From positions 1 to 58,301 of the forward strand of contig CALGTL010000030.1 in assembly GCA_937901475.1 (NCBI GenBank): 58,301 bases of DNA. The letters are read 5' to 3'. This stretch comes from an uncultured Dehalococcoidia bacterium (GTDB taxonomy: Bacteria > Chloroflexota > Dehalococcoidia > Lucifugimonadales > Australimonadaceae). The notes under the pieces are model-generated. The model saw only the letters and a list, made by a program, of their open reading frames with translations, did not search any database and had not been told where the DNA came from. Made by a program: the position numbers and the translations under genes. Shown here piece after piece: positions 1 to 58,301 of this stretch (positions are counted from its first letter, which is position 1; each line of letters begins with the position of its first letter).

Positions 1-9517: not shown

Positions 9518-10913
9518 GCGGTCGTACCTCAATCACTATCGACCGCGTCGCTGCGGTTGTTACTTTCGCCCAATCGGCGATTTGCACTCCCGGGACCCAA
9601 GCGATCTTCTCCCCTGCTGTGACCAACGGTATGTTGTTTCTTTGGGACCGCGGGACCTTCGCGTTGACCAGGACATCTTGAAGCCTGACTTCTTGGTTCA
9701 TCCCTAACGGATGGAATCGATCTCCTTTGGCACGAGAACGAACGCAGACTTTGTCGCCTAACGCATCTGGATTTAAAATTGCTCGCCACGCGTCGCTATT
9801 GACCGAACCAGAGATTTCGATGCGCGCCGTAATCCTCCAAGACCCCGCGACTGCCTCGCCTGGCACAGGTAGAGTTATGGGCGCGAACGGTACTGGCGTG
9901 ATGATCCCAGTCGATAGCGCCGCCGTGTCGTGCTCCACTGTAAAGCTCCACCCACTTCCGAGGTTCACCGCGCCGCTGCCACGGGTCAGCAATCGACTCA
10001 TCGATTTGATTTGTGCCCGTGAGAGAGCAGCGCCGTCGCCGCTGAGGATGCCCCATGCTAATTGCCACACCCTTGCTAGAAGCGGAACGGGTAGCTCTCG
10101 AAGAGAATGAACAGGCCAAGTGATTCTCCCGGGCTCCCGTTGCTCGACTTCTGCTACGGCTTGTGAGGCCAACTGCACTAGCAGATCATCATCTTCCTGT
10201 GCTGTATCAGCGAAGGCCGCTAACGCATGAGGGACGTCGGGGTTGATTTCTGCGAGTTGCGGTAGTACTCGCAGGCGTACGCGATTTCGCGCGTAACGTA
10301 CCGAGCGATTTGTACCATCGGACGCAGGCGTCAAGTGCCACTCCGCGCAGACTTTTGAAGTGTCACCTCGTGTCGCGCCAAGCATTGGACGTAAGAGTGC
10401 GATGCTTTCGCCGTTGACTTTTCGTTGGGAGAACTCCCGAATCGCGCCCGCACCACGCAGCCCCGTGCCACGACTAAGGCGCAGAATCAACGTTTCAGCT
10501 TGGTCATCCTGCGTATGGGCGGTCGCCACCAATGCTGCATCGCGTAGCGTTGCGACACGACCGAAGAACGCGTAACGCGCATCCCTCGCGGATGCCTCGG
10601 ATGGCCCTGTTGCTGCTTGCTCGTGCTCTAGAGGTAAATTAAAACGCTTGCTAATTCGTCGTACCAGTGCGGCTTCACGGCGCTCGGCGCTCTTGCGCAA
10701 ACCGTGGGAGAAATGTGCCACGATGATCTCGCGCCCAAGCGAAGCACGTACGGTCGCGGCCGCAAGCAGCATCGCCAGTGAATCAGTGCCGCCCGACACG
10801 GCAAGAACTAAGGGCCCCGCACCCTGGCCCTCAGCGTGACGTCGAAGCACTCGAAGAATCAATTGGCCGAGCCGCACCGTCTCAGGTTTCGGGCCTTGTA
10901 GCTGAAACACCAT
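9510..10913 (-). CDS. tilS: tRNA(Ile)-lysidine synthetase
   Basis: Carries the PP-loop motif LVLAVSGGTDSLAML. I place the start at ATG 10913 (MVFQLQG...), which lies 5 nt downstream of the stop of the preceding gene. The longer track ORF (to 11021) would overlap that gene. Confidence 0.85.
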   Translation of the reverse strand: MVFQLQGPKPETVRLGQLILRVLRRHAEGQGAGPLVLAVSGGTDSLAMLLAAATVRASLGREIIVAHFSHGLRKSAERREAALVRRISKRFNLPLEHEQAATGPSEASARDARYAFFGRVATLRDAALVATAHTQDDQAETLILRLSRGTGLRGAGAIREFSQRKVNGESIALLRPMLGATRGDTSKVCAEWHLTPASDGTNRSVRYARNRVRLRVLPQLAEINPDVPHALAAFADTAQEDDDLLVQLASQAVAEVEQREPGRITWPVHSLRELPVPLLARVWQLAWGILSGDGAALSRAQIKSMSRLLTRGSGAVNLGSGWSFTVEHDTAALSTGIITPVPFAPITLPVPGEAVAGSWRITARIEISGSVNSDAWRAILNPDALGDKVCVRSRAKGDRFHPLGMNQEVRLQDVLVNAKVPRSQRNNIPLVTAGEKIAWVPGVQIADWAKVTTAATRSIVIEVRPLS

Positions 10914-10917
10914 CGCG

Positions 10918-12189
10918 CTATTTAGCCTTGAGGATAGACTCGACAAGTACGCCTGTGATCCGCACTCCCTGCATTGCACTGATTGCGAAACGGAGGTCTC
11001 CATAGGCAAGTTCATCACCAATCTCTGGAACGTTGCCGAGTTGCTCTAACAGAAACCCTGCAAGGGTTTCGTATTCGCCCATGGGAATCGCGAGTCCCAA
11101 CCGGTCGTTGACCTCAGTGATGGACATGCTTGCGTCTAAGTCAAACGTGCTGTCGTTGATTTCCACGACATCCACTGGTGCTACTTCGTCTTCACCGCCG
11201 ACCCGGCCCACGATGTCTTCCACCAGCCGCTTGAGTGTCACAAGGCCTGCCACCCCACCGTACTCATCCGCAATCATGGCGATTTGCTCTCCGCTCGCCC
11301 GCATCTCGTTGAACAGATGTTGGATACGCTTCGTTTCAGGAACGAACATCACCGGGCGAACCCTTGTTGTGGCAGGCGAGGTGAGATTAGTGCCGCTCGC
11401 AAGCAAGCGCATAACATCTTTGACCGCCACCAAGCCGACTACGTTGTCTGATTTGCCTTGGTAAACGGGAAACCGGGTATGGTAATTGTTGCTGTAGAGC
11501 TCGAGGAATTGTTGAATTGAAACTCCCTGCTCAACCCATACAATTTCGGGGCGCGGTGTCATTACCTCGCGAACTTGCCGATCACCGAACTCCAACACAC
11601 GCAGCATCATCTCCGCTTCGTGAGAATCGACTGCCCCTTCCTCGTGCCCGTACGACACCATGGCTTTGATCTCTTCCTCGGTGACATTTGTTTGTAAATG
11701 CGGGTCAGATCCTAACAATCTGATCACTGCATTGGAGAGAGTTTGCAGCACGACTGAAATGGGGCGCAGCAACCAACTTAGAACCACAATTGGGATTGCG
11801 ACAATGATCGACGCACGCTCAGCATGGCGAGCCGCCGCAGTCTTCGGAATCGTCTCGCCGAAGATCAACAAGACGACTGTCACCACAGCAGTGGCTATCA
11901 CTAGAGCCTCGCCTTCATCATCGAAAACCGAAATTGCTATAGATGTCGCTAACGCGGCCACAGCTGTGTTAGCGAGATTATTGCCCAGCAAAATTGGAGG
12001 CAGCAAGCGATCAGCTCTAGCAACGAGTTTTGCGACACGTGCTGCACCGGGAGTCCCGCTGCGAGCCAACTGCTGAATGCGAATGCGCTGAACAGACAGT
12101 AGTGCGGCTTCAGAGCCTGAGAAGAACGCGGACAGCAACGTGAACGTTATCAGGAGGACAACGCTCGCCGTCCCCACTTCACCGATCAT
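10918..12189 (-). CDS. CNNM/DUF21 - CBS pair - CorC/HlyC-domain membrane protein (hemolysin-like / Mg-Co efflux family)
   Basis: 423 aa with an N-terminal 4-TM DUF21 region, then CBS-like repeats (VREVMTPRPEIVWV..., VGLVAVKDVM...). The C-terminal CorC_HlyC-like segment reads ETLAGFLLEQLGNVPEIGDEL. Confidence 0.85.
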   Translation of the reverse strand: MIGEVGTASVVLLITFTLLSAFFSGSEAALLSVQRIRIQQLARSGTPGAARVAKLVARADRLLPPILLGNNLANTAVAALATSIAISVFDDEGEALVIATAVVTVVLLIFGETIPKTAAARHAERASIIVAIPIVVLSWLLRPISVVLQTLSNAVIRLLGSDPHLQTNVTEEEIKAMVSYGHEEGAVDSHEAEMMLRVLEFGDRQVREVMTPRPEIVWVEQGVSIQQFLELYSNNYHTRFPVYQGKSDNVVGLVAVKDVMRLLASGTNLTSPATTRVRPVMFVPETKRIQHLFNEMRASGEQIAMIADEYGGVAGLVTLKRLVEDIVGRVGGEDEVAPVDVVEINDSTFDLDASMSITEVNDRLGLAIPMGEYETLAGFLLEQLGNVPEIGDELAYGDLRFAISAMQGVRITGVLVESILKAK

Positions 12190-12311
12190 GTTGAAACCCC
12201 TTTCAGCCTGGAACTATGCCGTTCAGGCCGCTTGCGAACGGAATGCCAGCGATGGTAGCACAGGGTTTGAAGTGAGTCAGAAGAGGCTCCGGTGTGCTAG
12301 CCTCCATTCCT

Positions 12312-13328
12312 ATGCTTGTTCTCGGAATCGAAAGCTCATGCGATGAAACGGCGGCGGCCGTTGTTGAAGATGGCAGCCGTGTTCTGTCGGATGTCGTTTC
12401 GACGCAGGTTGCCCTCCACGCTCGATATGGAGGTGTTGTTCCCGAGGTCGCATCGCGACAGCATCTCTTGCAGATTGTCCCCGTCCTAGAAGGAGCGCTT
12501 GCAGAAGCTGAAGTTGCGCTGGAGGACATTGACGTCGTTGCGGTGACTCATGGACCTGGCCTTATGGGCTCGCTCATGGTTGGCGTGAACACCGCAAAAG
12601 CTATCGCTTATGCCCGAAATCTACCGCTCGTGGGCGTACACCATTTGGAAGGCCATACCTATGCTGCATGGCTGGGTGGAACCGATCCTGCGACCGACCC
12701 CGGATTCCCGCTTATAGTGCTCATCGCCTCCGGTGCCCACACCGACCTTATCGTTATGCGTGGTCATGGTGACTATGAAGTCGTCGGGCGCACCCGTGAC
12801 GATGCGGCAGGCGAGGCGTTCGACAAAGCGGCCCGTATCCTCGGGTTAGGGTACCCCGGTGGCCCTGTCATCCAGCGGACGGCTGAGGGAATCACCCCAT
12901 CCTTCAAATTTCCCCGAGCCTGGCTTGGTGACTCCTTAGAGTTCAGCTTCTCTGGGCTCAAGACAGCCGTGCTTCACAAGGCTCAGGCGCTCGGTGTTTT
13001 TCCTGCGCCCGATGGTGGCGCAGATCCCGCACTGGTCGCTGATATTGCCGCTGCATTCCAAGAATCTGTAGTTGACGTCATCGCTACCAAGGCCATCGCG
13101 GCGGTCAAGCGCTATGGGGCGAAAGGCCTCGTACTGGGTGGCGGAGTTTCGGCCAATGCCCCCCTCCGAGAGGCGTGTCGACAGGCTCCCGTTCCGGTCA
13201 TTATTCCTGCACCTAAATTATGCACTGACAACGGATCCATGATTGGCGCGGCAGGCTATTATCGCTTCACCCGTGGTGTGACTCATGGGATGACTCTGGA
13301 TGCAACGCCAAGCTTGGCAATGACATAA
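12312..13328 (+). CDS. tsaD: tRNA N6-adenosine threonylcarbamoyltransferase
   Basis: The sequence MLVLGIESSCDETAAAVV...HHLEGH...GGGVSAN is the classic Kae1/TsaD pattern. ATG 12312 is preferred over the upstream track start at 12294. Confidence 0.92.
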   Translation: MLVLGIESSCDETAAAVVEDGSRVLSDVVSTQVALHARYGGVVPEVASRQHLLQIVPVLEGALAEAEVALEDIDVVAVTHGPGLMGSLMVGVNTAKAIAYARNLPLVGVHHLEGHTYAAWLGGTDPATDPGFPLIVLIASGAHTDLIVMRGHGDYEVVGRTRDDAAGEAFDKAARILGLGYPGGPVIQRTAEGITPSFKFPRAWLGDSLEFSFSGLKTAVLHKAQALGVFPAPDGGADPALVADIAAAFQESVVDVIATKAIAAVKRYGAKGLVLGGGVSANAPLREACRQAPVPVIIPAPKLCTDNGSMIGAAGYYRFTRGVTHGMTLDATPSLAMT

Positions 13329-13350
13329 GTAACACGGGCGAGAAGATATT

Positions 13351-13989
13351 ATGTACGTTGGAAGAATAGTCGGAGTCGGGAAGAACGCGGCAGGAGCGAA
13401 CACAGTCATGTACCGCGTTTCGAGTCGATCATTCCCCAACCGCCAGGCGGTCGACAACAATGGGACGCTGGCGGTAGTACCACGCCCAGGATTCGAGGCC
13501 GACCTGAACAAGAATCCCTATATCGCCTACAACGCCCTACGGCTTGTTGATGACTGGGCGATTGCGACTAACGGTAGCCATACGGATCCCATCGCCGAGA
13601 AGGTCGCCCTTGGATTGCCTATGCGTGAAGCCATGGCGCTCTCGTTGCTTGCTCTCGACTACGAGAAAGACGATTTCAACACGCCGCGTATCGCGGCAGC
13701 AGTGCCACGTCTTGGAGACTTCGGATGGCTCGCGATTGTTCGGAAAGACGCACTGGTTGTGCGGGAAGTCAGATTGGAGGCGGGGCTAGTGCAATACATC
13801 GCAACCTACGAAGCTGACGACGTTCGTGATAACCAGGTGAGTGCGTTTGACGCAAGTAGCGCAGCAGGTGCTGCCGAGTTTGCTGTCTCGGGTGGAGCAT
13901 TCACTGATTTGGAGAAGCCTGTTACCAGCGCCGCTGCACTGGCGAACGACGCTGGCTTTGCCTTAGGAACCTTTATCGTCGAGACTTAG
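13351..13989 (+). CDS. purO: archaeal-type IMP cyclohydrolase
   Basis: 212 aa. The sequence MYVGRIVGVGKN...YRVSSRSFPNR...NPYIAYN...TNGSHTDPIAEKVALG...LDYEKDDFNTPRIAA closely follows the PurO (IMP_cyclohyd) family as I recall it from Methanocaldococcus. Confidence 0.85.
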   Translation: MYVGRIVGVGKNAAGANTVMYRVSSRSFPNRQAVDNNGTLAVVPRPGFEADLNKNPYIAYNALRLVDDWAIATNGSHTDPIAEKVALGLPMREAMALSLLALDYEKDDFNTPRIAAAVPRLGDFGWLAIVRKDALVVREVRLEAGLVQYIATYEADDVRDNQVSAFDASSAAGAAEFAVSGGAFTDLEKPVTSAAALANDAGFALGTFIVET

Positions 13990-13995
13990 AGCCGC

Positions 13996-14994
13996 CTAGA
14001 GCACCCGTACCAGGCGATTGTTTGGCGGTAGCGGTTCAGTCTCTTGAGGAACAGGCTTGTCGCTAATCGTTAAAATGTTCGGTAGGAACGATAAGGGATT
14101 TGCCGAAGCGATGTACCCGGTATCGTGGAATATGTTGATTGGTGCTCCCTCGCTTAGGAGCTTCCGGATGCGTTCAGGTGTCAGTCGACCGCTCAGTACG
14201 ATACTGACATGGCTCGCACCACTATCATCAAGCTTACGCCGCACGTCCATAAGGGTCTCTGTATCGACCGCGCGACCACCTGGTATGCGGGCGATTCGGA
14301 CGCTGTTCAGGTGGTCGCGCATCACTCGTGCAATCTCGACCGCTTGGTCTGCGGGGTTCTTTCGCGGATCTACATAGGCAATGCGCTGTACGTCCGGAGC
14401 TACTGCACGATCAAACGCGTGCATAGCCTTTACAGGGTCCCCCATCAGTTGAACTAGGGCACCGGACACCGTGGCGACCGGTGGGCTGTTGGCGAGGCGA
14501 GCGCCCAGGACCGTTGAGCCGCTCAGGCATCCACCGACAACGGCCGCGTAGTCCATGACTGGAGCTACTGAGGGATGGACGTTGTGAGCACCTACGTTGA
14601 CAACAGGGATTGCGCCGGCTTCGATTGCCAACTCGTGCGCGGCGGTCGCCCAGCCCGAGTGGTGGGCCAATATCCCGCAAATTGCAGTCTCATAGAGGCC
14701 GAAACTGGAGTAGGGCGCCTTTACTTGCAAGCAAACTTCGCCTTCTGAGATTTGCTCGCCCTCCTCCACCGACCAGATCTCGCGATTGCCTTCAGATGTG
14801 ACCTTGCTCAGGACCGCACGAACCTCCATAGACCCGCACAGCGTCCCGCTGTTGGCAGCGGAAAACTCCATAACCACAGTTGGGTTGATTCCCTCGTTGC
14901 GAAGTACTCGCTGCGTGCGGTGGAGGTACACATCAGCTGTGTCTCCGGTGATAACTGACGGTCGAACTTCGAATGCGGGATTGCGTTGTGTCAT
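13996..14994 (-). CDS. nicotinate/quinolinate phosphoribosyltransferase-family protein
   Basis: 332 aa. The N-terminus (ITGDTADVYLHRTQRVLRNEG) and the alpha/beta-barrel region resemble archaeal-type NAPRTase/QPRTase. This is family-level recognition only. Confidence 0.55.
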   Translation of the reverse strand: MTQRNPAFEVRPSVITGDTADVYLHRTQRVLRNEGINPTVVMEFSAANSGTLCGSMEVRAVLSKVTSEGNREIWSVEEGEQISEGEVCLQVKAPYSSFGLYETAICGILAHHSGWATAAHELAIEAGAIPVVNVGAHNVHPSVAPVMDYAAVVGGCLSGSTVLGARLANSPPVATVSGALVQLMGDPVKAMHAFDRAVAPDVQRIAYVDPRKNPADQAVEIARVMRDHLNSVRIARIPGGRAVDTETLMDVRRKLDDSGASHVSIVLSGRLTPERIRKLLSEGAPINIFHDTGYIASANPLSFLPNILTISDKPVPQETEPLPPNNRLVRVL

Positions 14995-15064
14995 CTGTTT
15001 GCCTGTGAAATGGACTTCATGTGCTCCATATTATCCACTCTACCACTGCAGTTAGCACTCTAGT

Positions 15065-15808
15065 TCACTCTCGTAGGCCCACTGGTAGAGCGACTTCCGG
15101 GATACCACCTAGCCGTAAGCGGGCTAAACCTTGCAGGTCTTCCATTACAGTTTGAGCAATTTTAACCCGTGTATCAGGATCTTCATCCCACGAAACCGGA
15201 ACCTCAAGCATATGGAAACCACGCTTCTCTCCAATAATCAGGAGTTCAGTGTCGAAGAACCAATGATTATTTACGATAGCAGGAACCAACAACTGAGCCG
15301 CGCCGCGACTCAGCGCCTTGAATCCACATTGCGCGTCTCGGAACCGCGTTTGCATCATCACACGGATGATTAAATTGTAGGTACGCGAGATTATCTCGCG
15401 CTTCGGCGACCGCGTGATGCGGGCGCCCTTGGTTAGCCTGCTCCCGAAGGCCACGTGGTATCCCTTGTCGACAATCCCATTCACCATCGTAGGAAATGCA
15501 TCTAGCCCTGTTGAAAGATCTACGTCCATGTAGCTGACTACATCAGCATCACTTTCCAGCCAAGCCTTACGTAGTGCTCGTCCTCGTCCTCGTATATCGA
15601 GGTGTACGTACGCCACCTGCCCGGGATACGCCGCCGCCGCTGCCTTAGCCACATCGAGAGTGCCGTCCGTCGAACCATTATCGGCAACGACGATTCGACA
15701 CTGATGCTGAGGCAGGCACTGATGGAGAAACTCGCGTAGTTGGGCGATGCATTCGGCAAGGGAGTGCTCCTCGTTCAGAACTGGTATCACCACATCTACA
15801 GATGCCAT
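15065..15808 (-). CDS. GT2 glycosyltransferase (polyprenyl-phosphate glycosyltransferase-like)
   Basis: 247 aa with VVIPVLNEE, VVADNGSTDGT, a DVD motif (YMDVDLS) and QCGFKA. Confidence 0.8.
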   Translation of the reverse strand: MASVDVVIPVLNEEHSLAECIAQLREFLHQCLPQHQCRIVVADNGSTDGTLDVAKAAAAAYPGQVAYVHLDIRGRGRALRKAWLESDADVVSYMDVDLSTGLDAFPTMVNGIVDKGYHVAFGSRLTKGARITRSPKREIISRTYNLIIRVMMQTRFRDAQCGFKALSRGAAQLLVPAIVNNHWFFDTELLIIGEKRGFHMLEVPVSWDEDPDTRVKIAQTVMEDLQGLARLRLGGIPEVALPVGLRE

Positions 15809-15810
15809 GA

Positions 15811-16902
15811 CTACGCTCCCTCAGCGACTAGGGATCGATGAATAGCGAACGGGTCGGCGGCTACGACTGATTCCGCGAACATCTCCATCCCTCCGATATC
15901 GCTGGTTCTTGTTTCGAGACTACCTCTATCTACGAGCCTAACTATGATGGGGAACCGATCCCATGATTCACCAGTCACGCCGATAGGCGGGAGTAGGATG
16001 CCCATATTGAAGGATTGCACCTTGAGTGAATCGCGGTAGACGCGGAGCACATCAAAGACCGCTGCACTCAGAGCCCTACCCGGACTGTCTGCGATCAATA
16101 TGCATTCCTTCTCTTTCAACGGGGTCAAGCTGGCGAGGACCTCAACGCCACCCACCTGGTGGCTTAGCCCCAATGATGCATGAATCCTAACGAGGTCGTC
16201 GAAATACGAAGTTCGGTTCGCATCTCGATAACGTTCTGCATCTGCCCGTAGCCGTTCGATTTTTGCGTAGTGTCGTACGCGAGCGAGCGACACCTGCATA
16301 TGCCCATGAACTACCGACCCTCCTGCACGCCATAGGCAATTCCACATGATATAAGGGTATCTGGCCTCTGCATCATCTTCATGTGCCCTGCTTATCCAGT
16401 CATGTGCCAGTGCGAGGTGAGCAACCACGGAGTCCTGTGTGAACGCCAAGGGGTCGGGCTCTGAGAAGACTATGATGCTGTGCATCGCGTCGTATTTCGC
16501 GACGTTCGCTGCTGTCAGACCATACTCATTTGATAACCTCCCAAATGTGTCTTCGGGCGTTGTTTCTATTGGGTTCGCCCAAGGATCATCTTTCAGCGCT
16601 GGCGCTATGCCATTGTTGATTTTTAAGGCAGCACGCACGGGCCGTTGGGCTCGTAGTTCGTTAAACAACGTCCCTTCTCCTGTTACCCGATTCGATACGC
16701 GGACAATACGTTGGCTCTCCACTGTTGCGAGATCACCGAAGGTTTTTTCTATCCAAGGAACCATGGGAGCAGGTGCGTGTAAGCGCCCGTCCGCCCCAGA
16801 GACGTGGTATACACGCTCGAAACGTGCGCGATCAGCCCTAGGCAGCGCACTTACGAGCTCCGGCAGTTGCATGATGGTTCGGGAGGGATGAAGGGTAGCC
16901 AC
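15811..16902 (-). CDS. GalT/HIT-superfamily nucleotidyltransferase-like protein
   Basis: 363 aa with a histidine-triad-like motif (GGSVVHGHMQV), comparable to the HPHGQ motif of galactose-1-phosphate uridylyltransferase. It is separated by 2 nt from the downstream GT2 gene. Confidence 0.4.
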   Translation of the reverse strand: MATLHPSRTIMQLPELVSALPRADRARFERVYHVSGADGRLHAPAPMVPWIEKTFGDLATVESQRIVRVSNRVTGEGTLFNELRAQRPVRAALKINNGIAPALKDDPWANPIETTPEDTFGRLSNEYGLTAANVAKYDAMHSIIVFSEPDPLAFTQDSVVAHLALAHDWISRAHEDDAEARYPYIMWNCLWRAGGSVVHGHMQVSLARVRHYAKIERLRADAERYRDANRTSYFDDLVRIHASLGLSHQVGGVEVLASLTPLKEKECILIADSPGRALSAAVFDVLRVYRDSLKVQSFNMGILLPPIGVTGESWDRFPIIVRLVDRGSLETRTSDIGGMEMFAESVVAADPFAIHRSLVAEGA

Positions 16903-16905
16903 TGG

Positions 16906-18378
16906 CTATAGTGACTGATCGGCCTTATGCAGAGTTCGTTCAAGCGAAAGCTTGCCCATCTGCAATTGGACAGGGATCGGGTAATTGCCGGTGAAGCACG
17001 CATCGCAGAAGCTAGAACCAGTAGGGTCCCCCGCTACTGCCTGGTGTAAGCTCTCGGTGCTGAGGTAACCCAGCGAGTCGGCATCGATGATTTCACGAAT
17101 CTCTTCCACCGTACGGCTAGCTGCTATGAATTCATCTTTCGTGGCCATATCCACGCCAAAGTGGCATGGGTTGATAATGGGAGGTGCGCAAACGCGGACA
17201 TGCACCTCTGCCGCCCCCGCACGCCGAAGCAACTGAACGATATGGGGAGTCGTTGTGCCGCGAACAATACTGTCGTCTACGACTACAACACGCTTACCGG
17301 CGAGAACTTCCGGCAACGGGTTGAACTTATTGCGCACACCCAAATCGCGGAATCTCTGGTCGGGCTCAATGAAGGTGCGGCCAACATAGCGATTCTTTAC
17401 TAGCCCAAGTTCAAAGGGGATACCGGACTCTCTCGCGTACCCGACAGCAGCTGAGTTGGCCGACTCCGGGATGGATATAACCACGTCTGCTTCCACTGGG
17501 TGCTCATTGGCCAGCGCTGCACCCATGCGTGCGCGCGAAACGTGTACTAATTGGCCGTCCAAGGTTGAGTCAGGACGGGCGAAGTAAATGTGTTCGAAAA
17601 CGCAGTGAGCAACGCGCTCGTGGGGGGTGGGGTTGGGGATACTGACCAGACCGTCGCGGTCTATTACCACCGTTTCACCCGGATCAACCTCGCGGATGAA
17701 TTCTGCGCCGATGTGATCTAAAGCAGCACTTTCTGACGCGATAACCCAGCCGCCATTCGTGAATCGGCCTAGGCACAGCGGGCGGAGGCCGTGAGGGTCT
17801 CGAATACCGATGGTCGTGTCCTTTGTTGCGACGACTAGTGAGTAGGCACCTTCGATGGATTTCATCAAATATGCTACCCGCTCACCCCAGGTCTCACCAG
17901 GAGCCCAAGCCAACAAGTGAGTGATGATTTCGCTATCGGTGCCGGTCGCGGTAGTGACTCCCCATTCGAGAAGTCGCTCTCGCATCTCTTCAGCGTTAAC
18001 GATATTGCCGTTGTGGGCTAAAGCAATCTCGCCCGATGGCCCTTCGGCCATGATCGGTTGGGCATTCAGCCTGCTTGAGGAGCCTGTCGTTGAATAACGA
18101 GTGTGGCCGATGGCAATATGGCCTGGTAATCGCTCTAAGTCTTCTTGCCGGAAGGCATTCGAGACTAAGCCAACATTTGTGAAATTACGGATTACCCTGC
18201 CGTTAGCTGCCGCGATGCCTGCGCTTTCTTGCCCGCGGTGCTGGAGGGCATATAAGCCATAGAACGCTATCTGCGCTGCCTCGTTCTCCATGGCCTGCGG
18301 TAGATGGACCCCGAACACTCCACATGCATCATGTGGTTCATCGGATTCAACAGGAGCGAATCGTGGAGCGTCATCCAA
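16906..18378 (-). CDS. purF: amidophosphoribosyltransferase
   Basis: 490 aa with a propeptide then the N-terminal nucleophile (CGVFGV). A PRPP-binding loop (VVVVDDSIVRGTT) and C-terminal Cys ligands are present. Confidence 0.92.
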   Translation of the reverse strand: MDDAPRFAPVESDEPHDACGVFGVHLPQAMENEAAQIAFYGLYALQHRGQESAGIAAANGRVIRNFTNVGLVSNAFRQEDLERLPGHIAIGHTRYSTTGSSSRLNAQPIMAEGPSGEIALAHNGNIVNAEEMRERLLEWGVTTATGTDSEIITHLLAWAPGETWGERVAYLMKSIEGAYSLVVATKDTTIGIRDPHGLRPLCLGRFTNGGWVIASESAALDHIGAEFIREVDPGETVVIDRDGLVSIPNPTPHERVAHCVFEHIYFARPDSTLDGQLVHVSRARMGAALANEHPVEADVVISIPESANSAAVGYARESGIPFELGLVKNRYVGRTFIEPDQRFRDLGVRNKFNPLPEVLAGKRVVVVDDSIVRGTTTPHIVQLLRRAGAAEVHVRVCAPPIINPCHFGVDMATKDEFIAASRTVEEIREIIDADSLGYLSTESLHQAVAGDPTGSSFCDACFTGNYPIPVQLQMGKLSLERTLHKADQSL

Positions 18379-18463
18379 GGCATCTCTCCGTGCAGCGATG
18401 GTGGCAGCCTAACTCCATTAGTGTACCTTTGCATAAGGCCTTCGGCCAACTGCTATAGAGGCA

Positions 18464-19228
18464 TTAATATTCCCGAGATTCGGTCACACGAAAGGCTACG
18501 AAGAACTCACGATTACCCTCGTCGCCCTGTAGCACCGATCTACGCACTCCAATAAGGCGACTGCCTGGCTGCATTGCCACCCACAAGCAAACCTTCCCTA
18601 CCACCTCCGCATGGATTGCGGGATCGCTTACTACTCCTTTTCGACCCACTTGTTTTTTTTTCGCTTCGAATTGGGGCTTCACAAGCGCTATCACAATGCC
18701 GCCTAGCTTTACGTGAGTGATAGCTTCAGGCAACACCATTAGCAATGAAATGAAAGACACATCGATCACTGCGATGTCTACAAACTCAGGCAGGAGGTAA
18801 GGGTTGCGAGCATTCACTCGTTCAAAGGATGCCACCCGAGAATCATTGCGTAGGCGCTCGGCGAGTTGACCTCGACCAACGTCTAGCGCATATATCCTCG
18901 TCGCTCCCTTTTGTAGGAGGCAATCCGTGAATCCACCGGTTGAAGCGCCGACGTCGAGTCCCACTGTACCGTCGACGTTGAATCCAAACGCGTCTAAAGC
19001 CCCTGCCAGTTTCTCTCCGCCTCGCCCCACAAAGGGACGACGCTCCCGAACCGATAAAACAGTATTGTCGGGCAACAGTTGACCTGCGCTCTCGATGCGG
19101 TATGACGCTGACGACACTTGCCCTGCCAGTATTAGCGCTCGCGCGTGCTGTGCGTCTGTCGCTAATTGTTTGCCTAGCATTAGCTGGTCCGCTCTTACTC
19201 GTTTCGGGTTATTGATTGGCGGTGACAA
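18464..19228 (-). CDS. tlyA: TlyA-family rRNA 2'-O-methyltransferase (S4 + FtsJ domains)
   Basis: 254 aa with an S4-like N-terminus (RADQLMLGKQLATDAQHARALILAGQV) and an SAM motif (GLDVGASTGGFTDCLL). Confidence 0.85.
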   Translation of the reverse strand: MSPPINNPKRVRADQLMLGKQLATDAQHARALILAGQVSSASYRIESAGQLLPDNTVLSVRERRPFVGRGGEKLAGALDAFGFNVDGTVGLDVGASTGGFTDCLLQKGATRIYALDVGRGQLAERLRNDSRVASFERVNARNPYLLPEFVDIAVIDVSFISLLMVLPEAITHVKLGGIVIALVKPQFEAKKKQVGRKGVVSDPAIHAEVVGKVCLWVAMQPGSRLIGVRRSVLQGDEGNREFFVAFRVTESREY

Positions 19229-19299
19229 AGTGGCTCATTATAGGCTCAAATAGGCATTATTCGGGAAAATAGCGATGACCTCGTAGTTGGGGTGCTTGT

Positions 19300-19329
19300 T
19301 TGACACCGCACTCGTGACCTAAGTATAAT
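19300..19329 (+). promoter_or_regulatory. consensus sigma-70-type promoter upstream of rpmH
   Basis: TTGACA (19300..19305), an 18-nt spacer, then TATAAT (19324..19329), about 40 nt upstream of the rpmH start. Confidence 0.6.
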
Positions 19330-19368
19330 TCGCTCCTAGGTAAACGCCTAAACGAGGGAATGAGGCCT

Positions 19369-19506
19369 GTGTCGAAACGAACGTGGCAACCCAAAAAACG
19401 CCGCCGGCTACGCCGGCACGGATTCATGCATCGGATGGCATCGCCAGGCGGGCGGAGAGTAATAGCCTCTCGGCGACTCAAAGGACGGCACCAACTAGCA
19501 GCCTAG
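19369..19506 (+). CDS. rpmH: 50S ribosomal protein L34 (absent from the ORF track because it is under 60 aa)
   Basis: Translation by hand gives (M)[51 protein letters not shown] lies 8 nt upstream of GTG 19369, and an in-frame ATG at 19360 is an alternative start. Confidence 0.9.
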
Positions 19507-19904
19507 TTGATAGGCTGACCGGTGCACGTCGTACCAATCAGTCTTTAGACCGAGACCAGCGAATTCGCCGGGCGAGTGACTTCCTTGCACTCCGGCACAG
19601 TGGAGTGTCCCGTGCCCATCCGCTACTAGTTCTGCGCGCGGTGCCCAATAACCTTAACCGCACCCGCTTCGGCTTCGTGGTAAGTAAACGCATCTCAGTT
19701 AAAGCGGTGGACCGCAATCGAGTAAGACGTCGTTTGAGGGACATTGTAAGGCGGGCTCCAGTTCGAGAAGGATGGGATCAATTGCTGATTGCTCGTAAGC
19801 CCATCGTTGGCGCGGATTTTCAAACCATCCGTAGCGCCGTGTTGGACCTTGAGAGGCGATTAGACCTCCTGGAAACGCCGAGTCATGGTAAGTGTGGGGA
19901 GTGA
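19383..19904 (+). CDS. rnpA: RNase P protein component; the start is uncertain and the only canonical start lies inside rpmH
   Basis: The conserved core [14 protein letters not shown]...[26 protein letters not shown] runs from about 19563 onward. No ATG, GTG or TTG lies in frame between the rpmH stop and the core. The frame is open back to 19344 and its first start codon is GTG 19383. Confidence 0.7.
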
Positions 19905-20164
19905 TACGCAATTTTGTGCTCCGGTTGATCCGGTTCTACCAGCATGCGTTATCGCCATACTGGCCTGGCGCATGTAGATATTCACCAACCTGCTCACACT
20001 ATGCGCAGGAGGCGATAGAGATCCATGGTCTATTCAGGGGCGGATGGTTGGCAGTGAAGCGGCTGAGCCTCTGTCAGCCTTGGGGTGGTGAAGGGTATGA
20101 CCCGGTTCCTGGAACAGAACCACATGTCCTTAAATTAGATGAACATCCAGCGTCAGCCCGATAA
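19892..20164 (+). CDS. yidD: membrane protein insertion efficiency factor YidD
   Basis: Contains [33 protein letters not shown] and overlaps the rnpA end by 13 nt. Confidence 0.85.
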
Positions 20165-20192
20165 GCTCGGGAGGGCACTGTGCCCGCCCGAT

Positions 20193-21461
20193 ATGACGGC
20201 GGTACAAGGACCTATTAGATTGAAACGCCCTGCTTTAGATTTCAACCGCCAGCTCAGCTTGGTGGTCCTCTTGTTGCTCGTAGCCGTTGTCGTTTTGGCG
20301 GGCTGTGCGGGGCGCCGAGGTGTGGGCGCTTCTGAAAGTTGGTCTGGCGTAGTGGCCCAGCCCGAAACCGAGTCTGTTTTCGTTAGCACTCGCGATGGAA
20401 GGATACTTGAGCTTCTCCTGATACCTACTAGTCGTGGAGTCATTCAACCGCGGGTCGGTCAGGTCTTTGATGCGCAAGAGCGCGACGAGGGCGGCGACAA
20501 ATCACGCGTTGGTGTAGCTTTTTATGGCACTCCCTCCATCGCTGGTGGTCGGCTCTACGTAGGTAGTTACCAAGGCTTCGTTTACTCGCTTGACGTCTCT
20601 AAAGACGGCAACACGCTGGCTGATACCGGCTCGTTTGAGATTGACGGCAATAAACTCGCTAAAGGAATCGCTGGCAATGTGGTCTACACAGACGGGGCGC
20701 TTGTTGTTGCGGCGGCAGAGGACACGCATCTTGGGCGTTTGTATGTCCTAGATGCGGAAGAACTCAGTGCCAATAGCAGGCAAGACCGCGTTGAGCGATG
20801 CCGCTATCCCTCTGGGGTAGAGGACGGTGTTGGCCGGATGTGGTCGACTCCGCTAGTGGTCGATGGTATTGCTTACTTTGGGGACCTTGACCACTTCGTC
20901 CATGCGGTTTCTATAGATACGTGTGAATCAGTGTGGAATGCTCCTGTTGAATTGGGCGCCAGTGTCATTGTCGCGCCCGTAGCGATTAACGGGACGCTGT
21001 ATGTTGGTGCATTCGACGGCATCATGTACTCGATTGACATGGTAACGGGCGCTAAGCAGGAAGCCTTTACAGCCGAGAGTTGGTTCTGGGCCACCCCAGC
21101 ATCAGACGGAAACCGCCTCTACGCACCCAACCTTGACGGAGTGCTTTATGCCTATGATGTCGACGCTGGCACAGTGGTATGGGAGTACGATCAGGAAGGC
21201 TCGATGGACGCGATTCTCGCAACGCCTGCGATAGTCGATGGAAACATAATGCTTGGTTCGGACGGCGGTGATGTAACTCTCTTGGACTCCGACGGGTTTA
21301 AGACAGCTAGCTTCGCCCTCGCCGACGATAAAGTTCGGGCGCCGCTGATGGTCAGCGGCAACACGGTGTACGTGCGGTCGCTCGAAGAAGTTATCACCGC
21401 GTTCGTGATTACTGGTGACACTATAGAGAAGGACTGGGACTTCAAGGTCGAAGGGTTCTAG
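20193..21461 (+). CDS. PQQ-like beta-propeller repeat lipoprotein (BamB-like fold)
   Basis: Has a signal peptide with a lipobox (LLLLVAVVVLAGCAG). Repeated motifs of the G-x-LYVGS/DG-x-VYA type (RLYVGSYQGFVYSLD, IAYFGDLDHFVHAV, TLYVGAFDGIMYSID, RLYAPNLDGVLYAYD) are typical of PQQ-repeat propellers. Confidence 0.7.
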   Translation: MTAVQGPIRLKRPALDFNRQLSLVVLLLLVAVVVLAGCAGRRGVGASESWSGVVAQPETESVFVSTRDGRILELLLIPTSRGVIQPRVGQVFDAQERDEGGDKSRVGVAFYGTPSIAGGRLYVGSYQGFVYSLDVSKDGNTLADTGSFEIDGNKLAKGIAGNVVYTDGALVVAAAEDTHLGRLYVLDAEELSANSRQDRVERCRYPSGVEDGVGRMWSTPLVVDGIAYFGDLDHFVHAVSIDTCESVWNAPVELGASVIVAPVAINGTLYVGAFDGIMYSIDMVTGAKQEAFTAESWFWATPASDGNRLYAPNLDGVLYAYDVDAGTVVWEYDQEGSMDAILATPAIVDGNIMLGSDGGDVTLLDSDGFKTASFALADDKVRAPLMVSGNTVYVRSLEEVITAFVITGDTIEKDWDFKVEGF

Positions 21462-21482
21462 GCAAGAGGCAACCGAGAAGAA

Positions 21483-22427
21483 ATGTTCGATTTCGTCGTC
21501 CTCGTCTGGAACGAGGTGATCACAAAACCGATGACAAACACCCTGTTGTTGCTGTATGTCTTCCTAGGCAGCAACCTCGGGTTGGCCATCATCGCATTCA
21601 CAATTTTGATTCGTGGCGCCACTTACAAACTCGTTGTTCGCCAAGTGCGGCAGACGAGGAAGATGCAGGACCTTGGGCCACGCATGAGGATTATCAACGA
21701 CCGCTACAAGAATAACCCACAGCTCCGACAGCAAGAGATAATGAAGGCCTACAAAGAAATGGGCCTCAATCCCATTGGCTGTCTTGGCCCTATGGTTGTC
21801 CAGATGCCAATTTTCATCGGCTTGTTCTGGGCTATCAACTTCGTCGTACCGTTTACTCCCGAAAATCTTGCGGGGCTCGCCAGTAAGCTCTACACCTGGC
21901 TCCCTGTTCTAAATACAGTGGTTCCGGTTGACCGAAGTTTCTTGGGTATGGACCTCGCTGTGCAGGCAACCCAATCCCGTAACATACTTGCGTTCTTCCT
22001 CGTCGGGCTCTCAGGCCTAACGATGTATGTCCAGCAGAAGATGACTCAATCACCTTCAATGGACCCGAAGCAAGCGGCCCAACAGAAAACGATGACGCTT
22101 ATGTTCCCGGTATTTTTCGGGTTCCTGAGCCTTATATTCCCGGTTGGTTTGGTCCTCTATTGGGTGACCTCAAACTCCATCGGGATAGTTATGCAATACT
22201 TTATTGTTGGTCTCGGTGGCTTCAAGAAAGCGGGGCCTGTTGTTGAACAGCAGGCCTCTGGTTCGCGATTAGGTCCTACGCTCACTGAAGCCCTGCCGGA
22301 TAAGGAGCTTGGCGCTGATGGAGAAACAACCTCTGGAACGGACGGGGAAAACGGTCGACGAAGCGATCGACCAGGCGATAACAGAGCTCGGCGTAGGCCG
22401 CGACGCGGTCGAGGTCGACGTCGTTAG
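21483..22427 (+). CDS. yidC: membrane protein insertase YidC, short (monoderm) form with an Arg-rich C-terminal tail
   Basis: 314 aa. The sequence AIIAFTILIRGATYKL...NPIGCLGPMVVQMPIFIGLFWA...FPVGLVLYWVTSNSIGIVMQY is recognisable as YidC. The tail ends RARRRPRRGRGRRR. Confidence 0.9.
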   Translation: MFDFVVLVWNEVITKPMTNTLLLLYVFLGSNLGLAIIAFTILIRGATYKLVVRQVRQTRKMQDLGPRMRIINDRYKNNPQLRQQEIMKAYKEMGLNPIGCLGPMVVQMPIFIGLFWAINFVVPFTPENLAGLASKLYTWLPVLNTVVPVDRSFLGMDLAVQATQSRNILAFFLVGLSGLTMYVQQKMTQSPSMDPKQAAQQKTMTLMFPVFFGFLSLIFPVGLVLYWVTSNSIGIVMQYFIVGLGGFKKAGPVVEQQASGSRLGPTLTEALPDKELGADGETTSGTDGENGRRSDRPGDNRARRRPRRGRGRRR

Positions 22428-23115
22428 CCAAGGCCGTGGCGGAATACTTGGTATTGGTGCTGAACCCGCTAAAGTTCGCGTATCGTTGATAACGGGCTCC
22501 ACAGCAGGAGCAAGCGTCGCATTAGGTGTGGTGACTGACCTCCTAGAGGCCATGCATGTCGATGCGACGCCTACAATCAGGAGCTCTGGTACAGACACTG
22601 ATAACCCCACCGTCATCGACATTCAGGGCGAAGACGCGGGGCTAATCATAGGTCGCCGTGGGGAAACATTGCGTGCGTTTCAGTACGTAACGAATATCAT
22701 TCTTGGCCGCCGTGAAGACGATGCTGGTCCGATTATCGTGGACGTTGAACAGTACCGCGACCGTCGAAAGCAGCAAGTTACTGTGCTAGCGGAGCGCATG
22801 GCCGAACGTGCCGTCAGTTCAGGACGCGCTGTGCCCCTCGATACTATGTCAGCATCTGATCGTCGCCTCGTGCACGTAGCCCTCGCGGACGACAAGCGAA
22901 TAACGACTCAAAGTACAGGCGAAGGTATCCAACGCCGTGTGGTCATCACCCCTGCCGGAGGCCGTTCAGCACGCGAGGCTGACACTGAGGGTGGTGAGCG
23001 TAGCTCACCACGCCGTAGTGGGACCGGCGGCAATCGGGGGAACGCTCGTGGCGGGAATCGCGGCGGGGCTACTCCCACTGAATACCGCCCCAACTACAGC
23101 GACGACCGCGAATAG
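22318..23115 (+). CDS. jag: Jag/KhpB RNA-binding protein (Jag_N, KH, R3H domains) with an RGG-like tail
   Basis: The N-terminus MEKQPLERTGKTVDEAIDQAITELGV...GILGIGAEPAKVRV matches Jag, and an R3H region (ASDRRLVHVAL) is present. A perfect SD (AAGGAG, 22302..22307) lies 10 nt upstream of ATG 22318. Confidence 0.85.
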   Translation: MEKQPLERTGKTVDEAIDQAITELGVGRDAVEVDVVSQGRGGILGIGAEPAKVRVSLITGSTAGASVALGVVTDLLEAMHVDATPTIRSSGTDTDNPTVIDIQGEDAGLIIGRRGETLRAFQYVTNIILGRREDDAGPIIVDVEQYRDRRKQQVTVLAERMAERAVSSGRAVPLDTMSASDRRLVHVALADDKRITTQSTGEGIQRRVVITPAGGRSAREADTEGGERSSPRRSGTGGNRGNARGGNRGGATPTEYRPNYSDDRE

Positions 23116-23124
23116 TCGGTATAC

Positions 23125-24048
23125 ATGGTCTCTGACCTATCTGGTAAGCCTTCTTTCGTAGCCGACCGCAGCCGGCTGCAGCTCACACTTGGTGCGCCCT
23201 TCGCACTGCTTCTGGCTGCGTCCTTTGCTTCTTGGCCATGGCGGTCGCTCGGGCTACCTGGGGTCGTGGGTAGCCTCACTCCGCCAGGGATACTGCTACT
23301 CATGGCTGTCGCTCTTGGGGGTGTCTACGCTGTTCGGCGAGGACTCCCTGCAGGCTTGGTCACATGGCTTCCTGCAGGCCAAGGCGCGGTCTTCTTGCTC
23401 ACGACCGGATTCCTAGGTGAATCAGAAGGCAACTTAACTAAGGTTGTCATCGTTGTAGGTGCCTACGCTGTGTCGTTCATCATGGCCTTGATGGTGTCTG
23501 TCATGGTATCTGGCACAGGCTTTTCCTGGGGCATCGCATTTATGTCCTTCTTCGTGCTGACACAGGTCACGCGATTCCCCATTTTCGGAATTGGAAACAG
23601 CGACCCTGTAGACAACGCAGGGCTACTCACCTTTGCGGCCTTCGTAGTTGCCGCTGTTGAGGTAGGGATCATTGCTTGGCTTGCCAGGCGGCTTCTCGAG
23701 GCCGCTGAAGAGGAAACAGCTGGAGTAGTAATTCTTTTGCTCATGCTTACGTTTGCTCACGGCCTCTTGACCGCTTGGGAAGAACCTATGGTGCGAGGTG
23801 CACTTGACCTCACTAGTTACGCATCACTTGCTGGGATATGGGCCGGTGCTACTGGCCTTCAACTCGCTGTCGCCTTCGTCTTCATCAGGATCAGACGCTC
23901 ATGGTTCCAAGAGCCTGCTTGGGCGGATCCCGCGTTCGGAGAAGGTGCCAAAAGCGACCACCCTAAAGACTTCCTAGCCACTATCATCGATACTCCAGCG
24001 AAGACGCCTGTAGGTCGTGACCGACCTCGAAGACCACGGCGACGCTAG
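23125..24048 (+). CDS. hypothetical polytopic membrane protein
   Basis: 307-aa ORF with roughly 7-8 hydrophobic helices and a basic C-terminus (GRDRPRRPRRR). I recognise no family. Confidence 0.5.
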   Translation: MVSDLSGKPSFVADRSRLQLTLGAPFALLLAASFASWPWRSLGLPGVVGSLTPPGILLLMAVALGGVYAVRRGLPAGLVTWLPAGQGAVFLLTTGFLGESEGNLTKVVIVVGAYAVSFIMALMVSVMVSGTGFSWGIAFMSFFVLTQVTRFPIFGIGNSDPVDNAGLLTFAAFVVAAVEVGIIAWLARRLLEAAEEETAGVVILLLMLTFAHGLLTAWEEPMVRGALDLTSYASLAGIWAGATGLQLAVAFVFIRIRRSWFQEPAWADPAFGEGAKSDHPKDFLATIIDTPAKTPVGRDRPRRPRRR

Positions 24049-24093
24049 CTTGCTCCGCCTTGCTCCCTCCGATACCATCGCTTCTAAGGCAAC

Positions 24094-24329
24094 GACGGAG
24101 ACGAGTAGACAGCTAAGCTGCGAATGGCGAGCCGGGAAAGTGAAAGCCGGTACGCAATCCCTGTCGAAAATCCCTCCTGAGCCGTCAACCGAACCCTTGC
24201 CAAGGCGAGCAAGTAGGCCTGCCCGGGCCACCGCCCGTTACCCCGGCTTTGAGTGCTCCGGCATACCGGGGAATGGTGGTGGTACCGCGGGTTTTGTGCC
24301 CGTCCGCTTGATCGTGGGCGGGTTTTTTT
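24094..24329 (+). promoter_or_regulatory. T-box leader (tRNA-sensing riboswitch) controlling ileS, terminator type
   Basis: The Stem I base pairs GACGG (24094..) with CCGTC (..24186), and a distal-loop AGTGAAAG sits at 24139..24146. A candidate Ile specifier AUC lies at 24170..24172. The conserved T-box sequence AATGGTGGTGGTACCGCGG is at 24272..24290, and a terminator hairpin with T7 follows directly. Confidence 0.8.
24299..24329 (+). terminator. intrinsic terminator of the ileS T-box leader
   Basis: CCCGTCCGC (24299..24307) pairs with GTGGGCGGG (24314..24322), giving 9 bp including 2 G-T wobbles and a 6-nt loop. TTTTTTT follows at 24323..24329. Confidence 0.8.
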
Positions 24330-24382
24330 ATTGGCGCGAGAAGCTTCAATCCAAACGCCAGTAGGGTACGAACGAGGTAAAG

Positions 24383-27300
24383 ATGAGTGAACAACAGCAG
24401 CGATTCGAACCGGTCTCAAGTAGGGTTAACTTCCCGAAACTTGAAGAGCGCGTGCTCGAACAATGGCAGGCCGAGGACACTTTTCATAAAGTCGATGAAG
24501 TGCGCGCTAAGGCGCCACTATTCGTCTTCTATGAAGGCCCTCCAACCGCCAATGGTAGCCCTGGTATCCACCACGTTCTTTCACGTTCCTTCAAGGATGT
24601 CGTCCTTCGCTACAAGACTATGCAAGGCTTTCGACCGCTACGACGGGGAGGGTGGGATACCCACGGCCTGCCTGTGGAACTTGAGATCGAGAAGGAACTT
24701 GGGCTGCAGTCCAAGCATGAGATCGAAAGTTTTGGTATCGAAGAATTTAACCGCCGGTGCCGAGAGAGCGTTTTCAGGTACGTCCAAGAGTGGCAATCTA
24801 TGACAGACCGGGCAGGAGTCTGGCTTGACATGGACAACGCTTACGTTACCTACCACAAGAGTTATGTCGAGACCGCGTGGTGGGTCTTTAAGCGACTTTG
24901 GGATGACAACCACGTCTACGAAGGCTACAAAGTAACCCCGCACTGCCCACGTTGCGTGACCAGTCTTAGCTCACATGAAGTGGCCCTTGGTTACAAGGAC
25001 AACACACCTGACCCCTCTGTGTTCGTGCGCTTCCCTATCAACCAGCAACCCTCCACAGAACACGGCGCCTCGATTGCTGTTCTCGAAAGATTGGGTTACG
25101 TCAACGGAACATGGGTTACTACACGACCCTCGTTTATGGCGTGGACCACGACTCCCTGGACGCTTACCGCAAACATGGCCCTCGCCGTTAGCCCTGCAGT
25201 GCGCTATGTGCTGATGCAATCGCTTGAGCCATACGAACGCGTACTGCTCGCTGAGGAACTTGCTAAGAGCGTGCTGGGTGAAGGATGGACCGTCCACGAC
25301 ACATTCGATGGCGCGGAACTCCTTGGCATCGGCTATGAGCCACCCTACCGCGGCGAAGGACTCACTGAGCATACCCATCGAGTGCTTGCCGCTACCTACG
25401 TGACCACAGAAGATGGGACCGGTATCGTCCACACTGCGCCCGCCTATGGTGCAGAGGATGCCGAGCTTGGCAAAGAACACAATTTCCCCACTATCCACAC
25501 GGTGGACCTTCGCGGGGTGATTCAAGGCGATTTCCCTGGAGAGGGTAAATTCGTGAAGCAGGCCGACAAAGAAATTATTGCGGACCTCAAGCAGCGTGGG
25601 CTCCTGTTTAAGGACGGCATAATTAAGCACACGTACCCTTTCTGCTGGCGATGCAGCACCCCACTGCTCTACTACGCGAAGGCTTCCTGGTATATCCAGA
25701 CCACCGCGGTAAAAACAAAGATGGTAGCAGGTAATAGGGGTATCAACTGGTATCCAGATCACATTAAAGAAGGTCGTTTCGGTGAATGGCTCCGCAACAA
25801 CGTTGACTGGGCAGTATCTCGTGAGCGCTACTGGGGAACCCCAATACCAATCTGGCGCTGTGATGCCTGCGACTCAGTGCGATGTGTTGGTGGGAGCGAC
25901 GAGCTAGCTGAACTTGCGACTCCGGAGACTAAGCATCTTGTGGCCAACCTTGATCTTCATCGACCCTTCGTCGACCAGATCGAGATGACTTGTACGGACT
26001 GCGGCAGTGCTATGCATCGCGTACCTGAAGTTGCCGATGCTTGGTACGACTCTGGGGCAATGCCCTTTGCCCAGTGGGCCTACCCTTTCACCGTCAATGG
26101 GAGTAACGGAAAGCCCATCTCAATCAACAACCCTGATGAGTTGATTGCGAGTGACCTCTTCCCTGCGCAGTACATTACTGAGGCTGTCGACCAGACCCGT
26201 GGTTGGTTCTACAGCTTGCTCGCCCTTTCCACGCTTATCGCGGATCAGCCCTCCTACCAGAACGTTATTGTTCTTGGTCTTATTCTCGACGGCAAGGGCG
26301 AGAAAATGTCTAAATCCAAGGGCAATGTTGTTAATCCGTGGGAGGTCATGAACGAACAAGGCGCTGACGCACTGCGGTGGTACCTCTTCACCTCTGCACC
26401 CTCATCGCTGCCTAGGAGATTCTCGGCCGAGCTTGTTGGCGAGAGCCTCCGTCGCTTCATGCTCACCCTCTGGAACACTTACAGCTTCTTCGTCACCTAC
26501 GCCAACATCGACGGCTTCGATCCAGAAGGGCACGCAGCCTACTGGTCAGGCGACATTGGTGGTTCTAGCCTATCTAGCGCTCCACCCAATGAGCTTGACC
26601 GCTGGGTGATTTCGGAGCTCAACGAGCTAGTTGCCAACGTAACGGCAGACCTTGACGCATACAGCCCTACTGACGCAGGACGTCGAGTGGAAGAGTTCGT
26701 CGATCAGCTTTCAAACTGGTATGTCCGCCGTGGCCGCCGCCGCTACTGGCGCCCGCTCGGTGGTGATGACGGTAACTCAAGTGATTACGACAAGACTTGG
26801 GCGTACGTGACTCTCTACTCCTGCCTGTTTACCATCAGCAAGCTCATCGCACCGATGACTCCCTTCTTGGCTGACACCATTTACCGAAACTTGGCTCCCA
26901 AGAGCTCCCCAGACAGTGTGCACCTGGACGATTTCCCTCAACCGGATTCCTCATTGATCGACGACGACCTCGACAAGGCAATTCGCCTGGCAATGCGTAT
27001 CGCCAGCCTTGGCCGTGCGGCCCGTAGCAAGGGGAAAATAAAAGTGCGCCAGCCGCTCGCACGAGTCATCGTTCGTGCACGCCCCGAAGAAGCGCAATAC
27101 CTCAATACCATCACCGACCAAGTGCTGGAGGAACTCAACGTCAAAGCTCTAGAGGTTACCGATGATGACGCCTTCGCTAGTTTCAAGCTGCGCCCCAACC
27201 TGCCAGCCTTGGGCCCGAAATATGGTAAGCAGGTAGGCGCAATTCGAGCCGCTCTACAAGATGCAGACGCTGGCGCCATCGCCGCTCAGCTACGCGATGG

Positions 27301-27709
27301 CAATTGCGTCACTGTTGGTGAATTTACCCTCGATCAAACCGAGATACTTGTGGACGTTGAGGAGCGTGAAGGATTCGTCGTATCCATTGACAGCTCAGGC
27401 GGCCTCATGGTCGGCCTCGACATTGATCTCACGCTCGAGCTTGAAGCTGAAGGAATCGCACGCGAGATAGTCCATCGTATACAGAACGCTCGAAAATCAG
27501 CGGGGCTGGAGATTGAGGATCACATCACCGCTTACGTGGACGGCGCATCTGACGCCGTGGCCGCTGCGCTTGTTGCCCATGACTCTTACCTCCGCCAGGA
27601 AACCCTCAGCGATGACATTCGCCTAGAATCGGCACCTGTTAGCGCCTATTCTGAGGAACAGGACATCGAAGGTGTTAAGCTCACCCTCGGTGTTGTGAAA
27701 TCGAGTTAG
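24383..27709 (+). CDS. ileS: isoleucine--tRNA ligase (long, type-2-like form)
   Basis: 1108 aa with a HIGH-type motif (PTANGSPGIHHV), KMSKS (KMSKSKGN) and an editing-domain insertion. It lies immediately downstream of the T-box leader. Confidence 0.95.
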   Translation: MSEQQQRFEPVSSRVNFPKLEERVLEQWQAEDTFHKVDEVRAKAPLFVFYEGPPTANGSPGIHHVLSRSFKDVVLRYKTMQGFRPLRRGGWDTHGLPVELEIEKELGLQSKHEIESFGIEEFNRRCRESVFRYVQEWQSMTDRAGVWLDMDNAYVTYHKSYVETAWWVFKRLWDDNHVYEGYKVTPHCPRCVTSLSSHEVALGYKDNTPDPSVFVRFPINQQPSTEHGASIAVLERLGYVNGTWVTTRPSFMAWTTTPWTLTANMALAVSPAVRYVLMQSLEPYERVLLAEELAKSVLGEGWTVHDTFDGAELLGIGYEPPYRGEGLTEHTHRVLAATYVTTEDGTGIVHTAPAYGAEDAELGKEHNFPTIHTVDLRGVIQGDFPGEGKFVKQADKEIIADLKQRGLLFKDGIIKHTYPFCWRCSTPLLYYAKASWYIQTTAVKTKMVAGNRGINWYPDHIKEGRFGEWLRNNVDWAVSRERYWGTPIPIWRCDACDSVRCVGGSDELAELATPETKHLVANLDLHRPFVDQIEMTCTDCGSAMHRVPEVADAWYDSGAMPFAQWAYPFTVNGSNGKPISINNPDELIASDLFPAQYITEAVDQTRGWFYSLLALSTLIADQPSYQNVIVLGLILDGKGEKMSKSKGNVVNPWEVMNEQGADALRWYLFTSAPSSLPRRFSAELVGESLRRFMLTLWNTYSFFVTYANIDGFDPEGHAAYWSGDIGGSSLSSAPPNELDRWVISELNELVANVTADLDAYSPTDAGRRVEEFVDQLSNWYVRRGRRRYWRPLGGDDGNSSDYDKTWAYVTLYSCLFTISKLIAPMTPFLADTIYRNLAPKSSPDSVHLDDFPQPDSSLIDDDLDKAIRLAMRIASLGRAARSKGKIKVRQPLARVIVRARPEEAQYLNTITDQVLEELNVKALEVTDDDAFASFKLRPNLPALGPKYGKQVGAIRAALQDADAGAIAAQLRDGNCVTVGEFTLDQTEILVDVEEREGFVVSIDSSGGLMVGLDIDLTLELEAEGIAREIVHRIQNARKSAGLEIEDHITAYVDGASDAVAAALVAHDSYLRQETLSDDIRLESAPVSAYSEEQDIEGVKLTLGVVKSS

Positions 27710-27718
27710 GAGCTAAGG

Positions 27719-28678
27719 ATGCCGAACACGAAAATACTTATTACTGGTGGTATGGGTTTTATTGGACTCCACACCGTCAAGGCTTTTATTGATGCAGGCG
27801 AAGAGGTTGTTGCCACCTATCGCGAGACCTGGCGGCTCCCCAGCTTCTTGGAAGCTCACATCGGCAAAGGACTGACGTGGGAGCAGGCGGACATCGGGGT
27901 TCCTGGCGCACTGCTTGCTCTTGCGAACAAGCACGAAGTCGACAGCATCGTCCATATGGCTATCCACGGACAGGCACAGCCGGATGCCGGCGCCGACATC
28001 CGCATCAATATGGACAAACTATCGTCCCTACTGGATGCCGCACGCGATGCTGGCGTGCGGCGCGTGAGCCTCGCAAGCTCCAGCGCCCCTTACTTCGGCG
28101 TTGCTAATGGACCGTTCCGCGAAGACCAACCACTACCTATTGAATCGGTCATATCCCCTGAAGCTTTCAAGAAGGCCTGGGAAATACTCACCTTGAACTA
28201 CGCTAAGCAATCTGGCATCGACCTGGTCAACATGAGACTTAGCGGCGTGTTCGGCCCGATGTACGCGTCCATGCGCAATCTACCCAGCAGACTGGTAGCC
28301 GCCGCCGTCCATGGCACACAACCCGACTTCTCACCAGCGTTAGGAGGCGTACCTTTCGCCGATGACACCGGCGACCTCGCGTACGTAAAAGACATAGCGC
28401 GCGGCATCGTTATTGTGCATAACTCGCCGACACTAGAGCATCAGACATACAACATTGGGTCAGGAACGGCTACCTCAAACGCTGAAATCCTGGATGCTCT
28501 CAGCAAGGTAAAACCTACATTCACAGCCGAATTTCAAGAGGGCCGGAGCACCCGCTTCAAGCCGAGTGCTTACAGTGATATTAGACGGATGCAGCACCTT
28601 GGCTACGCGCCCAAACATACCATTGAGACGGCCATCGCTGACTATGTTGCGTGGCTAGAAGCAGGTAACGCCCACTAA
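27719..28678 (+). CDS. NAD-dependent epimerase/dehydratase (extended SDR), paralog 1
   Basis: 319 aa with the Rossmann motif ILITGGMGFIGLHT. The C-terminus AIADYVAWLEAGNAH is shared with the gene at 31139..32083. Confidence 0.8.
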   Translation: MPNTKILITGGMGFIGLHTVKAFIDAGEEVVATYRETWRLPSFLEAHIGKGLTWEQADIGVPGALLALANKHEVDSIVHMAIHGQAQPDAGADIRINMDKLSSLLDAARDAGVRRVSLASSSAPYFGVANGPFREDQPLPIESVISPEAFKKAWEILTLNYAKQSGIDLVNMRLSGVFGPMYASMRNLPSRLVAAAVHGTQPDFSPALGGVPFADDTGDLAYVKDIARGIVIVHNSPTLEHQTYNIGSGTATSNAEILDALSKVKPTFTAEFQEGRSTRFKPSAYSDIRRMQHLGYAPKHTIETAIADYVAWLEAGNAH

Positions 28679-28685
28679 TAGGGGA

Positions 28686-30923
28686 CTACTTGGCTTCTGG
28701 CTCGGACTCAGCCATCGATACACGTGGCAACCACTCGAGCCAGGAGGGTAAGTACCAATTCCAGTCGCCCAACAGCTTCATTGTTGCCGGCAGCAACACG
28801 GACCTAATCACCGTCGCGTCAATCAGCACCGATACCCCAAGCCCCACACCGAATTGTTGGAGCCCCACATCGCGGGCGAGCGCGAACGCAGAGAAAACCC
28901 CGACCATAATTGCCGCGGCGCTGGTGATTTGCCCTGCCGTTATCCGAATGCCGATGGCCACGGATTCATCGTTCCTGCCCGTGCGGTCATAGGACTCCTT
29001 CACCTGGTTCAGCAGGAGCATGTGGTAGTCCATCGACAATCCGAATAAGATTGCGAACAGGAACAGCGGCAGCCACGCGACAATCACCCCGGACGATTCC
29101 GAGCCCAATAAACTGATTCCCCAGCCCCATTGGAAGACCATCACTAGCACCCCGTAGGCTGCCGCGACTGACAACATGTTCAGGATGATTGACTTGATTG
29201 GGATTACAACCGAACGGAACATCCACAGGAGAAGCAGGAACGCAACCCCTAGAACGAACGCGAACACTATCGGAGCCTTGTTGTACACGAAGGCCTTGAA
29301 GTCCATGTTTGTCGCCGCAAAGCCTCCCACCAGCGCGGTTGCCTCTGTCGAGCCGAATGCACCAGGTAGTAGTTCTTCGCGTAGCGCTTCAACACCGCCC
29401 GCCGCAATCCCTAGATCCCCACTCATTGGCACTTGAATTAGCAGCGTATCGCCTGTGGGGTTTGGGGTTGCCTCGAACGGACCGAAATAGCGATCAGGTT
29501 CCGCCTCCAATCGGGCGATGAGGTCGGCGACAGCATTCTCAACAGCAGGCGCCCTTACATCATCGGCCGAAACCACCACGAGCGTTGGGTCTGTGAATCC
29601 TGCTGTGAAGTGCTGCTCTAGGAGCACGAGACCCGATCTCGCAGAAACTGCATTGTGTAGCGCCTTCGATCCCGTCGGGAAGCCGAGATTGATTGCGAAC
29701 GCAGGTATCGACAATGCGACCAATCCAACCAATGTGACGCTGGCAAAGATTGCGGGACGAGCCATTACCTTATCCGTCACGGTTCCCCAGATGCCGTTAC
29801 CCACGACTCGATCAAGCAATGGCATGCGTAACCTGTTAACCCCATCGCCAATTACGGCAAGCACCGCAGGGAGAAATGTTACCGAACCGATAATCGTCAC
29901 GAACACGACCAGCATTGCACCGAGCGCCAGCGAAACGAAGATTGGATGGTTTGTTAGCGTCAGACCGGCCAACGAGACTAGCACTGTCACGCCAGCGAAG
30001 AACACCGCCCGACCGGTGGTATTGTTCGCCGCCACGATTGCCGCGTACTTATCCTTTCCTGCCTCGCGCTCCTTGCGATACCTACTCACAATGAACAGCG
30101 AGTAATCGATACCGACTGCCAAGCCCAACAGAAGGATCATCTCCGAGTACGACGCGTTCAGGGCATATGACTGGCTAATCACAGCGGCGAGTCCGTTGGC
30201 GATAGTTATTGCACCCATCGCGAGCGCAAGCGGTATCAGCGCCGCTATCACGGCGCGGAACGCTAGAAGCATGATAATTAGACCAAGACCCAGAGAGACA
30301 ATCATAATCTGCCTGAAATCTTCTTCTACAATTTTATTAACCTCTCGATTGGTCGTCAGATTGCCGACGATAGAGATTGTGTAACCAGCATCAGCGTGGG
30401 CTTCCCGTGCGTTAGCTACGGCTGCGATGATTGAGTCCGCTCGGTGCCCGTCAAATTTCACTTGACGATCGACCACGACATCAGTACGGAGCACGTGCCC
30501 ATCCTGGGACACATGCCCTGGCGCTTTTGTCTTATAGACCGAACTCACAGACTTGATTTGCGGCAGGCTTCGTAACTTCTCGAACACCTGCTCGGCCACA
30601 ACTTGGTAGTCCTTGTCCATGACGCTTAGTTCTGCGTGACTGATTAGTAATTGCTCACCGCCCTGGCCCCCGCCCGATCCGCGAGGAAACTTTTCAGACA
30701 GTAACTCGTGTGCCTTCCCCGACTCCCCAACATCTCCTTCGCCGTTCTGAAGGATTACTTCCAGAGATGCGGATGCGAACATGGCCGCCGCAAGCGCTAG
30801 GAATGTGATGATCAGAATAGGCCAACGATGATGGGCGCTCCAACTTGCAACCCGTGCAGTTGCCGTCGTAGCAGTTTCGTTACGATGAGTCATAGAGTTC
30901 CCTTGAGGACGTAGGCTAACCAT
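28686..30923 (-). CDS. MMPL-family (RND superfamily) transporter
   Basis: 745 aa with two 6-TM bundles, each preceded by a large soluble loop. It has typical MMPL segments (VSLGLGLIIMLLAFRAVIAALIPL, LFGLSMDYHMLLLNQV). Confidence 0.85.
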   Translation of the reverse strand: MVSLRPQGNSMTHRNETATTATARVASWSAHHRWPILIITFLALAAAMFASASLEVILQNGEGDVGESGKAHELLSEKFPRGSGGGQGGEQLLISHAELSVMDKDYQVVAEQVFEKLRSLPQIKSVSSVYKTKAPGHVSQDGHVLRTDVVVDRQVKFDGHRADSIIAAVANAREAHADAGYTISIVGNLTTNREVNKIVEEDFRQIMIVSLGLGLIIMLLAFRAVIAALIPLALAMGAITIANGLAAVISQSYALNASYSEMILLLGLAVGIDYSLFIVSRYRKEREAGKDKYAAIVAANNTTGRAVFFAGVTVLVSLAGLTLTNHPIFVSLALGAMLVVFVTIIGSVTFLPAVLAVIGDGVNRLRMPLLDRVVGNGIWGTVTDKVMARPAIFASVTLVGLVALSIPAFAINLGFPTGSKALHNAVSARSGLVLLEQHFTAGFTDPTLVVVSADDVRAPAVENAVADLIARLEAEPDRYFGPFEATPNPTGDTLLIQVPMSGDLGIAAGGVEALREELLPGAFGSTEATALVGGFAATNMDFKAFVYNKAPIVFAFVLGVAFLLLLWMFRSVVIPIKSIILNMLSVAAAYGVLVMVFQWGWGISLLGSESSGVIVAWLPLFLFAILFGLSMDYHMLLLNQVKESYDRTGRNDESVAIGIRITAGQITSAAAIMVGVFSAFALARDVGLQQFGVGLGVSVLIDATVIRSVLLPATMKLLGDWNWYLPSWLEWLPRVSMAESEPEAK

Positions 30924-31138
30924 CGCTGGCGAAGGCGAGATGCAGCGCTACGTGGTTTTGGTACAGGCAGGCTTTCAGGATATGAATTTCATGTGCCACA
31001 TACAATCGAGTTAGGTTGAATTTCCGAACGAGTCGACGGCATCACCCCCTCCAGCCGACGCCTGCAATATGCTACCCTCAACCTCTCGCCTGGCGTGGCG
31101 CTAACCGATTCATAACTGAGATTTGCGGAGGTGCGAGG

Positions 31139-32083
31139 GTGACAGTTCTCATCACTGGCGGTATGGGTTTCATTGGTCTTCACACGGCGAGGGCATTTGT
31201 CGACGCTGGTGAAGATGTGGTGATCACTTGGTACCAGACTTGGCGCGAGCCTGATTTCATTAAAGAAGAATTCGGGAAGCGCGTCATCATCGAAAAGGGC
31301 GATGTCTCCCAAGGTAACGTAATCCGTGATATCGCTAAGAAACACAACGTGGATGGTATTGTCCACCTAGCGGTTCCTGGTGTTGCTGCACTTAGCGCTG
31401 CAGACGACTACCGCACCAACATGACAGGGCTCATTGACGCGCTTGAAGCGGCACGCGAGGCCGAGGTACGCCGCATCTGTGTGGCTAGCTCTATCGCGGT
31501 CTATCACAGCATGGGAGATGGCCCTTACAGCGAAACAGATCGTCTCCCGATGGAATCAGCTAACCCGACCGAGACCTACAAGAAGGCATGGGAAATCCTA
31601 GGTATGCATTACGCAATGCGCACTGGAATTGAGCTCATCAACATGCGTATTGGCGGGATTTGGGGCCCACTCTACCATTCCGGTATGAACCTGCCGAGCC
31701 GTCTGACTAGTGCGGCGGTGAAGAGTGTTGAACCCGAGTACATAGGCGGCCGGATCCCGTTCCGTGACGACAACGCGGATATCTTTTACGTGAAGGACAC
31801 TGCCAAGGCTATCCAGACCGTTTACATGGCGGACAAGCTGGAGCACAACATTTACAACCTGGGCGCTGGCTACCAAATTACCAACGGAGATATCGAATCC
31901 GCCGTCAAGAAGGCTATTCCAGACGCTAAGGTTGAGTTGCAAGCCGGTGAGGGCCCCGCTCATAAGAAGAACGCTTACATGAAGGCTGAGCGCCTCGCTG
32001 AGTTGGGGTTCAAACCCCAATGGAGTGTTGATGAGGCCATCGCTGATTACGTAGATTGGCTCCAGGCTGGCAACGAGAAGTAG
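31139..32083 (+). CDS. NAD-dependent epimerase/dehydratase (extended SDR), paralog 2
   Basis: GTG 31139 (VTVLITGGMGFIGLHT) is preceded by GCGGAGG. This start gives 314 aa, colinear with paralog 1. The upstream part of the track ORF (from 31016) has no counterpart in the paralog. Confidence 0.8.
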   Translation: MTVLITGGMGFIGLHTARAFVDAGEDVVITWYQTWREPDFIKEEFGKRVIIEKGDVSQGNVIRDIAKKHNVDGIVHLAVPGVAALSAADDYRTNMTGLIDALEAAREAEVRRICVASSIAVYHSMGDGPYSETDRLPMESANPTETYKKAWEILGMHYAMRTGIELINMRIGGIWGPLYHSGMNLPSRLTSAAVKSVEPEYIGGRIPFRDDNADIFYVKDTAKAIQTVYMADKLEHNIYNLGAGYQITNGDIESAVKKAIPDAKVELQAGEGPAHKKNAYMKAERLAELGFKPQWSVDEAIADYVDWLQAGNEK

Positions 32084-32120
32084 CAGGTTGGTGCACCGCG
32101 CTCTTTGCACAGAGAGTAGA

Positions 32121-32150
32121 GTAGGGGCGGCCCATCGGGGTCGCCCCTAC
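32121..32150 (+). terminator. GC-rich hairpin downstream of SDR paralog 2 (terminator-like, no U tract)
   Basis: GTAGGGGCGGCCC-ATCG-GGGTCGCCCCTAC forms about a 13-bp stem with a tetraloop, 38 nt after the stop at 32083. Confidence 0.4.
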
Positions 32151-32221
32151 GTGCGCCCCTGACCAGGCGCTCCGTTACTATGGGCTCTGCACAACGGTGC
32201 TTGAGGACTAAGGAAAAGACC

Positions 32222-33025
32222 ATGACTACAAGGATTGGTATCGTTGGCTGCGGGGCTATTGGGAAAGCCATCCTGAAGGCAGCCGACAATGGCCTCATCA
32301 ACGTCGACGTCGCAGGTGTCTCCACTCGAACTGAAGCGCCAGCTCGAGAGTTCCTTGGGTCGCTACAGCACACTTGGCCTTTGATGGGCCAACGCGAATT
32401 GATTGACGCGGCGGACCTCATCATCGAAGCCGCCGGTGGCCATGCAGTACCATCAATTGCTGCCGCGACCTTCGATGCACGAAAAGACCTCATGCTCATC
32501 AGCATAGGTGCCTTGGTTGCGCACCCTGAAATCATGGCCCGTGCACGAGAGACAGGGTGTCGCTTAATCATGCCATCAGGGGCAATCATCGGCCTTGACG
32601 GAATTAAATCAGCCTCCGTTGGACAGATTGACCATGTAACGATGGTGTCCCGTAAAAGCCCTGCAGCATTGGACGGCGCACCGCATGTTGTCAACAACAA
32701 CATAGACCTCTGGTCACTCACTCAAGAAACTGAGATATTCTCTGGTTCGGCCACCGACGCTTGCGCCGGATTTCCCGCAAACCTTAACGTTTCGGCCGCG
32801 GTTAGTTTTGCTGGCATAGGCCCTGACCGCACTACCTTGAAAGTGATTGCGGTGCCAGGTCTTCAACGCAACTGTCATGACATCGAGGTCGAAGGCGAAT
32901 TCGGCCTGATGCGCATCCACCTTGAAAACATTCCCAGCGAAAACCCGAAGACCGGGAAACTTACCGCGATGTCCATAATCAGAACCGTTCAACAGGCAGT
33001 GGACTCTGTCCACCTAGGTACGTAA
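32222..33025 (+). CDS. aspartate dehydrogenase (NadX)-family protein
   Basis: The N-terminus MTTRIGIVGCGAIGKAI and the C-terminal segment ENPKTGKLTAMSIIRTV are typical of the L-aspartate dehydrogenase family. ATG 32222 is preceded by AAGGAAAAG. Confidence 0.7.
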   Translation: MTTRIGIVGCGAIGKAILKAADNGLINVDVAGVSTRTEAPAREFLGSLQHTWPLMGQRELIDAADLIIEAAGGHAVPSIAAATFDARKDLMLISIGALVAHPEIMARARETGCRLIMPSGAIIGLDGIKSASVGQIDHVTMVSRKSPAALDGAPHVVNNNIDLWSLTQETEIFSGSATDACAGFPANLNVSAAVSFAGIGPDRTTLKVIAVPGLQRNCHDIEVEGEFGLMRIHLENIPSENPKTGKLTAMSIIRTVQQAVDSVHLGT

Positions 33026-33027
33026 CC

Positions 33028-34626
33028 GTGAACAACGTAGAGCTAACAATTCGGATGCTGGAGCGCGCAGGCGTGCGCTGGGTGTTTGGCGTTCCATCAG
33101 GCCCAGTGCTACCTCTCATCGAAGCCATTCGCCAGAGCGATTTGATCGATTTCGTTCTTACCGCCAGCGAAACATCAGCAGGCTTCATGGCCGAGGCCGT
33201 CGGTCGGCTCACGGGGATTCCCGGTGTTTGCGTATCCACTGTTGGGCCAGGTGCAACGAACCTCTCCACTGGGGTGGGCGGAGCGTACCTTGACCGTTCC
33301 CCTGTCATTGTCATCACCTGTAACTACGCGCGCGCGCAGTATGGTCGGCGGACTCAAATGCTTATTGATCACCAGGCGCTATTCGCGCCTCTAACAAAAG
33401 CATCCTACCTAATCGAAGAGGGGCATGTTGCTGAGACTTTAGCGCGAGCACTAGGTGAAGCGGTTGCTGAGCCCCCAGGCCCTATCCACCTAGATTTCCC
33501 TGAGGATGTTGGCGTTGCTGAGGCTACGGAATCTCCAATCGAGGCGACTGCTCTTGTTGCTGTTCCCTCTCCTCCTCCGGAACTAGGTGAACATGTCGAG
33601 GCTGCACTGCTTACCGCAGAGCGCCCCCTTCTCGTTACTGGTCTCACCTTCACACGAGCTAAGGCGCCCGAGGCGCTGCTTCGATTCGTGGACAATCAGC
33701 AGCTACCTTTCGTCACGACTCTCCAAGCCAAGGGCTTCCTGCCCGAGTCGCACCCGGCTGGCCTGGGTGTTATGGGCCGTGCCCGCCGGACTGACGTTAA
33801 ACGTATGATTGACCAGGCGGATCTCGTGATTGCTGTGGGCTTTGACCCCGTCGAGATTGACTACGAGGACTGGCTTGGCGAAACGCCACTGGTGCACCTG
33901 AGCACTGAGCTGGTTCAGCTAGGTACCCGCGCGACCGTCGCCTACCAGGCCATGGGTGACATCGACGCTATCATTACGCACCTGGGCGGCCTGCCATCCG
34001 TCGAGAATGCCTGGGATCGTGATTCATGGACAAAGCATCGCCAGGCACTCAATGAGAACTTGCGGCCTGCTAGCGTCGAGCTTGCGACGCACCACGTCCT
34101 TGATGTGCTCCGTGCTGAACTTGCTGACGACGCACTCATCACCTACGACGTGGGGGCACACACACATCAGATAGCCACTCAATGGCAGACCGACCTACCG
34201 CACACGGCGGTTGCTACCAACGGCTGGTCATCTATGGGCTATGGTCTTCCGTCGGCATTTGCGGCCAAGCTTGTCCGCCCTAATCGACAAGTCGTAGGCG
34301 TTGTAGGTGATGGTTGTTTCCAGATGACGGCGGGTGAACTTGCGACGGTGCGTCGCTTGGGTCTATGCGTGCCTATTATAGTACTTAATGACGGCTGGCT
34401 CGGACTCATGAAGGTGAAACAAGAACGACTTGGCAACCCGGAGTCAGCCTCTTTGCTTGGCAATCTCTTGCCTCCGCCAGCCCACTACTTCGGCGTTCCC
34501 GTGCGTGGTGTGCGCAACCAGGAAGAACTGACGGATGCGATTAGATGGGGATTATCGCTAGATGGACCATCTGTCATCGAAGCCTTCGTTGACGTTGAGG
34601 CCTACTCGAAAACTGTTTTCGATTAG
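33028..34626 (+). CDS. thiamine-diphosphate-dependent enzyme, acetolactate-synthase-like family
   Basis: 532 aa with an N-terminal Pyr domain (GVRWVFGVPSGPVLPL...SETSAGFMAEA) and the TPP motif GDGCFQM...LNDG. It starts 3 nt after the nadX-like stop. Confidence 0.8.
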   Translation: MNNVELTIRMLERAGVRWVFGVPSGPVLPLIEAIRQSDLIDFVLTASETSAGFMAEAVGRLTGIPGVCVSTVGPGATNLSTGVGGAYLDRSPVIVITCNYARAQYGRRTQMLIDHQALFAPLTKASYLIEEGHVAETLARALGEAVAEPPGPIHLDFPEDVGVAEATESPIEATALVAVPSPPPELGEHVEAALLTAERPLLVTGLTFTRAKAPEALLRFVDNQQLPFVTTLQAKGFLPESHPAGLGVMGRARRTDVKRMIDQADLVIAVGFDPVEIDYEDWLGETPLVHLSTELVQLGTRATVAYQAMGDIDAIITHLGGLPSVENAWDRDSWTKHRQALNENLRPASVELATHHVLDVLRAELADDALITYDVGAHTHQIATQWQTDLPHTAVATNGWSSMGYGLPSAFAAKLVRPNRQVVGVVGDGCFQMTAGELATVRRLGLCVPIIVLNDGWLGLMKVKQERLGNPESASLLGNLLPPPAHYFGVPVRGVRNQEELTDAIRWGLSLDGPSVIEAFVDVEAYSKTVFD

Positions 34627-34700
34627 GACTCAACACCGTAAATCGATAAGCCGAGTACTCTACCTGTCCTCTGGCTGCAACATCACCGTAAGATGGTAAG

Positions 34701-36026
34701 CTACTCTATCTTGCTCGCCTGGGCTTTGCGCTCGCGCAGGTACCTTGGAGACGCCATCAGGAACGCCATTGGCGCCATTACGAAGCTGATAACGACTAGC
34801 CCCCACATCGCTTCCCGGTACGACCCGTTCACGTCAAACATGACCCCTAAGTAGATTGGCCCTACTACGCCCGCTGCAACGGCACCACCTTGTAGCAAAC
34901 CGATTACCGGCCCGAGAGACCGCAACCCGAACATCATGCTGCCCAAGGTTCCCCTGATAGGAATCATACTGCCGAACCCAACTCCGAACATCGCGATGAA
35001 TGGCAACGCGCCTACCACCGAAGTTGGCTCTGCCAACTGCAGGTACACAATCGAGAGTCCCATGACCACCGCCATGATGGCCAGCACGAATCGGTAATCT
35101 GACCGGTCCATCAGTATCCCGCCTCCCATTCGTCCGGCGGCGCTCAGGAGGAAAACCAAGGTTACCGATAATGCAGCTTCGGTCGATGAAAACCCCAAAT
35201 CTAAGATTAGATAGGGAATCTGATGTCCGTGGATTGCGGAATTTACGATGAACATGCCACCCATGTAAGCCACTAGCAGCCAGAACTCCCTAGTGTGTAG
35301 TACCTCACGAACGGTCAGCCCTGAGTCCGCGAGCGTGCTCGATTGCATCGCAGCGGACTCCGCTTCATCCTTCGGCTCATCCCCATCTGGGTGAAGCCCC
35401 TGCTCCTCAGGGGTGTTACTGATCAATAGGCTTATCAGCGAAACACCCACAATCACGATGACGCCGTAGCCAATAAGTACTGCGCGCCACCCGAACACCT
35501 CCTCCATCGATGTGTTGAGGAGCAGGAATGGTGAACCGAAGATGGGGCCCATTACTGCCAACCCCATCGCCATACCTCGTTTGCGCCGGAACCATCGGGC
35601 AATCAATACGGGCCACGTCACAGCATGGCTAGCCCCTGAGGCGCCCAGGGAAACGATGAAGAAGAAGAAAAAAAATGTAAACAAGCCATTGATCATGCCC
35701 AAGCCGATCAAGCCCAGACCAGTCAGTATGCCGCTCCACAGAATCATGGATCGTGCAGTGATGCGGATTAGCATGAAGCCGATGAATGGACTTGCCAGAC
35801 CTGACTCAAGCTGTCGCATGCTGAATGCAGCAGAGATCACCCAACGAGGCCACCCGAATGTGCTCTCGATGGGGAGAAATAGGACGCTGAAACCTTGAAA
35901 ATAAGCGGCGGAGAGGAGAGTGTTAGTCGCGACACTGGACGCGACAATCGTCCACCCGTAGAAGAATCGAGGCCGTTTGTGATCTGCGATCTGCCCAGGG
36001 TTCGCCTCGTCGGTAGGATCTGTCAC
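34701..36026 (-). CDS. MFS transporter
   Basis: 441 aa with about 12 predicted TM helices and a central hydrophilic loop (TPEEQGLHPDGDEPKDEAESAAMQ). Confidence 0.8.
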   Translation of the reverse strand: MTDPTDEANPGQIADHKRPRFFYGWTIVASSVATNTLLSAAYFQGFSVLFLPIESTFGWPRWVISAAFSMRQLESGLASPFIGFMLIRITARSMILWSGILTGLGLIGLGMINGLFTFFFFFFIVSLGASGASHAVTWPVLIARWFRRKRGMAMGLAVMGPIFGSPFLLLNTSMEEVFGWRAVLIGYGVIVIVGVSLISLLISNTPEEQGLHPDGDEPKDEAESAAMQSSTLADSGLTVREVLHTREFWLLVAYMGGMFIVNSAIHGHQIPYLILDLGFSSTEAALSVTLVFLLSAAGRMGGGILMDRSDYRFVLAIMAVVMGLSIVYLQLAEPTSVVGALPFIAMFGVGFGSMIPIRGTLGSMMFGLRSLGPVIGLLQGGAVAAGVVGPIYLGVMFDVNGSYREAMWGLVVISFVMAPMAFLMASPRYLRERKAQASKIE

Positions 36027-36169
36027 TTAAGACTCCGCTTATCGATTGTGGGTTCACAACTATGGTAGGGTACCTCCTTGGCTAAAGCGACGTGCTAGGA
36101 TCGATTCGTTGATAAGTGATCGTCGTCGCCTCGCTTTGGCTTAGCCTAGCTCTAGGAGTCTCCCTCCCT

Positions 36170-36589
36170 ATGACCCTTGATGACCTGGAACCGCTACTGG
36201 CCCAGAATCGCATTGTGACCTTTACCACCTACCGTCGAGATGGCCGCCCTCAGATGAGTCTCGTCACGGTCGGTCGGATGGGCGATGCGCTTGTATTCAG
36301 TTCAAGTCGAGGCAACGCGAAGTATGCCAATTTGATGCGTGACCCGCGTTGCGCCATGATGGTCATGACCCCCAACCTACGCTCCTACGCCGTTCTTGAT
36401 GGTGACGCTGAGGTAATCAGCGTGGAAAATACAAATGCTGAGACTTTGAGTACCACGTTGCGAGAGGTCTACCGTGTTGCTGCCGGTAAAGAGCACCCTG
36501 ATTGGAGCGAGTACGATGAGGCGATGATTGAGCAGAAACGGGTTGCTATATTGCTCAAACCATTCCGAATGTACGCCCACGGCCTTTAG
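36170..36589 (+). CDS. pyridoxamine-5'-phosphate-oxidase-family (split beta-barrel) flavin/deazaflavin-dependent protein
   Basis: The sequence MTLDDLEPLLAQNRIVTFTTYRRDGRPQMSLV...AMMVMTPNLRSYAVLDGDAEV is typical of the PPOX class. AGGAG lies 11 nt upstream of ATG 36170. Confidence 0.6.
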   Translation: MTLDDLEPLLAQNRIVTFTTYRRDGRPQMSLVTVGRMGDALVFSSSRGNAKYANLMRDPRCAMMVMTPNLRSYAVLDGDAEVISVENTNAETLSTTLREVYRVAAGKEHPDWSEYDEAMIEQKRVAILLKPFRMYAHGL

Positions 36590-36629
36590 TCCTTAACTAG
36601 AGGGAGTTATTGGTGAGCAGCTGTGCAGT

Positions 36630-37745
36630 TTAGGAAACTTCTTCGAGAACCAGATTGAAGGAAAGCGTGACAGCGGATCGCACTACGGTCATGCGTACAG
36701 TGTCTCCCACCTTGTACCCATTGAGAAGCAAGCGAACCAACTCAGTGGTTGTACTTACGGTGGTTTTGTCCACCATGATGATCACATCATCGGCTTCGAT
36801 CCCTGCGCGGTCTGCCGGCCCGCCCGAGACCACTCGTAAGATAAGCACTCCTTCATCGATAGACAGGCCGCGCTCTGCCGCGTTCACCGGCGTCACATCA
36901 ATGATGCTTACGCCGACGCGAGGGCGTATGACTCTGCCATTCTCGATAAGGTGCTGAGAGACTGGAATCGCAGTGCCCATGCTGACGGAGAAGCCAATGC
37001 CATCGGCCTCCTGGCCACTGCCTATGGAGCCACGGATAATCGCGGTATTGATACCTATGACGTCGCCCGCCAGGTTTAAAAGTGGTCCGCCACTGTTGCC
37101 TGGGTTAATCACGGCGTCGGTTTGAACCAAGTCGTGCAGTGCCGGTGAATTTTGTCCTATATCGAGTGTCCGACCCTTTGCGCTAACGATACCTACCGTC
37201 ACTGACCCTTCAAACCCCAGCGGGCTGCCGATGGCGATTACCCAGTCGCCGATGCGCATTGCATCCGTGTTGCCCAATTTCGCAATAATTAGCTGCTCAA
37301 TATCGCCAGGGTCGATTTTCAACACCGCGAGGTCTGTCTCCGAGTCCGTCCCAACGATCTCGGCATCCGCCTGTTCACGGCTGGAGAACGCCACTCGAAC
37401 TTTCGATGCACCTTCAACCACGTGATGGTTAGTCAGTATGTAACCGTCCTCGCGGAAAACCACGCCCGAACCCTGAGAGGTACCTTCAGTTGTCTGCCCG
37501 AAGATGTTTTGCTGTTTCGTTGTTGCTATTACCTGAACAACCGCTGGCGCAACGCGCTCAACCACGCTTGCGATATCAGGAAAACCCAAGGGAATCACCT
37601 GCGATGAGTCGCTTGTGGCAGATGGAGTTGCTTCTGTGGTAGCGGTTGGGGTAGGTGGCAGATTGCCAGTGTTGCCGCCGCCGCAAGCTATCGTGAGCAT
37701 GGAGAATAAAATTAGAGAAGCTAGGGAGAGTTTAAAAATGTTCAT
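36630..37745 (-). CDS. HtrA/DegP-family serine protease with PDZ domain, lipoprotein signal
   Basis: Has a catalytic triad context (TNHHV, DLAVLKI, GNSGGPLLN), a C-terminal PDZ domain, and a start at ATG 37745 followed by a lipobox (MLTIACGG). Confidence 0.9.
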   Translation of the reverse strand: MNIFKLSLASLILFSMLTIACGGGNTGNLPPTPTATTEATPSATSDSSQVIPLGFPDIASVVERVAPAVVQVIATTKQQNIFGQTTEGTSQGSGVVFREDGYILTNHHVVEGASKVRVAFSSREQADAEIVGTDSETDLAVLKIDPGDIEQLIIAKLGNTDAMRIGDWVIAIGSPLGFEGSVTVGIVSAKGRTLDIGQNSPALHDLVQTDAVINPGNSGGPLLNLAGDVIGINTAIIRGSIGSGQEADGIGFSVSMGTAIPVSQHLIENGRVIRPRVGVSIIDVTPVNAAERGLSIDEGVLILRVVSGGPADRAGIEADDVIIMVDKTTVSTTTELVRLLLNGYKVGDTVRMTVVRSAVTLSFNLVLEEVS

Positions 37746-37818
37746 GTGGGTACTCAGTGGTAGTAAGTAAATCGTTAAGGCCATAACACCTTTCGTTGAT
37801 TAGACTCGAGGGCCAAGG

Positions 37819-38544
37819 CTACTTTTCTAACCTGCTGATCGCTTCTTTTTGAATCAGAGTTAACTGCTGGATACCAGATGACGCTAGGCCCAACATTTGG
37901 TCCATAGCTGAGCGAGAGAACGGGTGCTCTTCGCCAGTGCCTTGGACCTCAACGAAATCACCCTTGTCTGTCATCACCACGTTGCAGTCGACATCCGCCT
38001 TGAAATCTTCGTCGTAGCAAAGATCCAACAGCACCTCGTCACCTAGCAACCCCACGCTCGTGGCCGCAACGGATGTGTTCAGGGGCACATGGTGTAGTGC
38101 ACCTTTGCGAACTAGGCCCAGCAACGCCTGGTACAGAGCCACGTAAGCGCCAGTGATCGATGCTGTTCGCGTGCCGCCGTCCGCTTGTAGGACGTCACAG
38201 TCAAGTGTAATGGTGCGCTCGCCGACCTTGTCGAGTTGCGCGACTGCACGGAGAGAGCGACCAATCAGCCGCTGTATCTCCATAGTTCGACCTCCCTTTG
38301 CGCTCCGCTCACGACTTATGCGCGAGAGAGTAGAGCGTGGAAGCATCCCATACTCCGCTGTGATCCATCCCTTGCCCTGCCCTCGCATGAAAGGCGGTAC
38401 TCGCTCCTCAATGCTCGCTGCGCAGATGACTCGCGTCTTGCCGACCTCCACGAGGACTGACCCTTCAGCAAATTCCTGGTAGTCAAGTGTGATAGTCGTA
38501 GGCCGAAGTTCGTCGAAAGCTCTACCATCGATGCGCGTCGTCAA
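37819..38544 (-). CDS. rph: ribonuclease PH
   Basis: The sequence (M)[14 protein letters not shown]...[17 protein letters not shown]...[11 protein letters not shown]...[15 protein letters not shown] identifies RNase PH. I place the start at TTG 38544, which gives 241 aa. The track ORF (to 38649) adds 35 N-terminal residues with no counterpart in RNase PH as I recall it. Confidence 0.88.
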
Positions 38545-38772
38545 GGTATTCGTCCTATGAGGATGGAGTGCGTTCAGTATACCAATGCCAGGTCTCTCAA
38601 GCGGCCGTTTCAGGGTAAAGACGAGCGCTATCTCTTGGCCCAGCGCCAAGAAGGAAAGGGAAGCGATTAGGGTTTAATAGACCTGGCATTGGAGCATCGG
38701 GGTTTAATACCATTCGGAAGATATTATATTGAAGCGTATCCTTACCTTTGGCCGGGCAAGAAGATTCGCGCG

Positions 38773-38802
38773 TTGACAGTGCCACACGGCGACTCGGATA
38801 AT
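38773..38802 (+). promoter_or_regulatory. sigma-70-type promoter upstream of ilvE
   Basis: TTGACA (38773..38778), an 18-nt spacer, then GATAAT (38797..38802), about 58 nt upstream of the ilvE ATG. Confidence 0.5.
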
Positions 38803-38860
38803 CCATAAGAGGCTTGGCGAACAGCACCAAGCACCCCGTACTTAATAAGAGGTGTGCACC

Positions 38861-39796
38861 ATGTCTGGAGTGGCTTTCCTTAACGGACAATACGTTCCGC
38901 TTGAGGACGCGAAGGTCGGGATTATGACGCACGCACTTCACTACGGTACGGCGGCTTTCGAAGGCATTCGTGGTAATTGGAATGAAGGCGACGGCAAGAT
39001 GTATATGTTCAAGCTGCGTGAGCACTATGAACGTATGCTGCGGGGTTGCAAGATGCTCTGGATGGACCCTGGATATACTGTTGATGAATTGATCCAGATT
39101 ACAATCGAAGTGGTTGAACGCAGCGGTTTTCAGCAAGACCTCTACATCAGGCCCATGGCCTTTAAGTCCGAGGAAAAAGTTGCGAACCTCAACCTTCGCT
39201 CCCTTTCGGATGGATTCATGTGCTTGGCCGTTCCCTTCGGCAACTACATCGACTCTGATGGCGCGATTAGTTGCACCGTCGCATCGTACCGCCGTATAGA
39301 TGACACTATGATCCCGCCGCGCTTCAAGCTCAGCGGGCTCTACCTCAACTCAATTCTCGCTAAGACCGACGCTATCGCCATGGGCTTTGATGAAGCCATC
39401 CTGCTTAACATGGACGGTCACGTCTGTGAGGGCACGGGAGAGAATATCTTCTTCGTGGACGGGGACACTATTTCCACACCATCTCTTGAGAGCAACGTGT
39501 TGCCGGGCATCACCCGCGAAACTGTGATCGCGCTTGCTCGCGAAGAATTAGGCATGAGGATAGTTGAGCGGTCGGTGGACCGTAGCGAGCTCTACACCGC
39601 TGACGAAGTCTTTCTGACGGGCACTGCTGCCCACATTCAAGGCGTTGGGAGCGTTGACTATCGAAACGTTGGCGACGGCGGAATTGGGACCGTGACTCGC
39701 AAGCTTCAGGATTTATACTTCCCTATCGTTCGAGGGCAAAATCCTAAGTACATGGACCAACTTACGGTTGCCGCACCGAAAGTTACGACCTCGTAG
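38861..39796 (+). CDS. ilvE: branched-chain amino acid aminotransferase (fold-type IV)
   Basis: The sequence MSGVAFLNGQYVPLEDAKV...HALHYGTAAFEGIRG...GLYLNSILAK...EGTGENIFFV...LPGITR is the classic IlvE pattern. Confidence 0.9.
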   Translation: MSGVAFLNGQYVPLEDAKVGIMTHALHYGTAAFEGIRGNWNEGDGKMYMFKLREHYERMLRGCKMLWMDPGYTVDELIQITIEVVERSGFQQDLYIRPMAFKSEEKVANLNLRSLSDGFMCLAVPFGNYIDSDGAISCTVASYRRIDDTMIPPRFKLSGLYLNSILAKTDAIAMGFDEAILLNMDGHVCEGTGENIFFVDGDTISTPSLESNVLPGITRETVIALAREELGMRIVERSVDRSELYTADEVFLTGTAAHIQGVGSVDYRNVGDGGIGTVTRKLQDLYFPIVRGQNPKYMDQLTVAAPKVTTS

Positions 39797-39805
39797 TTAC
39801 TATTT

Positions 39806-40264
39806 ATGCAGTCTGCTTTCCTCATGGATTACATCTTCTGGGTGTTCATCAGCACTTTAGCGGTGGTTCAATTCGCCGCTGCTCGAAGCGGCATATGGGG
39901 CATGCTGTATGCGCGTGAATGGCCTAAGGTGACCCAGTGCTTCGCCCTTATGATTACAATCGTGGCCTTCGTCTGGTACTTCGTCACCGAAGATCGTAAT
40001 CAACCGGATACCGGCCTTGGCCTAGATGCTAACGTTCAGGCCTTCTGGTTTGCGGCCTCAGGCGCTGTTGCGGTGAGTGCAACGTTGATCATTACTAGCG
40101 TCATCAATCACCGGTGGGGTGGTGAGGGACATGGCTGGGACAACCTGTCGGGTGAAGCCCCTCCCACGGGTATCGCCTGGCTTTCGCAAACCACATTCTT
40201 CCACGCCATCCGAGCGCGCATTGCATACCTGCTTCAAGCGATGCCTAAGCAATCATCGCGCTGA
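39806..40264 (+). CDS. hypothetical small membrane protein (4 TM)
   Basis: 152-aa ORF with four hydrophobic helices. Its stop overlaps the start of the PAP2 gene (ATGA). Confidence 0.45.
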   Translation: MQSAFLMDYIFWVFISTLAVVQFAAARSGIWGMLYAREWPKVTQCFALMITIVAFVWYFVTEDRNQPDTGLGLDANVQAFWFAASGAVAVSATLIITSVINHRWGGEGHGWDNLSGEAPPTGIAWLSQTTFFHAIRARIAYLLQAMPKQSSR

Positions 40265-40845
40265 TGAATGAATTAGATCAATCACTGGTGCTCTGGGCCA
40301 ACGGTCTCGTCGGCCAGTCAAAGCTTCTGGACGGGTTCATGGAAGTACTTGTCAGCGACTACTTCACGCCGGTACTCAACAGCCTCGTGCTATTAGGCCT
40401 CTGGTTCAGCGGGGAAACAGATGCGAAGCGATATCAGAATCAACTTACCACGCTTATCGGCGGTATCGCGGTCGGCTTTTCTAACGCACAGGTGGCAATC
40501 ATCAACGCACTCGTGTTCCGTGATCGTCCCTTCGTTGGCCTAGATATTAACCTTCACTTCTACCCACCCACGGACTCCAGCTTCCCCGCCAACGCGGCCA
40601 GCGTTGCATTCGCTATGGCCACAGCCGTCTTCCTGCGCCATCGACGACTAGGTGGAGCGCTCTACACCCTCGCTGCCTTTTGGGGCATCGCTCGCGTCTA
40701 CTCGGGCGTTCACTACCCCTCGGATATCATTGGAGGGGCAGTTATCGGAGCCATCGCAGCGCTACTCGCCGCGAGCCTCGTCCGCTTCCTGGCCTTCATC
40801 CCTCGGAATGTCTTTAAGGTTTTCCGGGCGGTCTATATAGCTTGA
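40264..40845 (+). CDS. PAP2-family phosphatase (undecaprenyl-diphosphatase-like)
   Basis: Carries the PAP2 motifs RDRPF, SFPANAAS and ARVYSGVHYPSDIIGG. Confidence 0.8.
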   Translation: MNELDQSLVLWANGLVGQSKLLDGFMEVLVSDYFTPVLNSLVLLGLWFSGETDAKRYQNQLTTLIGGIAVGFSNAQVAIINALVFRDRPFVGLDINLHFYPPTDSSFPANAASVAFAMATAVFLRHRRLGGALYTLAAFWGIARVYSGVHYPSDIIGGAVIGAIAALLAASLVRFLAFIPRNVFKVFRAVYIA

Positions 40846-41234
40846 ACATCGCCTTCTGCGACGGCCTCCTGGTACAACCCCCATTACTCCAGCTGTGCGC
40901 ACTCGTTTAATCATAACTCTCGATTGCTGCCGCCTTACGGTTCAATTTCACTAAGGCGAAACCCTCGATCAGGCGACGACCTACAAGGATGAGACTGGAG
41001 ACACGGGGCATTTTTCGACTGTTGACTCCAACGAGAAGCATCTGGTTGAAGAATTTGAGGTTTGGCTTGATGGTTCATCCTTCGACAACAATGAATCACA
41101 GTAGCGACCATTGGAAGCGTACACCAGCAGATACCCCACTGGGACTGCTCCTGCGCGAGAGCCTGAAAACCCACCACAGAGCGGGCCCTTTTGCACTGTC
41201 GTTGCCCATTTACACCTGTAGAATCGCAAGCGAT

Positions 41235-42386
41235 ATGGACTTAGACCAGCCAGCCCTAGATCCAAGCGCGCAGAGAGAGACCGGCAAAGTCTTCGGCGAG
41301 AAGCAGAGCCGAGGAATACGCTCCTCTGGATCACGGCCACTAAAAGAGCGAGGAGGCAGTCGCCAGGCGGATTGGGAGAACGAAGACCTTCCAGAAACCT
41401 TCGAGAAATACGAAAAGCGATCGATTAGCCGCTCCGTTACGACTAACCTGAATACGCTGCCTATCGCTACTGTGATTGAAGCGCGTGGTCATGATTTTGT
41501 AGTTTCCTTCGCAGGGCAGATACGAATCGCGAAGCTTGCTTCACGCCTTATCACCTCAGGATCGCTGTCGCGAGTAGTCGCGGGCGACGACATCCGCGTG
41601 AGCGACTTTGCGGGGCGCTTGCTGCGAATCGACGGAGTTGAGCCGAGGCGCTCCGTTCTCGGTCGCTTGGTGGGGAAGACTGATGATCGCACCACATTCG
41701 ACCCGATCGCTGCGAATATCGATCTTGCCATACTGGTTTGCACTCCCATGTCTCCGCCGTTCCGTGCTGGCCTCATTGATCGATACTTCACCGCAGCGGC
41801 ATTGGAGGGTCTCCCCTTCGCGATTTGCCTGAACAAGACAGACCTAGGTGTTACCGCTGAAGTAGAAATAATGCTTGAAGGGTACAGTTCCATCGGCGTC
41901 ACTGTATTCATGACGAGCGCCAAGAGTAGCGAGGGTATCGACTTGCTGAAAAAGGGCCTAGAACGGAAGATCTCCCTCTTGACCGGTCATTCAGGAGTAG
42001 GGAAAAGCACGTTGCTAAACGCCATAGAGCCAGGTTTGAACCTCAAGACAGGCACAGTGACTGAAGCGCTTGCGGGTGATGGCAAGGGTCGACATACCAC
42101 CACCTCGGCTCGCCTTATCCCGCTATCTTCGCCTGGTACCTATGTAGTCGACTCCCCCGGTATACGCCAATTCGGCTTGGGCGCAATGTCGGCTGATGAC
42201 CTACTCGTTGGCTTCCCTGAGATTGTTGAGCAGGGACAGAATTGCCGCATACGTCACTGTCGGCATCAAGGTGAGACAGGTTGCAGCGTCGAGACTGAGC
42301 TAAGTAAAACTGCATTCGGAGCGCACAGGCTTTCCTCTTACCGTACTCTTTCAGGGTACGCACCAGCGGTCGCACCGCCCGACTAG
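41235..42386 (+). CDS. rsgA: ribosome small-subunit-dependent GTPase A with a charged N-terminal extension
   Basis: Shows the circularly permuted GTPase order CLNKTDL, then GHSGVGKSTLLN, then DSPG, and a C-terminal zinc knuckle (CRIRHCRHQGETGC). ATG 41235 is chosen as start; the track ORF begins at 40989. Confidence 0.85.
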   Translation: MDLDQPALDPSAQRETGKVFGEKQSRGIRSSGSRPLKERGGSRQADWENEDLPETFEKYEKRSISRSVTTNLNTLPIATVIEARGHDFVVSFAGQIRIAKLASRLITSGSLSRVVAGDDIRVSDFAGRLLRIDGVEPRRSVLGRLVGKTDDRTTFDPIAANIDLAILVCTPMSPPFRAGLIDRYFTAAALEGLPFAICLNKTDLGVTAEVEIMLEGYSSIGVTVFMTSAKSSEGIDLLKKGLERKISLLTGHSGVGKSTLLNAIEPGLNLKTGTVTEALAGDGKGRHTTTSARLIPLSSPGTYVVDSPGIRQFGLGAMSADDLLVGFPEIVEQGQNCRIRHCRHQGETGCSVETELSKTAFGAHRLSSYRTLSGYAPAVAPPD

Positions 42387-42449
42387 AGGTAGGTGCGTGT
42401 CGGGCGTGGTATGATTCATAAGTATCATTTTTTTATGGAGCATGAGGAC

Positions 42450-42797
42450 ATGGCAACAGCCCAGCAGCCTCTTTCGATTAGCATTAGCGAGAACGCCGCG
42501 AAACACGTCGGCACATTCATGTCCAGCGAAGGCAAGGCCGATGGGGTTCTGCGAGTCGCTATCAAAGGCGGAGGTTGTTCGGGCCTCACATACGTTCTCG
42601 ATTTTGTTGACAGCGCTCGTGAAGGTGACAAGATTATTGAACAGAACGGCGTGACGCTTGCCATAGACAAGAAGAGTTATATATTCCTCGCAGGGACCGA
42701 GCTGGACTACTCTGGTGGTCTCAATGGAAAGGGATTCATCTTCAACAACCCTAATGCAAAGAAAGCTTGCGGCTGCGGCACCTCGTTCTCCGTATAG
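42450..42797 (+). CDS. IscA/ErpA/HesB-type iron-sulfur cluster insertion protein
   Basis: Contains ISISENAAKHV, RVAIKGGGCSGLTY and the C-terminal CGCGTSFSV. The start is ATG 42450 or 42435. Confidence 0.85.
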   Translation: MATAQQPLSISISENAAKHVGTFMSSEGKADGVLRVAIKGGGCSGLTYVLDFVDSAREGDKIIEQNGVTLAIDKKSYIFLAGTELDYSGGLNGKGFIFNNPNAKKACGCGTSFSV

Positions 42798-42807
42798 CGC
42801 TCTCCTG

Positions 42808-43797
42808 ATGAGCGCGATTACCCCCGACCAAGCAAGCCTCGCTCCATTGCGAAGCGCATGCGGTTTCGCTGACTTTTCCTCCGCTGGTCGACTCTTTATC
42901 AGCGGCGAAGACTCTCTTGATCTTCTGAACCGACTGACTACAAACAAGCTTGAAGAGTTGCCTCAGGGGCAGAGCATCACCACTATTATCACCAACGCGG
43001 ATGGCCGGGTCGTGGATTTCGTTGCGCTTGCAGGTTTGGACGACGGCATTTGGTGTATCACTAGCCCTAGATACGCCCAGACTGTCGTGGATTGGTTGGA
43101 TAGCTATACCTTCGCCGAAGACATCACCGTCGTAGATTGGACCAGTGACACGTTCCAATTCACTGTCGCGGGGCCAACTGCACCCGCTGCGATAGCGAAA
43201 GCCGTTGGTCAAAGAAACCTAGCCATCAATAGCGCGTTGAGGATTGATATTGCCAGCGTATCTCTTGTCGTTTGGCACAGGCTCGCTGGAGGAGCAGAGG
43301 CTTTCGAGATTGTTGGGGATTTGGCAGACAGGGATACTGTCTTCGCGAGACTGGTTGAAGCAGGGGCTAAGCCGTCCTCAATAGAGGAATGGGAAAGGCA
43401 TCGTATTCTCAATGGAATGCCTGTCATAGACGCCGAGTTTGGGTTATTCAATAACCCCCTGGAAGCCCGATTGCTTGGATCAATCAGCGAAACCAAAGGC
43501 TGTTACACCGGCCAGGAAGTCCTCGCAAGGCTCATCACTTACAACAAGGTTCAGCGGCGCCTTATGACAGTCGACCTCGATTCTACCGTAGCTTTGGGGG
43601 CCAAGCTCATCGCCTCTGATGGCAAGAGCGCAGGCCATATAACTTCTGTCACGGAAACCCCTAGCGGGATTAAAGGGCTGGCCCTCGTCGCCACGCGACT
43701 CGCGATCGATGGCGTTGCACTGGCGATTGATCCCATCGGTAAGGCTACGCTCCATGAGCCGGCCTACGCCCTAGCCACAGAGCCATTTAGCGAATAA
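42808..43797 (+). CDS. YgfZ-like folate-binding protein (GcvT fold), Fe-S cluster maintenance
   Basis: Has a GcvT-like N-terminus (GRLFISGEDSLDLLNRLTTN) and the YgfZ signature KGCYTGQE. ATG 42808 lies 10 nt after the iscA-type stop. Confidence 0.75.
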   Translation: MSAITPDQASLAPLRSACGFADFSSAGRLFISGEDSLDLLNRLTTNKLEELPQGQSITTIITNADGRVVDFVALAGLDDGIWCITSPRYAQTVVDWLDSYTFAEDITVVDWTSDTFQFTVAGPTAPAAIAKAVGQRNLAINSALRIDIASVSLVVWHRLAGGAEAFEIVGDLADRDTVFARLVEAGAKPSSIEEWERHRILNGMPVIDAEFGLFNNPLEARLLGSISETKGCYTGQEVLARLITYNKVQRRLMTVDLDSTVALGAKLIASDGKSAGHITSVTETPSGIKGLALVATRLAIDGVALAIDPIGKATLHEPAYALATEPFSE

Positions 43798-43846
43798 CAG
43801 AAGGGCTTGCTTGAGTGATGCCTATGGGGTGATCAGCGATGGAGAG

Positions 43847-44584
43847 CTATTCTTTGCCCAGGTAGAAGTACTTAAAACTCTCGGCGTGCGCGAAGCCCGC
43901 TCGGCTGCCGATCAAAGCTGCGCCTTCTCGCACCCTAACGCCCGTTTGCTCAGGGTCGTGAACTTGGCTTGCGTGCGCGGCTAGCGCCTTCACTTTGGTT
44001 TCAATGGTATCGCTGATGTCGAAAATCACGTCAGCGTCTTCCGTGCGATCCCCCAAATAAAGATGCGGAACGATGTGTGGATCGAACCCTTCGGTTATTT
44101 TTAATTCTGGAAACATATGTACGTCGCGCGCCGAAGGGAAAACCGCATCCATCGTCGCGTCGCCCGTGGCTCGGTGATCAGGGTGATTTACGTAATTACC
44201 AGACCATCGTACCGTCGGATTTTGCGTGACTACAGCGGACGGTTTGTGCTTTCGGATAGCGCGAACAATGTCCTTGCGGAGTATAAGGTCGCTCTGAACG
44301 GTTCCATCTTCGTGGCGAAGGAACTCAATCGGACCAACACCAAGGATGTCACAGACGCTCCGCTGTTCAACTTCCCGCTGTGCGGCCAGCTCAGATGGCA
44401 CTATGTTCGGATCCTCGGAGCCCTTGTCACCACTGGTCACCAGCACGTAGACGACCTCTTTACCAGCCTTCGTCCATGCAGCAACGCTGCCTGACACCAT
44501 GAACTCTGCATCGTCCGGGTGCGCCACGATAACCATGATCTTGTCACCAGGGCCTTGGTGATTAGGTGGAACAGTGTTCATCAT
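43847..44584 (-). CDS. PIG-L/LmbE-family deacetylase, paralog of 7367..8083
   Basis: Carries IMVIVAHPDDAEF, VTSGDKGS, HPDH and AAHASQ, and is colinear with the first LmbE gene. Confidence 0.8.
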   Translation of the reverse strand: MMNTVPPNHQGPGDKIMVIVAHPDDAEFMVSGSVAAWTKAGKEVVYVLVTSGDKGSEDPNIVPSELAAQREVEQRSVCDILGVGPIEFLRHEDGTVQSDLILRKDIVRAIRKHKPSAVVTQNPTVRWSGNYVNHPDHRATGDATMDAVFPSARDVHMFPELKITEGFDPHIVPHLYLGDRTEDADVIFDISDTIETKVKALAAHASQVHDPEQTGVRVREGAALIGSRAGFAHAESFKYFYLGKE

Positions 44585-44646
44585 TCAGATTCTCCAGGTT
44601 CTTTTCATTCGAATTTTTGGACAGGGGCTATATGGCGAATTGGGAG

Positions 44647-45393
44647 TTAGAGAGCGAGCCCGCCATCGACGCTCAAAACCTGCCCTGTGACGTACGCGGC
44701 GTCTTCGCTGGCTAGGAACGCCACAGAAGCAGCCACCTCGCTAGGTACACCGAAGCGCGAGAGCGGGATACGTTCTTTAATCTGCCCGCGAAGCTCCTCG
44801 GCCAACTCCACTACCATGCGCGTCTCGATGAAACCTGGAGCAATCGCGTTCACCGTTATTCCTCGCGATGCCACTTCGCGCGCTACCGTCTTCGTGAAGC
44901 CAATTAGCCCAGCCTTTGCCGCCGTATAATTCGCTTGACCGGGATTACCCGTCAACGCCACAACTGACGATATGTTAACTATTCGGCCGGATCGCTGGCG
45001 CAGCATAGGGCGGATTGCCGCCTTCGTGCAGAGGAAAGCCCCTTTGAGATTCGTGTCCAACACCGCATCCCAGTCTTCTTCAGACATTCGCATTAGCAAA
45101 TTGTCGCGAGTGATGCCAGCGTTGTTTACTAGTATGTCTATCCTCCCCAGCTTTGCTACAGTCGCCTCTACCAGAGCTTCGGCGTCCTTAGCGTTCGTAA
45201 CGCTGCCTTGAAGTGCTACCGCATTGCTGCCCAGAGCCTTAGCTTCTTTTACTACGTCGAAGGCTTCAGTTTCGCCCGTGTTGTAGTTCACAGCAACCGC
45301 GGTGCCCTCAGCTGCTAGCCGCAAAGCAACCTCGCGACCGATTCCTCTGCTCCCGCCGGTTACCAGCGCGGCCTTGCCTGCTAATCCCCTCAT
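44647..45393 (-). CDS. fabG: 3-oxoacyl-[ACP] reductase
   Basis: 248 aa with TGGSRGIGR, NNAG and the catalytic motif Y-x3-K (YTAAKAG). It overlaps the plsX stop by 4 nt. Confidence 0.9.
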   Translation of the reverse strand: MRGLAGKAALVTGGSRGIGREVALRLAAEGTAVAVNYNTGETEAFDVVKEAKALGSNAVALQGSVTNAKDAEALVEATVAKLGRIDILVNNAGITRDNLLMRMSEEDWDAVLDTNLKGAFLCTKAAIRPMLRQRSGRIVNISSVVALTGNPGQANYTAAKAGLIGFTKTVAREVASRGITVNAIAPGFIETRMVVELAEELRGQIKERIPLSRFGVPSEVAASVAFLASEDAAYVTGQVLSVDGGLAL

Positions 45394-46406
45394 GCGTTTA
45401 CCTCACCATCGTCTCCCGAGACCCCTGCGCTCGCCTGGGCGGTAGCCAAGTCCTCTCGCATATGCTCCACTAGGTCAATTTCCATGCAATGCTTTGCCAA
45501 CGCCACCGACGCGGCGATGCCTTCGCCTCTCGTGCGTCCGTGACCGACAATGCCCAAGCCGTTAATGCCAAACAACGGCCCGCCTCCATGTTCTGCAGCC
45601 TCAGTCAAGCCGCTAATTGCTTTCACTGCCGGAGAATCTGCGCCAAGCGTTCCGGCCAAGTACCTAGCCGCTGCCTCAGCAAGCCCCTCTGTGAACTTCA
45701 GCAGCACGTTGCCAACGAAACCATCGCAGACGATTACATCAGCCTTGTCTTGGAATATCTCATGGCCCTCAATATTCCCCACAAAGTTCAAGCCACTTGC
45801 TTTGAACAAATCGAAAGCGTCTTGAACCTGTCTGTTGCCCTTCCCCTCTTCGGAGCCCACACTCAGCAATCCCACACGAGCGGTGTCGAACCCGAGGTAG
45901 AAGCGTTGGAAGCTCGCGCCCAAAGCCCCAAAATTCAGGAGTTGCGCTGGCTTGCAGTCGACATTCGCTCCTAGATCGATGATTGTCGTTTTAGGCGCGA
46001 GCCCGATGAACGGCCCACCCAGCGTAGGTCGCTCTAACCCCGGGAATTTGCCCAGCATGAAGACCGCGGCGGCCATGCTTGCGCCCGTAGATCCCATGCT
46101 GATGAAGGCATCAGCGATGTGCTCTTTCACGAGGCCAACGCTTATCGCGATGGATGATTTTGGCTTGGACCGGAGCGCCCTTGCCGGGTGCTCGCCCTCG
46201 ACGATAATGCCATCAGATGGTATGACTTTAATTCGCAGACCCTGTGTGTCCTCAGCTGCCAACGCCTGCTGCACCTCGGTCTCGTCGCCTACCAAGAGTA
46301 CGCTTACGTCGGTCGACCGGGCTGCGAGTACTGCACCTCGCACCGTTTCGGGGGGGCCGTAGTCGCCTCCCATCGCGTCGATTGCGATAGTTGGGGTATC
46401 GCTCAT
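45390..46406 (-). CDS. plsX: phosphate acyltransferase PlsX
   Basis: 338 aa with IAIDAMGGDYGP and GNIEG....ADVIVCDGFVGNV. Confidence 0.92.
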   Translation of the reverse strand: MSDTPTIAIDAMGGDYGPPETVRGAVLAARSTDVSVLLVGDETEVQQALAAEDTQGLRIKVIPSDGIIVEGEHPARALRSKPKSSIAISVGLVKEHIADAFISMGSTGASMAAAVFMLGKFPGLERPTLGGPFIGLAPKTTIIDLGANVDCKPAQLLNFGALGASFQRFYLGFDTARVGLLSVGSEEGKGNRQVQDAFDLFKASGLNFVGNIEGHEIFQDKADVIVCDGFVGNVLLKFTEGLAEAAARYLAGTLGADSPAVKAISGLTEAAEHGGGPLFGINGLGIVGHGRTRGEGIAASVALAKHCMEIDLVEHMREDLATAQASAGVSGDDGEVNA

Positions 46407-46457
46407 TTAGTCACTCTCTCCGTTCCAGGGATATAAAGCCGAGCTGTGGCCCGTAAT

Positions 46458-46847
46458 TCAAGACTTTATCGGAACCGTGGCCTCGGCGGTCAGGACATCG
46501 CTGCCATCCTGCTTACGTACCACGAGGTCGTACGTAGCCGTGGCATCTAAGGTCAATTTTAGCGTTCCTGTCGTAATCACGGTATCGCCTGGGTAAACAG
46601 GAGCCCGGAACTTCGCCTTCATTTTCCCTTCACACATCCATGCGCGACCAAAATTCTTGGCCATCGCCTCGGATACGAAAGCTAGCACTAACATGCCGTG
46701 GGCAATAGTCCGACCGTAGGGAGTCTTGGCAGCGAACGTTTGATCGAGGTGAAGCGGGTTGTGATCACCACTGGCGTTTGCGTACTTGGCCAATTGAGAC
46801 TGCGTCACCTTGTGAGTTACCTCAGTAAGCGCCTCTGGTGTTGGCAT
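46458..46847 (-). CDS. MaoC-type (R)-specific hydratase/dehydratase, catalytic hotdog subunit
   Basis: 129 aa with the hydratase-2 motif YANASGDHNPLHLDQTFA....GRTIAHG. Confidence 0.75.
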   Translation of the reverse strand: MPTPEALTEVTHKVTQSQLAKYANASGDHNPLHLDQTFAAKTPYGRTIAHGMLVLAFVSEAMAKNFGRAWMCEGKMKAKFRAPVYPGDTVITTGTLKLTLDATATYDLVVRKQDGSDVLTAEATVPIKS

Positions 46848-47245
46848 TATTTCTCGCTTTCTTCTGGGATGGCCAATGACACACGCCCAATCAGTGCTCG
46901 CTCACTTGCAACTTCGGCGAGAATCTCCAATGCCAAGAACCGGGTACCGCGCCGCAAGCTGTTCTGTACCACCTTCGCAGCGCAATTCACCTCTGACCCC
47001 ACGCCTATAGGCGCGTGGAAATTCAGTTCTTGTCCCGTGTGCACTGCCCCCGATGGCAGCTGTATCGCTTTCAAAGCTTCGCCCATAACTAAGGCAGCTA
47101 CCGCCATAGGAGGCGCGATGCCTTGAATGGCGTATGCATCGCTATGGTCATCAACCGCATCTAGATAACTATTGATTGCGTCGCTAGTTATAGTTATTCG
47201 CCGTGAAAACAATTCGTAGCCGGGCTCCAACGCAGCGAGATCCAT
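46847..47245 (-). CDS. hotdog-fold protein, MaoC-N/HadA-like non-catalytic partner
   Basis: 132 aa with a hotdog-like pattern but no D-x-N-P-x-H motif. Its TAA overlaps the ATG of the catalytic subunit (TAATG), implying translational coupling. Confidence 0.6.
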   Translation of the reverse strand: MDLAALEPGYELFSRRITITSDAINSYLDAVDDHSDAYAIQGIAPPMAVAALVMGEALKAIQLPSGAVHTGQELNFHAPIGVGSEVNCAAKVVQNSLRRGTRFLALEILAEVASERALIGRVSLAIPEESEK

Positions 47246-47794
47246 CCAGGCACCTTAATATTGTTGATTCGAGTATCGCAATTATAGCTCCGGCGACGCA
47301 TTGAGCGCGGAACGCTAGAAATAGAATGTGTGAGATATAACCTTGGCAAAGCAGACCATTCTCCAGGAATGGAATTGCGATACCGAGCTCAGGTGCAATC
47401 AGAAATTAAACAAAAAAAAGAGCAAGATGCCCAGGAGTCAACCTTTGCTGCAAGCGTATCTATTGAGTGCAGACAGTGGTTGGAGAATGCCTGCTGGGAC
47501 TCGGAATCAAAGAGCTGCTTCGACGTAAGGCCTTGCAAAGGAGGCGGTTTTCGAAACTTCCGCATCCAATCTGAATCCTGATCAATAATCAGCAACTGAT
47601 CAATGCGATAGCCTAACTATGATCTAAGTTATTAACGCCTCCTGAGCCAGGCCATTGCGCAAATATTTCAGTCAAGGAGGCAAACGTGCAAGGCTTTCAG
47701 GTGCGCCATTTGTCACGTGGACACCACCCGAACGATGAGCATTCAACGCAAGACGTGCGTAGAATGCAGCCAGACTCTAGTCGTGGAGTGGAAG

Positions 47795-48106
47795 ATGGAA
47801 CTGGAAGAATACCTCGCGATTCCGTACAAACTGATTATGGAGTCGTTCGAAGGGCCTGATGGCGACTGGCTGCGCCGCGCTTCCTACCCTGAGCTTCCCG
47901 GTTGCGATGTTGAAGGCCTCTGGGCGGTGGATGTCGTCGAAGCACTTGAAATACTTCGAATCGAACTCATCACCGAGCGTTTCAAACAGCACGAGTTTAT
48001 TCCCGTCCCTCGCCCCCCTCTGAGATCGCATGGACCGATTCTCGACATGAACAAGCTTGATTTCGCTAAGTACCTCGTTGCACAGGGCAAGATAAGCGAA
48101 GGGTAG
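47795..48106 (+). CDS. HicB-like (UPF0150) antitoxin-fold protein
   Basis: The sequence YKLIMESFEGPDGDWLRRASYPELPGCDVEGLWAVDVVEALEILRIELITERFKQHEFIPVPRPP follows the HicB N-domain pattern (PxLPGC..G.t.eEA......i......G..iP.P). ATG 47795 has a GGAG about 10 nt upstream; the track ORF starts at GTG 47717. Confidence 0.55.
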   Translation: MELEEYLAIPYKLIMESFEGPDGDWLRRASYPELPGCDVEGLWAVDVVEALEILRIELITERFKQHEFIPVPRPPLRSHGPILDMNKLDFAKYLVAQGKISEG

Positions 48107-48114
48107 AGACGTTA

Positions 48115-48297
48115 TTCAATCGAGATGCAACACCCCCTATCATTGATGAGGGTCACATATCCCTCTTGCGTCCACCCCGAATGATGGGCTCTACGGCCTT
48201 TGATTGCTAGGTTTTCATCAAGGGCGTCTTCATGGATAAGTTCCTTTTGGAGGACAAAATCTCTGAGCGGAAAACGTCGAAAAATTAAATTCTGTAC
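48115..48297 (-). pseudogene. possible HicA-like toxin remnant (61 open codons without a canonical start)
   Basis: Hand translation gives ...FVLQKELIHEDALDENLAIKGRRAHHSGWTQEGYVTLINDRGCCISIE*. It loosely follows the HicA pattern (KELIk.L...G.....kGSHH......G..vt.). The only start-like codon is a late GTG, and the frame lies tail-to-tail with the HicB-like gene. Confidence 0.2.
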
Positions 48298-48305
48298 TCA
48301 CAAAA

Positions 48306-48339
48306 CTTGAGTACGAGTACTAGCCTCACTCGTACCAAG
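48306..48339 (-). terminator. hairpin plus short U tract downstream of the DsbA-like gene
   Basis: CTTGaGTACGAGT (48306..48318) pairs with ACTCGTACCAAG (48328..48339), giving 12 bp with one bulge. On the minus strand it is followed by TTTTGTG. Confidence 0.5.
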
Positions 48340-48451
48340 CACCCATGGCTTCCAGAAATTCAGCACCGCATGCTACAACGGTGCTGCGGACTGACGGCAG
48401 GTAGTTATAGGCTTTCACCAACCCAAGATCGTGTATGAGCTGTGCCTGGTT

Positions 48452-49114
48452 CTAGAGAACCCGCTTGATTCCCTCGAACGCTTTTGGGTCTTTCTCAAGG
48501 AGACTTACTGCACGGTCAGCGACTTGGCGGAAGACCTCCATCGGCTGAGCACCGGTGAACTTCACGTCTCCGATGATAAATGCGGGGATACCTTGGAATC
48601 CATTGTCCAGACCATCTTGGAAGTCTTCCATTATTGTGTCCAGGTATAAATTCGTCTCAAGGACAAGCTTCAACCCCAACCATTCAAGACCCACTGCTTC
48701 GGCGATCTCTTGCAGGACAACCATCTCACCAACGTCACGCTTCTCTTCCCAGTAAGCCGAGTAGAGCGCGTCCCGCATCTCTTCTCCTTTACCTTGCCCC
48801 TTGGCGAATTCGATGGACTGCAATGCCTTTAGCGAATTGGGTCTACGGTCCGGCCTTCTCATCTCCGTTAGCCCCGCATCCATAGCGACGGCCTGGAGGT
48901 GAGAGGATAACTCTCCTAGTGCCTCGCCGGGCCGTTGCTGGCGCTCCTCCCCTTCGGGTGGCGTATCAGGACGGAGAAGATAAGCCTTCTCCGTTACCTC
49001 TATGTTGTACTCCTGAGCGAGCGCTTTCAGCCTGGCCAGGCCGACGAAACACCACGGTCAGACAATGTCAGACCAGATAGTTACGGGAATCGGAGGAATA
49101 TCAGCTTGATTCAT
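48452..49114 (-). CDS. DsbA/FrnE-like thiol oxidoreductase with in-frame UGA (candidate selenocysteine) at the first position of the CxxC motif
   Basis: On the minus strand, ATG lies at 49114..49112 and a single in-frame TGA at 49060..49058. The frame is the same as the track ORF 48452..48883. Translation reads MNQADIPPIPVTIWSDIV-U-PWCFVGLARLKALAQEYNIEV..., so U replaces the first Cys of the family signature SD.xCPWC[YF]xG. Total length is 220 aa, which I believe is typical for the family. Confidence 0.75.
49022..49051 (-). promoter_or_regulatory. SECIS-like stem-loop downstream of the in-frame UGA
   Basis: On the minus strand the upper stem CGGCCU (49043..49038) pairs with AGGCUG (49033..49028) around a GGCC apical loop. 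A lower stem UGUUU(49051..49047)/AAGCG(49026..49022) plus the pair U49044-A49027 extends it, with a 2-nt bulge (49046..49045). The loop starts 20 nt after the UGA. Confidence 0.5.
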
Positions 49115-49266
49115 GAGCGGCATTATACGTCTGCTCACGATAGCAATTGCATATGGCATGAGGCGCTAGATGACCGGTATAGTCTGAGCATGGAAATTAT
49201 GAGTGTTCATTCGAATGGCCCACTAAGACAACATGTGGCATGACTATGAGGAACTCATGAATCAAA

Positions 49267-50069
49267 ATGAGGAGCGTGAACGTGAGCGATGAGTTATTGG
49301 TCCGACGCTCGGGCCAAGCCGCGATCGTGGTGATCAACCGACCTGACCAGCGCAACGCTATCACCTATGAAATGTGGCGGCAGTTCCCTGCGATTCTCGC
49401 CGAGCTGGACGCCGACCCTGAGATTCGAGTGGTCTTGGTTACCGGAGAAGGCGACCGTGCCTTCTCCGCAGGCGCGGACATTAAAGATTTCAAGAAACGC
49501 GCAGCACCCCTGAGAAATCGCGCAACTATCGAGCGAGCGTCGAAGCCGCCTGTGAGGCTCTAGCAAATCTTGGCAAACCTAGTATCGTTGTTCTTCGTGG
49601 CTACTGCATAGGCGGCGGCTTCGAGCTCGCAATCCACGCTGACATCCGTGTTGGAGATGATACCGTGCAAATAGGTCTTCCTGCTGCAAAGCGTGGAATA
49701 GCTATCGGGCATGCGTTCCTGTCTCGCCTAGAGCACCTCGCAGGTGCCGCTAACACCAGCTATATGCTACTCAGCTCGCGACTTATGTATGCTCCTGCAG
49801 CCTTCAACGCAGGATTACTTAGCGTCGTTACCTCTCCCGCAGACCTGGACGCTTTCGTAGATGATTTGGTCAGCGACATAGCGCAGAACTCCCCAGTGTC
49901 CCACCGGATGCACAAGGCCGCCATCGCTGATCTTATTGAGTACGGTTCACTGGAGCTGATTCCTCAAGGCCGCCGTGACCTGCAGTCGACATCGGAGGTT
50001 AGTGATGATTTCCTGGAAGGCGTTCGCTCGTTCGTTGAGAAGAGAAAACCCAATTTCCCCGGACGCTAG
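49267..50069 (+). pseudogene. enoyl-CoA hydratase/isomerase (crotonase) family gene interrupted by a frameshift
   Basis: Frame A (49267..49563) reads ...VINRPDQRNA...VVLVTGEGDRAFSAGADIKDFKKR and then runs to TAG. The family continuation ...STPEKSRNYRASVEAACEALANLGKPSIVVLRGYCIGGGFELAIHAD... is in the -1 frame, which is open from 49485. The two parts overlap at 49485..49563. Confidence 0.75.
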
Positions 50070-50131
50070 AGTGACTTGCTATCCTTACTCAACTGCTAGT
50101 TGTCGACCGCTATGTTAAGGAGCTCCTCTAA

Positions 50132-50455
50132 ATGCTGACTGAATTCATCAAAGTTGCCGTCGTTAGTGATCTTCCTGGAGGTGGAATGCTCGCCGTCTCG
50201 GCTGGAGATGAGGAGATCATGGTTGCTCGCATAGGTGATGACTACTACGCCCTTGATGGCTGGTGCTCGCACGAAGCAGGCTTGCTCGGTGACGGCCACC
50301 TCCATGAAGCCACATGCGAGGTGGAATGCCCTCTGCATGAAGGGTTTTTCAACCTCAAGACTGGCGCGGCGACCGCTCCTCCGGCAGATATGCCCGTAGC
50401 CGTATACGCTGTTCGGATAGAGGGTAACGACATCATGGTGGGCCCGAAGCAATAA
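50132..50455 (+). CDS. Rieske [2Fe-2S] ferredoxin-type protein
   Basis: 107 aa with CSHEAGLL (C-x-H) and CPLHEGFF (C-x-x-H) separated by 17 residues. Confidence 0.85.
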   Translation: MLTEFIKVAVVSDLPGGGMLAVSAGDEEIMVARIGDDYYALDGWCSHEAGLLGDGHLHEATCEVECPLHEGFFNLKTGAATAPPADMPVAVYAVRIEGNDIMVGPKQ

Positions 50456-51364
50456 CTAGAAACTTGCGATTAGCAGGCCGGCGGCTAGAGTTACACCTGT
50501 CCAGCCGTGAACTTTGCCGCTCTGTACCATGACTTGATTCATCGCTATGCGGTCGTCAGCCGCGAACAATTTGCGAACGGCGTCCAGTGCGAATGGGGCC
50601 GGCGAAAGGCCTATCAGCGCCCAGCCTGAAACAACACCAGTCAAGGCTGCCCCTGCGATAATCAAGTAAGCGGCGCTGACAAGAGAAGCATACATCCAGC
50701 GACTCGGCTGGATGCCTATCACCGCCGCGATGCTTAGCTTGCCAACAGCTTGATCCTCGCTGATGTCTCGCAGATTGTTGCAGTGCAGTATTGCCGTGAC
50801 GATAAACGCAATCGGTAGCGAAACCACGAAAGCTGTCCCTGCCAATTCCTGAGTCTGTACGTAATACGCTCCCATGACCATGACGGGCCCCATGAACAGG
50901 AACACCACGGGCTCGCCCAGGCCATAGTTACCTAGCGGGAATGGACCACCTGCATAGAGGTACGCCGCCGCTACTCCCGCTAATCCGATGGCCAGGATGG
51001 GCCACCCAGTCTGAGACACGATGAATAACCCGCCAGCGATGCCATAGCCGAATACAGTGATGATGCCGATGAGCACGGTCCGCTCTGAAAGCAACCCGCG
51101 CTGGATGACCTTATGGGGAGCGAGTAGCTTCCCCTCGCCCCCATGCCTGCGGTGGTCTGAGTACTCATCCGTCAAATTGGTCCCTATCTGGATAGCAATG
51201 GACGCAGTTAGAGCGATGGCGAAAAGCAGCCAGTTGAACTTTGCCATTGACGCTGCGAGTGCTGAGCCTACCAGGACAGGCGCAATTGCTGCAGATAGCG
51301 AGAAGGGCCGGGTGGCCCAAAACCACGAAACTAGCTTAGGCTGCTGTACATTCGAATTTGCCAA
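50456..51364 (-). CDS. menA: 1,4-dihydroxy-2-naphthoate polyprenyltransferase (UbiA superfamily)
   Basis: 302 aa. The sequence ATRPFSLSAAIAPVLVGSALA...QIGTNLTDEYSDHRRHGG follows the MenA pattern N-x-x-(N/D)-(D/E)-Y-x-D. About 8-9 TM helices are apparent. Confidence 0.75.
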   Translation of the reverse strand: MANSNVQQPKLVSWFWATRPFSLSAAIAPVLVGSALAASMAKFNWLLFAIALTASIAIQIGTNLTDEYSDHRRHGGEGKLLAPHKVIQRGLLSERTVLIGIITVFGYGIAGGLFIVSQTGWPILAIGLAGVAAAYLYAGGPFPLGNYGLGEPVVFLFMGPVMVMGAYYVQTQELAGTAFVVSLPIAFIVTAILHCNNLRDISEDQAVGKLSIAAVIGIQPSRWMYASLVSAAYLIIAGAALTGVVSGWALIGLSPAPFALDAVRKLFAADDRIAMNQVMVQSGKVHGWTGVTLAAGLLIASF

Positions 51365-51375
51365 CGGGACCTTTC

Positions 51376-52251
51376 TTAGCTAGGAACGACTTCCAAGTGT
51401 TGTTTGAAGAAGTCTATGCAAAGCTGCCAAGCTTCGGGGCCGTGTTCAGGTTGATAATGTACACTTTGCGGTTGCGCGAAACCGTGGATAGCGTTTGGTA
51501 CGACTACTGATTCGACCGGCATAGAAGCGAGAGTCTTTCTGAATTCTTCAATACGTTCAGGAGGATTCTGAGAATCTAACTCCGGGAAGAAACTAAGCAT
51601 CGGGCTAGTGACAGTCGCAACGCTTAGCGGAGTGGGGGCACCGGCAACTGCGGGGTCGCTTCGCCAGAGCCGGGTCGGATAGAAGAGCACTGATGGACCA
51701 AATCCAACGCCCTGAGTAGCAGCTAAAAATGCGATACGACCACCAAGGCAGAACCCTGTCACGCCCACCAGCCCCTGGGAAACGTAGGCCTGTGCTCCTA
51801 GATACCTCGCCACTGAATTCATGTCTGAGAGGTGACCATCATTGGTCATCCCTTTGCGAAGCAGCATGCTATCTTGTTGAGGGGGGCCTGACTCATCGTT
51901 CATCATGCGCCCGGCACGGTGAAATGTATCGGGTGCGGCGACTACGAAACCCTCTGACGCGAGATCTTTCGCGATATCAAGCGTTCCTCGCACCAGCCCA
52001 TGCGCATCGTGCAGTAGCACGATTGCTGGCCGAGCACGATCATTATCCTCTCGGTAAGTGAACACAGTCATCTGTCCGTCGTCTACAGAGAGATCTACTA
52101 TTTCTTCGATGATGGACATATGCCTCTGTGCCAGGAACTGATGTAGGAACGATTGTTTGGCTGATTCTCGCATAGGTGGCGAGTCGACGAAATCCCCCAA
52201 TTTGGCGTGGATAACCCTCTCTGGTTCAGGTAACATAAGCCTCTGCCACAA
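51376..52251 (-). CDS. dienelactone hydrolase-family alpha/beta hydrolase
   Basis: Contains PAIVLLHDAHGL and the nucleophile motif GVTGFCLGG, with a C-terminal His (AIHGF). The true start may be the internal ATG near 52119 (MSIIEEIV...). Confidence 0.7.
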   Translation of the reverse strand: MWQRLMLPEPERVIHAKLGDFVDSPPMRESAKQSFLHQFLAQRHMSIIEEIVDLSVDDGQMTVFTYREDNDRARPAIVLLHDAHGLVRGTLDIAKDLASEGFVVAAPDTFHRAGRMMNDESGPPQQDSMLLRKGMTNDGHLSDMNSVARYLGAQAYVSQGLVGVTGFCLGGRIAFLAATQGVGFGPSVLFYPTRLWRSDPAVAGAPTPLSVATVTSPMLSFFPELDSQNPPERIEEFRKTLASMPVESVVVPNAIHGFAQPQSVHYQPEHGPEAWQLCIDFFKQHLEVVPS

Positions 52252-52279
52252 CGGACACTAGGAAGTTCTCAACGTACCG

Positions 52280-52492
52280 ATGCCCACAGTTGTCTTTTGG
52301 TTGGTTACAGCAATCATCCTCCTAGCGGAGGGCGCCATAATTGTCTCTGCGGTGAGGATGCGAGTGGATCTGGATCCCGCACGAGGCGTTTTAGGTAGCC
52401 GCCCGCTTGAAATTTTTTGGACTCTCCTACCTCTTTCACTTGTAGCATTTATGCTCATTCTCTCCTACGGTGAATTCGAGACTCATAGATAG
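52280..52492 (+). CDS. small two-TM protein resembling the N-terminal transmembrane hairpin of cytochrome oxidase subunit II
   Basis: 70 aa. TM1 is VVFWLVTAIILLAEGAIIVSAV, followed by R.R...(13)...PLEIFWTLLPLSLVAFMLILSY, which echoes the COX2 pattern lEi.WT..P. There is no cupredoxin domain. It lies directly upstream of ctaA. Confidence 0.4.
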   Translation: MPTVVFWLVTAIILLAEGAIIVSAVRMRVDLDPARGVLGSRPLEIFWTLLPLSLVAFMLILSYGEFETHR

Positions 52493-52521
52493 CGCTTGCC
52501 GACGCGCGAACGGATCATGAC

Positions 52522-53412
52522 ATGGCGATGACTTCATGGCGGGCAATTCCTACAACACGAAAAGCAGGCTGGCTTGCGCTGGCCGCCTCTGTGCTGACTG
52601 TTGCTCTGATTACATACGGTGGCTGGGTTCGGGCCTCAGGGTCAGGATTAGGGTGCCCTGATTGGCCGCTGTGTGAAGGAGTCCTTATCCCCACGCTTGA
52701 AGGAGACACTGCCGTCGAATTCGGCCATCGTGTACTGGCAGGGGTAACTATAATGCTAGTAGCGGTATCGGCTTGGGTAGCATGGTCGGCTCGGGCTACT
52801 GACTCGCTACTTGCGAAAGTTCTGGTTGGGGCACTAGGCCTAATTCTTGTCCAAGCAATTTTGGGTGGTATTACTGTACTTACAGAACTGGACGGTGGCG
52901 TTCGGCTTGCTCACCTAGCCATCGCGATGTCGACACTCGCTCTACTCACAGGAGGCGCGGTACGAGGGTTAGACGTACAAGGAAGTCCTTACCCTGGAGT
53001 GCGCATCTCCTCGGTGCTGATGGTCTGGGCGGCGGCAGTTGTGCTCGTTGGTGGTTCGATAGTTGCCCAAAGCCTCAGTGGCGCTTGTCCCGGATTGCCA
53101 CTATGTGACGACCGAAGTTCTATGGAAGCAGCGGGGATTCACAGCCTTCACCGGATTGCGGCAACGCTCTTGCTGTTTGCGTTAGTAGGACTTGGAGTCT
53201 GGCTTCACAAGCATCGAGGAACGCTGTTTGCGACTGTGCTGAATCACACTGCCATATTGCTCATAATCCTGCAAATTGGGATCGGTGTTTCCGCTGTCTC
53301 TCAATCGCTGCCGGTGTACCTGCGTATCATGCACCTTGGTATGGCTAGCCTTATCTGGTGGGCAATCGTTGCTCAGTGGCTTGTTGCGTTGAAAGGCCGG
53401 TCTCCTCGCTAA
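52522..53412 (+). CDS. ctaA: heme A synthase (COX15/CtaA)
   Basis: Contains GGWVRASGSGLGCPDWPLCEG, HR motifs in TM helices (EFGHRVLAG, SLHRIAAT) and a second Cys pair (CPGLPLC). Confidence 0.85.
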   Translation: MAMTSWRAIPTTRKAGWLALAASVLTVALITYGGWVRASGSGLGCPDWPLCEGVLIPTLEGDTAVEFGHRVLAGVTIMLVAVSAWVAWSARATDSLLAKVLVGALGLILVQAILGGITVLTELDGGVRLAHLAIAMSTLALLTGGAVRGLDVQGSPYPGVRISSVLMVWAAAVVLVGGSIVAQSLSGACPGLPLCDDRSSMEAAGIHSLHRIAATLLLFALVGLGVWLHKHRGTLFATVLNHTAILLIILQIGIGVSAVSQSLPVYLRIMHLGMASLIWWAIVAQWLVALKGRSPR

Positions 53413-54275
53413 TGGTTGCCATTGCACGTCAAATAATTACCCTCACGAAGCCCCGCATCATCATGCTGTTGGTGCTCACTGCGGTCTGCGGCGCCTATGC
53501 CGCAGCAGCGGGCAACCCTAGTTTACCTGTATTGATTGCCGTAATCGTTGCGGGATCGCTGTCTGCTGCTGGGGCGAATGCCATCAACCAGGGCCTAGAT
53601 GCCGACATAGACGCAATTATGACACGAACGCGTAAGCGGCCAGTTCCTGCTCAGCAGTTAACGCCCTTTCTCGCAGTGGGAATTGGAGTTTTCTTTGTGA
53701 CAACGGCGGTTGCGCTGATGGCCTTACTCACCAATGCGACGGCTGCTTTGCTCATGCTGGCAGCAGCATTGGTATACGTCTTCGTATATACCATTCTTCT
53801 CAAACGGCGTTCATGGAACAACATTGTCATCGGCGGCGCTGCTGGAGCATTCCCTCCGCTGATAGGCGCGGTAGCCGTCACCGGGTCGATTGATGCGATT
53901 GGGCTATATATGTTCGCTTTCGTGTTCTTTTGGACGCCGCCCCATTTCTGGACACTGTCAATCCTGCTTAGGGACGACTACGCTGCCGCGAGCGTACCGA
54001 TGCTGGCCGCCGTGACTAGCCAGCGAGACACCGCAACCCAGATTGCACTCTACATTGCTCTGCTGCTCGCGATGTCATGGCTACCCCTCGCTTCAGGCTT
54101 CGGGGGGATCGGGTTCGGCATAGTGACAACGATCACAAGCATTGAATGGCTTCGCCGGTCAATGCCACTATTTGCGAAAACCACTCGTCATCAGACGTTG
54201 TCCGCGTACAAATTCTCTCTACTGTACTTGGCGATTGCCTTCGTAGTGCTCGCCGTTGAATCCTCCCTCTCTTGA
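53412..54275 (+). CDS. ctaB: protoheme IX farnesyltransferase (heme O synthase)
   Basis: Contains LTKPRIIMLL, NQGLDADIDAIMTRTRKRP and FFWTPPHFW. The ATG overlaps the ctaA TAA (TAATG). Confidence 0.9.
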   Translation: MVAIARQIITLTKPRIIMLLVLTAVCGAYAAAAGNPSLPVLIAVIVAGSLSAAGANAINQGLDADIDAIMTRTRKRPVPAQQLTPFLAVGIGVFFVTTAVALMALLTNATAALLMLAAALVYVFVYTILLKRRSWNNIVIGGAAGAFPPLIGAVAVTGSIDAIGLYMFAFVFFWTPPHFWTLSILLRDDYAAASVPMLAAVTSQRDTATQIALYIALLLAMSWLPLASGFGGIGFGIVTTITSIEWLRRSMPLFAKTTRHQTLSAYKFSLLYLAIAFVVLAVESSLS

Positions 54276-54485
54276 GCCTGACCCTGTGATCTTTACCTGG
54301 TGATCGATAATAAGCTCACTGTTGCTGTCTTTTTGCGATTCTCCGGGTAACCCCCCCCCGCCCTCTACTCCAAACGAGCATCCCCTGGTTTTCGCCTGAC
54401 AGCGCCTGCTTATCAGGGAGCAGTTGAATCCTTGCTGCCTGATGTGGAGTGCGTAAGCTTGGCCGTGGACACTATGGGGTAAAAG

Positions 54486-54515
54486 AAAGAGGCGTCCTTA
54501 TAAGGACGCCTCTTT
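54486..54515 (-). terminator. intrinsic terminator downstream of rpoC
   Basis: A perfect 12-bp inverted repeat AAAGAGGCGTCC/GGACGCCTCTTT surrounds TTATAA. On the minus strand the run reads UUUCUUUUAC, 39 nt after the rpoC stop. Confidence 0.8.
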
Positions 54516-54553
54516 GAATGTCTTCTCTGCGCAGTTGGAGCCGCATCGAGTAC

Positions 54554-57500
54554 TTATTCCCCGCTCTCAGGCTCCTCAACGCTGGTTTCGCTTTCCTCTT
54601 CGACCGCTTCAAGACTTGCTTCGTCGGGGTCTTCCTCTACTTCAGGTTCACCCTCTGCTTGGTCCTCTTCCACGCTCGCTTCAGGAGCCTCTGCTATCGG
54701 CTCATCAGCCAGGTCGTCATCGTCATCGGCTAAATCGCCGACCAAGTCATCATCGTCGTCATCATCGTCATCATCGTCATCATCCCCGTTGATATCTAAT
54801 ACAGGGTGATCATGCCCTTCATGATCCTCACCAATAGGCACCTCAGCGCCAGGGTAGTCCATCATCAAGGTTGTCAGATCCTGCGGCGCGGGTGCTTCAC
54901 CGGCTACGGCGAGGGCTTCGGCCTCGGTGATCCCTAGTAACTCCCTACCTTCCGGTGACAAATCAAGCCGAGCTGGAATTAAGCGACCGATGATTACGTT
55001 TTCTTTGAGCCCGCGGAGGTAATCCGTCTCTCCCAAAATAGCTGCTTCAGTAAGGACTCGGGCTGTTTCCTGGAATGATGCCTTCGCCAAGAAACTATCC
55101 GTGTTTAATGAAGCTCGAGTTACACCAAGAATCTCGGGATTGCTAGTCGCGGGCTCTCCGCCCTCTGACATCACCTTTGCGTTGAGGCTCTGAAAACGAA
55201 CTCGGTCGACTAACTGGTTCGGCAGCATTTCAGTGTCACCAATGGTCTCAACACGAACCCACTTGAGAACCTGTCGAATAATCGTCTCGATGTGCTTGTC
55301 GTTGATGGAAACACCTTGGTTGCGGTACACGGTCTGTACTTGCTCCACAAGGTAACGTCTCGTTGCCTGCACGCCCTCGATACGCAGGAGGTCGTGGGGG
55401 TCTTTGACGCCGGAGGTGAGTTTTTGCCCTGCTACTACGGAATTACCCGTGTGTAACAATCGCTGGTCGGTCGCATCTACTACGTGATCACGAATCTCAA
55501 CTTCGGCCGAGTCGATCTCGATGCCGCCATCGACGACACGAACCACACCCGATACTCGGGCTAGAAGGTCAGTTAAGTCAGGTAGCGAGTCCTCACCTTC
55601 CGTGATTCCCTTTGCGGCTGCTTTGGTGGCTGCCGCGCGTGGTATAGCAATCGGCTCACCTGCATGGATACGGCCGCCCTTTCGAGTGACCTGCTTGTGA
55701 GTGTCCGGAATTGCATAGGAATCGATGAAAGGCACTCGGCTTACAACACGAACCACGGGTGCCGTTGAAATTGGGGGAACGAGTACTTGTGCGGAATCTT
55801 CCGGTACCTTGAACTCGCCGACCAATTCCCCTCCCTCAAAGATGAGGACGTCTCCATCGATCTCTGCAAGACGTGCTCTTCCCTTAGGAGTGCGCGCCTC
55901 GAAAAGTTCTTCTACACGTGGCAAACCTGACGTGATGTCCTTACCAGCTACACCACCCGTGTGGAATGTACGCATGGTCAATTGAGTGCCTGGCTCCCCA
56001 ATTGACTGCGCGGCGATGATGCCGACGGCATCACCGATGTTGACAATTTTTCCTGACGCTGGGCTACGACCGTAACAAATTCGGCAAATCCCTCGTGGGG
56101 CTTCGCAAGTTAAAGGACTCCGAACGGAGACTTCCTTTACCCCGGCTTCTTCAATCGCCTTCGCCTCGCTTTCTTCAATCGTTTGTTGGAGGTCAATCAG
56201 AATCTCGCCCGTTTCTGGGTGTGCGAGCGCCTCAGTAGCGACACGCCCCACAATCCGTTCGCGTAGAGGGGCAATCATCACGTCTTCTTCAGACGCGTCT
56301 GCGTGAATAGTGATGCCGCGATCGGTCTCGCAGTCCTGCTCAAGGACGATTACCTCCTGAGCCACGTCGATTAAACGTCGGGTAAGGTAACCGGAATCTG
56401 CTGTACGCAGCGCGGTGTCCGCGAGACCTTTACGGGCTCCGTGGGTTGAGATGAAATACTCAAGAACCGAAAGGCCTTCCCGGAAACTTGATTTGATTGG
56501 AAGCTCAATAATGTCTCCGCGGGGGTTGCTCATCAACCCACGCATAGCTGCCATCTGCTTGATCTGAGCCTCGTTACCACGCGCACCAGAGTGAGCCATG
56601 ACATAGATGCCACCGAAATCAGGGAGATGCTTCTGGAGAACAGCATCCATCGCGTTGTTGACGCCTTGCCATACCGCAACAGTCCGGCTCTCGCGCTCTC
56701 TGTCCGTAATGAGCCCAATCTCATACTGGTCTTGGAGCGCCTCAACCTTTTTGTCGGCTACCGCAATCATCGCGGCCTTTTCTTCAGGGACTTTGATGTC
56801 TGTGATACCGATGGTCGTGCCGGATATCGTGGCGTAATGGAATCCCATCGTCTTGATGCGGTCCAAAACATTGGCTGTCACGCTGTTACCGCTGGCGTGG
56901 TAAGTCTCGGTTACGAGGTCCTTCAGCGCCTTCTTATCCATCACAGAATTGTACCGGCGCAACTCTTCGGGAAGAGCTTCGTTGAAGATAATCCGTCCCG
57001 GAGTGGTCTGCATCCACCCCTCGGGTTGTGAAAGATCGCGAACGTTAATCTCTGACTGGAGCTCCAAAATGCCGGCATCGAATGCCATCATGGCATCCGC
57101 GATGTCACGGTAGCGCTCGCCGGTGCCCTTTGCCCCATCCTTAATTAAGGTGAGGTAATAGCAACCCAGAACGATTTCGTACGTGGGCGCAACCAAAGGT
57201 TCCCCAGAACTAGGAGAGAGCATATTGTAGACACTCAGCATAACGTTGCGCGCCTCTTGAACGGCCTCGCGTGAGAGCGGCACGTGGACGGCCATCTGGT
57301 CACCGTCGAAGTCAGCGTTGAACGCTGCGCAAACAAGCGGGTGAAGCTGAATCGCGCTACCTTCTACAAGTACTGGCATGAAGGCTTGAATACCTAGCCG
57401 GTGGAGAGTTGGTGCACGGTTGAGCAGTACGGGGCGGCCCTTGATAACCTCTTCGAGAATATCCCAGACTTCAGGCCTGGTTCGTTCAACCATCCGCTTT

Positions 57501-58300
57501 GCACTCTTGATGTTGTGGGCCAATCCTTGAGAGACCAAACGATTCATAACGAAAGGCTTGAATAGCTCTAGCGCCATCTTCTTGGGCAGACCACATTCGC
57601 CCAATGTGAGACCCGGCCCTACTACGATGACGGAACGCCCTCCGTAATCAACCCGTTTCCCTAGAAGGTTCTGTCGGAATCGTCCCTGCTTGCCGCGAAG
57701 GAGGTCGGACAGGCTTTTCAGTTTGTGATTGTGGCTGCCGACAATCGCTCGGCCCCGTCGACCGTTGTCAATAAGGTCATCAACGGCTTCCTGAAGCATG
57801 CGCTTCTCATTTCGAACGATGATTTCAGGAGCACCGAGATCCAATAGACGGCGGAGCCGATTGTTCCTGTTGATGACTCGACGATATAAGTCATTCAAAT
57901 CACTAGTGGCGAAGCGGCCTCCATCCAACTGCACCATCGGACGCAGGTCAGGTGGTAGCACCGGCAAGGCGGTGAGAACCATCCACTCAGCCTTATTAGT
58001 GCTGCGCCTGAATGCATCTACTACACGTATACGCTTTACTGCCTTCTTGCGTCGTTGTCCGGAGGTAGTACGAACCTCGTTCTCAAGTTCCGTTGACACA
58101 AAATCTAAGTCGATTTCACGAAGAATCGTTAGGATTGCCTCTGCGCCCATCCCCGCGTGGAAAACGTCCCCAAATTTTTCGTTGAGCTCACGGAACCGAG
58201 CCTCGGTCAGCAACATGAGGGCCTTGAGACTGTCCAAGTCATCCATGTCGCGCTGCATCGCTGCTCCGGCATCGGATTTTGCGATTTCGTACCCTGACAC
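54554..58300 (-). CDS. rpoC: DNA-directed RNA polymerase subunit beta-prime (N-terminus lies outside the window) with an acidic C-terminal extension
   Basis: 1248 aa are visible, with the catalytic motif [12 protein letters not shown] and bridge-helix and trigger-loop regions. The frame is open to the window edge, and the last 77 aa are Asp/Glu-rich. Confidence 0.97.
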
Positions 58301-58301
58301 A

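Follow-up and report, generated by a model that had tools for sequence, protein, structure and literature searches.

Locus and reading frame

The gene described here lies on the minus strand of the window, by which we mean the whole stretch of 58,301 nucleotides that was analysed; all features given below are on that strand. Its full coding sequence (48452..49114) comprises 220 codons and a TAG stop in one frame with a single internal TGA, and it is very probably a selenoprotein gene for a DsbA-like thiol-disulfide oxidoreductase of the FrnE subfamily. The ATG start codon (49112..49114) stands 18 codons 5′ of the in-frame TGA (49058..49060), whose translated context, taken from 49114..48452, is IWSDIV-*-PWCFVG. 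We assign this codon to selenocysteine (U19), in place of the N-terminal nucleophilic Cys of a CPWC redox motif, on the basis of its alignment to Cys in homologs and its retention as TGA in orthologs. The TGT codon at 49049..49051 encodes the protein's sole Cys, Cys22, which is the resolving residue of U-P-W-C. The PWC residues are invariant in 80/80 orthologs, a set drawn from species-level genomes of Chloroflexota/Dehalococcoidia/SAR202 whose proteins are 42–86% identical in amino acids to that of the window. The codon for Pro177, in a GIPAF motif (48584..48586), likewise falls in an invariant column (alignments A2 and A3). In proteins with the DsbA/thioredoxin fold, a cis-proline loop faces the active site from this position, and Pro177 probably plays that part.

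A mechanical list of open reading frames holds only the C-terminal 143 aa of this gene (48452..48883), the truncated form that gene callers report instead of the full gene. The first-pass annotation had described both this shortened entry and a frame interrupted by one TGA back to the ATG at 49114, and the same ORF and the same 220 codons with one internal stop were recovered here; its other sequence statements hold as well. The gene is adjacent to one for a crotonase-family (enoyl-CoA hydratase/isomerase) enzyme, and this adjacency persists through a switch from divergent to tandem orientation.

Protein family and nearest relatives

With Cys placed at position 19, the product matches the Pfam DSBA domain (PF01323) over residues 11–197 of 220 (E=6.1e-29), with a score of 101.6 bits, where the cutoff is 25.6. 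Among solved structures its closest relative is FrnE of Deinococcus radiodurans (DR_0659; PDB 5cnw, 5cp1), which was the top PDB match (5cnw, E=1e-20, residues 6–194); this DsbA-family protein is a disulfide reductase/isomerase of the cytoplasm. U19 falls opposite Cys22 of CPWC in that protein; its counterpart in six full-length Cys homologs is likewise the first Cys of CPWC, and one ortholog (L011) has a TGC codon there, so that the proposal of the first-pass annotation that the UGA occupies the first redox Cys position is borne out. The two proteins share an IWSDI-x-CPWC-[YF]-[IV]-G active-site context (IWSDIV-U-PWCFVG here, IWSDIA-C-PWCYIG in FrnE), and a thioredoxin fold with a helical insertion; by inspection, the product of the window probably also lacks a signal peptide, as FrnE does. 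Full-length Cys homologs appear only at approximately 30% identity, and tblastn matches in other species span residues 1–220.

There are also clear differences from D. radiodurans FrnE. Identity is only about 30%, selenocysteine is predicted in place of its Cys22, and the clade of the window conserves a distinct C-terminal tail (DPxAF...RVL). The 220-aa product lacks the C-terminal CxxxxC by which the active site of the Deinococcus enzyme is regenerated. This relay has been reported in many but not all FrnE proteins, and since it is also missing from FrnE of S. roseofulvus and D. maricopensis, the motif is not strictly defining for the subfamily. No NCBIfam model for a Sec-containing DsbA-like family was found, the sole match being NF041057 at 30.7 bits against its cutoff of 190.

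E. coli-type periplasmic DsbA shares the Pfam clan and the thioredoxin fold with a helical insert, and PDB DsbA entries gave weak sequence matches over the C-terminal half. We nevertheless ruled out a periplasmic DsbA oxidase. The N-terminus, MNQADIPPIPVTIW, has no hydrophobic h-region, with ten polar or proline-rich residues before strand beta-1 (by inspection only), and the motif is UPWC, of the CPWC type, rather than CPHC. The protein is of the FrnE subfamily and not a secreted oxidase, and a cytoplasmic reducing or isomerising role is more likely than disulfide formation.

A SECIS-type hairpin downstream of the UGA

A bacterial SECIS-type upper stem-loop lies at 49027..49044, with a 5′ arm of UCGGCCU (49044..49038), a GGCC loop (49037..49034), and a 3′ arm of AGGCUGA (49033..49027). 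The stem has 7 bp and begins at the 14th nt after the UGA, the 4-nt loop starts with GG at a UGA-to-loop distance of 20 nt, and the upper hairpin alone has a predicted energy of −8.9 to −9.7 kcal/mol. This is the stem-loop that the first-pass annotation had pointed out, with the geometry of bacterial SECIS elements. Published limits for such elements are a 3–9 nt loop, an upper stem of 4–16 bp, G in the first two loop positions, a distance of 16–37 nt from the UGA, and an MFE of −7.5 kcal/mol or lower (PMC13188914), and the hairpin of the window falls within all of them. The minimum-energy structure also suggests a lower-helix extension (49020..49053; GGUGUUU paired with AAAGCGC), but only weakly: among the 17 species of the window's clade, a lower stem is predicted in many though not in every one, and its sequence is not conserved. 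The fold did not stand out from dinucleotide shuffles (z=−1.48), a comparison that proved uninformative for this hairpin; against synonymous recodings of the same peptide, 0/300 folded as well (z=−2.9). Rfam gave no match, either for the whole window at gathering thresholds or for 48900..49200 at E≤10. This counts against the assignment, although an Rfam match is not the published test for a bacterial SECIS.

The hairpin recurs throughout the family. Local folding recovered it in all 79 TGA-bearing genes, with 6–10 bp, −5.7 to −14.5 kcal/mol, and a loop that starts 19–21 nt after the UGA; 73 of the 79 have G in the first two loop positions. It has been lost in the one ortholog with a Cys codon, L011. 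A strict bSECIS matcher that allows no bulge passed 38/80 orthologs versus 8% of recoded controls, and in the TGA-bearing orthologs that fail it the hairpin is still there with one bulge or mismatch. The element resembles the SECIS of E. coli fdhF and fdnG and the consensus bSECIS model in its position inside the coding sequence just 3′ of the UGA, a 12–13 nt spacer to the upper stem, a small apical loop beginning with GG or with G and another base, a UGA-to-loop distance of 19–21 nt, and an upper stem of 6–10 bp. It shows no similarity in sequence to the elements of E. coli, and it departs from the consensus: about half of the orthologs require a bulge or mismatch to form the hairpin, and in six the minimum-energy fold gives a UCU loop unless its closing pair is opened.

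The pattern of codon use shows that the hairpin is under selection at the RNA level. In the clade of the window, codon identity at conserved residues is 0.86 within the hairpin vs 0.47 elsewhere, the string GGC CUG GCC AGG CUG is nearly invariant across 17 species, and Arg is encoded by AGG in 17/17. In the other clade the corresponding values are 0.75 and 0.49, and there the stem codons are fixed whereas those of the loop vary freely. An equivalent hairpin with covariation is found in the other 62 species: 88% of cells pair, as against 24–44% when partners are slid; double changes occur in three pairs (G-C/A-U, C-G/U-A, and C-G/G-C); and 0/500 shuffles reach the observed covariation score. 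This comparative evidence puts the hairpin far beyond chance.

Genetic code and selenocysteine machinery

If the UGA is read through, the residue inserted could in principle be something other than selenocysteine, either through a code variant that reads UGA as Trp or Gly or through a near-cognate or dedicated tRNA that inserts Cys at a hairpin-marked site, and the inserted residue cannot be told from sequence alone. The machinery for selenocysteine was also not found in the DNA at hand. ARAGORN found no tRNA-Sec in the 58-kb window and 60 of the 80 ortholog loci, and tblastn with E. coli queries found no SelA, SelB, or SelD in the window and 1.4 Mb of ortholog flanks. Five weak SelB matches proved on translation to be the C-terminal half of EF-Tu. 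Since this sequence covers only approximately 2% of a genome, the missing machinery is weak counter-evidence. A reassigned code is opposed by the ordinary use of TGA as a stop, as had been proposed at the outset: it ends 7/44 of the window's long ORFs, among them some at ATGA gene overlaps and genes with full-length matches to PlsX, PAP2, and UbiA/CtaB. It also terminates 22/80 orthologs of the FrnE-like gene itself, so genome-wide reassignment does not apply. The signature that defines selenocysteine is seen at this codon, which replaces a catalytic Cys and is followed at canonical spacing by a SECIS-type hairpin. Genomes that use Sec and are rich in selenoproteins have been reported from the class, with Dehalococcoidia MAGs of 46–49 selenoproteins in the literature. 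Insertion of a residue other than selenocysteine is consequently very unlikely in our estimation.

A search for a second selenoprotein covered every in-frame TGA of the window whose frame is open in both directions. One candidate, with a ‘CTU’ motif (47194..47616), was rejected as it is not conserved in ortholog loci.

Conservation of the UGA across orthologs

An ortholog survey, which the first-pass annotation had proposed, found TGA at the U19 codon in 79/80 orthologs, each from a different Dehalococcoidia/SAR202 species, and TGC in the remaining one (L011), which nests within the Sec clade. Scattered disruptions of the kind that would mark a pseudogene were not seen in the set, and the hairpin accompanies the TGA in every bearer. 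The UPWC motif is invariant in all 79 TGA-bearing genes, and a start codon is in frame 15–31 codons 5′ of the TGA in all 79 loci where the contig is long enough; L053, whose contig is cut 9 codons 5′ of the TGA, was left out of this count. The ATG at 18 codons is common to the window, L004, L005, L007, and L008. On the other side, the frame is open for 185–208 codons 3′ of the TGA in every locus that reaches far enough.

These data bear on whether the TGA belongs to the protein-coding part of the gene at all. The short protein might itself be the product, with a start 3′ of the TGA and with the upstream 18 codons and the hairpin as a leader or regulatory element. This is how gene callers treat the family. 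The 70 closest database proteins (P0001–P0070; 34–100% identical to the query), which include the truncated call of the window itself (P0004), are all shortened at the N-terminus (70/70, 135–192 aa) by starts placed 3′ of the TGA, as the first-pass annotation had anticipated. However, the downstream starts lie at differing, non-homologous positions between species, and a protein begun there would be without strand beta-1 and the entire redox motif. The codons 5′ of the TGA keep their amino acids (V.VW.D.[IV]) while varying synonymously (GAC/GAT for D, TAC/TAT for Y, and ATT/ATA/ATC for I), and in a distant clade a Shine-Dalgarno sequence precedes the upstream ATG. A short product is therefore highly improbable.

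A pseudogene is another reading: a single step converts TGT or TGC into TGA, such a nonsense mutation in an ordinary Cys FrnE gene would leave the 143-aa ORF as a remnant, and local defects do occur, in that the neighbouring enoyl-CoA hydratase gene of the window has a 1-nt deletion. This is hardly credible for a TGA that is identical in 79/80 species. The 80 orthologs have no other stop or frameshift (0 in the set), purifying selection acts both 5′ and 3′ of the TGA, and compensatory changes have kept the 3′ hairpin. The divergence of the orthologs excludes recent copies of one sequence, and the survey refutes decay. The probability of a sequencing or assembly error hiding a true TGC or TGT is negligible: indels elsewhere between the window and contig L001 do show that the base-level accuracy of the window is imperfect, but three metagenome contigs, each assembled separately from a different sample, show 100% identity across the 321 nt that surround the TGA, and 79 ortholog genomes carry the same codon, so this reading is also refuted.

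Proposed function of the probable selenoprotein

We are confident that the product of the locus is a DsbA-like oxidoreductase of the FrnE subfamily, 220 residues long and probably cytoplasmic, with a Sec19-Pro-Trp-Cys22 redox centre, in which the UGA is recoded by means of a SECIS. In such a scheme, codon 19 would not be read as a stop, and the hairpin 13 nt downstream would act as the bacterial SECIS element. As a ribosome arrives at the UGA, the SECIS on the mRNA would recruit SelB-GTP-Sec-tRNA(Sec), and selenocysteine would be inserted. The selenocysteine would then be the solvent-exposed, N-terminal nucleophile where helix 1 of the thioredoxin fold begins, and from there it could attack the presumed physiological substrates, disulfides or sulfenic/oxidised thiols, with resolution through a selenenylsulfide with Cys22. 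Because the CxxxxC relay of Deinococcus FrnE is absent, the oxidised enzyme would need an external reductant, for example thioredoxin/thioredoxin reductase, for re-reduction. The reaction probably runs in the reductase or isomerase direction.

Neither the mechanism nor the family is new, and the gene of the window is an unannotated addition to a catalogued selenoprotein family. COG2761 is the FrnE-type COG. A DsbA-like UxxC protein of COG2761 was described as a selenoprotein family from the Sargasso Sea metagenome in 2005, in agreement with the mention in the first-pass annotation of such families from marine metagenomes. A 2016 survey found the DsbA-like selenoprotein in 41 organisms, and a 2026 review of the prokaryotic selenoproteome lists the family as ‘DsbA-like protein form 1’. 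The published family (COG2761/PF01323) and the gene described here have in common the DSBA domain, Sec as the first residue of UxxC, a SECIS-like hairpin directly 3′, and a marine metagenomic origin, a likeness to the published members (AACY01178397, NIP15863.1) that was judged from their description.

The consequences for annotation are practical. With every family call in a large protein collection truncated at the UGA and no NCBI profile for the family, marine Dehalococcoidia/SAR202 genomes systematically show an inactive fragment in place of a redox enzyme with its active site. The family also provides a natural data set, with 79 Sec genes and one Cys reversion accompanied by hairpin decay, on the upkeep of a SECIS inside a coding sequence, and it is further evidence of wide selenium use by an abundant deep-ocean bacterial lineage. 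A more specific role can be imagined, although we consider it unlikely: Sec-FrnE might serve the adjacent crotonase-family enzyme as its dedicated partner when marine Dehalococcoidia break down acyl-CoA or aromatic/alicyclic compounds, rather than act as a generic disulfide reductase, and as part of the same tentative reading it might be a near-universal, lineage-defining selenoprotein (79/80 species).

Flanking signals

Approximately 115 nt 3′ of the stop codon, a terminator-like hairpin is followed by a T-run (48310..48336). Chance alone would be expected to yield one such site over this stretch, and a role as terminator is weakly suggested. On the 5′ side, a TATAAT box (49122..49127) lies 7 nt upstream of the ATG and may be the −10 element of a leaderless transcript; a promoter scan missed it because no −35 is present. 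TATAAT or TATACT stands at an equal distance from the ATG in L004, L005, and L007–L010, and no Shine-Dalgarno sequence was found before the window's ATG. With an apparently leaderless mRNA in the clade of the window, the SECIS would fall within the first 90 nt of the transcript.

Reading frame and conservation of the in-frame UGA

The full frame of the selenoprotein gene runs on the minus strand from ATG 49114..49112 to TAG 48454..48452 with a single internal stop, a TGA at 49060..49058 in the peptide context MNQADIPPIPVTIWSDIV-*-PWCFVGLARLK, and the mechanical ORF list gives only the 143-aa tail (48452..48883). When the TGA is read as Cys, residues 11-197 of the 220-aa product match Pfam DSBA (PF01323; E=6.1e-29), and the closest protein of solved structure is the disulfide oxidoreductase FrnE from Deinococcus radiodurans (5cnw/5cp1, E ~1e-20). 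In that alignment IWSDIV-U-PWCFVG lies opposite IWSDIA-C-PWCYIG, so the TGA falls exactly on the first Cys of CPWC, where the first-pass annotation had placed it. The sole Cys of the product is Cys22.

A search of a large protein collection returned 104 relatives of the product. The 70 closest (34-100% identity to the query) were all N-terminally truncated calls of 135-192 aa, and full-length CPWC proteins appeared only at ~30% identity. Such a pattern marks a clade whose genes share a conserved in-frame stop at which gene callers halt. With 70/70 of the closest database entries truncated at the UGA and no NCBIfam model available (the best match was 30.7 bits to NF041057, cutoff 190), standard pipelines will go on mis-annotating the family. 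NF041057 is the "Rcas_1661 family thioredoxin-like (seleno)lipoprotein", named after a protein of Roseiflexus (Chloroflexota).

We surveyed orthologs at one genome per species, giving 80 loci, all from Chloroflexota/Dehalococcoidia/SAR202 MAGs, with tblastn matches that extend through codon 19. This codon is TGA in 79 loci and TGC in one. An in-frame start lies 15-31 codons upstream of the TGA in all 79 loci with enough contig (L053, whose contig ends 9 codons upstream, was left out of this count), and the frame stays open for 185-208 codons downstream, free of further disruption, in 80/80. The residues before the TGA follow the pattern V.VW.D.[IV] and their codons vary synonymously (e.g., GAC/GAT, TAC/TAT, ATT/ATA/ATC); therefore, this segment is translated in the same frame.

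A reassigned genetic code is excluded because TGA ends ORFs in the window as well as 22/80 orthologs of the selenoprotein gene, where it is the terminal stop at a conserved C-terminus. The 44 window ORFs that reach 150 aa or more end in TAG (26), TAA (11), or TGA (7), which bears out the earlier statement that TGA is a normal stop elsewhere in the window. Among the TGA-ended genes are some that overlap their successor in ATGA fashion and others with complete Pfam matches (PlsX, PAP2, UbiA/CtaB). Stop-codon usage in the window is skewed toward TAG, at a G+C content of 54.9%. An erroneous TGA is ruled out by the identical gene in three metagenome contigs from different samples (L001-L003), which match the window at 100% over 321 nt across the start codon, TGA, and hairpin.

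A hairpin under selection downstream of the UGA

The stem-loop that the first-pass annotation had reported downstream of the UGA was recovered by folding, with an upper stem UCGGCCU/AGGCUGA (minus strand, 49044..49038 with 49033..49027), a GGCC loop (49037..49034) 20 nt from the UGA, and a possible lower extension. The published bacterial SECIS (bSECIS) model (PMC13188914) calls for an apical loop of 3-9 nt with a G in its first two positions, a stem of 4-16 bp, a UGA-to-loop distance of 16-37 nt, and an MFE of -7.5 kcal/mol or lower. The upper hairpin alone agrees with the model on all four points (7 bp, GGCC, 20 nt, -8.9 kcal/mol). Local folding of nt 13-40 after the UGA gave a 6-10 bp hairpin in all 79 TGA-bearing orthologs (-5.7 to -14.5 kcal/mol, median -9.7), with the loop starting 19-21 nt after the UGA and G in its first two positions in 73/79; in six sequences the loop of the minimum-energy fold is UCU. 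A strict no-bulge bSECIS matcher passed 38/80 orthologs versus 8% of recoded controls. An Rfam scan of the window and the hairpin region found no family matching the hairpin.

Three independent sequence-based tests show that the hairpin is a selected RNA element, beyond what the protein code demands. When the 15 codons of the window were recoded synonymously, 0/300 recodings gave a fold as good (z=-2.9); z averaged -1.2 over the family, with 84% below zero, and the value for the one Cys ortholog, L011, was +0.5. At conserved amino acids, codon identity in the hairpin versus the rest of the gene was 0.86 versus 0.47 in the window's clade (17 species), whose hairpin codons are GGC CUG GCC AGG CUG with Arg encoded by AGG in 17/17, and 0.75 versus 0.49 in the other 62 species, where the two codons of the loop vary freely (0.35-0.49) and those of the stem are fixed (0.77-1.0). 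Among 52 distinct, phylogenetically related sequences, 88% of cells pair, versus 24-44% with slid partners. Three pairs carry double-sided changes (G-C/A-U five times, C-G/U-A six times, and C-G/G-C), and the observed covariation score was reached by 0/500 shuffles.

The Cys ortholog L011 (10001..10639, SAR202 cluster bacterium K_Offshore_80m_m2_034) is the only one with TGC in place of TGA. Neighbour-joining, with Cys-type FrnE homologs as the root, nests it within the Sec clade, which indicates a secondary Sec-to-Cys replacement, and its hairpin is lost (GUGGGCGAGGCACGGCUGA, -3.8 kcal/mol). L011 resembles a natural return from Sec to Cys in which the SECIS has decayed. It retains the enoyl-CoA hydratase neighbour; it also has R for an otherwise invariant W five residues upstream of codon 19.

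Probable selenocysteine insertion and known relatives

The best-supported reading of these sequence data is that codon 19 of this probably cytoplasmic, FrnE-type oxidoreductase would receive Sec, with SelB and the SECIS hairpin recoding the UGA. The observation is real, and the conserved UGA, the selected hairpin, and the use of TGA otherwise as a stop support the original selenoprotein interpretation as correct. Sec is expected to increase nucleophilicity and decrease pKa. Thiol-oxidoreductase selenoproteins usually carry Sec as the attacking residue of UxxC. FrnE acts in the cytoplasm of D. radiodurans as a disulfide reductase/isomerase and gives protection from cadmium, diamide, and oxidative stress, and its C-terminal CxxxxC aids active-site regeneration. 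In contrast, the window's protein has no C-terminal CxxxxC, like FrnE of S. roseofulvus and D. maricopensis; therefore, the oxidised enzyme would be regenerated by an external reductant.

The window gene adds a new and so far unannotated member to a selenoprotein family that is already known. A "DsbA-like protein, COG2761, UxxC" was among the new selenoprotein families in the 2005 Sargasso Sea metagenome (nine sequences, predicted SECIS), later work counted four genomes with this family in 2006 and 41 organisms in 2016, and a 2026 review lists "DsbA-like protein form 1 (PF01323, UxxC)". Compared by motif rather than by example sequences, D16-I-V-U-P of the window is compatible with both published DsbA-like form motifs.

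Neither the window nor the 60 ortholog loci scanned contained a tRNA-Sec, and tblastn found no SelA, SelB, or SelD in the window plus 1.4 Mb of ortholog flanks. SelB-like matches there were EF-Tu in every case. With ~2% of a genome covered, these negatives are not informative. Sec use by the lineage has class-level support from the literature, where it is already reported as selenoprotein-rich: the top ten bacteria by selenoprotein genes in BSepDB, which requires at least two Sec-pathway genes of a species, include two Dehalococcoidia MAGs (49 and 46), one of them belonging to the UUID-named series that also supplied many of our ortholog loci.

Gene surroundings

The gene appears monocistronic, with a terminator-like hairpin ~115 nt past its stop codon. 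A TATAAT box (minus strand, 49122..49127) lies 7 nt before the ATG, where a Shine-Dalgarno sequence is missing, a layout suggestive of leaderless mRNA in the window's clade; the box recurs at the same distance in L004, L005, and L007-L010 (TATACT in L007). Distant-clade orthologs have GGAGG-type ribosome-binding sites instead.

Upstream lies a divergent enoyl-CoA hydratase gene of the crotonase family; downstream are a conserved hypothetical gene, two MaoC-type dehydratase genes, plsX, and an SDR (short-chain dehydrogenase) gene. Within the window's clade, 13 loci keep the hydratase/isomerase gene adjacent (L004-L007, L010-L014, and L016-L018 among them), divergently in most and in tandem with a 22-nt gap in L007. 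A different context marks an SDR-linked sub-clade of the more distant clade (L020, L021, L022, L024, L025, and L072), with the SDR gene directly downstream, ~625 nt past the TGA. EF-Tu lies ~9.4 kb upstream in five of these six loci, L021 being the exception. Synteny with L004 and L005 extends over ~10 kb, at a nucleotide identity of 73-79%, and the window therefore represents a related but distinct Dehalococcoidia species.

The window's hydratase gene (49267..50069, plus strand) is split into ORFs 49267..49563 and 49665..50069 (ECH_1 profile 7-66 and 120-250) because of a 1-nt deletion (CC to C) at 49490/49491 compared with L001, a contig that is otherwise identical and carries an unbroken copy; either the window's assembly has an indel here or the strain has its own frameshift. 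The selenoprotein gene faces a convergent 129-aa ORF (47717..48106, plus strand) with no Pfam match; its conservation at 70-86% identity next to the orthologs of L004, L007, and L010 makes it a probable real gene. In the intergenic/ORF-47717 region, ~85-90 nt do not align between the window (47958..48042) and L001 (1843..1934), contigs otherwise 99.6-99.9% identical; this is a small hypervariable or misassembled segment, and another 6-nt indel lies downstream of it.
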